A stretch of DNA of 64,000 nt from Escherichia phage ph0011, in the sequence record OP557969.1, one strand, 5' to 3'. The notes beneath the pieces were generated by a model. That model did not search any database, had not been told where the DNA came from, and saw only the letters and a list, made by a program, of their open reading frames with translations. The position numbers were made by a program, and so were the translations under genes. Below, piece after piece: positions 1 through 64,000 of the stretch (the stretch's first letter is position 1; the number at the start of each line of letters is the position of its first letter).

Positions 1-13
1 AAGGAGCATTACG

Positions 14-625
14 TTGACAAATACAAATACTAATACATACTTTAGATATCTTCGCCTTGGTCTTTCCCTACGTCCTATTCGTGGTAAGTGTGATTCGCTT
101 ACAGATCTTGATTATGCATATGCATTACATCATGAAGGTGTACAGTATGTATTAGGTGATTATGGCGAATTTGAAGAAACAAATGACAGTACTGCTATTA
201 ATGCAGGTGTTGAAAATCTTAACAACATTGCTAATAGTTCTCGTCATGATATTGTGTTACAAATCCAGAACTTTATTGAACAACACACAGGTAAACGTGT
301 TTGGTGCTATGTAGGCACTGATGCACAAATGTCAATTTCCTTCGGGAACGATGAAGGATATGTTGCACAGCTTATTATGGATTTTGAATCTGAAGAGAAG
401 TTTTTAGAATTTAAAGAGAAAATCATCCAGTCACTCGTTGATATGGGTATCCCAGAAGATAAAATGCCAGAAGTTCAAAACATCGATGAATTTGTTTTGA
501 TTCCATCTGATGAAAAGTATGATGCAATGTTTACTGCTCTTAATATTCCCGGAGTTATTGTGGAGTACTTTGATGATGGTGATGATAGTATCTATATCGA
601 CCTAGATGATGATGATGATGAATAA
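14..625 (+). CDS. hypothetical protein with poly-acidic C-terminus (DLDDDDDE); TTG start after AAGGAG
   Basis: ORF track; SD-like aaggag at 1-6; hairpin terminator immediately downstream. Confidence 0.5.
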   Translation: MTNTNTNTYFRYLRLGLSLRPIRGKCDSLTDLDYAYALHHEGVQYVLGDYGEFEETNDSTAINAGVENLNNIANSSRHDIVLQIQNFIEQHTGKRVWCYVGTDAQMSISFGNDEGYVAQLIMDFESEEKFLEFKEKIIQSLVDMGIPEDKMPEVQNIDEFVLIPSDEKYDAMFTALNIPGVIVEYFDDGDDSIYIDLDDDDDE

Positions 626-632
626 TGCAAAC

Positions 633-659
633 AGCCCGACATAAGTTCGGGCTATTTTT
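633..659 (+). terminator. rho-independent terminator
   Basis: stem agcccga/tcgggct (633-639/647-653) followed by TTTTT. Confidence 0.6.
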
Positions 660-671
660 GTAAGGAAAAAT

Positions 672-941
672 ATGAATTACAAAAATATACAATTCACTTA
701 TATGGAATTATTTAAATTACACCATAAAAACAGAAGTTCTAACACAATTATTAAAAATGCGTTTACCCATAAACTATGGACAAATTACCTAGAAGAATTG
801 CGTGAATATTTTGTTGATACTGAAATTTTCATTGGTGGTAAAAAACGAAAAATACTTAGAGTCGATAGTTTTGGTGGTCGATTAGTTCTTTCATATAAAC
901 TTAATAACGATCTATGTTCTGTGAATTTGGTAGATTTATGA
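672..941 (+). CDS. small protein, member 1 of tandem NDIQFTY paralogue family
   Basis: N-terminal MNYKNIQFTY and C-terminal GGRLVLSY..VNLVDL shared with neighbours; stop overlaps next start (ATGA). Confidence 0.55.
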   Translation: MNYKNIQFTYMELFKLHHKNRSSNTIIKNAFTHKLWTNYLEELREYFVDTEIFIGGKKRKILRVDSFGGRLVLSYKLNNDLCSVNLVDL

Positions 942-1198
942 ATTATAAAGATTTCCAATTTACATTCAAATATATTCGTAGTATAGCAGATAAAAATAAT
1001 AGTGTGTTTTTAGAAGACACATGTTCTGAAATGATTAATACTGTTCGTGATAGGATTAAAGAAAAATTCAGTACTGTTATTATTAACGATGAACATGCAG
1101 AATTTTCAGATATAATAATTCGACGAGATGGTAAAGTTGAGGTTCAGTACTACACTGATTTTGGATTTACCAGTGTTACGTTGGAGATATTCCCTTGA
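938..1198 (+). CDS. small protein, member 2 of NDIQFTY paralogue family
   Basis: MNYKDFQFTF N-terminus; start moved to ATG 938 overlapping upstream stop. Confidence 0.55.
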   Translation: MNYKDFQFTFKYIRSIADKNNSVFLEDTCSEMINTVRDRIKEKFSTVIINDEHAEFSDIIIRRDGKVEVQYYTDFGFTSVTLEIFP

Positions 1199-1506
1199 GA
1201 TTAAATTTAAATGATATTCAATTTACATATAAAAATATATACGATTTGTATGATATGTATCTTTTTAGTGGGAAGATTGGTAACCATACTGAATCAAAAG
1301 AATCACCATTTATCCAAAATTACTTTGATTACTTAGATGCAGTTGGTGAATATATAAAAAAGAATTACAGTACTTACACTGATGGAGATGATATGTTTGA
1401 ATATTCAGGTATAAAATCTTATCAAGGAATTATCCATGTTGAGTTTCTTGAAAAAACTGATAGGGAGTTTATAGAGATCAAAGTGATGAAGTTAACGGAC
1501 CTGTAA
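1195..1506 (+). CDS. small protein, member 3 of NDIQFTY paralogue family
   Basis: LNLNDIQFTY motif; TTG start overlapping previous stop. Confidence 0.5.
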   Translation: MRLNLNDIQFTYKNIYDLYDMYLFSGKIGNHTESKESPFIQNYFDYLDAVGEYIKKNYSTYTDGDDMFEYSGIKSYQGIIHVEFLEKTDREFIEIKVMKLTDL

Positions 1507-1516
1507 GGATTGACAT

Positions 1517-1807
1517 ATGATTCTTAATGATATACAATTCACATATAGAGTTTTATACATGGAGTACTCTCATACTGATCCTAAAGACTATCACTATTAT
1601 GAAACCTTTCGAACGATATGGATTGAATTTTTAGATGAATTAAAAGCGTATTACGGTAGTGTTCGTATTGTTCGTGATGGTAGAATTTACACTTGTAAAG
1701 ATGTTGTCAGTCATAGTGGTAAGCTACGATTAGAATTATATACAGAAGGACATGGTTGGATTGGTGTAAATTTACTGGATTTAGATAATGAAACACAACT
1801 TAAATGA
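1517..1807 (+). CDS. small protein, member 4 of NDIQFTY paralogue family
   Basis: MILNDIQFTY motif; C-terminal GVNLLDL like other members. Confidence 0.55.
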   Translation: MILNDIQFTYRVLYMEYSHTDPKDYHYYETFRTIWIEFLDELKAYYGSVRIVRDGRIYTCKDVVSHSGKLRLELYTEGHGWIGVNLLDLDNETQLK

Positions 1808-2066
1808 CATACAAGTGTTCTATAGCTTCGTATATGAATCTTATGCATCAGAAGGTTACTATGAAAGTGTGTATTATTTTTTATGGCAACAATACCGTAC
1901 TATAGTACGAGATTTATATATAGGAAAATATATAACATACTGTGATAGTAGAATGATGTGCACAGATGTTCTTAGTTATCATGGTAGGTTGGTATTCCAG
2001 TTCGAAGACAGTGAAGGTAGTATGTCTTTAAATGTAAGAGATTTAAAAGGAGTGCATTTTGAATAA
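1788..2066 (+). CDS. small protein, member 5 of NDIQFTY paralogue family
   Basis: MKHNLNDIQVFY motif; C-terminal SLNVRDL. Confidence 0.55.
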   Translation: MKHNLNDIQVFYSFVYESYASEGYYESVYYFLWQQYRTIVRDLYIGKYITYCDSRMMCTDVLSYHGRLVFQFEDSEGSMSLNVRDLKGVHFE

Positions 2067-2259
2067 GTGTCCATATTGTAACAGTACTCAATTAGCTCGT
2101 TTCCGTTTAGATTCAGACTGGGCCACTGGTGCTGGTGATTTCTTTCCTATCAATGATGATGCAGAATATACAGAAGAACAGCACAAAGATTTTGATAAAT
2201 CATGGCGACCTGACATTGAGTGCATTTATTGTCTTAATTGTGAGCGTATACATGACTAA
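2059..2259 (+). CDS. small zinc-ribbon protein
   Basis: CPYCNS ... CIYCLNC paired CxxC motifs. Confidence 0.5.
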   Translation: MNKCPYCNSTQLARFRLDSDWATGAGDFFPINDDAEYTEEQHKDFDKSWRPDIECIYCLNCERIHD

Positions 2260-2515
2260 AGCTGAACTGATCGTACAAACACTGCGTTTATTGAGGGATT
2301 TAGATATCCCACGCATGGATGTGAAACTTGAAGATATCTACATTGAATCTCTTAGTGAAGATTACACCGATACCGTAATGATGCTGAATGACGTGCTTTA
2401 TCGTATAGATAGCATCAGTCGTCTTGGAAGTACTTTAAAAGTGAATATGGAAAGAGTTGATAAACTTTATGTACATATATATAGTCTACCTATTTCAATA
2501 TTAAACTATAGATGA
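2252..2515 (+). CDS. hypothetical protein
   Basis: ATG 2252 overlaps upstream stop; ORF track 2129 start is probably an upstream extension. Confidence 0.45.
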   Translation: MTKAELIVQTLRLLRDLDIPRMDVKLEDIYIESLSEDYTDTVMMLNDVLYRIDSISRLGSTLKVNMERVDKLYVHIYSLPISILNYR

Positions 2516-2802
2516 ATATTATATTGATACAAAAAACATATGCGTTATTGATGAAAGAATATACTAATACTTATGATGAAAAGTGCAGTGCAAATCATAA
2601 TATGTATAAATTCATTACCCAAGAGTACAGGGATTATATATATGCTGCGTTAGTGGGTAGATATTTCAGTACTAAAAAACGTAAAGAACTCAAAGTTGTA
2701 GATATTACTTTTTTCTACAACGGGCATATAACAATTCATGGTGTTGAACATAATTCACAAATATATCGTAACTATTCATTCAATGAGGTAACAATTATAT
2801 GA
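2512..2802 (+). CDS. small protein, divergent member of NDIQFTY family
   Basis: N-terminal LIQKTY resembles IQFTY motif; start/stop overlap. Confidence 0.5.
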   Translation: MNIILIQKTYALLMKEYTNTYDEKCSANHNMYKFITQEYRDYIYAALVGRYFSTKKRKELKVVDITFFYNGHITIHGVEHNSQIYRNYSFNEVTII

Positions 2803-2981
2803 GAGTAGTATTTTTTATCTGGAGTCTTTTCTCACTAGCAGTACTGACAGTTTCAGGTGCTTATTCTTTTTTAACAATGAACACATGGTATGTTAATTTA
2901 CTATTCCCAATTGTTGGTGTCGGTTTAGGATTTACTTTACATAGTGTATGTAAGGATTACAATGACAAATACAACAAATGA
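2799..2981 (+). CDS. small membrane protein
   Basis: two hydrophobic segments (FIWSLFSLAVLTV, LLFPIVGVGLGF). Confidence 0.45.
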   Translation: MRVVFFIWSLFSLAVLTVSGAYSFLTMNTWYVNLLFPIVGVGLGFTLHSVCKDYNDKYNK

Positions 2982-3240
2982 AGTTCTTATTGCTGAAACA
3001 ATGAATATGATTTATTTTATTACTACGGCACAGGATTTGTCTTATCCAGTGAAATCGTTACTTAGGTCAATGTATATTGATATTGTAAAAGAATATTATA
3101 AATCTAAACACAGAAGTATTATTAGTGTTTATCGTGATTATGAAAGGATTCGTATTTTATTCTGGAACAAGAACCGAGTTCGTGAGGAATGTGATCTAGT
3201 AGATTTTAAATTAGAGAATCTTTATTGTTACAAAATTTAA
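2962..3240 (+). CDS. hypothetical small protein (possible divergent NDIQFTY-family member)
   Basis: ATG 2962 after aagga; C-terminal CDLVDFKL resembles family C-termini. Confidence 0.45.
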   Translation: MTNTTNEVLIAETMNMIYFITTAQDLSYPVKSLLRSMYIDIVKEYYKSKHRSIISVYRDYERIRILFWNKNRVREECDLVDFKLENLYCYKI

Positions 3241-3296
3241 AAGATGATAAATATTTTACAAAAGAATGTTTTTTTAGAAAAAAAAGGATTTTGTAA

Positions 3297-4781
3297 ATGA
3301 AAGTATGTACGAATTTAAATGTTACTGGTGATATAACGTCTAATGGGATGACGTTAAGCAAGAATCATAATTATGAGAATTTTAGTGACCTACAAGAAAG
3401 ATGTACTAAAATGCTTTTACAATTTGATAAACCTGAAGTATACGATCCTGATATTACTATTACAATAACTACTAAAAATGTAAATTATACATATAAAGGA
3501 CCAATTGATGGTATGTGTGATATAGAAAATCCTTCATTGTATAAAATTTCCATGTATGTATACACTGACAAAGAGTATTTTATAAACGATGTACAATTAT
3601 CAGATGATGGTAGTTTTCATTTTTCTAAAACGAATAATGGCTCAAAACAATTTAGACTAATTAGAATATCTGATAATAAATGGATTGATACATTAGAATA
3701 TGCATTATTGACTAGAAGTTATATAATACCAGAAACTGAAGATTCGCAAGTTAGAAATACAATGAAAGATCGTTGTTACACATATGATCAAGCGGCAGTT
3801 GCTATTGCATTAATGGTACAAAACCACCCAGAGATGGATAGATATGTATATGGTTTGTGTCAATTGGTTGAGGAAAATGGTGGAATAAAATTTTTTGTTA
3901 ATAGGATATCGGCATTTTCCAATAGAGCATACTATAGAATGGGTAATGCTGCATGGGTATTATATGGATTAGCTTTTTACTTATGGAAATTCCCAGATGG
4001 GGTATATGCGAATTTGGCCCGTGAAAAACTTTTGTTAGGGTTAGAATGGGTATCAACTTTTAAAGTAACTACACCCGGTGATAAAAGAGAAGGTTTATAT
4101 ATGGGTGGAAAAGGAAAATTTATCAATAATGGTTCTCAATTTGACCCGAATTACATTGCTAGTTGGTGTGCAATGGAACACAATTTAGATCTTTGGTTTT
4201 TATTTGATCTATGCTCTGTTATTGGAATTCAGAATTATGATACAATAGCAAAGGAATTACATAATAATATAAATGATAAATTGTGGATAGAAAGTGAAGG
4301 ACGTTTTCGTCAAGGTGTACATGAAACAACAGATGATAATGCTGCTGCATTAGATCAATCATCATGGGGTGGTTTGTATTCTTTATATGCAGATGGTAAT
4401 GATACAAAAGCAGTAAAATGTCACAAATATATGGAACGTTTTATGTTTGGTACGTTGGAATGTGAGGGATATACGCCTTATAATAAATTATTTGGTTATC
4501 CAAATGCAGTACAAGGTGTATGGACTGAAGGAACTGCTGGTGTGGCTTTGTTTGAACGTGCATTGGGTAATGACAGAACTGCCGCAAAATTAATTGCTAA
4601 TTTGAAGCCTATATGTGACCCAGTTTATGGATATCGTGACTCATGTGATGACCCAGATTACGATGTTCTTCCAGATTGGCCTTCCTCGTGTAATACAGCA
4701 TGGATTATTCTGGCTATTAACCCACAAGGTTTCTGGAAAGTTGAAGCCCCACTGATGGATATTGGGCTTGTGAAATATTAA
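3297..4781 (+). CDS. hypothetical 494-aa protein; aromatic-rich helical core loosely reminiscent of (alpha/alpha)6 glycosidase-like folds
   Basis: long ORF; segments WVLYGLAFYLW, SWCAMEHNLDLWFLF, GVWTEGTAGVALF; fold assignment is inference only. Confidence 0.6.
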   Translation: MKVCTNLNVTGDITSNGMTLSKNHNYENFSDLQERCTKMLLQFDKPEVYDPDITITITTKNVNYTYKGPIDGMCDIENPSLYKISMYVYTDKEYFINDVQLSDDGSFHFSKTNNGSKQFRLIRISDNKWIDTLEYALLTRSYIIPETEDSQVRNTMKDRCYTYDQAAVAIALMVQNHPEMDRYVYGLCQLVEENGGIKFFVNRISAFSNRAYYRMGNAAWVLYGLAFYLWKFPDGVYANLAREKLLLGLEWVSTFKVTTPGDKREGLYMGGKGKFINNGSQFDPNYIASWCAMEHNLDLWFLFDLCSVIGIQNYDTIAKELHNNINDKLWIESEGRFRQGVHETTDDNAAALDQSSWGGLYSLYADGNDTKAVKCHKYMERFMFGTLECEGYTPYNKLFGYPNAVQGVWTEGTAGVALFERALGNDRTAAKLIANLKPICDPVYGYRDSCDDPDYDVLPDWPSSCNTAWIILAINPQGFWKVEAPLMDIGLVKY

Positions 4782-4793
4782 TTATAATAAAAA

Positions 4794-4826
4794 ATGAACA
4801 TATAAAAATATATGTTCATTTTTTTA
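4794..4826 (+). terminator. rho-independent terminator
   Basis: perfect 11-bp stem atgaacatata/tatatgttcat followed by TTTTTTT. Confidence 0.7.
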
Positions 4827-4845
4827 TGGACATTATTAATATTTG

Positions 4846-4854
4846 TGATATAAT
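4846..4854 (+). promoter_or_regulatory. extended -10 promoter element TGATATAAT
   Basis: exact TGaTATAAT in intergenic gap 30 nt upstream of SD. Confidence 0.45.
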
Positions 4855-4894
4855 ATTGGATAAGGAACAATAACTAACACAAGGAGTGTGGAAA

Positions 4895-5623
4895 GTGCTT
4901 GACCGTATCCGTTTTGCCACAGAGATGGCGAATGAATTAAACATGGCAAATTTTCAAATGTTAACATCAGTGATGGCTGAACATGCATGTGCTTATTCTG
5001 TAAGTGGTGTGCAGTGTGGTCAGGAGAATATGTTAGCAGATGTATATAGCGAAGTTCAAAGTAAACAATACAGTGTAAAGACGTACAAGGATAAGTTCGT
5101 TAGTCTTTATATGAATGAAGACATTTCAGAAGACCGCAAATATACTGATTTTATTATTGAACGAAGAGTATCAGGTGTATCTAATCCTAACGCACCAAGT
5201 GATGAAGTTTTTTCAGAAGTACTGAAAGATATATACGAAAATGAATTGAAAAGTAAGAATCATTACAATGTACGTGAAACTAACACTGTGCTCTTGGGAT
5301 ATGATGAAGACGATCAATATTATTATTTCCGTATGACAGAAGTCCCTTTTGAATACAAATCACCAAGTACTACTGCTGTAAAAGAATTTACCGAGAAAAG
5401 CAAGAACTACAAGAAACATGAAGGCAACCGTTGTAGTATAAATGGTTATAATGAAGATGGTGTTCATATATATGAATGGGTTCATCCTAATTGCCAGACA
5501 TATACCCGTTGCTTGAAGAAACGTTATAATTTAGAAGACAATGAATCCTTCTACTTTAAAGTTAAGAAACAAAGCTATACTCGCCCTGAAGATTCAGAAT
5601 TGATGGGTATGGTATATTTCTAA
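4895..5623 (+). CDS. hypothetical protein
   Basis: ORF track (4886 GTG); second in-frame GTG at 4895 has better spacing to AAGGAG. Confidence 0.55.
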   Translation: MLDRIRFATEMANELNMANFQMLTSVMAEHACAYSVSGVQCGQENMLADVYSEVQSKQYSVKTYKDKFVSLYMNEDISEDRKYTDFIIERRVSGVSNPNAPSDEVFSEVLKDIYENELKSKNHYNVRETNTVLLGYDEDDQYYYFRMTEVPFEYKSPSTTAVKEFTEKSKNYKKHEGNRCSINGYNEDGVHIYEWVHPNCQTYTRCLKKRYNLEDNESFYFKVKKQSYTRPEDSELMGMVYF

Positions 5624-5632
5624 GGAACTGTT

Positions 5633-5914
5633 ATGGATTTTTACCTACACACATGGTCATACGAACAATACATTACATTATATCTTGAGATTATTAATAC
5701 TGATCCCAGATATGGTTGTGATTTTGCTGATATTATAAAAGAGTATGCAGATGAGTTTGAGTTTGTATATCTTGGCTCTGACCTATTCGTGAAGAGTGTA
5801 GGTAAAACCGGACGCATCACTGAGATTGATTATGATACTGTTAGTGTGAATTTCTATGTTGATTTTCCTTGTGATGGCGTTGATGGTGTATATTGTCTAT
5901 ATGAAATAATTTAA
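5633..5914 (+). CDS. hypothetical small protein
   Basis: ORF track; terminator downstream. Confidence 0.5.
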   Translation: MDFYLHTWSYEQYITLYLEIINTDPRYGCDFADIIKEYADEFEFVYLGSDLFVKSVGKTGRITEIDYDTVSVNFYVDFPCDGVDGVYCLYEII

Positions 5915-5921
5915 ATTTTTA

Positions 5922-5946
5922 GGCCAGCGTTTGCTGGTCTTTTTTC
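5922..5946 (+). terminator. rho-independent terminator
   Basis: stem ggccagc/gctggtc followed by TTTTTT. Confidence 0.55.
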
Positions 5947-5958
5947 GCAGGTACAAAG

Positions 5959-6258
5959 ATGATTAGTATAGATTTAATTAACAGTACTATAAAGTTGTTG
6001 GCTGATGTAGTGAGAGAATCCAATGGAACTGTATACCCATCAATGTATAAAATCTTTGAACGATACATCAAGGATTGTAACATATCCTTATATGGACTGG
6101 CGGTTGATATAGACGACCACTATGAAATTAATACTTCATATAAAACAGGAATGTTAATTGGTATTAATATGATGGGATATTTTCCTTATTACTGTATAGG
6201 ATTACCAGATAGTACTATGGTAGATTACCCAGCCAGTACTATTAAATTAAGAGGATAA
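5959..6258 (+). CDS. hypothetical protein
   Basis: ORF track. Confidence 0.5.
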   Translation: MISIDLINSTIKLLADVVRESNGTVYPSMYKIFERYIKDCNISLYGLAVDIDDHYEINTSYKTGMLIGINMMGYFPYYCIGLPDSTMVDYPASTIKLRG

Positions 6259-6265
6259 AACTAAA

Positions 6266-6844
6266 ATGAATGTATTAGAATTAAGTACTAAGCTTATTAG
6301 TATGCGTAATGAGTGGTACGATTGGTTTTATAAAGGCACTGATATGGATTTTTCAAAATATCCATTTATGGAATCAGGATGTGATGCAAACTACCGCTGG
6401 TTGAGCAAAAGTGATTCTGGTTTATTCATTCGAATTGATGATAGTGGTCAAGGAATTTTAAAAGATTTAATTCGAGTTGAAGAACTCGTCCATGACAATT
6501 GGTGTGATAATGATCCATACCTTGGAAATATGATTTATGTAAGTGAAAATGATTGCATATTCGTTATCCAGCGTCATGGTGATTCTATGTTTTATGTAGC
6601 AGACAACAGTACACCTGACGGTGCGGCAGCCAGTGAACTTATGCCTAAGATTGGTATATTGGAATTTGGATTACCTGAGCACTTTCAGATTAGTACTTTA
6701 TACGATATTCCACCACTTGAGTTCTTTGAAGAATTTAAATTATACTACAATGATCTTCAAAAATTGAGTTCTGAACATCGAATTGAAATAATAGTCAAGT
6801 ACATGGATGGGACAAAATTAACCGATACGGGGATAGAATTTTGA
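6266..6844 (+). CDS. hypothetical protein
   Basis: ORF track. Confidence 0.55.
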   Translation: MNVLELSTKLISMRNEWYDWFYKGTDMDFSKYPFMESGCDANYRWLSKSDSGLFIRIDDSGQGILKDLIRVEELVHDNWCDNDPYLGNMIYVSENDCIFVIQRHGDSMFYVADNSTPDGAAASELMPKIGILEFGLPEHFQISTLYDIPPLEFFEEFKLYYNDLQKLSSEHRIEIIVKYMDGTKLTDTGIEF

Positions 6845-7530
6845 TTAAAGATTTAGATAGAATTTTATATGTACTAAGGGGTGTGATTACATTGCATCCA
6901 CAGATTAATCGCATGGAGCGTGTATTTGAATTAAAATCAATAGAAACTCCATATTCACATATATCAAATGTAGTTGGATCATTCAGTACTGAAGACTCTC
7001 CATATGATATTTGTGTATGTGAAGTACAACCAAGTTCGGATATTGGATTTGCTATTTTTGATAAAAATCGAAATCTTATTAGTATGTTTCAGTGCAATAA
7101 TCCTTTTTGGAAAACATGCCTGTATCCAGAGTGGGCTATGCTTGATCCAACAAAGAGTAACATTAAAGTGTACGACTCTAAAAACAAAGAAGTCGTTATT
7201 GATTTGGATGAGTCAATGACTGAGGAAGAACACTTTCAGTTAATGATGTTGCGAGCTATGCCTGAATACAATGCAATGATTAACACTGTGAAATATATTA
7301 ATGATACTATGCAATCATTGCGTACACATGAGTTTTGTCATCCAGTATTGTATGAAAATTTAGATTTAGACTTCAGTACTATTAAATTTAAAGATAATGT
7401 TGTAAATTACATTCAAGAGAATGTTAAATTTGATTTTATTAATACTATGAATAATAATCCAAAAACAAATTTCAGGCATCAGTATAATGAATCGCTCTCT
7501 AATGGACGCGATACCAGTTGGTGGAAATAA
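6841..7530 (+). CDS. hypothetical protein
   Basis: ORF track; start overlaps upstream stop. Confidence 0.55.
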   Translation: MIKDLDRILYVLRGVITLHPQINRMERVFELKSIETPYSHISNVVGSFSTEDSPYDICVCEVQPSSDIGFAIFDKNRNLISMFQCNNPFWKTCLYPEWAMLDPTKSNIKVYDSKNKEVVIDLDESMTEEEHFQLMMLRAMPEYNAMINTVKYINDTMQSLRTHEFCHPVLYENLDLDFSTIKFKDNVVNYIQENVKFDFINTMNNNPKTNFRHQYNESLSNGRDTSWWK

Positions 7531-7531
7531 T

Positions 7532-7795
7532 ATGAATATCCAAGATAGATTACAATTGTTGTGCACACTTGAACAAGCTGCTTATGAACTTGTTAATAAA
7601 ATCTCTGAAGAACTTCCCAAAGGAACTAGAGTTCGTGTTCGTGAAATGGATTATGTAACGGGTGAAATTGAAGAAAAAGTTTTAACAGTGGTTAAAGTAA
7701 CATACTATGAGTCAGAGCTATCAATTCAATGTAAGTCAGATAATGGTTACATTTCCTACTATGGCACTGATATAGAGATGGAGGTAATCAAATGA
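7532..7795 (+). CDS. hypothetical small protein (helix then K-G-x-x-V beta motif family)
   Basis: ATG 7532 directly after upstream stop; GGTGGA upstream. Confidence 0.5.
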   Translation: MNIQDRLQLLCTLEQAAYELVNKISEELPKGTRVRVREMDYVTGEIEEKVLTVVKVTYYESELSIQCKSDNGYISYYGTDIEMEVIK

Positions 7796-8934
7796 CCCTT
7801 TTACAAATATATGAAGATTTGATGCACTTATGTAATACCCGTGAGGCTTTCTTTTATGTAGATCATAAAAGTCCTGCTGGTGGCACATATCGTGTATTCA
7901 GTTATCGACTAGCATCATATACTGATTTCATGCAACCGAATGCATTGGAAACCCGTGGTTCTATGTGGGAAATCGATGACGATGGCAACATGATACGTTG
8001 TGCATCACGTTGTATGAAAAAGTTCTTTAATGCTTACGAAAATCCTGCTACGATGTTCCCTGCTGATACCAAATGTGATGACATTGCAGTAGTGATGCCT
8101 AAGTTGGATGGTTCAATTATCAGTTCTTACCGTGATAATGATGGTATTATTCGTTGTAAATCACATACCTCATTGTATTCTGACCATGCAATTAACAGTA
8201 CTCGACTAATTAACGAGAACCAGAATTTGTATCAGTACATTGATGAAGCTGAACGTTTGGGTTACACGGTTAACATGGAGTACACAAGCCCAGAGTACCG
8301 AATCGTATTGCCATATCAGGTAGAACAACTATTTGTTCTAAACGTCCGTCATCGTGTAAGTGGTGAATTGTTGTGTGGTAAAGCATTACGCGAAAAGTTT
8401 CCTTGTCTTTCACAGTACAGCACCAATATGACAGGTAAAGATATTCATCACACGTTTCCGGTAAGAAATACATTTCGTGAAAGTGTTGAAGAAGTTCATA
8501 AAATGCTTGATATTGAGGGTTTTGTTTGTATTCTAAAAGATGGGACAATGTGTAAAATAAAGACGGATTGGTATAGTTCATTACATCTAACAAAAGACAG
8601 TATCATTATTGATTCACATTTGTTCGAAGCTGTGTTAAATGGTTCAAGTGACGACTTGAAACAATTATTCAGTACTGACGAATATGCTATGCAAAAGATA
8701 TTGAGAATGGAACAATTGGTATTTTCGTGCTATAATTCATTACAAGATGAGGTAGAAAACTTCGTCAATACACACAAGCACTTGGGACGAAAGGAATTCG
8801 CAATGAAGGTTCAGGAGTGTTTGACTAATGAACTAAATCGTCAGGGCTTGGCCTTTGCAATGTATAACAATAAGTATGTTGATTATAAAGAAACTCTTAT
8901 CAAATACATGAAAGTAGTACTAAAGGACTTTTAG
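7792..8934 (+). CDS. rnlA: RNA ligase 1 (T4 RnlA/gp63-like)
   Basis: N-terminus REAFFYVDH..GGTYRVFSYRLASYTDF matches T4 Rnl1 (KFFYSDD..GRTYRIFSYNYASY); similar length (380 aa). Confidence 0.85.
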   Translation: MTLLQIYEDLMHLCNTREAFFYVDHKSPAGGTYRVFSYRLASYTDFMQPNALETRGSMWEIDDDGNMIRCASRCMKKFFNAYENPATMFPADTKCDDIAVVMPKLDGSIISSYRDNDGIIRCKSHTSLYSDHAINSTRLINENQNLYQYIDEAERLGYTVNMEYTSPEYRIVLPYQVEQLFVLNVRHRVSGELLCGKALREKFPCLSQYSTNMTGKDIHHTFPVRNTFRESVEEVHKMLDIEGFVCILKDGTMCKIKTDWYSSLHLTKDSIIIDSHLFEAVLNGSSDDLKQLFSTDEYAMQKILRMEQLVFSCYNSLQDEVENFVNTHKHLGRKEFAMKVQECLTNELNRQGLAFAMYNNKYVDYKETLIKYMKVVLKDF

Positions 8935-8963
8935 TATAATCTATAGCCTAAGCACAAGGAGAA

Positions 8964-9221
8964 GTGATGGCTAAACCTAAGTATAGAAATGACGGTTCCC
9001 TTTCTCCAACAGAGTTCAGGAAGATACAAGAAGAAATCGATACATTACAGCACAAACGCTCTAAGAAAGGTGTGAAGATTAGTAAGAAACGAATCGAGAA
9101 TACTTTCGGTTGTAGTAGTACTGAATATAAAAAGAAAAGGAAACCGAAAGATGTTAGACCGAGAATATATGATATTACTCGTTATACATCAAGACGTGAA
9201 AATAAGTTTGATCCACTATAA
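8964..9221 (+). CDS. small basic protein
   Basis: Lys/Arg-rich ORF. Confidence 0.45.
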   Translation: MMAKPKYRNDGSLSPTEFRKIQEEIDTLQHKRSKKGVKISKKRIENTFGCSSTEYKKKRKPKDVRPRIYDITRYTSRRENKFDPL

Positions 9222-9230
9222 GGAGTTCAT

Positions 9231-9461
9231 ATGAAAGTTGAAGTTCAGCATAGTATTGTTCAAGATATGTCGGTAGTGAAATTTCATTCTCTGAAAGATT
9301 ACTTCAGGTGTATCAAGTTTCTAGAAGAATCTCATTTACAGTGGACTCCATTGAAATACAGTTCATTTAATGATACAGCTAGTATTCGTTGTGATGAATC
9401 TGTACTTGTAAAAATTACAAAACGATTTGGGTTAGGTAAAATTAATGAGCACAGTAAATGA
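9231..9461 (+). CDS. hypothetical small protein
   Basis: ORF track. Confidence 0.45.
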   Translation: MKVEVQHSIVQDMSVVKFHSLKDYFRCIKFLEESHLQWTPLKYSSFNDTASIRCDESVLVKITKRFGLGKINEHSK

Positions 9462-9699
9462 CCTAAAATACTACAACCAAACTGCGGATACCTTTATTAC
9501 CCATTTATATGAAGAATTCAGTCGTATCCGCAATGAATATACTGGTAAATGTATTTTATATAGCTTTTATCATAGTGGTGAAATTGAACTTGCTTACATT
9601 ACTAAAGTGAAGTTTTCAGATGACTATCAATTACTCTTTGAATTAGACAATAGTTTCGTTATTGAAGCTAATTTGATAGTTGATGTACTAGATAAGTGA
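9445..9699 (+). CDS. hypothetical small protein
   Basis: ORF track. Confidence 0.45.
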   Translation: MSTVNDLKYYNQTADTFITHLYEEFSRIRNEYTGKCILYSFYHSGEIELAYITKVKFSDDYQLLFELDNSFVIEANLIVDVLDK

Positions 9700-9705
9700 G
9701 GACAC

Positions 9706-10020
9706 ATGAATAAAGAACTTGCTCAAAAAGGCATTGATCAGTTAAAGTACATTGAAAAGGAACTAATAGAATCAGTTGAATTAATGGTCGAAGATTTCGT
9801 GTTTGATTTTAAGAAAACATTGATTGGATGTAAAGTCAAATGCTGGGACCATACTATCAGGGAATGGTTTAGTACTATAATCCTTGATGTTAAAGTATCG
9901 CGTACTGCTTTTGGTAACTTAGTAAATGGTGAATGCTTTGTATACACTGAATACAATAACGGAACAAGACACCTTTCAAAAGGATGGCACAGACTCGAAG
10001 ATGTAGAATTCATTGAGTAG
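9706..10020 (+). CDS. hypothetical small protein
   Basis: ORF track. Confidence 0.45.
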   Translation: MNKELAQKGIDQLKYIEKELIESVELMVEDFVFDFKKTLIGCKVKCWDHTIREWFSTIILDVKVSRTAFGNLVNGECFVYTEYNNGTRHLSKGWHRLEDVEFIE

Positions 10021-10032
10021 TAAGGAGTAATA

Positions 10033-10965
10033 ATGCCGACTATCACACTAACAGTTGGTTTACCTGGATGTGGTAAAACAACATGGGCAGTACAAGAGAT
10101 TAAAAAAGCCAAATCCAAGACTATCAATATCAACCGTGATGATATTCGTGAATCGATGGCTGGGTCACATGATGCTTACAAATTCAATGATGCTAATGAG
10201 AAGTACGTAACTAATTTACAGTTCAGTGCAGCAAAATTAGCAGCAGAGAATGGTTGGAATATTATTGTATCCGACACAAACCTTAAACCACATTTCCGTG
10301 AACAATGGAAAATGTGGGCTAAAGATAATGGTTATGATTATAAAGAAAAGAACTTCTATGATGATTTTGTACCAAAGGAAGACCGTGGTGCAGATGTTCA
10401 TGAATTCTTTAAGATTAAAGAGTTTGTAAAACTTTGTAAGAAATATAACCTCCAGCGTGAGCGTTCAGTACAAGATAATATCATTGACACAATGGCAGAT
10501 ACGTACTATTATAGTAAGGCATTGCATATTGGTTACTATGGTAATTCTCGTGAAGAAGCGATTATCGTTGATATCGATGGAACTCTTGCTCATAAATGGA
10601 ACCGCAATCCATTTGATGAAAGTACAGTTCTCCAAGATACACCAGACGAAGAAGTTATTTTGTCTGTTATCGCCGAAGCAGTTTTTCATAAACGCAAGAT
10701 TATTGTCATGAGTGGTCGTACTGAAGGGTGTCGTGCTGACACAGAACAGTGGTTGAAGAATTGGGGTGTTCCCTACGATGCATTGTTTATGCGAGGCATT
10801 GATGATAAACGTCCCGATGATGTTGTTAAATTCGACCTGTACATGAAAAATGTGGTTGATCATTACGATGTTAAAAAAGTATATGATGACAGAGCACAAG
10901 TCGTATTCATGTGGCGTAAACTACTTGGATTGAAAGTGATGCAAGTTGCGGAAGGAAATTTTTAG
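10033..10965 (+). CDS. pseT: polynucleotide 5'-kinase/3'-phosphatase (T4 PseT-like)
   Basis: P-loop GLPGCGKTTWA, NINRDD, HAD-type IIVDIDGTLA phosphatase motif; colinear with T4 Pnk. Confidence 0.85.
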   Translation: MPTITLTVGLPGCGKTTWAVQEIKKAKSKTININRDDIRESMAGSHDAYKFNDANEKYVTNLQFSAAKLAAENGWNIIVSDTNLKPHFREQWKMWAKDNGYDYKEKNFYDDFVPKEDRGADVHEFFKIKEFVKLCKKYNLQRERSVQDNIIDTMADTYYYSKALHIGYYGNSREEAIIVDIDGTLAHKWNRNPFDESTVLQDTPDEEVILSVIAEAVFHKRKIIVMSGRTEGCRADTEQWLKNWGVPYDALFMRGIDDKRPDDVVKFDLYMKNVVDHYDVKKVYDDRAQVVFMWRKLLGLKVMQVAEGNF

Positions 10966-10971
10966 TACAAA

Positions 10972-11000
10972 AAGGGATCAGTATATGATCCCTTTTTCTT
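10972..11000 (+). terminator. rho-independent terminator
   Basis: stem agggatca/tgatccct followed by TTTTTCTT. Confidence 0.65.
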
Positions 11001-11191
11001 TTAAGGTACATTATAGTGAATGTAACAACACAAATGTTATTACGAAAAGATTATTTAGAAAATATAGAAAGATTCTATAGAATGTCTTTGTATGAAAATA
11101 AGCATAAAAATTATAATTTTGATAAACTGCTAAATTCCAGTACTGATGATTATTTATTTTCATCAATGTTTTATGTGAGAGGATTATTGTA

Positions 11192-11452
11192 ATGGATAAA
11201 TTTCATACAGATATAACACAGATAGGTAACCTTATCAATAGTCTAATTACTGATTTAGAAGAAAAGTACTTAGGGCGAAATGTATACGTAGAAATGTATG
11301 AAACATATGGTGTTATTGATATGATTTATTATAGTGCATTGAAATATGAAATACGTTTAACTGTATGTTTATATGAAAAAGGTACATTTAAAAGAAGTTC
11401 TGCAATCCGTCAAGTCGGAGTTGACGACATTGAATTATACGAGGAACAATGA
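11192..11452 (+). CDS. hypothetical small protein (helix then K-Y-x-G-x-x-V family)
   Basis: ORF track; EEKYLGRNVYVEMY motif. Confidence 0.5.
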   Translation: MDKFHTDITQIGNLINSLITDLEEKYLGRNVYVEMYETYGVIDMIYYSALKYEIRLTVCLYEKGTFKRSSAIRQVGVDDIELYEEQ

Positions 11453-11703
11453 TGTTTGAGCAGGACTTAGAGCTATTCAAAAGTTATATTGAGTACTTAG
11501 TTACTTTAGAAAAAGAGCTAACTGCAAAGTACAAGGGTGTTCGTGTTCAGTGCTGGTATGACGATTGTGATTATAAACGTGAACTTATTATTGACCGAAT
11601 ATATTTCATCGATGGTGTATTGAATGTACATGGTGTTAATGATTTTGGACATTCATATACTTATTCAAATAATGCAAAATTCAAGAGGATTGACAATGAA
11701 TGA
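11449..11703 (+). CDS. hypothetical small protein (same loose family)
   Basis: TAKYKGVRVQCWY motif; coupled start. Confidence 0.5.
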   Translation: MMFEQDLELFKSYIEYLVTLEKELTAKYKGVRVQCWYDDCDYKRELIIDRIYFIDGVLNVHGVNDFGHSYTYSNNAKFKRIDNE

Positions 11704-11998
11704 GTATTATCAAAATTTATTCAAATACATAAAACTAATAGATGATCTTGCTTTTGATTTTCTTAGTACTGATAAAGTTGATGAGCCTTTATATTATGAT
11801 TGTATTGGTTCACTTTGTTCATATGAAAAAGAAATATTAGAAAACAATTTACCATCAACGCTCTGTATTATCAATGGTTCTAAAGCGGTGGTGGTAGATG
11901 TTAATTTTTATAAATCACTTAATACAATTGTTTACAAGTTTGATAACACTGGGTTTAATCATATAACAGGTAATATTAAATCTGTGAGGTTCTTATGA
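11696..11998 (+). CDS. hypothetical small protein
   Basis: ATG 11696 overlaps upstream stop (ATGAATGA); ORF-track 11624 start is probably an extension. Confidence 0.45.
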   Translation: MNEYYQNLFKYIKLIDDLAFDFLSTDKVDEPLYYDCIGSLCSYEKEILENNLPSTLCIINGSKAVVVDVNFYKSLNTIVYKFDNTGFNHITGNIKSVRFL

Positions 11999-12291
11999 AT
12001 TTAAAACATTTGTTAGAACAGGCTCATTTATTGTATAGCTGTGCTGATGGTTCTGGTAAGGAGTATAGTGAAGTTTATTTAGAACTGTTTAGAACGGAAA
12101 TACACATAATTAGAAGATACTTAATTGATAATAAAACTGAAGTAAAAGTTAGATACCATAATGGTACTTTAAAGAATGGTATAATTATTGGATTGATAGT
12201 TTCACGAATGTCTAGTAATATTAAAGTTGCAATTAGATTAATGACTGATGATGGTGTCTACACCATAGAAGTAAGTGAGATTATATATTAA
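11995..12291 (+). CDS. hypothetical small protein
   Basis: ORF track; coupled start. Confidence 0.5.
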   Translation: MNLKHLLEQAHLLYSCADGSGKEYSEVYLELFRTEIHIIRRYLIDNKTEVKVRYHNGTLKNGIIIGLIVSRMSSNIKVAIRLMTDDGVYTIEVSEIIY

Positions 12292-12597
12292 ATGGATATA
12301 CAAACATTCAATAAACTTAAGTACTACGACAATGGTTTTACTATTATTATTAATGAACTGGATGGGATACCATATGAGTATCATAATGGTGTAATGAAAA
12401 TATTAAAAAGTATTTGTGATGATTTAAAAACTATATTTGAAAATGAATATGTTTACGACTTAGGCATAAACAATAAAAAATTATACATAAAGAAATTCAG
12501 TGGGACGCATTGTGGGCTGATGGTTAATTTGGGTTTATGTGCTGACAATAATTTTGAAGCATGTAGTTTATATCTGGATGAAATGCGAATCTCATGA
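12292..12597 (+). CDS. hypothetical small protein
   Basis: ATG immediately after upstream TAA. Confidence 0.5.
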   Translation: MDIQTFNKLKYYDNGFTIIINELDGIPYEYHNGVMKILKSICDDLKTIFENEYVYDLGINNKKLYIKKFSGTHCGLMVNLGLCADNNFEACSLYLDEMRIS

Positions 12598-12614
12598 GAC
12601 ATATCTTGAATCGG

Positions 12615-12623
12615 TGATATAAT
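12615..12623 (+). promoter_or_regulatory. extended -10 promoter element TGATATAAT
   Basis: exact 9-mer in intergenic gap upstream of 12656 gene. Confidence 0.4.
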
Positions 12624-12655
12624 TTCATTACAACACTGACAATGGAGTAGATGTT

Positions 12656-12985
12656 GTGGATGACGATTTTTTTAAAACGTTGGATAAAACGATAGTTATT
12701 CTATCTAGTTCATTAATGCACATTTTCAGTACTGATAATTCTTATAGTTCACATACATTTGATTTAATATGTAATAACTATGTAAATGGTATATCAGATG
12801 ATTTATGTCCATTTATTGCATATTTACTCGATGATAGTGAAGAATTTAATATATGCAACATTAGTTGTGGATTTGGTGATTGGATTGTGTTAAATGAACG
12901 TGGTGGGATCTGTTTATACACCGAAGATATTGGTAAATTTATATATAAAGGAGTAGAATATGTTAACAATCGCAGCAGTTATTAG
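12656..12985 (+). CDS. hypothetical protein (GTG start)
   Basis: GGAG 8 nt upstream of GTG. Confidence 0.45.
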   Translation: MDDDFFKTLDKTIVILSSSLMHIFSTDNSYSSHTFDLICNNYVNGISDDLCPFIAYLLDDSEEFNICNISCGFGDWIVLNERGGICLYTEDIGKFIYKGVEYVNNRSSY

Positions 12986-13550
12986 TGTACTAGGCGTAGC
13001 CATTACAGGTATGCTTGCTTACAATTACAACCGTAGTGTTATCGGTTATGTACTACTTAGTCTAGTACTAACACCAGTACTAGCCATCGTTACTTTATTA
13101 GTATTAGGTGAACGTAAAATCAACTTCATTATTAATGATAAACGTGATCAAGTTACACCCGAACCCGAAAAAGTTATCAATGAAGAACGAGAAGAGCAAA
13201 AAGTTGAAGTTCAAATGAAAGTGAATGTTCACAACGCACTTGATGAAACTGACCCTAAAGTTAATATTACTGTTGTTCCTAAAGTCAATGAAGTAAAGCC
13301 TAAAACAGCAACAAAAAGTTCTAAATCAAAGAAAAGCACCAAGACCACAAAGAAAGCTCGCAACACAAAAGGTAAGAATAAAAACAAAGTTCAAGATGAA
13401 CCACAACAAGACACACATGATCATACTTCCCATATTATTACAGCAGCTACAACCGCAGCAGTTGTGACACCATATATCTCTTCTGCTGATACTGGTTCAT
13501 ATGATAGCTCTAGCTGTGATTCAAACACTAGTTCTGGAAGCGGTGATTAA
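12960..13550 (+). CDS. membrane-anchored protein with Lys-rich low-complexity region
   Basis: two N-terminal hydrophobic helices; KTATKSSKSKKSTKTTKKARNTKGKNKNK tract. Confidence 0.55.
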   Translation: MLTIAAVISVLGVAITGMLAYNYNRSVIGYVLLSLVLTPVLAIVTLLVLGERKINFIINDKRDQVTPEPEKVINEEREEQKVEVQMKVNVHNALDETDPKVNITVVPKVNEVKPKTATKSSKSKKSTKTTKKARNTKGKNKNKVQDEPQQDTHDHTSHIITAATTAAVVTPYISSADTGSYDSSSCDSNTSSGSGD

Positions 13551-13552
13551 CA

Positions 13553-13885
13553 ATGAAACATCTTGTACAATATAATCAGTACTTGATTTCATTACACAAA
13601 ATGAAAGATGATTTCTTTAGAAGTGCTGAGATTGAACTCGTTGGTAAGATAGTAAAATTTACTGACGAGTATATCAAAAGATACACTGACATAGATGATG
13701 ACCCAGAGTATGAATCATACTACCAGTACATAAATCAATATACTAGAATGCGAATTGTTGGAATTTTAAAATTCGGTATACGATTAGTTGCACATGTGGA
13801 ATTCATCAATTACGAAGCAATTGATGCAGCAGCCTTTGGGGATGAAATTAGTTTAGATCATCTTATACTAGTTGATGAGGAATAA
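13553..13885 (+). CDS. hypothetical protein
   Basis: ORF track. Confidence 0.5.
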   Translation: MKHLVQYNQYLISLHKMKDDFFRSAEIELVGKIVKFTDEYIKRYTDIDDDPEYESYYQYINQYTRMRIVGILKFGIRLVAHVEFINYEAIDAAAFGDEISLDHLILVDEE

Positions 13886-13887
13886 TA

Positions 13888-14103
13888 ATGATTACATTTT
13901 TTGCAATATATGGGTTTGTTGCGTTTTGTTCATTTATATGTAACTTTCTAGTACTAAATTGGAATTGTTTCAAAGATGAAATCATAACTGCAATGAGTCT
14001 GCAATCAGCAGCACTAATGGCTATAATTTGGCCTGTAACTATGGTGTATCTTTTTATCTCAATAATAAAAGATATCACATCCCACTTCAAGAGAAAGAAA
14101 TAA
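13888..14103 (+). CDS. small membrane protein
   Basis: hydrophobic throughout (FFAIYGFVAFCSFICNFLVL). Confidence 0.45.
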   Translation: MITFFAIYGFVAFCSFICNFLVLNWNCFKDEIITAMSLQSAALMAIIWPVTMVYLFISIIKDITSHFKRKK

Positions 14104-14354
14104 TGTTTAACACAGACTATTCACATTTACGATATCTTATGTCTTTGGCTGATGATTTTATTAATGATTTGAAGCCTAAGTATATTGGACAGGAAGTAAG
14201 TTTGATAAACTCTAGGGGTTATGGAAAGTACATTATTACTGATATGTATATTAGCGGTGGAGAATGGCGTTTCAAAGTTAATACGTATCTTAAAGATGGT
14301 TCTTTTGCAGGTACACAAGTTACAAAACACACTAACATTATATGGTTGAAATAA
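14103..14354 (+). CDS. hypothetical small protein (K-Y-I-G-x-x-V family)
   Basis: ATG 14103 overlaps upstream TAA; LKPKYIGQEVSL motif. Confidence 0.5.
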   Translation: MFNTDYSHLRYLMSLADDFINDLKPKYIGQEVSLINSRGYGKYIITDMYISGGEWRFKVNTYLKDGSFAGTQVTKHTNIIWLK

Positions 14355-14356
14355 TA

Positions 14357-15100
14357 ATGAAACATTTCTTAGAAGTTACAGTACCGGATGATAAAGATTT
14401 ATATATTGTTGGTGATTTACATGGTAATGGAAAACTGTGGGACGCGACTAAGAAAGAGTTCGGTGTCACCAACGAAGATTACGTGTTTTCTGTTGGTGAT
14501 GTTATTGACCGTGGTGACCAGAACTCTAAGCTTCTATTTGAATTCCTTTTCGGTGAAAACCGTTTTATGATTACTGGGAACCACGAGATGATGTGTGTTG
14601 ATTCTGAAACTCATCGTGACTGGTATCACTGTTGGGTCCAAAATGGTGGAGATAAGTTCATTGATGAAGTTGGGGTAACAGGCATTCAATTCTTTCGTCA
14701 GTACTTAAATGATCTCCCTATGATTATCCAAATCAATCACCGAGGATTGAAGATTGGGTTAGTTCATGCAGGTGTTCCATTGGAATATACAACATGGGAA
14801 CGTTTCGTTAATGGGACAAAATCACTTAGTGCTGATATAATTGAGAAGTGCTTGTGGGAACGTGATACATTTGACTACTGCAAGAAAAATAACACATATT
14901 ACGCCCCTAGACTTGATGGTATCCATTGCGTATTTAGTGGTCATACCGCAGTATCTGACCCACTCATTTATGGTAATCGTATTTGGATTGATAGTCAGTT
15001 TTTAACAGGTGATTTGACTCTTGCAACTCCACAAAGCGGTGGGATGAGATACTTACGTAAAGAAAAAGATGAGTACTCATTCAATCGTTTCAAAAGGTAA
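14357..15100 (+). CDS. Ser/Thr protein phosphatase-type metallophosphoesterase
   Basis: GDLHG, GDVIDRGD, GNHE calcineurin-like metal-binding motifs. Confidence 0.75.
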   Translation: MKHFLEVTVPDDKDLYIVGDLHGNGKLWDATKKEFGVTNEDYVFSVGDVIDRGDQNSKLLFEFLFGENRFMITGNHEMMCVDSETHRDWYHCWVQNGGDKFIDEVGVTGIQFFRQYLNDLPMIIQINHRGLKIGLVHAGVPLEYTTWERFVNGTKSLSADIIEKCLWERDTFDYCKKNNTYYAPRLDGIHCVFSGHTAVSDPLIYGNRIWIDSQFLTGDLTLATPQSGGMRYLRKEKDEYSFNRFKR

Positions 15101-15105
15101 TAATT

Positions 15106-15366
15106 ATGCATGACGTAATTAAAAAATACTTAAATGATAGATATGTCCTGACAAAATCTATTAATTCTATACTAAAAGACCATGCTAATCAAATACATGA
15201 GATTCTATCCGAGAAACTTATTGGTTGTTCAGTTGAATTTGACTACAAAAAGAATATCGGAGTTATTCGACGTGTAGTTGATGTTTATGAACAAAATGTA
15301 TATGTTGAAATTGTATATGATGGTAAATTATTACAACTAAGTACTGAAGATTTGACATTTTTATAA
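15106..15366 (+). CDS. hypothetical small protein
   Basis: ORF track. Confidence 0.5.
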   Translation: MHDVIKKYLNDRYVLTKSINSILKDHANQIHEILSEKLIGCSVEFDYKKNIGVIRRVVDVYEQNVYVEIVYDGKLLQLSTEDLTFL

Positions 15367-15376
15367 GGAAATAGAA

Positions 15377-15604
15377 ATGAAAGTAATTCAAGTTATGGTA
15401 GAAAAATACCAAACTGAAGATGGTCGCATTTTTGATTCAGCAAAACAAGCTGAACATCATGAACGTATTATTTCTGGTACACGTAAAGTGTGTCCTACAT
15501 GTAATGGAACACAACAAGTACCGTCAGAGGATTACCGCAGCTTTTATGCTTGTCCACAGTGTGACGGTAAAGGTTACGTAGAAAAACAAGAGGTATGGAA
15601 ATGA
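15377..15604 (+). CDS. small zinc-ribbon protein
   Basis: CPTCNG ... CPQCDG. Confidence 0.5.
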   Translation: MKVIQVMVEKYQTEDGRIFDSAKQAEHHERIISGTRKVCPTCNGTQQVPSEDYRSFYACPQCDGKGYVEKQEVWK

Positions 15605-16014
15605 AATTATATTGCTTAACTAATATGTATTGTCAAGGTGTCCAAGCTGGTATTCAAGCATTTCATGCTGGAGTTAAACTAATCAAAGAATATGAAGGTT
15701 CTTCGTTCAGTACTATGATTGATGAATGGTACAATGAGCATGAAACTATTGTAGTACTAAATGCGGGTGGACATGATAAATTAAATTCTTATTATAAAGA
15801 CCTTAACAAACAGGGAACAGTTCCGTTTGCCAAATTCAATGAAGCTGGATTGAATGATGCTATTACATGTATAGCAGTACTGTGTACATCTGAAATGGTT
15901 GAAGATATGTCTATTATGCGTATGAATCTTCCTGCTGGTGATCAGTTAATGCAGGTGAAATATGGATCATTATTTGACACATTAAAAGCAATTAGTACTA
16001 TGAGGACTATTTGA
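15595..16014 (+). CDS. hypothetical protein
   Basis: ORF track. Confidence 0.5.
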   Translation: MEMKLYCLTNMYCQGVQAGIQAFHAGVKLIKEYEGSSFSTMIDEWYNEHETIVVLNAGGHDKLNSYYKDLNKQGTVPFAKFNEAGLNDAITCIAVLCTSEMVEDMSIMRMNLPAGDQLMQVKYGSLFDTLKAISTMRTI

Positions 16015-17213
16015 TGGATTTTCCAGAGAAGTTATTTGTTGCACGTTCCTATATAAACCACAACCAAGTTAATGGTTATATTATCGATGCAACAAAATCA
16101 CACACAAAAGCATTCGAAACAAAGAAAGAAAGAGCTGAGTACTGGGCCAACAAGAACAAACTCCCATCGTTGTATATTGATAATGTACCAACTACAGGTT
16201 TTTGTGTAGTTGATAAATTGACAATTCATGCACGTGAAACATATTTCACTATCCGACATCCTGAAGGATTTGAATTTATGATTAGTTCCAAAAACATGAA
16301 TGATTTGATTATTAATAATGATATAATTAAAGGTGTTTTTGTTGACCCAATGTTTTTCAATAATAACTTAGAGTTGATCAATGGTAAAACAAAAGCATTT
16401 GCTAAGTTGGTTGATAAAGAAAATAAAAAAGAAAAACAAAAAGAAATTGTAGCAGGACTCAAAGTTGGTGATGGCTTCACTTATAACAAAGAAGATTACT
16501 ATTACTGTGGTAAAGTACATGCAATTTGTATAAAGAAAACTAAAGAATTTGCATACCCAGATAAAAGTTCAGTATATCATTTAGTGTTTAATAGTTCTCG
16601 TGGAACTTATGCTTTGAATCAACGTTTGGATAATTACAAACTGGAACCTCGTGCTCTTTTGAATAAGAAGACTACAACAGATGAAGAAATTAAACTTGCT
16701 AATGAATTTTGGCAAAGCTATAGAACAAACAGACATAACCCATTAGGTGAATCTAACATTCCAGTACTGGTACACAATAAATCATTTAAAGCAAAAGACC
16801 TTAAAATTAAATACGAAGAAATAAATGTTGATGATCTTATGAACAATGGACGTTTCAACGAAAACGTACCATTCATGACTAAAGATAATGAACAATCTTA
16901 TCGCGTATTTTTTGGTGTAAGTAATAATACAACACGTAGTTATTACGGGCGTAGTGGAGATTACACTATCCATTACAATGATAAATTTGAACGATTTAGT
17001 GCATATCCAGTTCAAATAGATGATAATGGAATTATGGTAATGGATGTTGATATTAACACACACTCTTCATTCAGTACATGGAATGGTCATCGTTCTCCAT
17101 TCTTTCCACCAAATGAACGCAAAACATCAAGTACTCGTTACTATCAAGATAAGCCGTGTCACGTACAACTAGCAATCAGCAATCCACTTTACATTGGAAA
17201 GTATTATCTATAA
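16011..17213 (+). CDS. hypothetical 400-aa protein
   Basis: long ORF, coupled start; no motif recognised. Confidence 0.6.
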   Translation: MMDFPEKLFVARSYINHNQVNGYIIDATKSHTKAFETKKERAEYWANKNKLPSLYIDNVPTTGFCVVDKLTIHARETYFTIRHPEGFEFMISSKNMNDLIINNDIIKGVFVDPMFFNNNLELINGKTKAFAKLVDKENKKEKQKEIVAGLKVGDGFTYNKEDYYYCGKVHAICIKKTKEFAYPDKSSVYHLVFNSSRGTYALNQRLDNYKLEPRALLNKKTTTDEEIKLANEFWQSYRTNRHNPLGESNIPVLVHNKSFKAKDLKIKYEEINVDDLMNNGRFNENVPFMTKDNEQSYRVFFGVSNNTTRSYYGRSGDYTIHYNDKFERFSAYPVQIDDNGIMVMDVDINTHSSFSTWNGHRSPFFPPNERKTSSTRYYQDKPCHVQLAISNPLYIGKYYL

Positions 17214-17224
17214 AGGAATATACA

Positions 17225-18643
17225 ATGAGCATTTTAGCAATTATTGAAAGCATTAAAAATACTAGTAGTACACTAGGCAAAAAAGCTATCCTTGAACAAA
17301 ATAAAGATAACTTAACTTTACAAAAAGTACTGAAATATACTCTCGACCCTTCAATTGTAAGTGGCTATAAGAAACTCCCTGCCGCTGATGACGTAGATCA
17401 ACATATGACGTTAGATGAAGCAATTGATAAGCTAGAATGCATTTACAAGCGTAGCTTGACAGGAAATGCGGGGCGTGATTTCATTGCTTCAGTACTGGGT
17501 TCAGTATCAGAAGATGATCAGGAAGTTCTCCGTAAAATGCTCACTAAGAACCTTGATTGTGGTATCCAAGAAAAGAACTGCAATGATGTGTTTGGTAAAG
17601 GATTCATCAAAGACGAACCATATATGCGTTGTTCTTTGATTGACAAAAAGACTGCAAAGAACATTAACTTCAAAGACTATGGCTATGCAGTCTCTGAGGT
17701 GAAAATGGATGGTCAGTACTTGAACCACGTTGTCATTAATGGTTCATTAACTTCTACATCCCGTAATGGTAAACTCTACGACTTCCTGGGTTGTCGTGAT
17801 GGTGAGATGGCAGGTCTTGCTCACATCATCCAAAGTAAAGATGAACGTTTTAGTAGTGGTGTAGTCTTTATGGGTGAAGGTGTAGTACTGGATACTGATG
17901 GAGAAACCATTCTCCCGCGTACTACAGGTAATGGTATTATTCAGAAAGCTGGAAAAGATTCAATCACTCAAAGTGAAGCAATGCGTACTGTATTCGTTCT
18001 ATGGGATGTTGTTCCATATGATGCATTCAGTGAAGGTGTATGGAATGTAAAACGTAAAGAACGCCGCGAGATCTTAGTTGGTGCAATCAATGAACTCGGT
18101 AGTGAATTTGTTCGTATGGTTGGGTTCCGTAAAGTTAACAACATCAAAGAAGCATTTGAGTACAACAGTGAACTGATGAACAAAGGTGAAGAAGGTTCAG
18201 TACTGAAATGTGAAGATGGTATCTGGAAATCTCATACTTCTCCTAAGCAGTTGAAAATGAAACTTAAGATGCAATTGGATTTGCGTATTGTTGGTTTCAA
18301 TGAAGGTGAAGGTAAGCGTAAAGGTAGCCTTGGTTCTTTACAACTGGAAAGTGCATGTGGTACACTAAAAGTAAATGTAGGTACAGGTATCCGTGAAAAA
18401 GATGCCGAATGGACGTTTAAAACCATTTGGGAAAGAATGCAAGAACTCATTGGTAAAGTAGTAACCGTGGAGTGCAATGATATAGTACAAGATAAGCGTA
18501 CTGGCGAACCATCACTATTTTTACCTGTGTTTATTGAATTTAGATTTGACAAAAACACTTGCGACGATTATACTCGTATCTTAGAAATTCGTGATAGTGC
18601 AGTTGAAGTGTTTTCAAACAGTATTATTGAAGTTTTAGGTTAA
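17225..18643 (+). CDS. ATP-dependent DNA ligase (T4 gp30-like)
   Basis: N-terminus MSILAIIESIKNTSSTLGKKAILEQNKDN parallels T4 ligase; KMDG adenylation lysine motif; start set at ATG 17225 after AAGGAA (ORF track begins 17156). Confidence 0.85.
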   Translation: MSILAIIESIKNTSSTLGKKAILEQNKDNLTLQKVLKYTLDPSIVSGYKKLPAADDVDQHMTLDEAIDKLECIYKRSLTGNAGRDFIASVLGSVSEDDQEVLRKMLTKNLDCGIQEKNCNDVFGKGFIKDEPYMRCSLIDKKTAKNINFKDYGYAVSEVKMDGQYLNHVVINGSLTSTSRNGKLYDFLGCRDGEMAGLAHIIQSKDERFSSGVVFMGEGVVLDTDGETILPRTTGNGIIQKAGKDSITQSEAMRTVFVLWDVVPYDAFSEGVWNVKRKERREILVGAINELGSEFVRMVGFRKVNNIKEAFEYNSELMNKGEEGSVLKCEDGIWKSHTSPKQLKMKLKMQLDLRIVGFNEGEGKRKGSLGSLQLESACGTLKVNVGTGIREKDAEWTFKTIWERMQELIGKVVTVECNDIVQDKRTGEPSLFLPVFIEFRFDKNTCDDYTRILEIRDSAVEVFSNSIIEVLG

Positions 18644-18662
18644 CCATTTATTGGAGGTAATT

Positions 18663-19454
18663 ATGAAATTTGTCGTAACATCTGATGTACACGGTAGTAC
18701 TGATTACCTCCATAGTGGGGATTACAGCGATACAGTACTGATTATTGCGGGAGACTTCGATGAAGTTAAACGAAGTCGTTATCGTACTGGTATTGAATCA
18801 CTGTGTAAGCAGTTCAAGAATGTAGTTCTGGTTCCAGGAAACCATGAGTATTATGGTTCAAACATTCACAAAACGCATCGAGTACTGTCCGATATGCAAG
18901 ATGAGATTCCAAATTTCATCTTTTTGCAAAACAAATTTGTATGGCTGGATGGTGTACTGCTCGTTGGTAGCACACTATGGACTGACTTTGATAAAGGCAA
19001 TGCACTGGTTAAGTTTGATGCTCAACAAAAGATGAATGATTATAAACACATTCGTCATGGAACAACATCAGAACCGTGGAAACGTAAACTCAAACCTGAT
19101 GATGTTGAGTTCATGCATTATCAGGATAAACAATTTATCAAAAATTCAGTTGATACAGTTCGTCTAATGAATGATAATGATATCAAGGTTGTGGTGGTAA
19201 CACATCATGCACCAAGTTATCAGAGTGTATCTCCGAGATACAAGAATGACTCACTGAATGGATGTTATTGTTCTGATATGGACCAGTACATCGAAGATTT
19301 GGGTGCTGATGTTTGGATTCATGGTCACGTTCATAGTAGCTTTGACTACCACATTGGTAAGACACGTATCATTTGTAATCCACGAGGCTATGAATCGTAC
19401 AGTGGTGCTTGTGAGAATTTTGATTACAATCCAAAATTTGTAGTTGAAATCTAA
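18663..19454 (+). CDS. calcineurin-like metallophosphoesterase
   Basis: SDVHG, AGDFDE, GNHEYY, HGHVHS motifs; ATG 18663 follows GGAGG. Confidence 0.7.
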   Translation: MKFVVTSDVHGSTDYLHSGDYSDTVLIIAGDFDEVKRSRYRTGIESLCKQFKNVVLVPGNHEYYGSNIHKTHRVLSDMQDEIPNFIFLQNKFVWLDGVLLVGSTLWTDFDKGNALVKFDAQQKMNDYKHIRHGTTSEPWKRKLKPDDVEFMHYQDKQFIKNSVDTVRLMNDNDIKVVVVTHHAPSYQSVSPRYKNDSLNGCYCSDMDQYIEDLGADVWIHGHVHSSFDYHIGKTRIICNPRGYESYSGACENFDYNPKFVVEI

Positions 19455-19463
19455 GGTAAGGTT

Positions 19464-19859
19464 ATGATACATACATTTCACATTGATGATAAGATGCTTG
19501 TTATATTGAGTTGCTGTCATATGTTTCAACGATTGGGTATGCGTATGCTATACTCTTGTGACAAAATCCAATACTACAATCCTGATGGTACTGGTACAGT
19601 GATGAAAGATAGATATAACTTCACCCGTGATGTAAAACGAGCAGACGATTTAGATTCATTTGTGGGAAAGGCGTATGTTCTTGTTCATGATGACAGTCGT
19701 GGTGATGTGTTACCATTCAGCACTTTATCAATTAATATGTTCTTTAAATATGAACAATTTTCAAATACACTAAGAATGATTGAGATTGATTTTGATAACA
19801 TTCCTGTTGGTACACGTTATGAATTTCTTTATGCCCTTACCACAATAGGGGTGTACTGA
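19464..19859 (+). CDS. hypothetical protein
   Basis: ORF track. Confidence 0.5.
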   Translation: MIHTFHIDDKMLVILSCCHMFQRLGMRMLYSCDKIQYYNPDGTGTVMKDRYNFTRDVKRADDLDSFVGKAYVLVHDDSRGDVLPFSTLSINMFFKYEQFSNTLRMIEIDFDNIPVGTRYEFLYALTTIGVY

Positions 19860-20242
19860 TGGAAAATGTCGTTGTATATGTATTTGAGATCAATAATGAA
19901 ATCAAGTACGTAATTAATGGTTATAAACATTACACAAGAGCAGACCGAAAGCTGGAAATATATTCAAAAGAAGCAAGAAACTACTGCTTAGGTGATGATT
20001 CAGTTGAGGTTTGGATTGATGGAAATGCAGAGTATTTTGATGCTGACTTCTATGATGATCTTGACAAATCAAATGACTTGTACATTTATGTAGAAAATGA
20101 ACATTATTACACAAATTCTTTGTTTGACATTACCGACAGTACAGTATATGATACTGCTATGGTTAAGTTACTAAAGATTGACCACGATATGTTTAATAAA
20201 CATACAATTTGTGGTTTATTAGATTTTTTCAGAAACTTGTAG
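19859..20242 (+). CDS. hypothetical protein
   Basis: ORF track. Confidence 0.5.
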   Translation: MENVVVYVFEINNEIKYVINGYKHYTRADRKLEIYSKEARNYCLGDDSVEVWIDGNAEYFDADFYDDLDKSNDLYIYVENEHYYTNSLFDITDSTVYDTAMVKLLKIDHDMFNKHTICGLLDFFRNL

Positions 20243-20258
20243 ACAAATACGATCACTG

Positions 20259-20267
20259 TGATATAAT
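20259..20267 (+). promoter_or_regulatory. extended -10 promoter element TGATATAAT
   Basis: exact 9-mer 35 nt upstream of ClpP-like gene. Confidence 0.45.
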
Positions 20268-20301
20268 ACTCACATAAATGAAACAATAGAGGAAAATAAC
20301 A

Positions 20302-20997
20302 ATGGTTGAACAATTCAATTTTGGTGGTTATGCTAATGGTGAAGTAAGTAACATTTCTATTCCATATGTAGTTGAGAAAGTTAATGGTTCAGAACGTACA
20401 TATGATCTAGCATCTCGTATGATGCAAGACCGTATCATTTTCCTTGATACTGACTTCAATGACCAAATGGCACATATCATCAAACAACAATTGGTGTGGT
20501 TAGACTCACAAGGTGATTCCCCTATTACATTCTATATTAGCTCACCGGGCGGTTCAGTACACGCAGGATTGGGTATTGCAGATGTTGCCAAGTCTTGTGT
20601 TTCACCAATTCGTACTGTAGTAATGGGTTATGCAGCTTCAATGGGGTGTTATACTCAATCGGTAATTGGTACTAAAGGTTTTCGTTTAGGTGGTAAGCGT
20701 TCTTACTTTATGTGTCATCAAGTAAGTTCTGGCACACAAGGTTTAATTACCGACCAGAAGATTTCACTTAAACATTCTGATGAATTGAATACACTATTGA
20801 CCAAAGAAATCGCAGAAGCAGTAGGTGTTTCTCATGAACAACTACTGAAAGATGCAGACCGTGATTTGTGGTTGAATGCTGAAGAAGCACTCGAATATGG
20901 TGAAAAAGGATTTATCGATGGTATTATCCTTGGACCACGCAACGAGAAAGGTCAATACCTAGTCAAGCGTCGTGGTGGTGTTGAAGAGTGGGTGTAA
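20302..20997 (+). CDS. ClpP-family serine protease
   Basis: collinear with ClpP: RIIFLDTDFNDQMAHII, ISSPGGSVHAG, GYAASMG (Ser), MCHQ (His), DRDLWLNAEEALEYG (Asp). Confidence 0.8.
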   Translation: MVEQFNFGGYANGEVSNISIPYVVEKVNGSERTYDLASRMMQDRIIFLDTDFNDQMAHIIKQQLVWLDSQGDSPITFYISSPGGSVHAGLGIADVAKSCVSPIRTVVMGYAASMGCYTQSVIGTKGFRLGGKRSYFMCHQVSSGTQGLITDQKISLKHSDELNTLLTKEIAEAVGVSHEQLLKDADRDLWLNAEEALEYGEKGFIDGIILGPRNEKGQYLVKRRGGVEEWV

Positions 20998-21009
20998 AAT
21001 AGTTTTATT

Positions 21010-21036
21010 GATACCCCAAATGGGGTATCATCTTTT
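21010..21036 (+). terminator. possible terminator hairpin
   Basis: stem gatacccc/ggggtatc; weak T-tract. Confidence 0.4.
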
Positions 21037-21045
21037 GGAGATTAT

Positions 21046-21336
21046 ATGAAAGTTCTAGTTCGTAATAATACTGAAGTGGAAAGTGTATTAGATGATTCCG
21101 ATTTTATTAATGTTGCATTCGACCAAATGAGCACAGTAGTGCTTGAATTAAAAAATATAGATGAAGCCGAACGTGTACTGAATGGATTTGCAATTGTGCT
21201 TGAATTAATGAAAGAAGTATTAATTAAAAAGAACATGAATCCAGGTGATGTGGTTAAACATGCAGAAGCTGAGCGTAAAGAACACGGGTCATTCTCTGAT
21301 AAAAAATACATTCAAACTGATGAGGTAAAAGAATAA
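21046..21336 (+). CDS. hypothetical protein
   Basis: ORF track. Confidence 0.5.
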   Translation: MKVLVRNNTEVESVLDDSDFINVAFDQMSTVVLELKNIDEAERVLNGFAIVLELMKEVLIKKNMNPGDVVKHAEAERKEHGSFSDKKYIQTDEVKE

Positions 21337-21337
21337 T

Positions 21338-21784
21338 ATGTCCAATGCACAATATAAAGATGGTTATGACGCATACAAAGCAAAAGTAGTTCTAAGTGCT
21401 GAACAACTAAAAATGCAGCACCCATTGTATCGTCAGGGTTATCGTGCAGCACAAGCAGAATCGATGAAGAAAAATAATGTAACTTTCCCTACGACGTTAT
21501 ATGATATTCCAAAACGCCCACACATTTTTAAAGCAGAATGGACTGATATTATGGCAGCAACTAAACGTCCTCGTTTTGCTAAACTTCACACTGATGAAGG
21601 TCGATGGCTACTAATGGGTATTATGAAAGCAGTTGAGAATCAATCTCACAAAATCGTTCGTTATAAAGATGTTGTGGCTATGGTTGATAAAGCATTTGAT
21701 CTCGTGCTACAATACGGCTATGAAGAAGGCGTATTAACTGTTGCAGATTGTGAACAATATCAGTACACACCTTTTCAAAAATAG
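21338..21784 (+). CDS. hypothetical protein
   Basis: ORF track. Confidence 0.5.
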   Translation: MSNAQYKDGYDAYKAKVVLSAEQLKMQHPLYRQGYRAAQAESMKKNNVTFPTTLYDIPKRPHIFKAEWTDIMAATKRPRFAKLHTDEGRWLLMGIMKAVENQSHKIVRYKDVVAMVDKAFDLVLQYGYEEGVLTVADCEQYQYTPFQK

Positions 21785-21792
21785 TATAACAA

Positions 21793-21824
21793 AAAGGAAT
21801 CCAGATCTGGATTCCTTTTCTTAT
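21793..21824 (+). terminator. rho-independent terminator
   Basis: perfect palindrome ggaatccagatctggattcc followed by TTTT. Confidence 0.65.
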
Positions 21825-21875
21825 TACTGTATACTTAAATGAATATATGAAATTAGTTCTGGTTTAGAGGACATA

Positions 21876-22400
21876 ATGAAATATACACAACTAAACAACA
21901 ATGATACTAATATATGGTTAGGAAATATATCTAAAACACTTGAATTGGTTAAATTCACACTACAAAAATCGGTCGATATTGAAATTAATATTAAGAAAGA
22001 AATATTAAAACATTATCATAAAAATAAATTTTACAAGTTTATTTCTAAATTAATCTATGGGTTATATGATATTGAAGATATTTGTATTGGGTACAGTACT
22101 GGTATTTGTTTCACTACTGATGGTATAATGAATGATTTAAATTTTCGACTAACCCGCGAAGAACAAGATTTTCGTATATTTTGTGATAATATCATGAATG
22201 AAGATAAAATCCAATTTGTGATTGAATTGAGTCAGATATGGTCTGTATATGCAGACAAACCATTCGAAATTAATGAATCAGATATATTAAACTATATTCG
22301 AATAATGAAAATTCATGATTTATGTAAAAACGCATTACTAAGTATTGGAGCCTATGATGAAGCATACGACGTGGTTAAAGATAGCAGAAGTGGTTGCTGA
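21876..22400 (+). CDS. hypothetical protein
   Basis: ORF track; 3' end overlaps cd start. Confidence 0.5.
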   Translation: MKYTQLNNNDTNIWLGNISKTLELVKFTLQKSVDIEINIKKEILKHYHKNKFYKFISKLIYGLYDIEDICIGYSTGICFTTDGIMNDLNFRLTREEQDFRIFCDNIMNEDKIQFVIELSQIWSVYADKPFEINESDILNYIRIMKIHDLCKNALLSIGAYDEAYDVVKDSRSGC

Positions 22401-22836
22401 AGAAAGTAAATGTCTTTCTCAAAAAGTTGGGTGTGTGATTGTTAAAAATAACCGAGTATTGAGTACTGGTTATAATGGTACTCCATCTAAACAACCTAAT
22501 TGTTGTGATGTTAATCAACATTTAGTTAAGAATGGTCGTTTTCAAGACTGGATTAGTGATGAAGCAAAGCATGAACACCATGAGTGGAGTAATATTCATG
22601 AAATACATGCAGAAATGAATGCACTGTTATATAGTTCTCCGACTGAGCGTCAAGGTTCAACACTTTACACAACACTCCAACCGTGTTATACTTGTTCTAA
22701 ATTGATAGCGGGGAGTGGTGTTTCTCGTGTAATTTATCAAAAAAGTTATCCTCGTACTCCACCAGAGGCTATTAAAGTACTGGAAGATGCTGGGATTATT
22801 GTAAATTGCATTTATGATAAGGATCTTGACAAATGA
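22357..22836 (+). CDS. cd: dCMP deaminase (T4 Cd-like)
   Basis: ESKCLSQKVGCVIV, STGYNGTPS, HAEMNAL and PCYTCSK zinc-binding motifs as in T4 Cd; start at ATG 22357 after GGAG. Confidence 0.8.
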   Translation: MKHTTWLKIAEVVAEESKCLSQKVGCVIVKNNRVLSTGYNGTPSKQPNCCDVNQHLVKNGRFQDWISDEAKHEHHEWSNIHEIHAEMNALLYSSPTERQGSTLYTTLQPCYTCSKLIAGSGVSRVIYQKSYPRTPPEAIKVLEDAGIIVNCIYDKDLDK

Positions 22837-23090
22837 CATTATTGGCAATCGCTGGTTTTTTGTTTATATTAGTTTTCTTGTTATTATTGGTAATGTTTGT
22901 TATTGATGATAACGATGGATATTTCAGAAATTATAAAGTACGCTTTTCTGCACAAAATAATAAGTATTATATTGTGAATTGTATTAAACATCGTGAAAAG
23001 AATGTAACAAATAGATTTGGATTTACAATTTATTACAAAGACCGCGTAGAGGCTGATATGATTTGTCAAAAACTTAACACAGTAGAATAA
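22833..23090 (+). CDS. small membrane protein
   Basis: N-terminal hydrophobic helix LLAIAGFLFILVFLLLLVMFVI. Confidence 0.5.
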   Translation: MTLLAIAGFLFILVFLLLLVMFVIDDNDGYFRNYKVRFSAQNNKYYIVNCIKHREKNVTNRFGFTIYYKDRVEADMICQKLNTVE

Positions 23091-23117
23091 AAAAAGGAGC
23101 CATATGGCTCCTTTTTT
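23090..23117. terminator. bidirectional rho-independent terminator
   Basis: palindrome ggagccatatggctcc flanked by A-run and T-run. Confidence 0.65.
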
Positions 23118-23320
23118 ATGTTTTTACGTAAGATGTATAGATCATTATTCAATTTGATTTTGTGAATCATATACATAGAACAAAAACCTCCAACACCTGC
23201 TTTTTCATCTTTTAATTTAATGAAGAAAGTATCATCTCTTAGACTTTCATCTGAATTTTCGATACTATCAATAGAAAAAGGAAGTCTTCCGGTTAATGCA
23301 ATTATGCTACTCTAAGGAAA

Positions 23321-23342
23321 GTGCATGATAATTATCATGCAC
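23321..23342. repeat. 22-bp perfect palindrome just 3' of the minus-strand gene
   Basis: gtgcatgataattatcatgcac. Confidence 0.5.
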
Positions 23343-23356
23343 TATATTATTAAAAA

Positions 23357-26029
23357 TTAAGCACTGATTGTTACAGTTGCAGTATCTTTTTTATTACCAT
23401 CCACTGTAGTCACTGTAATGATTACAGAACCTTCTTCTAGAGCAGTTACTAATCCATCATCACTAATAGATACTTTAGTAGGTTTATCTGCACTATAAGT
23501 TACTGATTTGTTAGTTGCTTTAGCTGGTAGAACTTCTGGAACTAGTTGAACTGTTTTAGTTCCTGATAGTGAAAGTTCAGTAGTTTTAGGTGTTAAACTA
23601 ACACTGGATACTGGAACTGGAATATTAACGATTACTGATGTTTGACCAGTAACATCACTACCATCAGCGGCAGTAGCGATAATATTTGCAGTACCATTAG
23701 TTAGTGCAGTTACGATACCAGTATTAGCATCTACTTTAGCAATTTCTGGAGCACTGGATGACCAAATTACATTTTTATTGGTTGCATCACTTGGGGTAAT
23801 TGCAGCAGCCATTTGTTTAGTTGCATTCAATGTAGTCAAAGTTTGATCTTTAGGAGTTACATCAATTGCAGTTACTGGCACTGGAATATTAACAGTAATA
23901 ACACCTTGACCTGTTTTACCACTTCCATCAGCAGCAGTTGCGATAATGTTTGCAGAACCGTTAGTTAACGCAGTTACAACACCAGTACTAGCATCTACTT
24001 TCGCTACAGCAGGTTTACTGGAAGACCATGTTACAGATTTATTTGTTGCGTTAGTTGGAAGAACTTCAGCAGCCATTGCTTGAGTTGCGTTAACAGCAGT
24101 CAATGTTTTAGTTGCTGGAGTAACATTAATAGATGCGACTGGAACTGGAATTGCTACAGTTACCGCACATTTTGCAGTTTTTGCTCCATCAGCAGTTGTT
24201 ACTGTGATATCAGCAGTGCCATTTGCTACAGCAGTGATTAAACCAGTTGGACTAACAGTTGCCACTCCATCAGCAGAAGTACTATAAGTTACTGCTTTGT
24301 TGGTAGCATTAGGTGGTAGTACAGTTGGTGTTAGTTGTTGAGTATCACCGACTGAAGTTAATTTAGCACTTGTTGGAGATACTGATACACTTGCAACAGG
24401 AACTGGAATGTTAACAGTTACCACGCAAACTTTAGAAAATCCACCATCAGATGTGGTTGCTGTAATATTTGCAGTACCGTTTGCAACAGCAGTGATTAAA
24501 CCAGTTGGACTTACCGTTGCGACACCCTCAGCAGAAGTAGTGTATGAAATATCTTTACGACGAGCGTTATCTGGAATAACAGATGCAGTTAGTTGTTGAG
24601 TAGCACCTACAGAAGTTAGGGTTGCTGTCAACGGAGTCATATTAATTCCAGTTACTGGGATCGTTACATCAATCACTGATTCAGCAGTTTTAGCACCATC
24701 ATCAGTGGTAACAGTAATAGTTGTAGTACCGTTATCAACCGAAGTTACTAGACCAGTATTACTAACTTTTGCTACGTCTGGATATGAAGAAACATATGAA
24801 ACTGCTTTATTGGATGCAGTTGCAGGAGCAACGGTTGTTTCTAATTGTTTAGTATCACCTAATGTTGAGAATGTATAAGTACTAGGAGTCATTGTGACAC
24901 CAGATACTGGTGTTTTCACTGTGATTGTAGTAGTGTCCGTTTTAGCACCATCTTCGGTTGTAGCTGTAATCACCACTGTGCCGTTAGCCACACCAGTTAC
25001 TAGACCAGAAGTAGGGTTAACAGTTGCTATATCAGGTGTTGCTGAAGACCACGTGACGTTTTTATTAGTTGCATCATCAGGAGATATTGTAGCAGTTAAT
25101 TGTTGAGTACTGCCAACGTTAATTGATGCAGTTTTAGGAGAAACAACAACACCACTAACTGGAGTTGTTACAGTAACAGTACATTTTGAAACAAATGAAC
25201 CATCAACTGTAGTTGCAATTACATCAGTACTGCCATCTGCAATACCAGTTACCATACCAGTTGGACTTACAGTTGCGAAGCGTGGTATACTGGATGACCA
25301 AATAACACTTTTATCACTTGCATCATCGGGTGATACGGTAGCTGTTAGTTGATGAGTTTTACCAACACCAAGAGATAGAGTTGAAGGAGAAACAACAACA
25401 CCACTAACTGGAGTTGTTACAGTAAATGCACAAACATCGGTGAAACCACCATCATGAGTAGTAACTGTTACATTTGCATTACCATTAGCACGGGCAATTG
25501 CTAAACCAGTTTGAGCATCAACTTCAACTATTGTTGGAGCAGAGGAACTATAACTTACTGTTGGATCATTTGCATAATCTGGATTAATTGTAGCTGATAG
25601 TTGTTGTGTGCTACCAACTTTAAGTGCTACTACTTTGGGTGAAATAATAACACCATTAACTGGTGTAGTATAATCACGTTTAACCACACGACCATTGTTC
25701 AATTTAATAATACGACCCATATAAAGAGTAGCATATCCCTTACTAATCCCATCATCTACATAAATCATAAATGAATTGTCTTGAACCATATTAATTGCGT
25801 CTACTGGCTTAACAGTATTTGGAATGTCGATACCACGGGTATCATACCAACACATGGAAACTTTGTAATATATATCACCATTATCATTGATGAGATCATA
25901 CACGTTACTGGAACGTTGACGGTTAATATATAAAGTTTCGGTTAATACCTTACCATCGATTTTAGCGACAGAAACTTTAATACCACCAATACCAAATGGC
26001 AATTTACCTTCACTAGATATTGCTTTCAT
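23357..26029 (-). CDS. Ig-like (Big_2-type) repeat protein, probable virion surface/decoration or adhesin protein
   Basis: 890 aa; about ten tandem ~85-aa repeats of pattern VSGVVVSP..VG.TQQLTATV.P..ATNK.V.WSS..P..A.V...GLVT..A.G...ITATT.DG; late-promoter motif upstream. Confidence 0.8.
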   Translation of the reverse strand: MKAISSEGKLPFGIGGIKVSVAKIDGKVLTETLYINRQRSSNVYDLINDNGDIYYKVSMCWYDTRGIDIPNTVKPVDAINMVQDNSFMIYVDDGISKGYATLYMGRIIKLNNGRVVKRDYTTPVNGVIISPKVVALKVGSTQQLSATINPDYANDPTVSYSSSAPTIVEVDAQTGLAIARANGNANVTVTTHDGGFTDVCAFTVTTPVSGVVVSPSTLSLGVGKTHQLTATVSPDDASDKSVIWSSSIPRFATVSPTGMVTGIADGSTDVIATTVDGSFVSKCTVTVTTPVSGVVVSPKTASINVGSTQQLTATISPDDATNKNVTWSSATPDIATVNPTSGLVTGVANGTVVITATTEDGAKTDTTTITVKTPVSGVTMTPSTYTFSTLGDTKQLETTVAPATASNKAVSYVSSYPDVAKVSNTGLVTSVDNGTTTITVTTDDGAKTAESVIDVTIPVTGINMTPLTATLTSVGATQQLTASVIPDNARRKDISYTTSAEGVATVSPTGLITAVANGTANITATTSDGGFSKVCVVTVNIPVPVASVSVSPTSAKLTSVGDTQQLTPTVLPPNATNKAVTYSTSADGVATVSPTGLITAVANGTADITVTTADGAKTAKCAVTVAIPVPVASINVTPATKTLTAVNATQAMAAEVLPTNATNKSVTWSSSKPAVAKVDASTGVVTALTNGSANIIATAADGSGKTGQGVITVNIPVPVTAIDVTPKDQTLTTLNATKQMAAAITPSDATNKNVIWSSSAPEIAKVDANTGIVTALTNGTANIIATAADGSDVTGQTSVIVNIPVPVSSVSLTPKTTELSLSGTKTVQLVPEVLPAKATNKSVTYSADKPTKVSISDDGLVTALEEGSVIITVTTVDGNKKDTATVTISA
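23560..25700 (-). repeat. tandem coding repeats (~255-bp period) within Ig-like gene, including identical 40-nt segments
   Basis: ggagaaacaacaacaccactaactggagttgttacagtaa occurs at ~25139 and ~25390. Confidence 0.6.
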
Positions 26030-26066
26030 ATACTTTCCTTTATAAAATTGTATTGTATTGTTATAT

Positions 26067-26074
26067 TATTTATA
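26067..26074 (-). promoter_or_regulatory. T4-type late promoter motif TATAAATA (minus strand)
   Basis: tatttata on + strand, ~37 nt upstream of minus-strand ATG at 26029. Confidence 0.45.
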
Positions 26075-26329
26075 TTATAACAAAATTATTTTAGTATTAA
26101 AAAGGTGTTCGAATGCTTCTTGAAATCTGGCTTGGACAGGTCAATCTTTGCTTTTAAAATGGAATTGTAAACTGCCTCCTGATATGATATCATAGTTTAA
26201 ATGGTAAATCAATAAACTTAACAAAAAAAACTTGCTACTACAGTCATAATTGTTCAATTTTGTACTTGACATAATTAATCAATTATTGTACTATTGTTAA
26301 TGTTCCTTAACTCAAATCCGAGGTAATCA

Positions 26330-26935
26330 ATGAAACTATTCTTGAAAGAGATTGTACAAACCGTTGTTTTAATCGCTGCATTAAATTTTCCAGCAGCGGC
26401 AGAAGTTTCAAAAAAAGCATCTGTTCTTCTATTAAATGAACAGGTTGTATCAATGGATGGTGAACTAAATGATAATACGGTACAAGAAGTAGAGCAGTTG
26501 TGGAAAGAAAAAAGATTTAAAATTTTAACAATTACATCACCTGGGGGTGATTTTGATGCTGGTATTAAAATGGCAAATTTTGTTAGAGACAATGGTATAA
26601 ATTTAATTGTTTCTAAATATTGCAATTCGGCATGTACTGTGGTATTCTTTAGTGTATCCCCAGAAAAGCGATATATGACAAATCAATCAGTACTGGGATT
26701 GCATAATATTTCAATCAAAAGTAACGTTAAAGATATGGATCATACTTTCGTATCTGTTAGACAACTATCATCATTTACTGAAGAAATGGCAACAAAAGTA
26801 GGATTTTTATTTACACTATATTCAGCTAATGGTATTCCACCTAGCATTCTATATAAAGTTAGTCGTTCACGTGGTGAAGATGTTGTTATCTTAACAAAAA
26901 CAGACCTAATAAATTACGGTTCAGTCAATCCATGA
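26330..26935 (+). CDS. secreted ClpP/crotonase-fold (S49-like) protein
   Basis: N-terminal signal-like segment; TSPGGDFDAG resembles ClpP SPGG motif. Confidence 0.5.
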   Translation: MKLFLKEIVQTVVLIAALNFPAAAEVSKKASVLLLNEQVVSMDGELNDNTVQEVEQLWKEKRFKILTITSPGGDFDAGIKMANFVRDNGINLIVSKYCNSACTVVFFSVSPEKRYMTNQSVLGLHNISIKSNVKDMDHTFVSVRQLSSFTEEMATKVGFLFTLYSANGIPPSILYKVSRSRGEDVVILTKTDLINYGSVNP

Positions 26936-27003
26936 AAATAATTATAATAACAGGATGATTATGTTGTTCTTCCTTTGTTATTAACTATATCGGAAATATA
27001 ACC

Positions 27004-27264
27004 ATGACAAACATCCAGAATTTGACATCTATTATTTTTTATGCTACAGTGGTGATATATGCTATTGTACTTATTTTAACAGTTTTTATATACAAAGATT
27101 ACAAAAAAGGCTTTATTAATAGCACAACAATCAAGTTCAATTCTAAATTTAAAGAAATTATATTTTATGTTTTGACAACATCATATTTGTTGTGTATATT
27201 GTTACTAGGGCCATTGATTTATATTTTATATACAACATTATTTGCAATTGGAGCTATTTTATGA
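27004..27264 (+). CDS. small membrane protein
   Basis: three hydrophobic segments. Confidence 0.5.
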   Translation: MTNIQNLTSIIFYATVVIYAIVLILTVFIYKDYKKGFINSTTIKFNSKFKEIIFYVLTTSYLLCILLLGPLIYILYTTLFAIGAIL

Positions 27265-27857
27265 CATGTATTATTGCACACACTAACGGTGTAACTTCAT
27301 TTATTGCAGGGGACAAGATGGGGAGTGATGGTTTTACGAAATCAATCCAAACAGAGCCGAAAGTGTTTGAGAAAGAATTCGTAAAGATTAGTGGTGATGA
27401 CGGCTTGACTCGTACAAAAGATGTTATGACTTTTGGATTCACTACATCATTTCGTATGGGGCAACTGCTAACTTACAATTTAAATTTACCAGACCAAAAT
27501 TCAAATGAGACGTTTCTACAGTACTTAGTACTGAAAGTTATTCCTATTATTCGCCAAATGTTTAAAGACGAATGGGGTGCACGTGATACATCACAAGATG
27601 TTGGTGGTGGTCAATTTATTATTTTACACAATCATAAGATTTATGAAATTCAGGAAGATTTTTCAGTTCTCCAGTCAAAATCAAGTATTGCATCAGTTGG
27701 TAGTGGTACATATCATGCAATTGCAGCGATGCAAGCATACATTGAACTCGAAAAAGAAACTAACGTACAACTTCATGAACGTATCAAATCTATTTTCAAA
27801 ATTGTCAGTGATAATGTGTCGAGTGTAAGTGAAGAGTTTGATGTATTAAAATATTAA
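27261..27857 (+). CDS. HslV/proteasome beta-like Ntn hydrolase
   Basis: M-T start (Thr1 nucleophile) TCIIAHTNGVTSFIAGD and IASVGSGTYHAIAAMQAY parallel HslV TTIVSVRRNGHVVIAGD and IAIGSGGPYAQAAARAL; ATG 27261 overlaps upstream stop with GGAG upstream. Confidence 0.65.
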   Translation: MTCIIAHTNGVTSFIAGDKMGSDGFTKSIQTEPKVFEKEFVKISGDDGLTRTKDVMTFGFTTSFRMGQLLTYNLNLPDQNSNETFLQYLVLKVIPIIRQMFKDEWGARDTSQDVGGGQFIILHNHKIYEIQEDFSVLQSKSSIASVGSGTYHAIAAMQAYIELEKETNVQLHERIKSIFKIVSDNVSSVSEEFDVLKY

Positions 27858-27872
27858 AATTATAAGAGAGAA

Positions 27873-28067
27873 ATGATGGCATACACAATTTATGAATGGA
27901 TTTTGAGTTTTATTATAGTATTTTTTATGGTTGTAATTTACAATAATGCTAAATGCTTATATAGAGATTTAAAATCCAATGGTTATCATGCAAACAATAA
28001 TTTAATGTATGCCTATCATATTGGAATCATTCTATTATTATCAATATATTTAATTGGCTTTATATAA
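27873..28067 (+). CDS. small membrane protein
   Basis: two hydrophobic helices. Confidence 0.45.
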   Translation: MMAYTIYEWILSFIIVFFMVVIYNNAKCLYRDLKSNGYHANNNLMYAYHIGIILLLSIYLIGFI

Positions 28068-28076
28068 GGATTACGT

Positions 28077-28829
28077 ATGATATCAGAAAAATTCATAAGT
28101 AATGAGGGAAACAAGAGATTACTTATCATCTCAGGAGCAGGTCTTTCCGTTGAAAGTGGTATGGACCCATTTCGTTTCGATGATGGCCTATGGGATACAT
28201 TTAAAATTAATGATGTATGTAATATTGCAAATTTAGATACAAAATATCATATTGTTCATTCGTTTTATAACACGCTGCGTGTTAAACTGGGTCAATGTGA
28301 ACCAAATGCAATGCATTATTTTATAAAATCATTAGAGGAACAATATGGTGATTGTTTCCTTCATATGACTTCAAATATGGATGATCTTTACACCCGTATT
28401 GGCGGTAAAGAACTTAAACTTCATGGTAATTTATGTGAAGTGATAGAAAATTATAGTATTAATGGTGATGATTACAACATTGTTAACTGTGGTTATGAGC
28501 CATATATCCCAAAACATGATATTTTTGCTAAACCAAATGTAGTGATGATTGGTGAGTATCATCGTTATGTAGATGGTGTACGCCTACCAATATATGAAGA
28601 ACGAAATAATGTCTTGAAATCCCTTGATGAAAATGATACAGTTATTGTTATTGGTAGCAGCGATACTGTTCTTGTATGGTCCCGATTGGTAGCATCATTG
28701 CCATGTTATAGTGTCAATGTTAATATTAGAAAGAATGATAATGATTTTTTGTTTAATGAAAAAATTATCAAGCCAGCAACCAAAGCAATACCACAACTAG
28801 AGACTATAATTAAGGAACGTATGAAATGA
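28077..28829 (+). CDS. SIR2-family (sirtuin-like) NAD-dependent enzyme
   Basis: GAGLSVESGMDPFRFDDGLW, TSNMDDLYTR, LHGNL, VIVIGSSDTV match sirtuin motifs (CobB GAGISAESGIRTFR..GLW, TQNIDNLHER, HG, IGTSG); zinc tetra-Cys module not evident. Confidence 0.75.
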   Translation: MISEKFISNEGNKRLLIISGAGLSVESGMDPFRFDDGLWDTFKINDVCNIANLDTKYHIVHSFYNTLRVKLGQCEPNAMHYFIKSLEEQYGDCFLHMTSNMDDLYTRIGGKELKLHGNLCEVIENYSINGDDYNIVNCGYEPYIPKHDIFAKPNVVMIGEYHRYVDGVRLPIYEERNNVLKSLDENDTVIVIGSSDTVLVWSRLVASLPCYSVNVNIRKNDNDFLFNEKIIKPATKAIPQLETIIKERMK

Positions 28830-29377
28830 GTGTTAAAGAAGTTCCCTTTGGTGAATATGGTTCACGTGCAAATTTTGTATTCTGCTATTTCTTTGCAAGA
28901 GGATGTAATCCCTACGAAAACTATGAGTTGAATGATATACCAGAAGTAAATTTAGTATTACTTCAACTACGATGGGATGGCCTTCTGGGTGGATGTGGTG
29001 GTACAGTTGAAAGTACTGATATCTCATTAGAAGATGCGTTGCGTCGTGAAATACAAGAAGAAATGAACTACTATATTTTTGTTTCTCACCTAAAACCACT
29101 TAAAACGTTTGAAATTTACCCAGGTGCAAACAGTCATAGTTTCAGTTATGAAGTAACATATGATGAGTTAAAATACATTCGTGATGGGTATACAACTGCC
29201 AAACATGCAAGTGCCGAAGTTGCTGGTGTAAATTTATGTCACATTTCTCGTTATTCTAAGGGACAAAATCGAGAAGCGGGATATAATAATCTTATGACAC
29301 AGAACTTCATCGGTACAGCAAAACACGAATTAGCGTATCTGGTACAAAAAGAGAACTTACTAATTAGCTATCTATAG
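28826..29377 (+). CDS. divergent Nudix-like protein
   Basis: GGCGGTVE ... RREIQEEMN resembles Nudix box G-x5-E-x7-REUxEExGU with longer spacer; start overlaps SIR2 stop (ATGA). Confidence 0.45.
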   Translation: MSVKEVPFGEYGSRANFVFCYFFARGCNPYENYELNDIPEVNLVLLQLRWDGLLGGCGGTVESTDISLEDALRREIQEEMNYYIFVSHLKPLKTFEIYPGANSHSFSYEVTYDELKYIRDGYTTAKHASAEVAGVNLCHISRYSKGQNREAGYNNLMTQNFIGTAKHELAYLVQKENLLISYL

Positions 29378-29387
29378 GAGTTTAAAA

Positions 29388-29708
29388 ATGTCTTACTCTA
29401 TGTTTTTGGATGACATTCGTGATGCAAAACAATATTACCCTAATCAAGATATGGTAGTATGTCGTGATTTTAACAGTGCGTGTGAATATGTTGTTAAAAA
29501 TGGAATTCCAGCATTTGTATCATTTGACCATGACTTGGGTGATATGAGTGGAGACGAAAAAACTGGATATTCTTTTGCTAAATTTCTTATTGATTATATG
29601 TTTGATAATAATATTAAAGAACCGTTTGAGTACTTTGTGCACAGTAGTAACCCAGTTGGTAAAGTTAACATTGAAACATACTTAAACAATGGATTTAATG
29701 CATTATGA
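29388..29708 (+). CDS. hypothetical protein, possible receiver(REC)-like fold
   Basis: FLDDIRD ... FVSFDHDLGD ... VHSSNP acidic-pocket pattern; weak inference. Confidence 0.45.
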   Translation: MSYSMFLDDIRDAKQYYPNQDMVVCRDFNSACEYVVKNGIPAFVSFDHDLGDMSGDEKTGYSFAKFLIDYMFDNNIKEPFEYFVHSSNPVGKVNIETYLNNGFNAL

Positions 29709-30007
29709 TTCAAACACATATTAAAAGTATCATTTGCACTATACTACTAGGTGTAGGAGTTCTATGGTTCAGTAATTATCACGAGAACACTAAGCGTACA
29801 AATATTCACTATAATACCGCAGAAGTTGTAAGTTTAGGACAATGTAGTGAGTACAAATGTTCGTTTATGTACAAAACCAGTAATGGTGAAGTACGTAATG
29901 GACTATCTAGTGAACCAGTTTCGATTGGTCAAATTGTTTACCAGGAGTGCTGGGAAGAAAAGGTTCGAGGTTCACGATGTTATGTTGAATACGAACCAAA
30001 AATGTAA
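29705..30007 (+). CDS. membrane-anchored small protein
   Basis: N-terminal TM IICTILLGVGVLWF. Confidence 0.5.
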   Translation: MIQTHIKSIICTILLGVGVLWFSNYHENTKRTNIHYNTAEVVSLGQCSEYKCSFMYKTSNGEVRNGLSSEPVSIGQIVYQECWEEKVRGSRCYVEYEPKM

Positions 30008-30070
30008 TAATAACATGAGTCAATAATAATAGCCGAGTACAAGGATGTACTCACAATTCAAGGATGTTTT

Positions 30071-31510
30071 ATGAAAAAATATACAATTGACACAAACGTA
30101 CTACTATCTGATCCAAATGCATCTGTTGCTTTTGATGGTGCTGCAATCATTCTACCATTTACAGTACTGGAAGAATTGGATTCGATTAAGAGTCGCAATG
30201 TTGATGTTTCACGTGATGCTCGTGTTGCGATTCGTAACATTGAAGCAATTATTGCAGAGGCATCACATAATGAGATTAGTTGTACTGGTGTTAATATTGC
30301 TGATGTTCATACCAATATGAGTCCTGAAAGCAAATTGTTTGTTATTACAAACGAAGAAGCTGAAGCACTAATTCGTACTAAGGCAATTGAAGATAAAGTT
30401 CAAACACTTCTCAAAAGTTCTGTACCAGATGATAAAATTATCTTAGTCGCTTTAGCAACTGATTCAGTACTGGTTACCCGTGATATCAATATGCGTATCA
30501 AGGCTCTTAGTTATGGAGTTGAAGTACAGGATTATCGTCATGATGTGGTTATCGGTGATAGCGATCTAATGCACGTAGGTCAACATCATCTCGATATCGA
30601 TTTCTGGGCAGAATTCAGTGGGATTGAAAATGCTGAAATTAAATCTGAAAAAACAGGTCGCCGCCTGTATCATTATATCCCAACACATCTAATCAAAGAT
30701 CTTCTTCCACAAAATCTTTGTATTGGTGACTATCTATATGATAATGCTGATGTGCTCTTTGTTTACGAAGGTCAGTCTGCAATCGAAGAAGATGATGGTA
30801 GTCTAACACCAGAAGATATTTTGGTCTTCCAAGATATTGGTCAATCTGTTGCATTACGTGCTAATGTATGGGATATTAAAGCTAAGAATGTCAAACAAGC
30901 ACTAGCTATTAATAGTATTCTCGATCCCGATGTACATCTAACAGTTCTACTAGGTTCTGCTGGGACAGGAAAAACACTAATTACGATTGCTACTGCACTA
31001 GAGTTAGTTCTGGAAAAACGTAAATACGACCGTATTATCTTCTCTAAAACACAAGATTCACAGTTTGAAGATATCGGATTCTTGCCTGGTTCAGAGGCCG
31101 AGAAAGTGATTCCATTTTGTGGTCCAGCGATTGACGCACTAGAGTACCTACATAAAGATGATGCAAATCCACAAGGTAGCATTGAGGAAATCATGAAACG
31201 TAATGTTATCCAGTTCAAAGCATTGAACTTTATTCGTGGTCGTTCTTTTGCCAATACAATTCTAATTGTGGATGAAGCACAGAACTTAACACCAGCCCAG
31301 CTAAAAACTGTCTTGACAAGAGCCGGAGAAAACTGTAAAGTAATCATACTTGGTAACCTAGCACAGATCGATAACAAGTTTATCAGTCCAGTAAACAGCG
31401 GTCTAACTTATGTAACTGAGAAATTTAAAAATTGGTCTGGTTGTCGTATCATTGAATTGGAAGGTGTTGTTCGTTCACCACTTGCTGAATTTGCTGAAGA
31501 AAATATGTAA
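30071..31510 (+). CDS. phoH: PIN domain-PhoH-like ATPase
   Basis: N-terminal PIN-like (IDTNVLLSDP, LEELD); Walker A VLLGSAGTGKT, Walker B ILIVDEAQN. Confidence 0.8.
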   Translation: MKKYTIDTNVLLSDPNASVAFDGAAIILPFTVLEELDSIKSRNVDVSRDARVAIRNIEAIIAEASHNEISCTGVNIADVHTNMSPESKLFVITNEEAEALIRTKAIEDKVQTLLKSSVPDDKIILVALATDSVLVTRDINMRIKALSYGVEVQDYRHDVVIGDSDLMHVGQHHLDIDFWAEFSGIENAEIKSEKTGRRLYHYIPTHLIKDLLPQNLCIGDYLYDNADVLFVYEGQSAIEEDDGSLTPEDILVFQDIGQSVALRANVWDIKAKNVKQALAINSILDPDVHLTVLLGSAGTGKTLITIATALELVLEKRKYDRIIFSKTQDSQFEDIGFLPGSEAEKVIPFCGPAIDALEYLHKDDANPQGSIEEIMKRNVIQFKALNFIRGRSFANTILIVDEAQNLTPAQLKTVLTRAGENCKVIILGNLAQIDNKFISPVNSGLTYVTEKFKNWSGCRIIELEGVVRSPLAEFAEENM

Positions 31511-31514
31511 TATT

Positions 31515-31537
31515 GTATGGGACAATATGTCCCATAC
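31515..31537 (+). terminator. hairpin (terminator or operator) overlapping promoter
   Basis: gtatgggac/gtcccatac perfect 9-bp stem; no T-tract. Confidence 0.35.
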
Positions 31538-31538
31538 A

Positions 31539-31547
31539 TGATATAAT
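31539..31547 (+). promoter_or_regulatory. extended -10 promoter element TGATATAAT
   Basis: exact 9-mer 33 nt upstream of ATG 31580. Confidence 0.45.
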
Positions 31548-31579
31548 GCTGTTATCATAATACAGAAGGAGATAGTAAA

Positions 31580-31768
31580 ATGGCTAAACAACCTAAGAAA
31601 AAAGAACCAGTAGCTAAAGTTAAAAAAGCAAAAGTTATTACATCCACAGAACAACGTATGTACGAACAACGTAAGAGTGAAACACTTTCTGGTCTACAAG
31701 CTCTTCGCAAACAAGGAGTCCTAACTCGTGCACAATATCGTAAGTTGGTAACACAAAAAGGTTATTGA
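31580..31768 (+). CDS. small basic protein
   Basis: Lys-rich 62 aa; strong SD aaggag. Confidence 0.55.
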   Translation: MAKQPKKKEPVAKVKKAKVITSTEQRMYEQRKSETLSGLQALRKQGVLTRAQYRKLVTQKGY

Positions 31769-31869
31769 TACATTTGAAGTAATATTATGGGGTTCTTAAT
31801 AAATAACCTTATAAGAATAATAATACTTTTTATTAAATTAAAAAGAACTCCATGTGTTATTTCAGTTTT

Positions 31870-31898
31870 TATCCCTGTCGGTTGGCAGGGATTTTTTC
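31870..31898 (+). terminator. rho-independent terminator
   Basis: stem atccctg/cagggat followed by TTTTTT. Confidence 0.6.
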
Positions 31899-31994
31899 TA
31901 TCTATGTATTGACAAAAGGATTAATTTATGAGAACATGTATAAAAGGCCGTATGACATTCCATTAGGTTAGTTTTTAACTTAAAGGAGATATAT

Positions 31995-32552
31995 ATGTTT
32001 TTTGACCAAACATTTACGTTGTACCATGATTCTGGTAAAGTTGAGATTATTGAAAATCTATTACAGTACATTGCAGATCATGATGGTGTTGAACGTTTCC
32101 ATAGTAAGATGAAATTCGATTTAGCTGAATTCAACAAAAAGAATCGTGAAACTTTTTGGAAGAACCGATTCTATTATGAAATGTTTCCAGAAAGGTTTGT
32201 TGGTTATTATCTTTGTACTGAGAAAGGTTTATTAGTATCTCCAGATTTACTTATGGGTGAATACATGGTTCTCTATAATGAGTACTGGAAAAATAAACGT
32301 AACGCTCGTGACATTGAGTGGAGACATAAGCGTTCGTACATGTACAAACACAACCACTCCCGATACAAACGTCCTAAGACTCAACAAGAGCGTCGTATGG
32401 CGTGTGCAGTACTGAAGGACGAGGGGGAACCTGAAATACGTGGAAGACGTAAGATGCGTTCATTACCATCGTATTGGAACGATATCAGAACAAGACATAG
32501 TACCGGATGGAAATACAGTACTAAGCGTAAAAAACAATACAAAGGGGGCTAA
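31995..32552 (+). CDS. hypothetical protein with basic C-terminus
   Basis: ORF track; SD aaggag. Confidence 0.55.
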   Translation: MFFDQTFTLYHDSGKVEIIENLLQYIADHDGVERFHSKMKFDLAEFNKKNRETFWKNRFYYEMFPERFVGYYLCTEKGLLVSPDLLMGEYMVLYNEYWKNKRNARDIEWRHKRSYMYKHNHSRYKRPKTQQERRMACAVLKDEGEPEIRGRRKMRSLPSYWNDIRTRHSTGWKYSTKRKKQYKGG

Positions 32553-32579
32553 TGCTCCCTATTTTATAGGTTAAACGTT

Positions 32580-32909
32580 ATGAGCAAAATTAATGTTGAT
32601 GTAGATATTGGTTATATTGAAATTGAACCGTGTAGTATTGATACAATGATTGACACTCTTAGTAAGTACCGTGCAGAGTACAGGGGGCATATTAGTATTT
32701 CACCAGACGGTGGTTACGGTGGATTCCATGGATACAATGTGATTTGGTCCAGAGAAGAAACAGACGAAGAATATAATACACGAATTGAAGCTGAATCTAA
32801 AAGACGTGAAGAAATTGAACGTCAAGAAATGAAACACTTAATGAACAAGAAATCATTAAGTACCGAAGAGAAATCTAAACTGCTAAAATACATCAAGGAT
32901 TACATGTAA
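32580..32909 (+). CDS. hypothetical protein
   Basis: ORF track. Confidence 0.5.
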   Translation: MSKINVDVDIGYIEIEPCSIDTMIDTLSKYRAEYRGHISISPDGGYGGFHGYNVIWSREETDEEYNTRIEAESKRREEIERQEMKHLMNKKSLSTEEKSKLLKYIKDYM

Positions 32910-33559
32910 TGAAAAATGTAACACAAGAAAAGATTTTATACCTTGCAAAATATAATGGTGGTTTCAATATCATTAGCCGTGAGTACCATGGTAATTTGGC
33001 TAAGTTGATTGACAGTTTGTTAGAATTTGATTTCATTAAATGGGAAACTAATGAACTTTGGTACGAATATGCTGGACAGCAATGGGAAAGTGACTACGAA
33101 CATGCAATTCATACGTATACAATTACTAAAAGTGGTGAAGTATGTTTAGCTATCATGCGTTGTGCATATACTTACAAACATCACAAAGGTGAAGAAAAGC
33201 ATATTCGCAGAAACGAAGAATTACTTCACCTAATGGGTGAAGCTGGTATTACAATGCATGACTTGTTCAATGAACCAAGATGGACTAGAACTCTTACTAA
33301 AGCTGAATATAAATCATTACGATACATTGATGAACAAAGCAACACCCCAGATGAAATTGATGATGTTAGTGATGATGAACTAAGCCTAAAAAATGTATTT
33401 GAAAGTACCAGCACTGAAAGTATTACTGATATTTCAGTACAGATGGCACTAAAAGCAATGGAACTTTTCAAGACACAATATGAAGGACACAGTGCTGAAG
33501 AAGTAGAGCGTGAGTTCATTACACGTGTACAGATTGCATTGTTCCAATCGAAAAAGTAG
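32909..33559 (+). CDS. hypothetical protein
   Basis: ORF track. Confidence 0.5.
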   Translation: MKNVTQEKILYLAKYNGGFNIISREYHGNLAKLIDSLLEFDFIKWETNELWYEYAGQQWESDYEHAIHTYTITKSGEVCLAIMRCAYTYKHHKGEEKHIRRNEELLHLMGEAGITMHDLFNEPRWTRTLTKAEYKSLRYIDEQSNTPDEIDDVSDDELSLKNVFESTSTESITDISVQMALKAMELFKTQYEGHSAEEVEREFITRVQIALFQSKK

Positions 33560-33565
33560 GATGAT

Positions 33566-33652
33566 ATGAAATTTTTACTTGTACTAATCGCAGTTCTTAT
33601 GGTATTATCTTGTTTAGTTAGTAATGGTAAACCATCAATTGAGAACTTATGA
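33566..33652 (+). CDS. possible 28-aa lipoprotein-like peptide
   Basis: MKFLLVLIAVLMVLSC resembles signal peptide of next gene; not in ORF track; weak SD. Confidence 0.25.
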   Translation: MKFLLVLIAVLMVLSCLVSNGKPSIENL

Positions 33653-33667
33653 ATAGGTGATTAAATT

Positions 33668-33901
33668 ATGAAATTTATTTCTATAGCAATTATTTCAGCA
33701 CTCATGATGTTAGTAACAGGATGTGCACCTAAAGTTGATGAGATGGATGCTGAAATCATCCGTCAAGGTTTAACAAAACTAAATCACCAAGGAACACTAT
33801 ACGCATGTCATACTATGCGTCATGGGCAAGATCTTAATCTCATGTGCAGGAAGATTGTGAACCGCAAACGTCTTAATACTGTTCCGAAGGATGCACAATG
33901 A
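33668..33901 (+). CDS. putative lipoprotein
   Basis: signal peptide with lipobox LVTGC. Confidence 0.55.
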   Translation: MKFISIAIISALMMLVTGCAPKVDEMDAEIIRQGLTKLNHQGTLYACHTMRHGQDLNLMCRKIVNRKRLNTVPKDAQ

Positions 33902-34068
33902 AAGAAATAATTGGCTACAAATGTAAAAATTGTGGCAAAGATCAGGGTAAGCATTCAGTACAAGGAATGGCTTGTCCAAATCCAGGGCGTGGTAATTTCA
34001 GAGGATTCAGTACTGAAAAGTCTTATGAACCTGATTATTCAAAACCAGTGATGGGCTATAAGTTATGA
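33898..34068 (+). CDS. small Cys-rich protein (56 aa)
   Basis: CKNC ... C ... coupled ATGA overlaps at both ends; below ORF-track size cutoff. Confidence 0.45.
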   Translation: MKEIIGYKCKNCGKDQGKHSVQGMACPNPGRGNFRGFSTEKSYEPDYSKPVMGYKL

Positions 34069-34427
34069 GTGATTATGTAGCATTTCTTCATCGATATGGT
34101 GAAGCTAAAGAAAAACATATTATTCGTATGCCAGTATATGGTGAAAAAGACTGGTACAAAAGCACTATCAGTGTAGGTGCATTTCGTAACCGTGAATCTG
34201 AATTCTTTCTTGGTAAGCAACATGAACGACCTGTTCTTTGTTCACTGTGGCGTTTAGATGAATGGGATAGTGAAAATTCCAGAACGGCTGAATCAATGAT
34301 GGTAGTTGTTGGTATTGCGAACTATCAGCACCCATATGACATGTTGCCTACATTTGAACATGCTTCTTTGTTTGACTTTTACAAAGCAGTAGGGTATGAT
34401 TATAAAAAGAAGCGTTACATTAAATAA
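34065..34427 (+). CDS. hypothetical protein
   Basis: ORF track. Confidence 0.5.
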   Translation: MSDYVAFLHRYGEAKEKHIIRMPVYGEKDWYKSTISVGAFRNRESEFFLGKQHERPVLCSLWRLDEWDSENSRTAESMMVVVGIANYQHPYDMLPTFEHASLFDFYKAVGYDYKKKRYIK

Positions 34428-34441
34428 CAGCACCTTTTAAA

Positions 34442-35068
34442 TTGGAGAAAATCATGACTACATCTGAAAAGTACTGGTGGATTATGGGCCATCCTAAATT
34501 CATCAACGGAGATATGGTTCCCCCAAGGATTGATATCGAACCACATGATGTGTGTCCAATCACAAACCGCATTGAATCATTTAAAGCTCTGAATACAAAG
34601 ACACAATTTTGGGTAGAATTCATCTCACCTATGTACGTTGAGCAAGATGATGAATGGGTACAAGCACATGATTATGAGTTAGATTGCGGTGGTGATACTT
34701 ATGATGAGGCAATTGATGCACTATACAAAAATGTACTAAACACTTATGGTGATTACACCCAACAAGAAGCAGACGATACGTTTAATAAGATCCATGCAGC
34801 CATTTCTACATCATCAATTTACAATTCTGCAAAAACAGTTTGGGAAGAACGTCACGGGTGGAGTTCATCTGTAATTGATGCAGAAGCCAAAGAAACAATT
34901 CTCGAAGACATAAAAAATATAAAAAGTACAATAGAAGCCTTGCGTGAATTTATAAAGTCTTGTACAATAGAACAACAGAAAGAGGCAAAGATGCATTTGG
35001 AGAGTGAAGAATGTAAACTTTGGGTTCTAGAGAAATCTATTGAAAAGGGTATAGACTTAGACTTATGA
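34442..35068 (+). CDS. hypothetical protein
   Basis: ORF track. Confidence 0.5.
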   Translation: MEKIMTTSEKYWWIMGHPKFINGDMVPPRIDIEPHDVCPITNRIESFKALNTKTQFWVEFISPMYVEQDDEWVQAHDYELDCGGDTYDEAIDALYKNVLNTYGDYTQQEADDTFNKIHAAISTSSIYNSAKTVWEERHGWSSSVIDAEAKETILEDIKNIKSTIEALREFIKSCTIEQQKEAKMHLESEECKLWVLEKSIEKGIDLDL

Positions 35069-35433
35069 ATCGTAAACTTGAGAAACTAATTGAAGAACTA
35101 CGCCGGATGCCACCCATCGAGCAAGTGGGGAGTTACAAACGTTATCGTGTGATTGCTCGTGCACTAGATAAGAAAGGTCGTGTATTGGCAACACGTACTA
35201 ATTCTTACACACATACTCACCCAGTACAGAAAGGTTTTGCAATCCGTGCTGGAAGACCACAAGGTGAGTTTCTTCATGCTGAAATTTCATGTTTATTAGC
35301 TTCACGTGCTGAAGTTCATACTTTGTTGATTGCACGGATAAGTAAAGATGGTATTCCAGTTCCAGCCAAGCCTTGTGAGATTTGTACGTTGGCAATTATG
35401 GAATATGGGGTCAAAGAAATTATTCACACATGA
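35065..35433 (+). CDS. cytidine/deoxycytidylate deaminase-like zinc enzyme
   Basis: HAEISCL and PCEIC zinc-ligand motifs with typical spacing. Confidence 0.6.
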   Translation: MNRKLEKLIEELRRMPPIEQVGSYKRYRVIARALDKKGRVLATRTNSYTHTHPVQKGFAIRAGRPQGEFLHAEISCLLASRAEVHTLLIARISKDGIPVPAKPCEICTLAIMEYGVKEIIHT

Positions 35434-35654
35434 AAAAAATTGAACGCTACAAAAACCATACAGTTGTGACTGAAGATGATATATTTTATTATTATATTTT
35501 CAGACCCACACACTGTTTACAAATAACGACATTTGAGAATGATAATTTCAAAGATGTCAACTTCCATATAACAGATTTAGCTAAATATTCCAGAACTGAA
35601 CACTTTAGTAATCTAGTATTTGTGTACTGTATTCCAAACTCAAATAATAAGTAG
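35430..35654 (+). CDS. hypothetical small protein
   Basis: ATG 35430 overlaps upstream stop. Confidence 0.45.
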   Translation: MKKIERYKNHTVVTEDDIFYYYIFRPTHCLQITTFENDNFKDVNFHITDLAKYSRTEHFSNLVFVYCIPNSNNK

Positions 35655-35663
35655 GAGATCAAA

Positions 35664-36023
35664 ATGGCTAAAACAATTTCTTTAAAAAATGAAAAGGTAG
35701 GACAACGAAAAGATGGTTTCTATGGTTTTTCTTGGACTACATTATTTTTTGGACCTTTCCCTGCATTGTTTCGTGGTGACTTTATTACGTTCATCGGTGC
35801 ATTTGTAATTTACTTCATCCTCAACGCAGTGTCTTTTTGGATTGTGGGTACAATTGCAATGGTCGTGTGGGCGTTTATTTACAATAAGTACTACACGGTG
35901 AATCTCATCAAGAATGGGTATAAATTCAATGGTACACATGAAGAAAATGCTGAAGCTGCAATGGCTTTGCAAATTGATTTGAATAAAAACAACACAGTTG
36001 ATAAAAATAAAGATCCTGAGTAA
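35664..36023 (+). CDS. membrane protein
   Basis: two TM helices. Confidence 0.5.
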   Translation: MAKTISLKNEKVGQRKDGFYGFSWTTLFFGPFPALFRGDFITFIGAFVIYFILNAVSFWIVGTIAMVVWAFIYNKYYTVNLIKNGYKFNGTHEENAEAAMALQIDLNKNNTVDKNKDPE

Positions 36024-36242
36024 ATGGAAAAATATGATATAATTTACGATTATTACGGTAAGGCTTATATGAAGTGTGGACGTTATGTTGAACTCTCTAA
36101 TAGAGAATCAATAGATCCCCACACTCTTATAACAATTCATAACTCGTACTATAAAAAAGTTACAATAGCTAATTTCGCTACCTACGTAAATAATCCGTTA
36201 TTTCCTTACATTATTCAGTACTACTGTCGAGTTATAAAATAA
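36024..36242 (+). CDS. hypothetical small protein
   Basis: ORF track. Confidence 0.45.
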   Translation: MEKYDIIYDYYGKAYMKCGRYVELSNRESIDPHTLITIHNSYYKKVTIANFATYVNNPLFPYIIQYYCRVIK

Positions 36243-36253
36243 GGTAAAAAGAC

Positions 36254-36664
36254 ATGTTAGCCGATGATTTTATGTCTCTAAGTACCAAAATATTTGATAT
36301 ATTAGGGGATGAAATAGATTTTCATCTAAATGATACAACTATACCATTCGAAGATGGTGGTTATTTTTTCGCAATTGGTTATAAGTACAATGTTGATTTT
36401 TCAATTCCGGTTCCTGATGGAAGTGATTATGCAGAATCAACATATTTTGAATTTCAGTTCAGTGGGCATACTGAGCGTTTACTAACATATAGACGTAAAG
36501 GAAATTTCAGTAGGCCAGAGATCATATTAATGGATTTTGAAAAACGCATAGAACTTGCAAAGAATAATCCATTTATTAGTACTTACGCGTTAAACCAACT
36601 TATTGAACTATTTGATGGCTATCCAGACAGAATACGAGGGTCGTTACGTATAAATGCAGAATGA
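36254..36664 (+). CDS. hypothetical protein
   Basis: ORF track. Confidence 0.5.
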   Translation: MLADDFMSLSTKIFDILGDEIDFHLNDTTIPFEDGGYFFAIGYKYNVDFSIPVPDGSDYAESTYFEFQFSGHTERLLTYRRKGNFSRPEIILMDFEKRIELAKNNPFISTYALNQLIELFDGYPDRIRGSLRINAE

Positions 36665-36839
36665 AATCTTTAAAAAAGAATACGATGGTGAAAGCCTTTA
36701 TGATATTCAGAGAGATGTTCATGAAGCCTTTGATTCAAAATTTAACCCATTAGCTGAACAAATCCCACAAGATGAATTTGGTTTTCAGGAAGGCACTTTC
36801 ACAGTGACTATTACATGGAGTCCAGATGAGACTAGCTAA
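36654..36839 (+). CDS. hypothetical small protein
   Basis: ORF track. Confidence 0.4.
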   Translation: MQNEIFKKEYDGESLYDIQRDVHEAFDSKFNPLAEQIPQDEFGFQEGTFTVTITWSPDETS

Positions 36840-36942
36840 ACTTGTCATAGGGTGTAGTGCAATTGCTGCATATATGATTTTTTCACCTCCAACCAATGTA
36901 TTACTGCTAATTTGGGCGGTTGTTATATTAGCAGTACTTTAA
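36826..36942 (+). CDS. possible 38-aa hydrophobic peptide
   Basis: MRLAKLVIGCSAIAAYMIFSPPTNVLLLIWAVVILAVL; GGAG 5 nt upstream; terminator follows; not in ORF track. Confidence 0.35.
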   Translation: MRLAKLVIGCSAIAAYMIFSPPTNVLLLIWAVVILAVL

Positions 36943-36943
36943 A

Positions 36944-36973
36944 GCACCCCATAGTGGGTGTTTTTCTTTTTTT
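36944..36973 (+). terminator. rho-independent terminator
   Basis: stem caccc/gggtg followed by 13-nt T-rich run. Confidence 0.6.
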
Positions 36974-37106
36974 GTACAAATAAAAAGCAATGTCTCAATT
37001 CCTTGATATAGGTCAAGAGAAATAACCAGCTATTACGCTATAATGCTTTCTGTTGTTGTTAAATAACTTCACCCCCAGATGATTTCAAAAATACAAGGAG
37101 TGTACT

Positions 37107-38912
37107 GTGCAATTGAATAAATTATACACGGACGTAACGAATTTTCTAAACCAGAGTAATACTGATCTTACAAATGAAAACGCAAATAAAGATGCCAAAT
37201 GTGTAAATACACACAGAGATTTACTTGCTGGTATCTTATCTAAACATTATTCACAAGATGTTATTCCAAAGGATCTAATGCAGTGGCACAATGATGGATA
37301 TGGTCACATTCATGATTTGGACTACTATATTAGTCCATTAACAAACTGTTGTTTGGTTAATTATCCAGATATGCTTAAACATGGGTTTACTATCGGGTGT
37401 GCTAAAATCGAAGAACCAAAGAGTTTTAGTGTAGCATGTACGGTGCTAACACAGATTGTACAAGCTGTTGCAAGTTCCCAATATGGTGGTCAATCGTTGG
37501 CTCACATTGATGTCGGATTGGAACCTTATGTACAAAAGTCTTGGGAAAAGTTATTAGAAAAACAAAAGAAATATAATCTAAGCGATGATTTTATTGAAGA
37601 AGAATTACGAAAAGAAGTATATGATGGGTGTCAAACATTACTATATCAGACCAATTCAATGATTAGCACTAATGGACAAGCTGCATTCATTTCTCTTAGT
37701 TTAGGACTTAATACTTCCAAATTTGGAAAATTAATCACTGAACAGTACTTGAAAGTTCACGAGAATGGTTTAGGTAAAGATAAGATTACACCAGTGTTTC
37801 CTAAAGTTATTTTCTTTCTACAAGATGGTATTAACATGAATGTCAATGATAGTAATTATGATCTTAAACAGTTAGCTATGCGTTGTGCATCAAAAAGAAT
37901 CTATCCAGATTTTGTTTCAGTACCATTAAATCATAAAGTGACGGGAAGTAGTAGCACTGCGGTAACACCGATGGGCTGTCGTTCATTCTTAGGAAAATGG
38001 GAAGATTCAAATGGAAATGAACAATACAACGGTCGCTTCAATTTAGGTGTAGTTTCTATCAATTTACCACTAATTGCTCTTGAAAGTGCCTCAGATGGAG
38101 AGTTTTTTGATAAAATAGACGAGCATATGAATATTGCATATCGTGCTCAGATGAACCGCGTAGAGCGTTTAAAAGGTACAAAAGCGAAACAGAATCCAAT
38201 TTTGTTTATGGAAGGTGCATTAACACGTTTAAGTGCAGAAGAAACTATTGACAAGCTATTTTACAATGGTTATGCTAGTATTAGTATTGGTTATGTTGGA
38301 CTTGTTGAATGTTCGGAAATCCTCACTGGTTCTATCAGTAAGGAGTTTTGTATGTCAGTACTGAATTATATGAAAGTAAAATGCGATGAGTTCAAAAAAG
38401 AAAGTAATATTGCTTTTAGTCTATATGGAACTCCAGCAGAGTCGCTTTGTTATAAATTTGCACGTTGCATTGAAGCAAAATATCCTTCAGTTCTCAAACG
38501 AGATTTCATTACAAATTCATTCCATCAACCAGTATGGGTTGAAAGTTCCGCTTTTGAAAAGTGGGATTATGAGGAAAACTTTGCGTATCTAAGCAATGGT
38601 GGGAATATTAGCTATGTTGAAACACCAAACCTGGCTAATAATATACAAGCACTTGAAACATTGATCAATTATGCATATGATAAAATTCCATATTTTGGAA
38701 TTAATCAGAAAGTAGATAAGTGTTTTGAATGTAATTTTGAGGGAGAATTTAGTGTAGATAAAAATGGTTTTCATTGCCCTGTATGTAATAACAGAAATGA
38801 GCGAACAATGTCTGTTATACGTAGGGTATCTGGATATCTTAGTGCACCAAATAGTCGCCCGTTTAATAAAGGTAAACAAGCTGAAGTAATTCAGCGTATA
38901 CAGCATATGTAA
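37107..38912 (+). CDS. nrdD: anaerobic ribonucleoside-triphosphate reductase, class III
   Basis: collinear with T4 NrdD ([23 protein letters not shown] zinc site, C-terminal glycyl-radical RRVSGYL); GTG start after AAGGAG; uninterrupted ORF. Confidence 0.9.
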
Positions 38913-38923
38913 GGAGATATATT

Positions 38924-39286
38924 ATGTCAATTCAAGGTAAACAAGTAATGTCAGGTGAGCACATCGGAACCATCATGCTGGTGGATAATGATATTGCACG
39001 TATTATTGTATCTAAAACATTTTCAGAAAATGATGAAGTACTTTTGAGTACTTTTGACGGCGAAGAACTTCGTGACGTTCAGGTTAAACATGAACCTGGT
39101 ATTGAAGGTGGTCAGCATTTGAATGTAAATGTTCTATCTAAAGAACAACTCATTGATGCACAAAATAACCCTGAAAAGTATCCACAGCTTACTATTCGTG
39201 TTAGTGGTTATGCAGTACGTTTCAATTCACTAACAAAAGAACAACAAGATGATGTAATTTCTCGTACATTCACAAAAGAACTATGA
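38924..39286 (+). CDS. autonomous glycyl-radical cofactor (GrcA/YfiD-like; T4 Y06I-like)
   Basis: [10 protein letters not shown]...[34 protein letters not shown] nearly matches the GrcA / pyruvate formate-lyase C-terminal glycyl-radical domain. Confidence 0.85.
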
Positions 39287-39612
39287 TGGATTTAAAACCA
39301 ATTGTAGTGAACAAATACAAAGAACCGTATGATGTGTACATTGGTCGTGGGTCTAAATGGGGTAACCCATTTACCCATATCAATGATAAACAGACAAAAG
39401 CCGAATTCATTGTTGCTACAAGGGAAGAATCAATTGAAAAATTCCGAGAATACATTATTGACCGTATTTCTAATGGCGAAATTAAAATTGATGATTTACT
39501 TGAATTAGCAGGTAAACGTCTTGGATGTTTCTGCAAACCAAAATCATGTCACGGCGATGTTCTTGTTGAAATAGTGAGTGCAATATTAGATGAATTACCA
39601 GACGATAATTAA
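39283..39612 (+). CDS. hypothetical protein with C-terminal [11 protein letters not shown] motif
   Basis: ORF track; Cys/His cluster. Confidence 0.5.
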
Positions 39613-40069
39613 AGATGACCTTATTAATGGTGAGGGGGTGAGGTGCTCCCTTTTTGTTAGTGGGTGTAGCCATTGTTGTGCCAAATGCTTCAACGAAAAG
39701 GCATGGGATTATAGAAGTGGCCAAGAGTTCAGTACTGAAACAATTGATATAATTTTAGCTGAACTCAGTAAACCGTACATTAGTGGGTTATCACTACTTG
39801 GTGGAGATCCACTAATGAAAAAGAACATCGAAACAATTTTAGAACTATGTAAAATTGTAAAAGATACTTATCCAAATAAAACTATTTGGTGCTGGAGTGG
39901 GTATACTTTAGAAGAGATTATGGATAATCATGCATCTCCAATACTGGAGTACATAGATGTATTGGTTGATGGTAAATTCATAGAAGCAGAAAAGAATTTA
40001 GAATTACCATTTAGAGGCTCTAATAATCAACGTATTCTTCGCAAAGGCGTAGATTATGCATTATCTTGA
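39590..40069 (+). CDS. nrdG: anaerobic ribonucleotide reductase activating protein (radical SAM)
   Basis: collinear with T4 NrdG (MNY start, Cys cluster GCSHCCAKC, LLGGDPL, RGSNNQRI). Confidence 0.85.
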   Translation: MNYQTIIKDDLINGEGVRCSLFVSGCSHCCAKCFNEKAWDYRSGQEFSTETIDIILAELSKPYISGLSLLGGDPLMKKNIETILELCKIVKDTYPNKTIWCWSGYTLEEIMDNHASPILEYIDVLVDGKFIEAEKNLELPFRGSNNQRILRKGVDYALS

Positions 40070-40098
40070 TATTACAGAAATGTGGAAATATATGAAGA

Positions 40099-40121
40099 AG
40101 CACCCTTTGGGTGCTTTTTTT
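40099..40121 (+). terminator. rho-independent terminator
   Basis: stem agcaccc/gggtgct followed by TTTTTTT. Confidence 0.7.
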
Positions 40122-40128
40122 ATAATAT

Positions 40129-40136
40129 TATAAATA
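40129..40136 (+). promoter_or_regulatory. T4-type late promoter motif TATAAATA
   Basis: exact octamer 31 nt upstream of ATG 40168. Confidence 0.5.
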
Positions 40137-40167
40137 CACTATGAATATCTAGATAGAAGGGATATAT

Positions 40168-42867
40168 ATGGCAAATAAAATATATGGTGGTATTGATGTT
40201 ACACACAATGTCACAGTAAAAGGTAAGAGAAGTGCTCAGAGCATCAATGATGACGTATTTGATGAAAACGGCAATCTCACAATAGATGCATATACACAAA
40301 ATGATATGTTAGAAATGGTTGGTATGTTACCAATTTCTCGTTATGGTACACAAAACTATCTACCTGCTGGGGTTAATGGTACAACAGTTGGTTCTTCAGA
40401 AAATATTAATTCCAGAAATACAAAATTATTTTTGGAAGATGATAACACTTTAGTAATGTTACGTCCAGGTACTAATGGTAGTACTCAAGGTGTTTATTAT
40501 AGTTATATGACCCAAGCAGTAGGTACAACAAATACAAGTCGTATGGTTAATACTACTCGTGCATATAAACCCAATTACTTTGGTGCAGCATACGCAGTTT
40601 ATTTGTACCCAAGTAGTAATGATATTACTTGCGGTTTAGTGAGAATGGAGAATACCGATGGTACATATGTTGATAAAGTTTTTGTGTCAGATAATAATGG
40701 TACATTGAATGATGCAATGCACACTGGTATTATTCTATCAGATCATACAGCAGTACAACCTTTTGGTGCAATACAATTTGTTATTCGTGCAGAAGATGGT
40801 GCATTATATTTTTTTAGTTTAGACACACCAAATAATACTCTTAAAATATCCGTTACTAAAGTTACTTTTAGTCCAAGTAATAACCCAGGTGGTGGTACTT
40901 ATAGTATTACTAGAATTACTGGTTGGACTACAAGAACTTTTTATAATGCAATGATAGCTGATGAGAACATTGTTCCTACGATGAAAATAAATTCAACAAA
41001 TACCAATGATACTCCATACGTTTTAATTCCAAGCGGTATTATTGGGTTTGGTGTTTATATGACAGATCCAGATTTATATGTTGCACAGAGATCAGGTACA
41101 TCTACATTCAAATTTAGATTATGTGGTGATATGTGGATGAGTAATGGTAGATATGACATACGACCACAACATAGTTTTAGTATGACTTTTGATGTTGCAA
41201 CGAAGCAATGTGCACTCGATAATATGACAACGACTACACCAGTTGCTGTTTATGACAATGGTTCTAGCATGAATGCAACTGGACCTTGCTTGACAACTGA
41301 CCCATTTTATCTTCATGCAGGTGCACGTAATATTTTCAGTAATTATTGCTATATTCCATCAACAGGGGATGCGTTTTGTTCATTTTCACCAAACCTAGCA
41401 GAACCATTGAATTTATCATATGCAAAATACCCACCAAAATCTTTATTTGATTTGATGGATGTTAGAAGTGTGTCAGCAACTAATTTTATTAATGGTGTAG
41501 TAACACCAAGATTTGGTTCAGCAGTTGGGTCATACCAAGTAGGTGTAGAGTTATTACCAAATAACAGTACTAAACAATATTCAAGACGTTCTGGTGATGG
41601 TCGTTTTTTTCCATCCTATGCTGTTCATAAATCTACACCAAACTTTACATTCAAGTCGTTGAATTATGGTACAGTACCTGGTTATGAACCAACACCTGAC
41701 AGAAATTTCATAACCACACCAGAATCACGCATTTTTATAAGTTCAATATCTGGTTCAAACGTCACTACTAATGGTGGTGTTTTGGTTGCTGACATTAGAA
41801 CATCAACACCAATTAGTTTTGATTATAAAGGTAATGTACTGAATAATGGTACAATCAGTATGTCTCAAGATATAATGAATGCTATTAGGAATTCAGAATT
41901 TGCTAAAGTTGCTGGTTCTTGGGATATATCCCCAGCATCAGTAAAAACATTATCAGTTTTCGTTCCACAACAAACTGATATTCCTGTTTTCGCGGTTCTT
42001 GCTGCAACAACTAATTCCAGAGGACTATATATTCGTATGATTGAATTAGGTGTTAATACAAGAACAGGAGATATTACAACGTGGGCATTTAAACGTTTAG
42101 TACATGAAAGTGTTCAAGCTCTGGATTACAAAACTGATGCCGGATATTATCTTGATAGTGGAAGTATTGGTATTACTATATATGATGCTGGTTCTTTTTA
42201 CTTCATTGGTGGTGGTATTCCAGGTTTCTTTCCTACAGTTGGTAATACAGCTTCACCTTTTTTTCGTGCTACTGTAGATAAAGCAAGTAAGCAATTTAAT
42301 AATTTCCATATAGCTGGTAATCGACCTATCTATGCATTAGACGGTCAACCATTTGCTTTACCTGGTATTGGATTTGGTATTCTTCAAAGTATAGATCTTC
42401 AAAACAAAACTATTTTTAGAAAGTATGGAACTACATTAGAAGATTATAATGCATGGACTGATAAAGGAGATCCATTCATTTGCGTTGTTTCACAAGACGT
42501 TGCTCAAGGTTTTATTATATACTTCACTGAAGAGACACCAGTACTGATATCAGGTAAGCACTATACATTACCAATATCAAATATTGATTTAACAAAAGTG
42601 AAAGCAAATCCTGCGAATACTACATTTTATGTGTATATTAAATTAGTGCAGGGTATTGCAAAGTATCATATATCAACAACTGAATTAGCTGAAACTCAGT
42701 CAATATTCTGGATTGGTACAGTGAAAACTAATGATTTACAAATAACCGAAATTAATATCGTTAAACGTTCTCGTTTAGATCTGTTTGGTGCATCCTATGA
42801 CGCTGCCGGAAGTTCATTCCCAGTTAGTTCTGGTTTCCCTTCAGGTTCTGGTAATGTGAATTGGTAA
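40168..42867 (+). CDS. large paralogue A (899 aa), probable late/virion protein of unknown function
   Basis: shares ~110-aa N-terminal and ~120-aa C-terminal regions with 43479-46220; late promoter upstream. Confidence 0.75.
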   Translation: MANKIYGGIDVTHNVTVKGKRSAQSINDDVFDENGNLTIDAYTQNDMLEMVGMLPISRYGTQNYLPAGVNGTTVGSSENINSRNTKLFLEDDNTLVMLRPGTNGSTQGVYYSYMTQAVGTTNTSRMVNTTRAYKPNYFGAAYAVYLYPSSNDITCGLVRMENTDGTYVDKVFVSDNNGTLNDAMHTGIILSDHTAVQPFGAIQFVIRAEDGALYFFSLDTPNNTLKISVTKVTFSPSNNPGGGTYSITRITGWTTRTFYNAMIADENIVPTMKINSTNTNDTPYVLIPSGIIGFGVYMTDPDLYVAQRSGTSTFKFRLCGDMWMSNGRYDIRPQHSFSMTFDVATKQCALDNMTTTTPVAVYDNGSSMNATGPCLTTDPFYLHAGARNIFSNYCYIPSTGDAFCSFSPNLAEPLNLSYAKYPPKSLFDLMDVRSVSATNFINGVVTPRFGSAVGSYQVGVELLPNNSTKQYSRRSGDGRFFPSYAVHKSTPNFTFKSLNYGTVPGYEPTPDRNFITTPESRIFISSISGSNVTTNGGVLVADIRTSTPISFDYKGNVLNNGTISMSQDIMNAIRNSEFAKVAGSWDISPASVKTLSVFVPQQTDIPVFAVLAATTNSRGLYIRMIELGVNTRTGDITTWAFKRLVHESVQALDYKTDAGYYLDSGSIGITIYDAGSFYFIGGGIPGFFPTVGNTASPFFRATVDKASKQFNNFHIAGNRPIYALDGQPFALPGIGFGILQSIDLQNKTIFRKYGTTLEDYNAWTDKGDPFICVVSQDVAQGFIIYFTEETPVLISGKHYTLPISNIDLTKVKANPANTTFYVYIKLVQGIAKYHISTTELAETQSIFWIGTVKTNDLQITEINIVKRSRLDLFGASYDAAGSSFPVSSGFPSGSGNVNW

Positions 42868-42877
42868 TGGAGAGAAT

Positions 42878-43468
42878 ATGTCTTATAAATTTAGAGCAGA
42901 TGTGGAAGCTTATGCTTCCGTTAAATCACAAGGAAAAAATACTGGGACCACGATAACTGTTCGTTCTGGTAATGTGTATCAAGCTGATGCAAATGGGAAT
43001 ATTGATATACCAGTCATGAGTACAGATGATGTGAATTACATTACCAGTTCGTTTCCGTTATCACAATTTGGACCACTTTACAGTGATGAACCATTAGGTA
43101 TTACTTCTGCGGGTTTCAATTTAACTTTCAGCAAAGAATTACCGTTATTCATGGCGGGAGCGGCGTATACCCTCCCAGCAAAAACAATAACAGATCCTGG
43201 TGTTTCTGGTACTAATATTGAAACACATTATGTATATGTTATATTAGATGTTGGGGTAGCTGACTACCTCATTTCTAAAACTCAACGACCTGAAAGTAGT
43301 GTTAATATGTACATCGGAAAACTAACAGTTTTCCCAGATGGCATTACAGGGGTCAGTATAAATAAAGTGTCAAGATTTGACAACTTCAGAGTAAGTTCTA
43401 CAAAAATTGGTTCAGCTATCCCTATCAGTTCTGGTTCACCAGATGTGAATGGTATGATAGAATGGTAA
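42878..43468 (+). CDS. short paralogue (196 aa) carrying the shared C-terminal domain
   Basis: C-terminal VSRFDNFRV..SSGSPDVNGMIEW aligns with C-termini of both large paralogues. Confidence 0.65.
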   Translation: MSYKFRADVEAYASVKSQGKNTGTTITVRSGNVYQADANGNIDIPVMSTDDVNYITSSFPLSQFGPLYSDEPLGITSAGFNLTFSKELPLFMAGAAYTLPAKTITDPGVSGTNIETHYVYVILDVGVADYLISKTQRPESSVNMYIGKLTVFPDGITGVSINKVSRFDNFRVSSTKIGSAIPISSGSPDVNGMIEW

Positions 43469-43478
43469 AGGAATATAT

Positions 43479-46220
43479 ATGGCTTCTAGACGAATTATAG
43501 GAAACGCAGATATACTAGGGAATTTAAAAATTAATGGAAAGTATGCATTACGTTCCCTTAATGGTGTTCCTGCTGACTCTGCTGGTAAAATCACTTATCA
43601 ATATTATGACAAAGCGGAAGTAAATCAGATATTTGATATGCTTCCAGTTTCAAGGGTAGGTGATCAAGATTACCTACCAATGAGTATTAACGGTACTTTT
43701 GAAGGTGCTTCTTCCTTTTCATTTGCAAAAATAATGCAACCTTGTATCATTGAAAATGATGGAACTGGTGTAATTTTACGTGCAGGTACAAATGGAAGTT
43801 CTTATGGTTACTATTATACTTATATTAAAAATATAAGAGATATAGAAACACTAACTCAAGATAATATAATTACAACCAATACGATGTATAGACCGTCTGT
43901 GCTACCAAGTACTGATTACATTTATGAATTTTATGGGTCAAATGCATATGAATTACTATTTTGGGAATCAACTGATAGAACATCATATTACCTTACATTA
44001 ACAAATGAAACATTGAATGAATCAGCACACAAGCATTGCAGAATTCCAAAAACAGCAATAACAAATAAACCAATATATGCACACATCGTAAATGATTCAG
44101 TTTATATATGGTGTATGGATTCAAGTGTATTTAGTAGTGTTCGCGGGTGTGCATTTATTATATACACAGTACCTTTAACTGCATTTAATACTGGTTCAGT
44201 TTCTACCGTAACACAGATTGGTGGTTATTCAGGAAGAACTATAAGAGATGCAACATATACTGCATCTAATAATATTCGCGTTTATGATAGCTATTCTATT
44301 TTAGGTTCAGGTGGTGATGCACTAATAGTATATGATAATGGTATTTCCAGAATAGATTATTGGGAAAATAACGTATTTAATACCCAAGCAGTTCTTAGCC
44401 CAGATGGTACAAAAATAAGAGTTGCGATCTATCCAGGATTCCGTGTTTTCACTGAAACAAAAACATCTAGTGTATATGCACTTGGTATTAGCTTTACATA
44501 TGATATCAGTACTAAAACAATGACACTTGACGGTTCTGAACGTGGTCCAATCAGAGTATCAGCTAATACATCAACTGGTAGTATAACAGTAAGAAACCCG
44601 TTTTCAATCAATATGGAAAACTTTACAGGGTTTTATGACGGTGCACTTGGCAACTATGGTTCAATCTGTCAAACTTCTGATGGTTTTGTTTTCACCACCA
44701 AAGCAAGATGGACATCCACACCAACATATGCAGTACAAACATACAAAGTTTCTGGTACACCTTATGATAGTTGGGTCGCTAAAACACGTACTGCTAGTAA
44801 TTTAAAACGTGTCGAAGTAATGCCAGTTTATGGTTCCCCTGTCGGTGAAAACTTAATAGGTGTTCGTTTCGTAGATAAACGTAAGATACTTGTTGCATGT
44901 TCTGGCACTGCTGATGGAATTTCTTATGGTTATGATAGTACAGTTTTTACTGAAATAGGTGAGAATCCGACTTATGTTTATAAAAACTTGGAACAAAATA
45001 CCACAATGAATGGTTTTGCACCATCAAGTAATAGACACTATTTAAGTACTGATTACAAATATGCAGGTATGATAACATTGGTTGATGCAAATGGAAATGT
45101 CAGCACTTATGGTTCTTCGTTAATAGAAGACATCGATAAACCAGCGTATGGAAAATTCGACCCAGTTACAATGGACTTCGACAGTAATAGATATGAAATT
45201 TCAGGAACAACATTATCAAGTATAGGTGATAATGCAATCGCTAAAGCTGGATTGTCTGGAATAACTGATCATAAAACTGTTTTTTATTATGTACCTGATA
45301 CTACATATTCTAAATCGATTGCAGTCACTTCTGCATTAAACGGTACTACCAATGTGTGTTATATTATTTTTTCCGAAATATCATGTAGTGCAGTTGGTAC
45401 AAGTGGTACTATAATTTTACGTGATATTAATGTTGATACAGCAAGATATACATCAATGACGAATACATTCCAAATTTCACCAAATGAAATGGTCAAACGT
45501 TGGGCTGGTATGACGGTTTCTAAGTTTAGTGGTTTTAACTACTTAGGTGTGAACATTTTATATGGCATTGATACCCCAGGTTGGACTCGTTATCCTAACA
45601 TGATTGCTAAAGTGAAAAATGGTATTATTTCAAGTCAACGATATATGGAAACAACTTATATTTCAAACGCACAATTTGATATAGGTACAATTCCAGGGAT
45701 TGGGTTTGGATATTACCAAATGAACAAAAACGATTATCAAACTAAATCAGTTTTTGCTGTATGTGGTACTACTGAAGCAGATATGGATAAACTAATATCT
45801 GGTAATGAAACGATATCACAGTACTTAGTTATTGCTTCACAGGACGTGGCACAAGGGTTTCATGTATACTTTTCACAAGAAGTACCAGTTTTCTTGGGTG
45901 GAAAGTTTGCAAAGATACCACCGACTATGATAGACTTATCTACTATAAGTACTACACCAGAGAATTCAACATTCTACATATATGCGGTGATGGATAGAGA
46001 TACATCCACAGCATCGTATCAGATATCACTACATCAATTATCAGAAACTATGACATCAACATACATTGGTAAGATAGTAACTAATAATAATGGTATTGCA
46101 TCAATCGAGTCTGAAAAAGTTTCCAGATTCTTGCTATACCGTCCAAGTACCTACAATCGTGGTTCTGCGATCCCAGCAAGTTCTGGTGTTCCGTCAGGAA
46201 CAGGTACACGTTGGAATTAA
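43479..46220 (+). CDS. large paralogue B (913 aa), probable late/virion protein
   Basis: N-terminal MLPVSRVGDQDYLP and C-terminal QDVAQGFHVYFSQEVPV shared with paralogue A. Confidence 0.75.
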   Translation: MASRRIIGNADILGNLKINGKYALRSLNGVPADSAGKITYQYYDKAEVNQIFDMLPVSRVGDQDYLPMSINGTFEGASSFSFAKIMQPCIIENDGTGVILRAGTNGSSYGYYYTYIKNIRDIETLTQDNIITTNTMYRPSVLPSTDYIYEFYGSNAYELLFWESTDRTSYYLTLTNETLNESAHKHCRIPKTAITNKPIYAHIVNDSVYIWCMDSSVFSSVRGCAFIIYTVPLTAFNTGSVSTVTQIGGYSGRTIRDATYTASNNIRVYDSYSILGSGGDALIVYDNGISRIDYWENNVFNTQAVLSPDGTKIRVAIYPGFRVFTETKTSSVYALGISFTYDISTKTMTLDGSERGPIRVSANTSTGSITVRNPFSINMENFTGFYDGALGNYGSICQTSDGFVFTTKARWTSTPTYAVQTYKVSGTPYDSWVAKTRTASNLKRVEVMPVYGSPVGENLIGVRFVDKRKILVACSGTADGISYGYDSTVFTEIGENPTYVYKNLEQNTTMNGFAPSSNRHYLSTDYKYAGMITLVDANGNVSTYGSSLIEDIDKPAYGKFDPVTMDFDSNRYEISGTTLSSIGDNAIAKAGLSGITDHKTVFYYVPDTTYSKSIAVTSALNGTTNVCYIIFSEISCSAVGTSGTIILRDINVDTARYTSMTNTFQISPNEMVKRWAGMTVSKFSGFNYLGVNILYGIDTPGWTRYPNMIAKVKNGIISSQRYMETTYISNAQFDIGTIPGIGFGYYQMNKNDYQTKSVFAVCGTTEADMDKLISGNETISQYLVIASQDVAQGFHVYFSQEVPVFLGGKFAKIPPTMIDLSTISTTPENSTFYIYAVMDRDTSTASYQISLHQLSETMTSTYIGKIVTNNNGIASIESEKVSRFLLYRPSTYNRGSAIPASSGVPSGTGTRWN

Positions 46221-46226
46221 TTTTAA

Positions 46227-46254
46227 AGCTCGTCTATTGACGGGCTTTTCTTTT
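46227..46254 (+). terminator. rho-independent terminator
   Basis: stem agctcgtc/gacgggct (one G-U) followed by TTTTCTTTT. Confidence 0.55.
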
Positions 46255-46288
46255 GTGTGTATAATACAAAGAAATATAGGAGGAAATT

Positions 46289-46855
46289 ATGGTCAAATCA
46301 TTACTACCACCACCAAAACGACATAAAATTAAAGAAATGAAAGAACAACGTACATTAAAGATGTACAACAATTTAGTTAATTTACTTTGCAAAAGTCCAT
46401 CACTCAAAGAAATATTCACCACAGATGATGATCGTAATGCACTTATTGAGATGAAGTATATGCTCAGTAAAATGTCCTTTTACAAATTTGTCAAAGAATA
46501 CTCAACTGAACCATTCAGTCCTCGTTGGCGAGTCAAACCAAGAGAGTATTTTTTCGGTGGTTCATATACTGATATCATTCAAGATACGGTGATAGGCGTA
46601 GAGTTCGAGATTGATTATGAGCCTAATGGTGTGGAAAACTGGCAGATTGACAAACATTTACCAAGTGAAGATGAAATTTATGTTTATGCAAGAAAACAGT
46701 CAACTTTCAGTTCAAAAATTGCTCTTAATAATTTAGATTCATTTATTATTTTCTATACATTTGTCGGTGTAGATAAAATGGCAACTAAACTCAATGAATT
46801 ATCATTGCAACAAAAACAGATTAATGCATACAAAGACATTACAGATTTATACTAA
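46289..46855 (+). CDS. member 1 of tandem ~170-190-aa paralogue trio
   Basis: shared pattern LKEIFTTDDDRNALIEMKYMLSK with next two genes. Confidence 0.6.
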   Translation: MVKSLLPPPKRHKIKEMKEQRTLKMYNNLVNLLCKSPSLKEIFTTDDDRNALIEMKYMLSKMSFYKFVKEYSTEPFSPRWRVKPREYFFGGSYTDIIQDTVIGVEFEIDYEPNGVENWQIDKHLPSEDEIYVYARKQSTFSSKIALNNLDSFIIFYTFVGVDKMATKLNELSLQQKQINAYKDITDLY

Positions 46856-46861
46856 TGAGGA

Positions 46862-47383
46862 TTGGATATGTTTTTTGGACAGTTTAAAAAACCTGACAGT
46901 ACTTTAATTTGGCATGAAATCATCTTTAAAATTATATCTAAAAGCTACTCACTAAAAGATATTATCAAAACAGATCATGATCGACGTGTTCTGTTAGAAG
47001 CAAAATATAAATTGAGCAAACACCCGTTACTTTCTTTAATCATTGATTACGTTAATGATTATGAATCCAGTCGTTGGAAGTGGGAAGACGGAGGTTTATT
47101 TCGTGGAAAAACATTCTACGGTGCAGAACGATATGTATTCAGTGATACAGCAAATGGTGTTAAGTTTGCTATTAGAAACTTTAACTCCAAAGAAAATGAT
47201 TATCTTGAAAGTGGAGTTAAGGTGTATATAGATAATAATAACAATGTACTTACATATGACGAATCACTAATTATGTTACAAATAATGCGTGGAGTTGAAA
47301 GTGTAAGACACAATCTTACTAAGTTGAAAATCCAGCAAAATGATATACATAATAGACAGAAAATTAAGGGTTTATATAAATGA
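46862..47383 (+). CDS. member 2 of tandem paralogue trio
   Basis: LKDIIKTDHDRRVLLEAKYKLSK. Confidence 0.6.
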   Translation: MDMFFGQFKKPDSTLIWHEIIFKIISKSYSLKDIIKTDHDRRVLLEAKYKLSKHPLLSLIIDYVNDYESSRWKWEDGGLFRGKTFYGAERYVFSDTANGVKFAIRNFNSKENDYLESGVKVYIDNNNNVLTYDESLIMLQIMRGVESVRHNLTKLKIQQNDIHNRQKIKGLYK

Positions 47384-47889
47384 TTTCATTTTTCAAAAAG
47401 AAAGAAAAAGTTGATGAAACTGGATTAGAATCGTTTCTATGGACTCTTATCATTAAAAAAAGTCCATTAATGAAAGAATATGCTATCAATGATGCTAATA
47501 GAAAAACTATCATTGAATACAAATACGAATTATCAAAATGTGATCCAATAGTTTATCACTTTGCGAAGTACTGTTCTAAAAATTTATCGGATATCACGAT
47601 TGAACACGAGTCAGTACCAATGAGTTTTCCTTATGGTGATTGGGTAAATACTTTTGATATTTTCGATGGGTCTAATGGATTCCGTTTCTTTTACTCGTCA
47701 AATAAAGCAAATGTTCGTATTAAAACTGAGATAGGTTGGGCACAGCATAGCACAAATAAAGAAGATTATAATTTACTAGCTGACGTATACCGAAGTGTGA
47801 AGAATTCAAAGGATATTGATGAAAGAATTAAAAAGCAAAATCGTATTTCTTTATCACTTGAAACATACAAGTCAAAGTATGGTGGTTAA
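47380..47889 (+). CDS. member 3 of tandem paralogue trio
   Basis: MKEYAINDANRKTIIEYKYELSK. Confidence 0.6.
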   Translation: MISFFKKKEKVDETGLESFLWTLIIKKSPLMKEYAINDANRKTIIEYKYELSKCDPIVYHFAKYCSKNLSDITIEHESVPMSFPYGDWVNTFDIFDGSNGFRFFYSSNKANVRIKTEIGWAQHSTNKEDYNLLADVYRSVKNSKDIDERIKKQNRISLSLETYKSKYGG

Positions 47890-47891
47890 CT

Positions 47892-48293
47892 ATGACTACA
47901 GTTGATGATATCTATAGTACTATACGCAATATGAGCACAGATAGAAAAGTATTTGGTGATAAAGAAAAATCTAAGTGTTATGGTATTGATTCTTTTGATA
48001 TAATTTCGTATGAGTACAATACGAATGGAAATAGTTCACTGAATATTGTCTGCCCTCGTGACCCAGAAAATAATTTTATGTATGTTGAAATTAATAATGA
48101 TGGAATGTTTTTTACAAAAGTTTTTAAAGGTGGAATTAATTACGAAACAATTGAATGTATGAATGAAGAAACTTTCTTTCAAGAAGATACAATTATCAAT
48201 TTAGGTTTTAGTTTTGATGATTATAAAACATTAGAACATGACTTTAATCGTTATTATAACGGTTTCTTAAAGGAGTTAACAATTTATCTATGA
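47892..48293 (+). CDS. hypothetical protein
   Basis: ORF track. Confidence 0.5.
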   Translation: MTTVDDIYSTIRNMSTDRKVFGDKEKSKCYGIDSFDIISYEYNTNGNSSLNIVCPRDPENNFMYVEINNDGMFFTKVFKGGINYETIECMNEETFFQEDTIINLGFSFDDYKTLEHDFNRYYNGFLKELTIYL

Positions 48294-49522
48294 ATAACCA
48301 ATATGTTGAACAAACAATAGTGAAACACTTGGCTGGGTCACAAGCCTACGGAACCAGTACACCTGAAAGTGATACTGATTATCGTGGTATTTTTCTTGCT
48401 AATAAAGAATTTATTCTTACGCCATTCTATAAGGTTAAAGAAGTAGCTGATAAAAATGAAGAAGATACCAAATTCTATGAGTTAAATCAGTATTTAAAAT
48501 TATACACTGATGCTAACCCTAATATTCTGGAATCACTATGGGTTGAACCAGAACACATTGTAGAAAGTACTGAGATTTATGACTATCTTCGTTCATTTAA
48601 CCAAAAACTTCTTAGTTCCAAGATTGCATTTTCATACACTGGATATGCATATAATCAAATTAAACGTATGACAAATCACCACGGTTGGATGGATAAAGAG
48701 CGTATTGCTGAAAAACGTTTAAATGAGATTTTAGAAGAACACCCAGTCGATGAGGTTCTTGTGTGGATGTATGATTCATTCCCACAATATCTTGTTGACC
48801 GTTTAGATACATCCAAATTACATCCATTTAATGCTAAAAAGATTGATTTTGAAAAATACATGCGTGATACGTCATTGCAGTTAGTTTCGAAAAATCCATT
48901 AAAGCAATATCATTTTGTAAGATTAGTGCATAACTACACTACTGATAAAATTCTAGATCGTGATTTCAATTTATTGAATTTTAACAATGGGTATGAACTA
49001 ATTCATTACGGAGAAAACATTTTTGCGATTATTAAAAATCCAAATGAAAGTACAATCAACGGTGATGGTTCATTGCGACATTTTTCAAAAGAGCGTAGTA
49101 CTGAAGAGTTGAAAACCAAACCAGAACTAATTGTCAAATTTAACGAAAAAGAATATCAGGAAAATAGTGAGAATAGAAAAAGTTATCATAAATGGAAAGA
49201 AAATCGTAATGCCAAACGTGCTATTTTAGAATCACTACACGGCTATGATTGCAAAAGTGCAATGCATACCATTAGACTATTGAATAGTGCAGAAGATGCA
49301 TTACAAAGTGGGATTATTCAAGTTAAACGCCCAGATGCACAGATGTTGATGGATATTCGTAATGGTAAATGGAAGTATGAAGAAGTTTTAGAATATTTCG
49401 ATGATAAAGTAAAATATATCCGTGATGTTCTATATAAGAAATCAGAACTTCCAAAAAAACCAGATATTAAATTAGCATCGAAAATTATCATTGATATCCG
49501 AGAGATGCAATGGTATAAGTAA
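48290..49522 (+). CDS. nucleotidyltransferase-fold protein (Pol-beta-like NTase superfamily)
   Basis: N-terminal GSQAYGTSTPESDTDYRGIF matches the G[GS]x(9-13)Dh[DE] NTase signature. Confidence 0.6.
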   Translation: MNNQYVEQTIVKHLAGSQAYGTSTPESDTDYRGIFLANKEFILTPFYKVKEVADKNEEDTKFYELNQYLKLYTDANPNILESLWVEPEHIVESTEIYDYLRSFNQKLLSSKIAFSYTGYAYNQIKRMTNHHGWMDKERIAEKRLNEILEEHPVDEVLVWMYDSFPQYLVDRLDTSKLHPFNAKKIDFEKYMRDTSLQLVSKNPLKQYHFVRLVHNYTTDKILDRDFNLLNFNNGYELIHYGENIFAIIKNPNESTINGDGSLRHFSKERSTEELKTKPELIVKFNEKEYQENSENRKSYHKWKENRNAKRAILESLHGYDCKSAMHTIRLLNSAEDALQSGIIQVKRPDAQMLMDIRNGKWKYEEVLEYFDDKVKYIRDVLYKKSELPKKPDIKLASKIIIDIREMQWYK

Positions 49523-49616
49523 TATATGGGTGTAATAGTTATAAAAAATTCCATTACACACCAAATCACTTCAGTGATTTATATCTTGACATTGAAAAAA
49601 ATAATTATGTATAGTT

Positions 49617-49647
49617 AGAGAACTTCATATGGAGTTCTCTTTTTTTA
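49617..49647 (+). terminator. rho-independent terminator
   Basis: 8-bp stem agagaact/agttctct followed by TTTTTTT. Confidence 0.65.
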
Positions 49648-49660
49648 TAAGGGTGATTAA

Positions 49661-50062
49661 ATGTTAAATGAACGTATTAAAAATGCACTATATGTATTGA
49701 ACCAAGAAGTTAATTCTATTAATAAAAGTACTGAGCGATATAAAGTATTACATGAAATTAGACAAGAATTGGAATCTATTAATAAGGGAAAATGGGTTCT
49801 TGAACGCGAACGAACTATTGTTGAAAAAGCAATTGCAAAATTCATCTCTGAACGTTATGGTAAAATTTCAGAGGAAGATGTACTAATGAACTTACATCTT
49901 TCACAAACGGAAGTGATGGAGAAATTTCATTTTGATTCATTAGACTGGTTGGAAATGATCATGGAATTGGAAGAAGAATTCAATGTAGAAGTAGATTTAT
50001 ATTATGAAAAACAAGAAACCAAACTATATGAACTAGCAGAACATATTAAACTAATGATGTAA
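49661..50062 (+). CDS. protein with acyl-carrier-protein-like C-terminal domain
   Basis: FDSLDWLEMIMELEEEFNVEV resembles ACP helix-II motif (DSLDTVELVMALEEEF) including the conserved Ser. Confidence 0.5.
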   Translation: MLNERIKNALYVLNQEVNSINKSTERYKVLHEIRQELESINKGKWVLERERTIVEKAIAKFISERYGKISEEDVLMNLHLSQTEVMEKFHFDSLDWLEMIMELEEEFNVEVDLYYEKQETKLYELAEHIKLMM

Positions 50063-50115
50063 ACATATACCATTATATACTCTAAATAATATCATCAACT
50101 ACAGGAGATGATATT

Positions 50116-50490
50116 ATGAGTGTACTAGAAATTATTGTTTCAAAAATTTTAATTCCATATTGGAAGCCGATTTCTTTTGCGTTATTACTCGGTGGTGCGG
50201 CATTATCAGGTTGGAAAGCTAATACTTATTATACTGGTTATCAGCAAAGTATCGAGCAACAAATAGCCAAACAGGTTGATGTCGCACTTGATAAAATGCA
50301 ACAGGAAAATGCAAAAAATTACATTGAAACAAAAAAAATCATGGAAGATAATGCTAAAGTTATTGAAACGAAAGTTCCTTATATAGTAGAACGCAAAGTT
50401 TATAAGAATGTGTGTTTAGATGAAGATGGCGTGAAAATTCTAAATGATCTAAAACAAAATTCACAAGCAATGAGGAATAAGTTAAAATGA
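50116..50490 (+). CDS. i-spanin-like protein (N-terminal TM plus periplasmic coiled coil)
   Basis: TM segment ISFALLLGGAALSGW; overlaps downstream lipoprotein gene. Confidence 0.55.
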   Translation: MSVLEIIVSKILIPYWKPISFALLLGGAALSGWKANTYYTGYQQSIEQQIAKQVDVALDKMQQENAKNYIETKKIMEDNAKVIETKVPYIVERKVYKNVCLDEDGVKILNDLKQNSQAMRNKLK

Positions 50491-50795
50491 AAAAAATATT
50501 AGTCCCAATGATTTCTTTTTTAATTATAAGTGGTTGTGCTGAACAAGCAAAACTACAATCACCTGCACCTATTAAACAAGAAATTCTATTAGAAAGATGT
50601 GATGATGATACACCTCTGCCACAAAAAATCATGATTGACAATAATGGTTTTAAAGGTTATGATGGTGCAGAAATTCTTAAAGTACTTACTCGTTGGGATG
50701 CAATCTATAATGAGTGTGCTTTAAAACATGATGCCTTGATTAAAACTATTCGCGATTTACAAGGCAAAGATATTAAAATTAATATCAAGGAATAA
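50487..50795 (+). CDS. o-spanin-like outer-membrane lipoprotein
   Basis: signal peptide with lipobox IISGC; start overlaps i-spanin stop (ATGA). Confidence 0.55.
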   Translation: MKKILVPMISFLIISGCAEQAKLQSPAPIKQEILLERCDDDTPLPQKIMIDNNGFKGYDGAEILKVLTRWDAIYNECALKHDALIKTIRDLQGKDIKINIKE

Positions 50796-50796
50796 A

Positions 50797-51414
50797 ATGA
50801 ACAAATATCATGTTTACTATAAGACTAATTTATCACTACTGGAAAAATTAAACCATAAAAGTACTAAGATTAAACACTACACATTAAATGGAATTACTTT
50901 TAAGTATTTTCCACAAAAAGTTCTTACATTTATTAAGAATCCAAAATGCATAGCATGTGGTATTGAAGCAACAGAAGTACGTATTGAACGTACATTTAGT
51001 TCTGACCCAATTTTCGGTAAACCACATTTAAATCTATATGCAGTATGTGGTCTTTATGAAGTTTTAATGACAGTTGACCATAATAATCTAGCATCAAAAG
51101 GTGGTCCAGATTTAGAGTCGAACTTTAATACTATGTGCTCCAGATGCAATCAACTACGTTCAAATAAAACTGAATCAGTTGATGAGTTTCTTGTGAAAGT
51201 TAAAGGTCGTAATCTTCTACAAGAACATATGAATAATTTCTTTAATGTGCAAAATGGACAAAAGAAAAATAGTATTGATAAATCAAAACTACTAGAAGAA
51301 CGTAGATTACAACAAGAATTATGGGAAACTGATCATTTATGGCATGTTCGAGAATTTGGTCGCCATATGAAAGCGTTAAAAAAAGAACAAAAGAAATTGA
51401 ACAATCACAATTAA
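50797..51414 (+). CDS. HNH endonuclease (free-standing, possible homing endonuclease)
   Basis: TVDHNNLASKGG ... N ... CSRCNQLRSN matches HNH motif. Confidence 0.65.
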   Translation: MNKYHVYYKTNLSLLEKLNHKSTKIKHYTLNGITFKYFPQKVLTFIKNPKCIACGIEATEVRIERTFSSDPIFGKPHLNLYAVCGLYEVLMTVDHNNLASKGGPDLESNFNTMCSRCNQLRSNKTESVDEFLVKVKGRNLLQEHMNNFFNVQNGQKKNSIDKSKLLEERRLQQELWETDHLWHVREFGRHMKALKKEQKKLNNHN

Positions 51415-51424
51415 TATGCTATGA

Positions 51425-51456
51425 TAGGGACTTGAGAAATCGAGTCCCTATTTTTT
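51425..51456 (+). terminator. rho-independent terminator
   Basis: 9-bp stem tagggactt/gagtcccta followed by TTTTTT. Confidence 0.65.
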
Positions 51457-51467
51457 GGAGAAAATAA

Positions 51468-51824
51468 ATGAAATCGAAAATCTTTTTACCACAATTAATG
51501 TGGCATCTGGCAGAGTTAGATGAAGATGATGAATACACTGACTATGGTACATGGGATGACAGTACTGAAACTTTCAAACCAGATATGAAATACAAAATCA
51601 TTTGCAACGAAAGTAAAGGGCACAGAAGGTGGACTGAAGAATTTGATCTCGTATTTCTTGACATGAGTACAAACAAGTTTTATCATTGTACATATGAACG
51701 AGGTTTAACAGAAGACAGACCAGTACAACCATTCAGTAATGAAACTGATGGTGTTAAGTGCAATGAAGTTTCTGTTATAAGAGAAGAAATTATCACTTAT
51801 CGAACTTTGTGGAAATATTTGTAA
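51468..51824 (+). CDS. hypothetical protein
   Basis: ORF track. Confidence 0.5.
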   Translation: MKSKIFLPQLMWHLAELDEDDEYTDYGTWDDSTETFKPDMKYKIICNESKGHRRWTEEFDLVFLDMSTNKFYHCTYERGLTEDRPVQPFSNETDGVKCNEVSVIREEIITYRTLWKYL

Positions 51825-51825
51825 A

Positions 51826-52224
51826 ATGCTTAAAGAATTAGATTTTTCAAACTTAGAAATTATCAGTGCTGTTAAAAACATCTCCGACATGGGAGATGAG
51901 AAATCAGTGCTTGTTACTATTACTTTTGTAAAAGAAGAAGATAGTTATAGTCATTTGACTGGTATTGAAGAACTAATTCATAAAACCAATCTTGAAAATA
52001 ATGGTAAACTCATCAAACTTCAGGCATCCTATATCCAAAAAACATCAAATTTTATAGACATAAATAATATAGTCAAGGTGGTATATAATCATCCTGACCA
52101 CAAATATAGGAATACATCAAGAAATGAAAATATTGCGAAAGATACTAACATCATAGAAGATGTTGACTTTATCAATACTATTTTTGATCGTTGCTCTATT
52201 GATTTGAAAAAAGTATACATGTAA
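51826..52224 (+). CDS. hypothetical protein
   Basis: ORF track. Confidence 0.5.
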   Translation: MLKELDFSNLEIISAVKNISDMGDEKSVLVTITFVKEEDSYSHLTGIEELIHKTNLENNGKLIKLQASYIQKTSNFIDINNIVKVVYNHPDHKYRNTSRNENIAKDTNIIEDVDFINTIFDRCSIDLKKVYM

Positions 52225-52244
52225 TGGGACAATAATTGAACCTG

Positions 52245-52253
52245 TGATATAAT
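52245..52253 (+). promoter_or_regulatory. extended -10 promoter element TGATATAAT
   Basis: exact 9-mer at the start of the non-coding island. Confidence 0.45.
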
Positions 52254-52546
52254 GTATATTGTAAAATGACAACGGACATTGTAAAAAATGGACACTGAAA
52301 ACCTAATTCACTTGAAAATGTAAAGGATAGATGAGCTTTACCGTTGTAGCGAACAGCAGAAGAAACCCGTTAGAGTACTGGCATTCAAACAAACACGATG
52401 TAAGACCACGAATCACGGCGACACGGCTGTATAAAGAACTCCGATAAGCATACAGAGAGTTCCTAGATAGATGTATAAGGTTCGCACCTTACCAGATTTG
52501 CTAAGGGAGTTTAAGAATGGCGAACGCAATTTTTACAAGAAAGTTG

Positions 52547-52563
52547 CGTCCAAAATTTGAGAA
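52547..52563 (+). repeat. 17-nt direct repeat copy 1 (cgtccaaaatttgagaa)
   Basis: identical to 52700-52716; extended repeat agaaag..cgtccaaaatttgagaa. Confidence 0.6.
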
Positions 52564-52699
52564 CAAGTACTACTTTGATCGAATAGAGTTAGTACTGAGT
52601 GCTGTTGATGAAAAGACCAGCGACCGTTGCATATGACTGCGATAGAGAGAAACCGAGCAACCCGCTTTCGCTCTCTAAATCTTTGGTACGAGAAAGATC

Positions 52700-52716
52700 C
52701 GTCCAAAATTTGAGAA
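52700..52716 (+). repeat. 17-nt direct repeat copy 2 (cgtccaaaatttgagaa)
   Basis: identical to 52547-52563. Confidence 0.6.
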
Positions 52717-52754
52717 ATTCGCAATTCGATAATATCCGATGCCATCAGCGTCAA

Positions 52755-52780
52755 GAAGAGACTTAATTGTCTCTTTTTTA
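52755..52780 (+). terminator. rho-independent terminator
   Basis: stem gagac/gtctc (loop ttaatt) followed by TTTTTT. Confidence 0.6.
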
Positions 52781-52784
52781 TTAC

Positions 52785-52809
52785 TTTCATTCCCCTGTGG
52801 GGGATGAAA
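52785..52809 (+). other. 11-bp-stem hairpin
   Basis: tttcattcccc tgt ggggatgaaa; no T-tract. Confidence 0.5.
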
Positions 52810-52873
52810 TAGTCCTCAACAAATCCCGTCAAGTTATTAAAATACATTATCATTATTCAGAAGTAACAAGTTT

Positions 52874-52919
52874 ACGAAGTAAACGAAGTGACTTCTTGGG
52901 TTGCGAGAGAACGAAGTGA
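52874..52919 (+). promoter_or_regulatory. three direct repeats of ACGAAGT(A/G)A upstream of 52920 gene
   Basis: copies at 52874, 52883 and 52911; third copy sits where an SD would be. Confidence 0.35.
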
Positions 52920-53348
52920 ATGAGTAACACAACGAAAATATATAATAAATCTGAATTAACACAATTGTTATTCAAAGAATATTTTGAGTTTCAGATAAAA
53001 GACGAACATCAATTACCACAACAATACTTGAAAAGAATTAAAGATACGTCAGTAATTACTAAAGAAACTAATTTTTATAATAGTATTTTGGATTTCGTTA
53101 AATCAGTTCATACGACAAGACCTATTGTAGTTTTGTTTTTTGATAAATCTATCCCTTTAGTAGTTCCCGAAAATGTATTTTTTATCTCAGAAACTGATTT
53201 AAATAACCAAAGTACTATAAGTAGATTAAGAAATTGCTTACTTGTAGTATGTGATTCTTATTTGTATAATAACAGAATACTATGGGATAGAAGCAAACGC
53301 AATGCAATTTCGGAAATGAACCCTGAACTTACATTTATTATTAACTAA
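52920..53348 (+). CDS. hypothetical protein
   Basis: ORF track; no canonical SD. Confidence 0.5.
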   Translation: MSNTTKIYNKSELTQLLFKEYFEFQIKDEHQLPQQYLKRIKDTSVITKETNFYNSILDFVKSVHTTRPIVVLFFDKSIPLVVPENVFFISETDLNNQSTISRLRNCLLVVCDSYLYNNRILWDRSKRNAISEMNPELTFIIN

Positions 53349-53354
53349 ATACCA

Positions 53355-53362
53355 TATAAATA
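53355..53362 (+). promoter_or_regulatory. T4-type late promoter motif TATAAATA
   Basis: exact octamer 18 nt upstream of ATG 53381. Confidence 0.45.
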
Positions 53363-53380
53363 ACTCTAAGGAGAGATTTT

Positions 53381-53821
53381 ATGGAAAATATTGAAAATTT
53401 GAGACATGTTATGGATTTTATCATTGATACTGAAGAAGATAGTGCTTATGATGAAATCCTACTAACTTTTATTGAAAATAGTTTGTTTTTAAGTTCTGCT
53501 GCACATAACTGGCATTTACAAAGCCGATTCTATACTAAGCATCTTCAACTGGATGAACTATACAAAGAGTTACCTGAGTATGTTGATGCATTTGTAGAGG
53601 GTATTATGAACACACGCGGTGCATTACAGGTAGGAACTGGTAACAGTTATCGTTTTACCCCTATCGAAGATTGTGTACCAATTCTTGAAGAATATGCGAG
53701 TCAATGTAAAGCCATTCATGCTATGCTTGAGGAAGCTGAAGACTATGGCAGTACTAACACATTAGAAGATATTATTAGTTTTGTAGACGGTGTGCTTTAC
53801 AAACTTAAAGTTTTACAATAA
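53381..53821 (+). CDS. hypothetical protein, possible ferritin/Dps-like four-helix protein
   Basis: AAHNWHLQSRFYTKHLQLDELY loosely resembles the Dps HWN..G..F...HE..D signature; weak inference. Confidence 0.5.
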   Translation: MENIENLRHVMDFIIDTEEDSAYDEILLTFIENSLFLSSAAHNWHLQSRFYTKHLQLDELYKELPEYVDAFVEGIMNTRGALQVGTGNSYRFTPIEDCVPILEEYASQCKAIHAMLEEAEDYGSTNTLEDIISFVDGVLYKLKVLQ

Positions 53822-53827
53822 AATATA

Positions 53828-53858
53828 TGGAGAGTCATTATGACTCTCCATTTCTTTT
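53828..53858 (+). terminator. rho-independent terminator
   Basis: perfect 10-bp stem tggagagtca/tgactctcca followed by TTTCTTTT. Confidence 0.65.
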
Positions 53859-53869
53859 GGAGGATATAT

Positions 53870-54223
53870 ATGAGTGATTACCGAGTAACATCTGGACTAA
53901 TGGCCCGACTTATTGAAGCAGTTCCTAAAGAGGATTATGAAGCTATTTCAGATCGTCTTTTTGACGCAGATTCTAAACTCCATATTACATATGATGGTAC
54001 ATTAATTTACAGTACTGATATTGATATTCCTAGCTATGAATTTGAGATTTCTTTTGGTAGCAAACTAAGTACTGAAGAATTCGCTCGAAAATGTGAGCGT
54101 GAAGGGCTGTGTATTGATATCAGTTCAGTTCAGCCATACACGTCACTGTGGTATGATGGTGCTGATAGTCCAATGTCTACTACAACTTTACAGGATTTTC
54201 TAAATGCAAATAAAAAAGATTAA
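53870..54223 (+). CDS. hypothetical protein
   Basis: ATG 53870 after GGAGG; ORF-track start 53840 lies inside the terminator hairpin. Confidence 0.5.
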   Translation: MSDYRVTSGLMARLIEAVPKEDYEAISDRLFDADSKLHITYDGTLIYSTDIDIPSYEFEISFGSKLSTEEFARKCEREGLCIDISSVQPYTSLWYDGADSPMSTTTLQDFLNANKKD

Positions 54224-54596
54224 ATTCCACCAGCATTGTTCTATACATGAATGTGATGATTGTGGTATGAACATGAGTGACATTTATACAGTTTCCTGTA
54301 AAGGATTCAAATTCACACACGGTGAACCTGCTTATTGTTATGGGACAGAAGAAGGTGATATCGAAGTAGTACTGAAAGAATTGTTCCAGTACTTGCAAAG
54401 TGCTGGTTATGATGTTACAATGCCCACATATTACGAAGATGATTATGACTCACATGTAGAAGAAAATACATATTATAATCAATTTGTTCATGGTAATGGA
54501 TTTATCACATACCTTCATGAGAATGGTATTGAGGTAAAAACTAAGTACACAAGTGATGATTACGAAAGTGATGACTCTATGGAGATTGAAGATTGA
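54204..54596 (+). CDS. hypothetical acidic protein
   Basis: ORF track. Confidence 0.45.
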   Translation: MQIKKIKFHQHCSIHECDDCGMNMSDIYTVSCKGFKFTHGEPAYCYGTEEGDIEVVLKELFQYLQSAGYDVTMPTYYEDDYDSHVEENTYYNQFVHGNGFITYLHENGIEVKTKYTSDDYESDDSMEIED

Positions 54597-55177
54597 AAGC
54601 AAAAGACCTAGCAGCACTGTTGATGCAGAATCCTGAAATGGAAGTTTATCATGAGCATATGCATATTGATGATATGTATGAAGCGTACTATTCACCAGAA
54701 AATGTATCTGGTATTGAAATCACACCAAGTGGTGTATTCATCAGTACTGAACGTATTGATTACAATTCCCAGCAAGAAATCAAAACTCCACATAAAAAAC
54801 CTCGCATTGGTGCTATTGAACTTGTATTTCAACAGGATCGTCTGGTTGAGTACAACGAAGACGATGGTTCTACTCGAACTGATGTTGAGAATGTTGTTTT
54901 TCGTTTTTATAATGCATATGAAGACCCAACAACAGGTGAAGATTTCTTCCGTGAACTATTAAATGATGGGGAAGTTTATGGTGAAGATGGAACTGTGTTT
55001 GTATTGGACCCTAATTATGATCCAGATCACAACACATGGCAATTCTATACACCACAAGATGTAATGGAGGTTAAAGTACTTACTGACATTGACGATATGT
55101 GGAATCCAGTATATACTTCGATGACATTTGACGAAGCAAAGAAATACTTCGTTTCTAAACTAAACATTAAACAATAG
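54593..55177 (+). CDS. hypothetical protein (TTG start)
   Basis: GGAG 8 nt upstream of TTG. Confidence 0.5.
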   Translation: MKAKDLAALLMQNPEMEVYHEHMHIDDMYEAYYSPENVSGIEITPSGVFISTERIDYNSQQEIKTPHKKPRIGAIELVFQQDRLVEYNEDDGSTRTDVENVVFRFYNAYEDPTTGEDFFRELLNDGEVYGEDGTVFVLDPNYDPDHNTWQFYTPQDVMEVKVLTDIDDMWNPVYTSMTFDEAKKYFVSKLNIKQ

Positions 55178-55191
55178 GGATTCTCGAATTT

Positions 55192-55473
55192 ATGAAAATT
55201 GTTGCAAGTGCATGGATGAAACAATCAGATGGTACAAGTGCTTTTGAAGAGTATGGTTTTGTTGAAAGTGTAGAAGAATTAAATCGTTTCAAAAGTGAAA
55301 ATGATGATGATGTATTTGATATTGTATTCACCTATCACCATATTCCAAATGATACCGATTATGAACATTATTATTACAATCCTGACCTATTGGAAATTCT
55401 AGTGTGCGACAATCAACATGAAATTGATGAAAACACTGCTCTACTAATGTTGAGCACTGTGTCTCCGGTATAA
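55192..55473 (+). CDS. hypothetical protein
   Basis: ORF track. Confidence 0.5.
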   Translation: MKIVASAWMKQSDGTSAFEEYGFVESVEELNRFKSENDDDVFDIVFTYHHIPNDTDYEHYYYNPDLLEILVCDNQHEIDENTALLMLSTVSPV

Positions 55474-55481
55474 GGAGTTAT

Positions 55482-55961
55482 ATGTATAACCTTACAATTA
55501 TCCGCGAACCAAATGAATATGATGGTGATACGACATATGGTGAAGTTTTGGTATTTCAAAGTGCTGAACAAAGTGAAATTGAACGTGAATTAAAAGATTA
55601 TTTACGTGAACATTTATATCTATACCGTACTGATGCAAATTGTCATTATGGTGATATAATGTTTATTGTAACACACAATGGTGTAGTAATTGAATATGTG
55701 AATATGACAAATGCTATGGATTTTCTTAATTACACTGATACTTCTACACCATTGGATAATTATTTCAGTACTGTTTTTGATGAATTACGTAAGAACGTTT
55801 CTAGAAATGATAGATTCTGCACTAATGTTGGATTATTAGAATCAAATACAAGAAAGAATCTTTCTAAAAAGTATGATGAAGAACGTAAGAAAAATTTGGA
55901 AATTAAACATTTGCATGAGTTAATGAAGAAATATCCCAACGAGGTCAAATATGGCTCTTAG
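55482..55961 (+). CDS. hypothetical protein
   Basis: ORF track. Confidence 0.5.
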   Translation: MYNLTIIREPNEYDGDTTYGEVLVFQSAEQSEIERELKDYLREHLYLYRTDANCHYGDIMFIVTHNGVVIEYVNMTNAMDFLNYTDTSTPLDNYFSTVFDELRKNVSRNDRFCTNVGLLESNTRKNLSKKYDEERKKNLEIKHLHELMKKYPNEVKYGS

Positions 55962-56289
55962 AGGACAAACTCAATATAAGTGTATTGAAGAAATAAGAAA
56001 GAAAGACGGAACACTTTTTGACAGGAAATTAAAACAAGAATATAAAGACCTAAGAGATGTTATACGAAATGAAAGTTTCGGTGGGAAGCGTAGACAGAAG
56101 ATTTATGAATTTCTGAAGAATGGTTTAGAAATTCAAGTCAATGGACTTCATTGTGTACAAACTAAAAACGATCCAGATATTTTACGTCTTTTAAAAGAGG
56201 GTAAAATAGAAATGTTCAATACCCCAATTTCATCCTATGGTAATAGATTAAAATGTAAGCACACATACTTAAGGATTAAAAATGGGTAA
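55951..56289 (+). CDS. hypothetical protein
   Basis: ORF track. Confidence 0.5.
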   Translation: MALRGQTQYKCIEEIRKKDGTLFDRKLKQEYKDLRDVIRNESFGGKRRQKIYEFLKNGLEIQVNGLHCVQTKNDPDILRLLKEGKIEMFNTPISSYGNRLKCKHTYLRIKNG

Positions 56290-56866
56290 ATTAGTATATT
56301 ACTATGGTAGTATGTCTAGTGGTAAAAGTACTCATCTTTTGCAAAAAGCATATAACCATAAGAAAAATGGAATGAAGGTAATTTACTTAACCAGTGCACT
56401 TGATGATCGTTATGGAACTGGAAAGATTACTTCAAGGATTGGCATCGAAGCTGAGGCTGAAGTAATTCCAAAAAATGACATTAGTGTTCTTCTTAAAGTT
56501 AAAGAAACTCTCAATAATGATGTTGACATTAACAGTATCTATGTTGATGAATGTCAATTTTTAAACAGGGAACAGATTGACCATTTAGCTGATATCGCAG
56601 ATAATTATGGTGTTGATGTTTCTTGTTATGGAATCCGAACAGATTTTGAATCCAACCTATTTGAAGGTTCACAAAGACTGTTTGAAATAGCTGATGACAT
56701 ACACGAACTTAAGAACGTGTGTGAGAATAAGAAGTGTGGTAAAGAAGCTACCATGAATGCTCGTATAGTTGAAAGTACGGAGAAAGTGTTTATTGGTGGT
56801 GACGAATCATATAAAAGCCTATGCAGAAAATGTTACAAAGACTATATGAGGAATAAAAATGGTTGA
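56282..56866 (+). CDS. tk: thymidine kinase
   Basis: P-loop GSMSSGKST, VDECQF, GIRTDFESNLFEGS, C-terminal zinc Cys pairs; collinear with T4 Tk. Confidence 0.85.
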   Translation: MGKLVYYYGSMSSGKSTHLLQKAYNHKKNGMKVIYLTSALDDRYGTGKITSRIGIEAEAEVIPKNDISVLLKVKETLNNDVDINSIYVDECQFLNREQIDHLADIADNYGVDVSCYGIRTDFESNLFEGSQRLFEIADDIHELKNVCENKKCGKEATMNARIVESTEKVFIGGDESYKSLCRKCYKDYMRNKNG

Positions 56867-57080
56867 TACATTATTGAAACGCGTTTTGAATAACGTACTA
56901 TATGGATTAAAAAAAGCAACAAATCTTATTTTTAGTTCAGTAGAAATGATTATTACAGTGCTGGTATTTTCACTTGTGCTACATTTTGTACCATTCTGGT
57001 TAGTTTTCATTGCACTCATTATTACACTTGGTGTACATGTTTATAATGTTTACTTAGAATTAATGAAAGATGGTGATTAA
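56859..57080 (+). CDS. small membrane protein
   Basis: two TM helices. Confidence 0.5.
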   Translation: MVDTLLKRVLNNVLYGLKKATNLIFSSVEMIITVLVFSLVLHFVPFWLVFIALIITLGVHVYNVYLELMKDGD

Positions 57081-57088
57081 ATTTAGTT

Positions 57089-57115
57089 AGACCTCACTAT
57101 GTGGGGTCTTTTTTT
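57089..57115 (+). terminator. rho-independent terminator
   Basis: stem agacctcac/gtggggtct followed by TTTTTTT. Confidence 0.6.
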
Positions 57116-57127
57116 AAGGTAAATGAT

Positions 57128-57571
57128 ATGCATATTGAGGTAGAGACATTCAAACGTTTTATCGACATTTGTCGTCATACGAGTCTTGTATATTTGGGTC
57201 CAGGTGCAAACTTCAGAACATTATCTTCAATTTTAGGATATACTGAGCCATCATGTATATATTATGATGGTAATATGATTCATCTCACTGATGGTGATTT
57301 TAATGTTCAGTACATTTCCCAATGTGATATGTATGTGTTTAATACACCAGAATATAATATTATTATTGAAGAACGTACTAAAGATAATTACCCAACCAAA
57401 TATGTAAGTTGGGATAGAACAGACTGTGTATATGCTACTGGACCAGTACAGAAACCTATGAATTATCCTACTATTCATTTGAATTTTATCCATGATGAAA
57501 TAAAAGATTACTGTAACAGTATTTCTGATTCAGAAACAAAATACTTTCCTATTATATTTTTTAAGGTTTGA
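57128..57571 (+). CDS. hypothetical protein
   Basis: ATG 57128; ORF-track GTG 57101 lies inside the terminator. Confidence 0.5.
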   Translation: MHIEVETFKRFIDICRHTSLVYLGPGANFRTLSSILGYTEPSCIYYDGNMIHLTDGDFNVQYISQCDMYVFNTPEYNIIIEERTKDNYPTKYVSWDRTDCVYATGPVQKPMNYPTIHLNFIHDEIKDYCNSISDSETKYFPIIFFKV

Positions 57572-57963
57572 TTATGAGATGGCGTAAACGACACGTAAAA
57601 AGATTTGATAAAATAATCAAAAAGTATTTCTCGCACAAGATAGATCCAATGGTCCTTCAGATAAGGAATAGTATCTTTGACCGACGTTACCCACAGTGTT
57701 TAGAATCATTAGGTCGTAAGCGTTCCAAGAATGAATATCAGGTATATCGTTATGATTTATCAGAATTCTTTTTGAATACTCGTGTATCTGTTCCAATCCG
57801 AGTGTACTCAAGGGTAAAACGAAGTAGAATTCAAGATATCACGTATGGTTATCTTATGCTTGAAATTAGCGAACTCAATGAAAAAATGGGTAGAAATTTC
57901 AGTACTTTATGCCTAGAAAACCATGATACGATCAAAAGAATAATAGAAGAGATGGGAAAGTAG
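57568..57963 (+). CDS. hypothetical basic protein
   Basis: ORF track. Confidence 0.5.
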   Translation: MIMRWRKRHVKRFDKIIKKYFSHKIDPMVLQIRNSIFDRRYPQCLESLGRKRSKNEYQVYRYDLSEFFLNTRVSVPIRVYSRVKRSRIQDITYGYLMLEISELNEKMGRNFSTLCLENHDTIKRIIEEMGK

Positions 57964-57992
57964 GATTTTTAGTGCTATAATTGGAGATGTGT

Positions 57993-58337
57993 ATGAAATA
58001 TATTGATAAAGGTACAGTTGAGACGCAGTACTGGAATATTCATATGGCTGGTGATATCCAAACAGCAAGGGAGTACACAAGAAAATTTGCATTCAATCAT
58101 GGTTTTTGTGTACAATTGACCCCATGTGAATACATCTATACTGGTGGTCTTGAAAGTGGAATATGTGCTCGTATTATTCAGTACCCACGCTTCCCAAAAG
58201 AAGAAGTATATCTCAACAGAGATGTATTAAACTATGCTAAGGGTTTAGCTGAAGAGATGTGTCAAAAGAGTTTTACTATTGAGCGAAACAATGATACAAT
58301 CTATTATGAAAGCGATGAACCTTTACACAAGAAATAA
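57993..58337 (+). CDS. hypothetical protein
   Basis: ATG 57993 after GGAG. Confidence 0.5.
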   Translation: MKYIDKGTVETQYWNIHMAGDIQTAREYTRKFAFNHGFCVQLTPCEYIYTGGLESGICARIIQYPRFPKEEVYLNRDVLNYAKGLAEEMCQKSFTIERNNDTIYYESDEPLHKK

Positions 58338-58348
58338 AAGGAAAATAT

Positions 58349-58480
58349 ATGAATGGACTAAAGAAGTTTGGTAAAGATTTTCTAAAATGTATACGTTATA
58401 CATATGATGCAAATCCAGAAATGACTGCTATTGTAGGTGTGTTTATTGCACTCGTTGTATTAAGTTTTATTATGGTGTAA
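58349..58480 (+). CDS. small membrane protein (43 aa)
   Basis: SD aagga 7 nt upstream; C-terminal TM IVGVFIALVVLSFIMV; below ORF-track cutoff. Confidence 0.4.
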   Translation: MNGLKKFGKDFLKCIRYTYDANPEMTAIVGVFIALVVLSFIMV

Positions 58481-58484
58481 AAAT

Positions 58485-64000: not shown

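Follow-up and report, generated by a model that had tools for sequence, protein, structure and literature searches.

A family of large structured RNAs shared by RaK2-like jumbo phages and integrative islands, with a possible role in replication

To our knowledge, large and intricately folded RNAs are rare in bacteria and phages, and nearly every class of them is a ribozyme, an RNP core or, in the latest case, an RNA-only nanocage. GOLLD and ROOL are large non-coding RNAs borne by phages (roughly 500-800 nt), with multi-helix folds defined by covariation, pseudoknots or kissing loops, and a variable periphery around a conserved core; an interaction of ROOL that had been read from covariation as tertiary turned out to be quaternary (bioRxiv 10.1101/2024.12.08.627333). 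Likewise, the loop-loop complementarity of the pRNA of phage phi29, a phage-encoded structured RNA expressed from an early promoter, was read as a pseudoknot and is in fact intermolecular.

Other non-coding transcripts act at origins of replication. The ColE1 RNA II is a folded pre-primer of ~550 nt whose fold and G-run are both needed to form a persistent hybrid and decide whether it forms, while oriF and oriG of phage T4 are origins made of a promoter plus an unwinding element. T4 initiates at several origins, and a plasmid that carries one of them is both replicated and packaged when T4 infects the cell. Finally, ncRNA001-004 of the Pseudomonas jumbo phage PA5oct were defined by RNA-seq, the ncRNAs of this phage representing 2-5% of phage reads and two of its ORF-free regions being highly transcribed throughout infection (PMC7318152).

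Here we analysed a 64,000-nt stretch of DNA, hereafter the window, from Escherichia phage ph0011 (OP557969.1), a jumbo phage that resembles Asteriusvirus and has ~95% identity to PBECO4/121Q. The RNA module that it carries shares with GOLLD and ROOL the size, phage-borne and non-coding nature, type of fold and variable periphery around a conserved core. It differs from them by the lack of sequence or model similarity, by the absence of association with tRNA genes (no such linkage among 17 related loci), by its occurrence as three to five diverged, evenly spaced and co-oriented paralogues per genome, by the invariant hairpin, the box and the second small hairpin unit that always accompany it, and by its carriers, which are Enterobacterales jumbo myoviruses. 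The phi29 pRNA is smaller (~120-174 nt), single-copy and has its own Rfam family, which does not match the module; in addition, the pseudoknots of the module give no ordered hetero-ring and we found no link to packaging. With ColE1 and T4 the module has in common a strong promoter, here a predicted one, for a non-coding transcript of a non-coding locus. T4 uses several origins, the phages that carry the module have a T4-type replisome, and an element with such an origin is able to hitch-hike on infection. However, its fold is much more elaborate, a terminator lies 5' of the G-run in most copies, no homology is to be expected and an origin role is one that we infer. [quoted passage not shown]

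Transcription unit and fold of the RNA module

The module lies in a stretch (52225-52919) without any + strand ORF of at least 60 aa, as the sequence-only reading of the window had pointed out. It is flanked by ORFs 51826-52224 and 52920-53348, which are complete, independent and separately annotated genes, and an HNH endonuclease ORF is found two genes upstream. The GC content is indeed raised (0.399 for the RNA body at 52260-52785 and 0.416 at 52300-52760, for a window mean of 0.335 with an sd of 0.033), the body ranking in the top 3.3% among 526-nt windows without being the maximum of the window. This is a modest elevation, and the ~49% first proposed does not hold beyond a very local scope.

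Transcription on the + strand is predicted to start from promoter P1 (52226..52253), in which a -35-like GGGACA (52226-31) is combined with the extended -10 motif TGATATAAT (52245-53) already noticed in the earlier reading, with 10/12 matches and the TG in a consensus scan. Of the 53 full copies, 50 have TGnTAnAAT at the equivalent place and all have a -10-like hexamer. P1 can be considered a conserved sigma-70 extended -10 promoter, from which transcription would start at about 52259-52261. The structured RNA body (52260..52782, + strand) covers ~525 nt from this inferred start to the U-tract of the intrinsic terminator T1, as supported by alignments A1 and A3, RNAalifold and our own model. 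T1 (52753..52782, +) has a stem at 52757-62/52769-74 and a U6 at 52774-79; the terminator scan places it, as expected from the earlier reading, at 52753-52778 plus a T-run, and the stem covaries at 4/6 pairs (helix 16 of the model). Since T1 is present in only 37/53 copies, read-through forms are likely. Further 3', a possible second promoter (P2) is predicted from a -10 TAAAAT (52838..52843, +; 9/12 matches in the consensus scan), which reads TATAAT or TATAAA in other copies and keeps its position at a fixed distance 3' of the box described below. The order of the module is therefore extended -10 promoter, ~525-nt RNA, terminator, hairpin and box, and second hairpin unit.

With a model of 17 helices and a pseudoknot, we observed that 92.1% of the cells were paired across 32 sequences, compared to 78.0% in shuffles (0/500 reaching 92.1%) and 39-45% in slid controls. 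First, compensatory double changes were found in 55 of the 90 pairs of this model, and RNAalifold gave compensatory changes in 39/62 pairs. Second, the MFE of the RNA body had a z of -3.1. Third, G.U amounted to 8.4% versus 2.0% for A.C, and this ratio of ~4:1 indicates an RNA of the + strand. Each paralogue retains 80-97% of the pairs, with 10 to 28 double changes relative to the window copy. The comparative alignment with related phages, which had been suggested as a check, thus supports a covarying fold across 32 sequences, with no fewer than 14 helices in the RNA and, in addition, a pseudoknot or kissing helix of 7 bp.

The 5' part of the body, like all elements below on the + strand, begins with hairpin P1 (52277..52290; CAUU 52277-80/AAUG 52287-90, covariation seen by eye in A3) and the irregular hairpin P2 (52303..52330; helix 1), which has a conserved GAAAAYGUA loop and double changes in 6/8 pairs. 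The 5' domain (52335..52462; helices 2-6, 91-100% paired) is made of helices P3 (52335-37/52348-50), P4 (ACAGC 52353-57/GCUGU 52426-30; 4/5 pairs covary), P5 (CCGU 52367-70/ACGG 52415-18), which encloses a variable insert, and P6 (GAACUC 52436-41/GAGUUC 52457-62; 5/5 pairs covary). A long-range invariant helix CCCGUUAG/CUAAGGG was rejected because minimal variants (sequences L032/L039/L046) have no UUAG, and a UUCG tetraloop caps their P5 instead. Hairpin P7 (AAGGU 52477-81/ACCUU 52486-90; helix 7), for which the columns of the MAFFT alignment are ragged, covaries as AAGG/CCUU, GAG/CUC and UGAG/CUCA. It is followed by the invariant and apparently unpaired GCUAAGGGAG (52500-52509), AAGGGA being invariant in 32/32 sequences and retained in the distant clade. 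Unpaired invariant segments of the fold are AAGGGAG, AGAAGAAAC and GACCGUUGCA...GCAACCCGC.

The identical 17-mers reported earlier turned out to be the core of a 30-nt repeat whose two copies (52534-63 and 52687-716) are 90% identical and spaced by 153 nt. Copy 1 (UACAAGAAAGUUGCGUCCAAAAUUUGAGAA, 52534..52563) forms the tip of the variable hairpin P8, and copy 2 (UACGAGAAAGAUCCGUCCAAAAUUUGAGAA, 52687..52716) the tip of P13. The repeat occupies the first position only in BF_A and Munch-type copies, being absent there in GAP32/CBB-type copies, and the second position only in GAP32/CBB/Yen-type copies, being absent there in Munch/BF_A-type copies. Between them, hairpin P9 (52567..52595) exposes a 7-nt loop, AUCGAAU (52578-84), that pairs with AUUCGAU (52724-30) as a pseudoknot or kissing helix (helix 9); all 7 pairs covary, 100% of the cells are paired, and the sequence is self-complementary in nearly every paralogue checked, except the unaligned group-2 copies.

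The 3' core (52601..52723; helices 10-14, 94-100% paired, with most pairs covarying) contains P10 (52601-04/52618-21), P11 (UGCGA 52638-42/UCGCA 52719-23), P12 (GAGAG 52645-49/CUUUC 52665-69, 100% paired) and P13 (UCUC 52672-75/GAGA 52712-15, 97.6% paired), together with GACCGUUGCA...GCAACCCGC (52622-52665), the most conserved sequence within the RNA body. The agagag..ctctct hairpin of the earlier reading can be drawn here, but with 78.6% of the cells paired as AGAGAG/CUCUCU it is weaker than the P12 and P13 partners of the same strands. The last hairpin before T1 is P14 (52738..52755; GAUGC 52738-42/GCGUC 52748-52, tail AAG; helix 15), whose 3' strand and tail GCGUCAAG are found again further 3', as CCGUCAAG, within the box. 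The pentamer of the P14 3' strand is the same as that of the box in 39/52 copies, and both change jointly in RaK2 and in the distant clade.

Comparison with known RNAs and coding readings

We scanned the window with Rfam 15, which takes in GOLLD, ROOL, OLE, raiA, HEARO, RNase P, group I/II introns, tmRNA, 6S and pRNA, and found no match at the gathering score in the 64 kb. At E values up to 10, the module region gave only five chance-level matches (11-18 bits, versus gathering scores of 37-45), and 17 paralogue loci (141 kb) gave, at the gathering score, one tRNA elsewhere and nothing more. ARAGORN found no tRNA or tmRNA in the window, and none overlapping the module in the 17 related loci. 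The covariance-model scan planned in the sequence-only reading thus matched no known family, and the literature that we searched gave no description of this RNA element. With a covarying fold above controls, a G.U asymmetry, a conserved promoter and terminator bounding a predicted transcript, and no conserved ORF, the structured ncRNA that was one of the first candidates is strongly supported. The module is almost certainly a genuine new structured-RNA gene family, found neither in Rfam nor in the literature searched, and comparison of its copies points to strong purifying selection.

The same data bear on whether the locus is a decayed gene or a mobile-element remnant, as was also considered at first, or a diverged known RNA (RNase P, group I/II intron, tmRNA, 6S, CRISPR/ToxI-like array). 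The distinct composition of the region, the upstream HNH endonuclease ORF and the presence of the module in mobile islands would be in line with this. So would short stretches that recall what we take to be conserved regions of M1 RNA (RNase P), a lead only, which we dropped: the resemblance has no model support and the order of the elements differs. Besides the Rfam 15 and ARAGORN results, the unit is intact, its fold is under purifying selection and its positions are syntenic across several genera. A group I/II intron was rejected, the flanking ORFs being complete genes rather than split exons, the module having its own promoter and terminator and no intron model matching. A CRISPR array or ToxI-type repeat RNA was rejected as well, there being only two 30-nt repeats, 153 nt apart, non-tandem and placed on hairpin tips, either of which is dispensable in other phages. 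We consider all these origins highly improbable.

That the locus encodes small proteins, be it the 38-aa and 39-aa ORFs (52331-52447 and 52517-52636) or a minus-strand 106-aa ORF, is barely credible: these short ORFs exist as the sequence-only reading described them, with AAGGGAG seven nt upstream of the second, and small hypothetical proteins are annotated here in some GenBank records, but nothing is annotated in most, homologues either lack the two ORFs or have them with a broken frame, the longest ORFs of 32 homologues vary in strand, position and length (28 to 86 aa), indels are not multiples of three, substitutions keep base pairs and not codons, and the ATG of the second ORF lies in a covarying hairpin in other phages; in GAP32-type copies, it is inside a CCA-GAAA-UGG hairpin with a stop after 4 codons.

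The conserved 3' region and the distribution of the module

Beyond what the sequence-only reading had noticed, the module continues past T1 through a hairpin, a box and the ACGAAGT unit, belongs to a paralogous family of three to five copies and is carried by bacterial islands. Hairpin H (52786-52808, +; UUCAUUCCCC-UGU-GGGGGAUGAA), the hairpin already seen after the terminator, is real, and can be described as an invariant C4/G5-6 hairpin with a G-run. It is followed by a box of ~35 nt that ends in ...AUAGUCCUCAACAAAUCCCGUCAAG at 52833 (+). Together, H and the box (52786..52833) are the most conserved part of the module, near-invariant in ~60 copies from five paralogue groups, and unique within the window; a pattern made from them was used to locate every copy. 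A mini-ORF starting from GGGGGGAUG in the box was rejected: indels of 1 to 4 nt between copies shift the frame, so that nucleotides and not codons are conserved.

Unit 2, which is truncated in the window copy (52858..52919, +) and adjoins ORF 52920-53348, contains hairpin A (CAGAAGU 52858-64/ACUUCUUG 52891-98, +), with an inner mini-hairpin (GUUUAC-GAA-GUAAAC, 52870-84, +). Another hairpin, B, is conserved in other copies and missing in the window copy; the stems of A and B covary between paralogues. Unit 2 displays the ACGAAGTGA motifs. The three ACGAAGTRA repeats of the earlier reading (52874, 52883 and 52911) are the only ones in the 64 kb, for a chance expectation of 0.81 and with three reached in 5 of 100 shuffles, and the motif occurs at the matching place in other genera. 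An unrestricted RNA-RNA duplex search of the body against the box or unit 2 was uninformative.

Homologues were present in every RaK2-like jumbo phage that we searched (71 GenBank records, at least four genera), including 35/35 Asteriusvirus-like records among the matches listed (at least 80% query coverage), which carry the window copy. The module was seen in phages of E. coli, Klebsiella, Salmonella, Cronobacter, Serratia, Yersinia and Erwinia, and the region is unannotated in most records. A pattern from the 3' core also retrieved family members from IMG/VR, GTDB genomes and metagenomes, many GC-rich chance matches among the genomes and metagenomes being removed with the family profile; across the family, the RNA measures about 450-590 nt.

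Mimas- and Eneladusvirus-type genomes contain five ancient paralogues, co-oriented, roughly evenly spaced and at syntenic positions. Those of BF lie at ~30, 93, 175, 259 and 335 kb of ~357 kb, a layout common to GAP32, CBB, Yen9-04 and three metagenomic genomes; if five points fell at random on a circle, the calculated chance of having no gap below 52 of 357 kb would be about 0.005. Copy 3 has the common orientation in spite of two adjacent genes that both run on the opposite strand, and a strong bidirectional terminator closes it. The paralogues are diverged (55-75% identity). We counted at least three copies in 121Q, at least two in RaK2 and one in the window, where neither BLAST nor the nhmmer family profile found any other. 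In the window's own genus, only three copies were found, unevenly spaced around the whole genome. The synteny comparison proposed at first therefore places the module at syntenic positions in several genera.

The module also belongs to the core of a family of ~10-kb integrative, satellite-like islands of Enterobacteriaceae, in which it lies between the integrase and a CI-like repressor. Pfam, NCBIfam and PHROGs recognised no replication or structural genes in these islands, and their proteins, sought as RNA partners common to the phages, have neither phage homologues nor informative family matches. The RNA module is the sole element that we found in common between islands and phages. The copy of an E. 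coli island is 85% identical to Eneladusvirus copy 3, and from such likeness the module appears to have been transferred between phages and integrative islands. The islands also bear defence cargo.

Possible functions of the module

We favour, with a probability of roughly 0.4, an RNA-dependent replication origin acting in cis over a trans-acting ornate RNA or RNP. Host RNA polymerase would fire P1 early in infection, and the folded transcript, or its read-through into the C4/G5-6 hairpin and box, would let the T4-like replisome start DNA synthesis, either through a persistent RNA-DNA hybrid or through a phage factor recruited to the box, for which the ColE1 RNA II and the T4 oriF and oriG would be precedents. 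The ~350-kb genome would in this way be served by five spaced origins, and islands bearing the module would be amplified on infection by such a phage, then packaged by headful. First, the five copies of Mimas- and Eneladusvirus-type genomes are co-oriented and evenly spaced, and the orientation of copy 3 is independent of its neighbouring genes. Second, the best-conserved piece is the G-run hairpin with the box downstream, and not the RNA body. Third, the islands retain the module though no replication gene is recognised in them. A T4-type replisome is present in these phages (PMC5259590).

Other data argue against an origin. The terminator standing between the RNA body and the G-run in 37/53 copies, window copy included, argues for a released, discrete RNA. 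The pseudoknot and the many invariant unpaired nucleotides make a fold that seems far more elaborate than priming needs, and that has the look of an RNA from an RNP or a ribozyme. Being inherited by synteny, the even spacing amounts to one observation, and the three copies found in the window's own genus are uneven. Unit 2, 3' of the box, covaries as RNA too, which the origin model leaves unexplained, and several island proteins without assigned role could be replication proteins.

It is conceivable, and we keep it as a serious possibility, that the ~525-nt transcript is instead released at T1, accumulates early and acts in trans, as an RNA-only assembly or as an RNP or ribozyme core like GOLLD, ROOL, OLE or the phi29 pRNA. 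The copies would then raise dosage or supply non-identical subunits, and the 7-nt loop-strand helix could be intermolecular. The elaborate covarying fold with its pseudoknot and invariant unpaired segments agrees with this, as do the predicted discrete transcription unit with strong promoter and canonical terminator, and the peripheral 30-nt repeat carried on either of two hairpins in the manner of tertiary-contact modules in large RNAs. GOLLD and ROOL are themselves phage-borne, ROOL offers the precedent of a quaternary contact (bioRxiv 10.1101/2024.12.08.627333), and the related jumbo phage PA5oct has abundant ncRNAs (PMC7318152). However, the paralogues are old, diverged and not homogenised, which dosage alone does not predict, and a trans-acting RNA leaves unexplained the even spacing and co-orientation regardless of local genes, the extreme conservation of a box outside the terminated RNA and the need of the islands for their own copy. 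Moreover, several paralogues of one genome have the same pseudoknot sequence, which is self-complementary, and we therefore rejected a hetero-pentameric ring of five paralogues joined hand in hand.

We find it unlikely that the module is a cis-regulatory leader, or a processive-antitermination or expression cassette, controlling downstream genes as the HK022 put RNA or a long structured 5' leader does, in which case the next gene would have unit 2, with its ACGAAGTGA loops, as its 5' UTR. ORF 52920 adjoins the third ACGAAGTGA in the window, the 16/53 copies without T1 suggest that transcription runs on, and a group-specific conserved sequence, apparently a gene start, comes right after unit 2 in each of paralogue groups 1, 2 and 5. 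Yet copy 3, between opposite-strand genes and closed by a bidirectional terminator, has nothing downstream to regulate, the downstream genes differ among paralogue groups and in the islands, and about 500 nt is far larger than known antitermination RNAs.

Whatever its function, the family is unusually tractable, as it resides in cultured phages of which several are phage-therapy candidates, and annotation can be corrected: the hypothetical proteins called across the locus in many GenBank records are spurious. Five ancient paralogues at regular intervals and in fixed orientation tie a signal at the RNA level to a pattern at the genome level, and the sharing of the module with small integrative islands points to an unrecognised interaction between jumbo phages and islands, piracy or decoy. 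We tentatively propose that RaK2-like jumbo phages may replicate from five evenly spaced origins, each with its own ornate RNA of ~0.5 kb, where the folded RNA with the invariant G-run and box would recruit or prime the T4-like replisome, and that ~10-kb integrative satellites may have captured this RNA origin for their amplification and packaging. Alternatively, and no less novel, the RNA may be a new ribozyme or form an RNA-only quaternary assembly. If the five-origin proposal is true, it would reveal a new kind of RNA-dependent origin together with the first satellites described for jumbo phages.

A promoter, a folded RNA and a terminator form one conserved gene

Between 52225 and 52919 there is no + strand ORF of 60 aa or more, and the GC content of the region is raised (0.40-0.42 vs 0.335 for the window), as the sequence-only reading had noted. 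The 526-nt windows of highest GC in the 64 kb lie at about 23900-24650 and 62550-63100 (0.41-0.42), slightly above the RNA gene. We also recovered the proposed promoter, an extended -10 (TGATATAAT, 52245), the hairpin and T-run of the terminator T1 (52753-52780) and the additional hairpin behind it (hairpin H, 52786-52808). By aligning 32 non-identical homologues (alignment A3), we found that the promoter is conserved and that the RNA body (52260-52782) consists of invariant blocks between helices whose strands change together, in agreement with the suggested structured non-coding RNA.

RNAalifold predicted 62 pairs, with compensatory changes in 39 of them. A fuller model, drawn from a scan for column-pair covariation, folds of sub-alignments and inspection, comprises 16 nested helices and a pseudoknot. 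First, standard pairs fill 92.1% of its 2765 cells, compared to 78.0% in column shuffles (0/500 reached 92.1%) and to 39-45% when partners were slid by 1-3 columns, the latter contrast being somewhat flattering because the model was derived from the same sequences. Second, both sides change in 55 of the 90 pairs, and these double changes are too numerous to be dismissed even though model and test share their sequences. Third, all 7 nt of the P9 hairpin loop (52578-84) join 52724-30 in the pseudoknot, of which 100% of the cells are paired and 7/7 pairs covary. The + strand folds better than its shuffles (z = -3.1) and, since G.U combinations (8.4%) exceed A.C (2.0%), it is the selected strand. 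Adding 53 further copies left 80-97% of the pairs intact in each paralogue, and each differed from the window by 10-28 double changes. The fold is under strong selection.

The AGAGAG/CUCUCU hairpin picked out by eye did not survive the alignment: evolution preserves other partners, GAGAG with CUUUC and UCUC with GAGA, and the GAGAG/CUUUC pairing encloses a highly conserved 15-nt loop. GCUAAGGGAG, apparently unpaired, does not vary, and the insert of helix P5 exists in three versions shuffled among paralogues: long, short and minimal, the last a UUCG tetraloop. The two identical 17-mers described as direct repeats can be extended to 30 nt, and form the core of a hairpin-tip module carried on both P8 (52534-52563) and P13 (52687-52716) in the window, on P13 only in the GAP32, CBB and Yen copies and on P8 only in Munch- and BF_A-type copies. 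At least one such module is present in many, not all, of the copies inspected (121Q copy 2 and EJP2_A show no clear one in A3). By analogy, it seems to behave like the interchangeable peripheral contact or binding modules of large RNAs.

The 751 nt around the locus share 93-95% identity with Asteriusvirus Escherichia jumbo phages (e.g. PBECO4, 121Q, phAPEC6) and 79-85% with more distant members. About 480 nt are found at 65-71% identity in jumbo phages of Cronobacter (GAP32), Pectobacterium (CBB), Xanthomonas (XbC2), Yersinia (fHe-Yen9-03/04), Serratia (BF), Erwinia and Salmonella (Munch, 7t3), and the match is confined to the core in the Klebsiella phages RaK2 and K64-1. A total of 71 GenBank phage records match, the majority without annotation at the site and some with small hypothetical proteins on either strand. 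In PBECO4-like records (e.g. SHEFM2K, SD-2_S15, JP4, WPEC3), automatic annotation covers the RNA gene with up to six overlapping "hypothetical proteins", very likely spuriously. The neighbouring genes encode a structural and a Dps-like protein in the window, EndoVII and a baseplate hub in BF and Munch, and a sigma factor in RaK2; as they differ between phage groups, the conserved unit is autonomous. A 205-aa ORF two genes upstream (50797-51414), annotated as HNH endonuclease in 121Q and A4, is found at the RNA locus in the Asteriusvirus copy only and is therefore probably an unrelated free-standing homing endonuclease. Two sites of the window, 12589-12646 (71%) and 55651-55681 (84%), weakly resemble the promoter-proximal 52219-52276; both are probably further early promoters whose initially transcribed sequence is similar.

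The two short ORFs noticed at first exist but are not conserved: the longest ORFs of the 32 homologues (28 to 86 aa) differ in strand and position, and in GAP32-type copies the AUG of the second one lies in a CCA-GAAA-UGG hairpin, with a stop after four codons. Rfam 15 returned zero matches on the window at gathering score, chance-level matches only on the region with E up to 10, and nothing relevant on seventeen paralogue loci; ARAGORN found no tRNA or tmRNA. Short stretches of the RNA resemble conserved regions of RNase P, but no model supports this and we discarded it. We consider the coding, gene-remnant and known-family readings essentially excluded.

Hairpin H, the box and a second hairpin unit

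In every copy, hairpin H (C4-loop-G5/6-AUGAA) and the box, a conserved stretch ...UCAACAAAYCYCGUCA(A)G that ends at 52833 in the window, stand 3' of T1. Over about 60 copies they are the conservation maximum of the whole module (promoter, RNA body, T1, hairpin H with box, and unit 2), even with RNA bodies at 55-60% identity. Only 37 of 53 copies have T1; in the others, helix P14 directly abuts hairpin H, so that read-through or longer forms are likely.

The box is followed by a -10-like TATAAT/TATAAA, an AU-rich stretch, GAAUUGAG and hairpin A, which displays AACGAAGUGA; then come AAAAUUCUUUGA, hairpin B and GGCAAAU. As both hairpins have covarying stems (e.g. CAUUC/GAAUG, CUAAC/GUUAG, CUUGC/GCAAG, CAAUC/GAUUG), unit 2 (52858-52919) is also read as RNA. 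The window copy retains hairpin A and the three ACGAAGTRA motifs already seen there, which are the only ones in the 64 kb; the start of the ORF at 52920 takes the place of hairpin B.

Moreover, the 3' strand of P14 with its tail (NCGUCA(A)G; GCGUCAAG at 52748-52755) recurs at the end of the box (CCGUCAAG at 52826-52833), at the same positions in all copies, and the two sites co-evolve across the family. In 39 of 52 copies both sites have the same pentamer; RaK2 has GCUUCAAG and CCUUCAAG (both sites ..CUUCAAG). A distant, GC-richer metagenomic clade (L217, L220, L248, L230, L268), which retains the promoter, AAGGGAG, the core/3' domain, hairpin H and a variant box GGGGGATGGAAATATCTCTGTCAAACCACGAAGA and differs in the 5' domain, has CAACGAAG and CCACGAAG (both sites ..ACGAAG). 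Either the same partner would be bound at both sites, or the two would alternate in pairing with the P14 5' strand.

Spaced paralogues in phages and copies in bacterial islands

We scanned IMG/VR with a core pattern and then a junction pattern, and screened the matches with an nhmmer profile from A3. In jumbo-phage genomes, a full RNA copy precedes every junction. BF carries five copies, at 30.5, 93.0, 174.5, 258.8 and 335.3 kb of 357 kb, and the same five positions are occupied in GAP32, CBB, fHe-Yen9-04 and three metagenomic genomes (~355-371 kb). There are at least three copies in 121Q (192.8 kb, 247.5 kb, which corresponds to the window copy, and 326.6 kb) and at least two in RaK2; the window holds none besides that at 52245-52919. 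All copies of one genome share one strand, copy 3 included, although both of its flanking genes lie on the other. If five points are placed at random on a circle of 357 kb, the probability that all gaps reach at least 52 kb is, by our calculation, (1 - 5 x 0.147)^4, about 0.005, the even spacing counting effectively as one observation because of synteny. The paralogues are old. Those within one genome are 55-75% identical, and a copy is often more similar to its positional orthologues in other genera. They also exchange peripheral pieces.

The full module was found in two of 5426 complete E. coli genomes (76% identity to the window, 85% to Eneladusvirus copy 3), in a ~10-kb island adjoining ffs (LR-29-1 chromosome, L053:7900-18300) with an IS3-interrupted integrase and a DuOB-DUF488-SLOG/DUF4326 gene set. 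Three more copies came from GTDB genomes: Silvania hatchlandensis (L073), an Enterobacteriaceae isolate and a 2.8-kb contig. The latter (L090, DPOH01000171.1), binned as Clostridium sp. UBA10317, carries an island-type RNA copy and is probably a misbinned enterobacterial or mobile-element contig. The Silvania element encodes a large serine recombinase, a CI-like S24 repressor and DarT with an ADP-ribosylglycohydrolase. Two of its proteins, a resolvase (73% identity) and a hypothetical protein, have counterparts in the E. coli island.

Of 120 pattern matches in the metagenomes, 35 belong to the family, and seven of these have the same island core. This core starts with a tyrosine- or large-serine-type integrase and 0-3 unknown ORFs; the RNA module is followed by the CI-like S24 repressor on the opposite strand, a Ner/SfsB-like wHTH protein, an uncharacterised 286-aa protein, LprI and the resolvase. 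The islands, with L241, L203, L212, L261, L254 and L234 from metagenomes, are a family of ~10-kb integrative, satellite-like elements with a conserved core and variable, defence-like cargo (the DuOB-DUF488-SLOG/DUF4326 set, or DarT with ADP-ribosylglycohydrolase). We recognised no structural or replication genes in them, and found no jumbo-phage homologues of the island proteins tested. At 39277-39591 the window encodes a phage homologue of the DUF4326 domain of the island SLOG-DUF4326 protein (tBLASTn, 41% over 108 aa).

Candidate functions of the module

We tentatively propose, with a probability of roughly 0.4, that the module is a cis-acting, RNA-dependent replication origin. Its RNA would act in cis for the start of DNA replication, and an island carrying it would be amplified and packaged, as an origin carrier, by a T4-like headful helper. 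This would cover the spaced, co-oriented copies, the conservation maximum at the G-run and box instead of the RNA body, the early host-type promoter, and the retention of the module by islands without a recognised replication gene. The island argument builds on established background: an origin is the sole cis element that a T4-like, headful-packaging helper requires for amplification and packaging. Precedents are T4 origin plasmids, several T4 origins (oriF and oriG, each combining a promoter with an unwinding element) and the folded, ~550-nt RNA II of ColE1. A T4-type replisome is documented in RaK2-like jumbo phages (PMC5259590). However, three features argue against an origin: the terminator precedes the G-run in most copies, the fold is very elaborate, and unit 2 covaries at the RNA level.

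A second model, in our view only slightly less probable than an origin, is an ornate RNA or RNP acting in trans, or an RNA-only assembly of the GOLLD/ROOL kind. It best accounts for the invariant loops, the interchangeable module and the fold itself, and the loop that is paired over its full length may well form an intermolecular contact, as in ROOL and phi29 pRNA. The spacing, the box and the islands are then left without account. A cis-regulatory leader or antitermination role is improbable, since nothing lies downstream of copy 3 for it to regulate.

The nearest known kinds are the large ornate phage RNAs (GOLLD, ROOL) and RNA-primed origins, and none of the tests run placed the module in either. 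That phages of this type produce non-coding RNA in abundance is shown by the ncRNAs which RNA-seq defined in the related phage PA5oct (PMC7318152); these have no detectable homology to the module RNA. Since it belongs to none of these families and no description of it was found in the literature searched, we rate the element a new family of large structured phage RNA, one with unusual properties at the genome level and a genuine prospect of representing a new mechanism.
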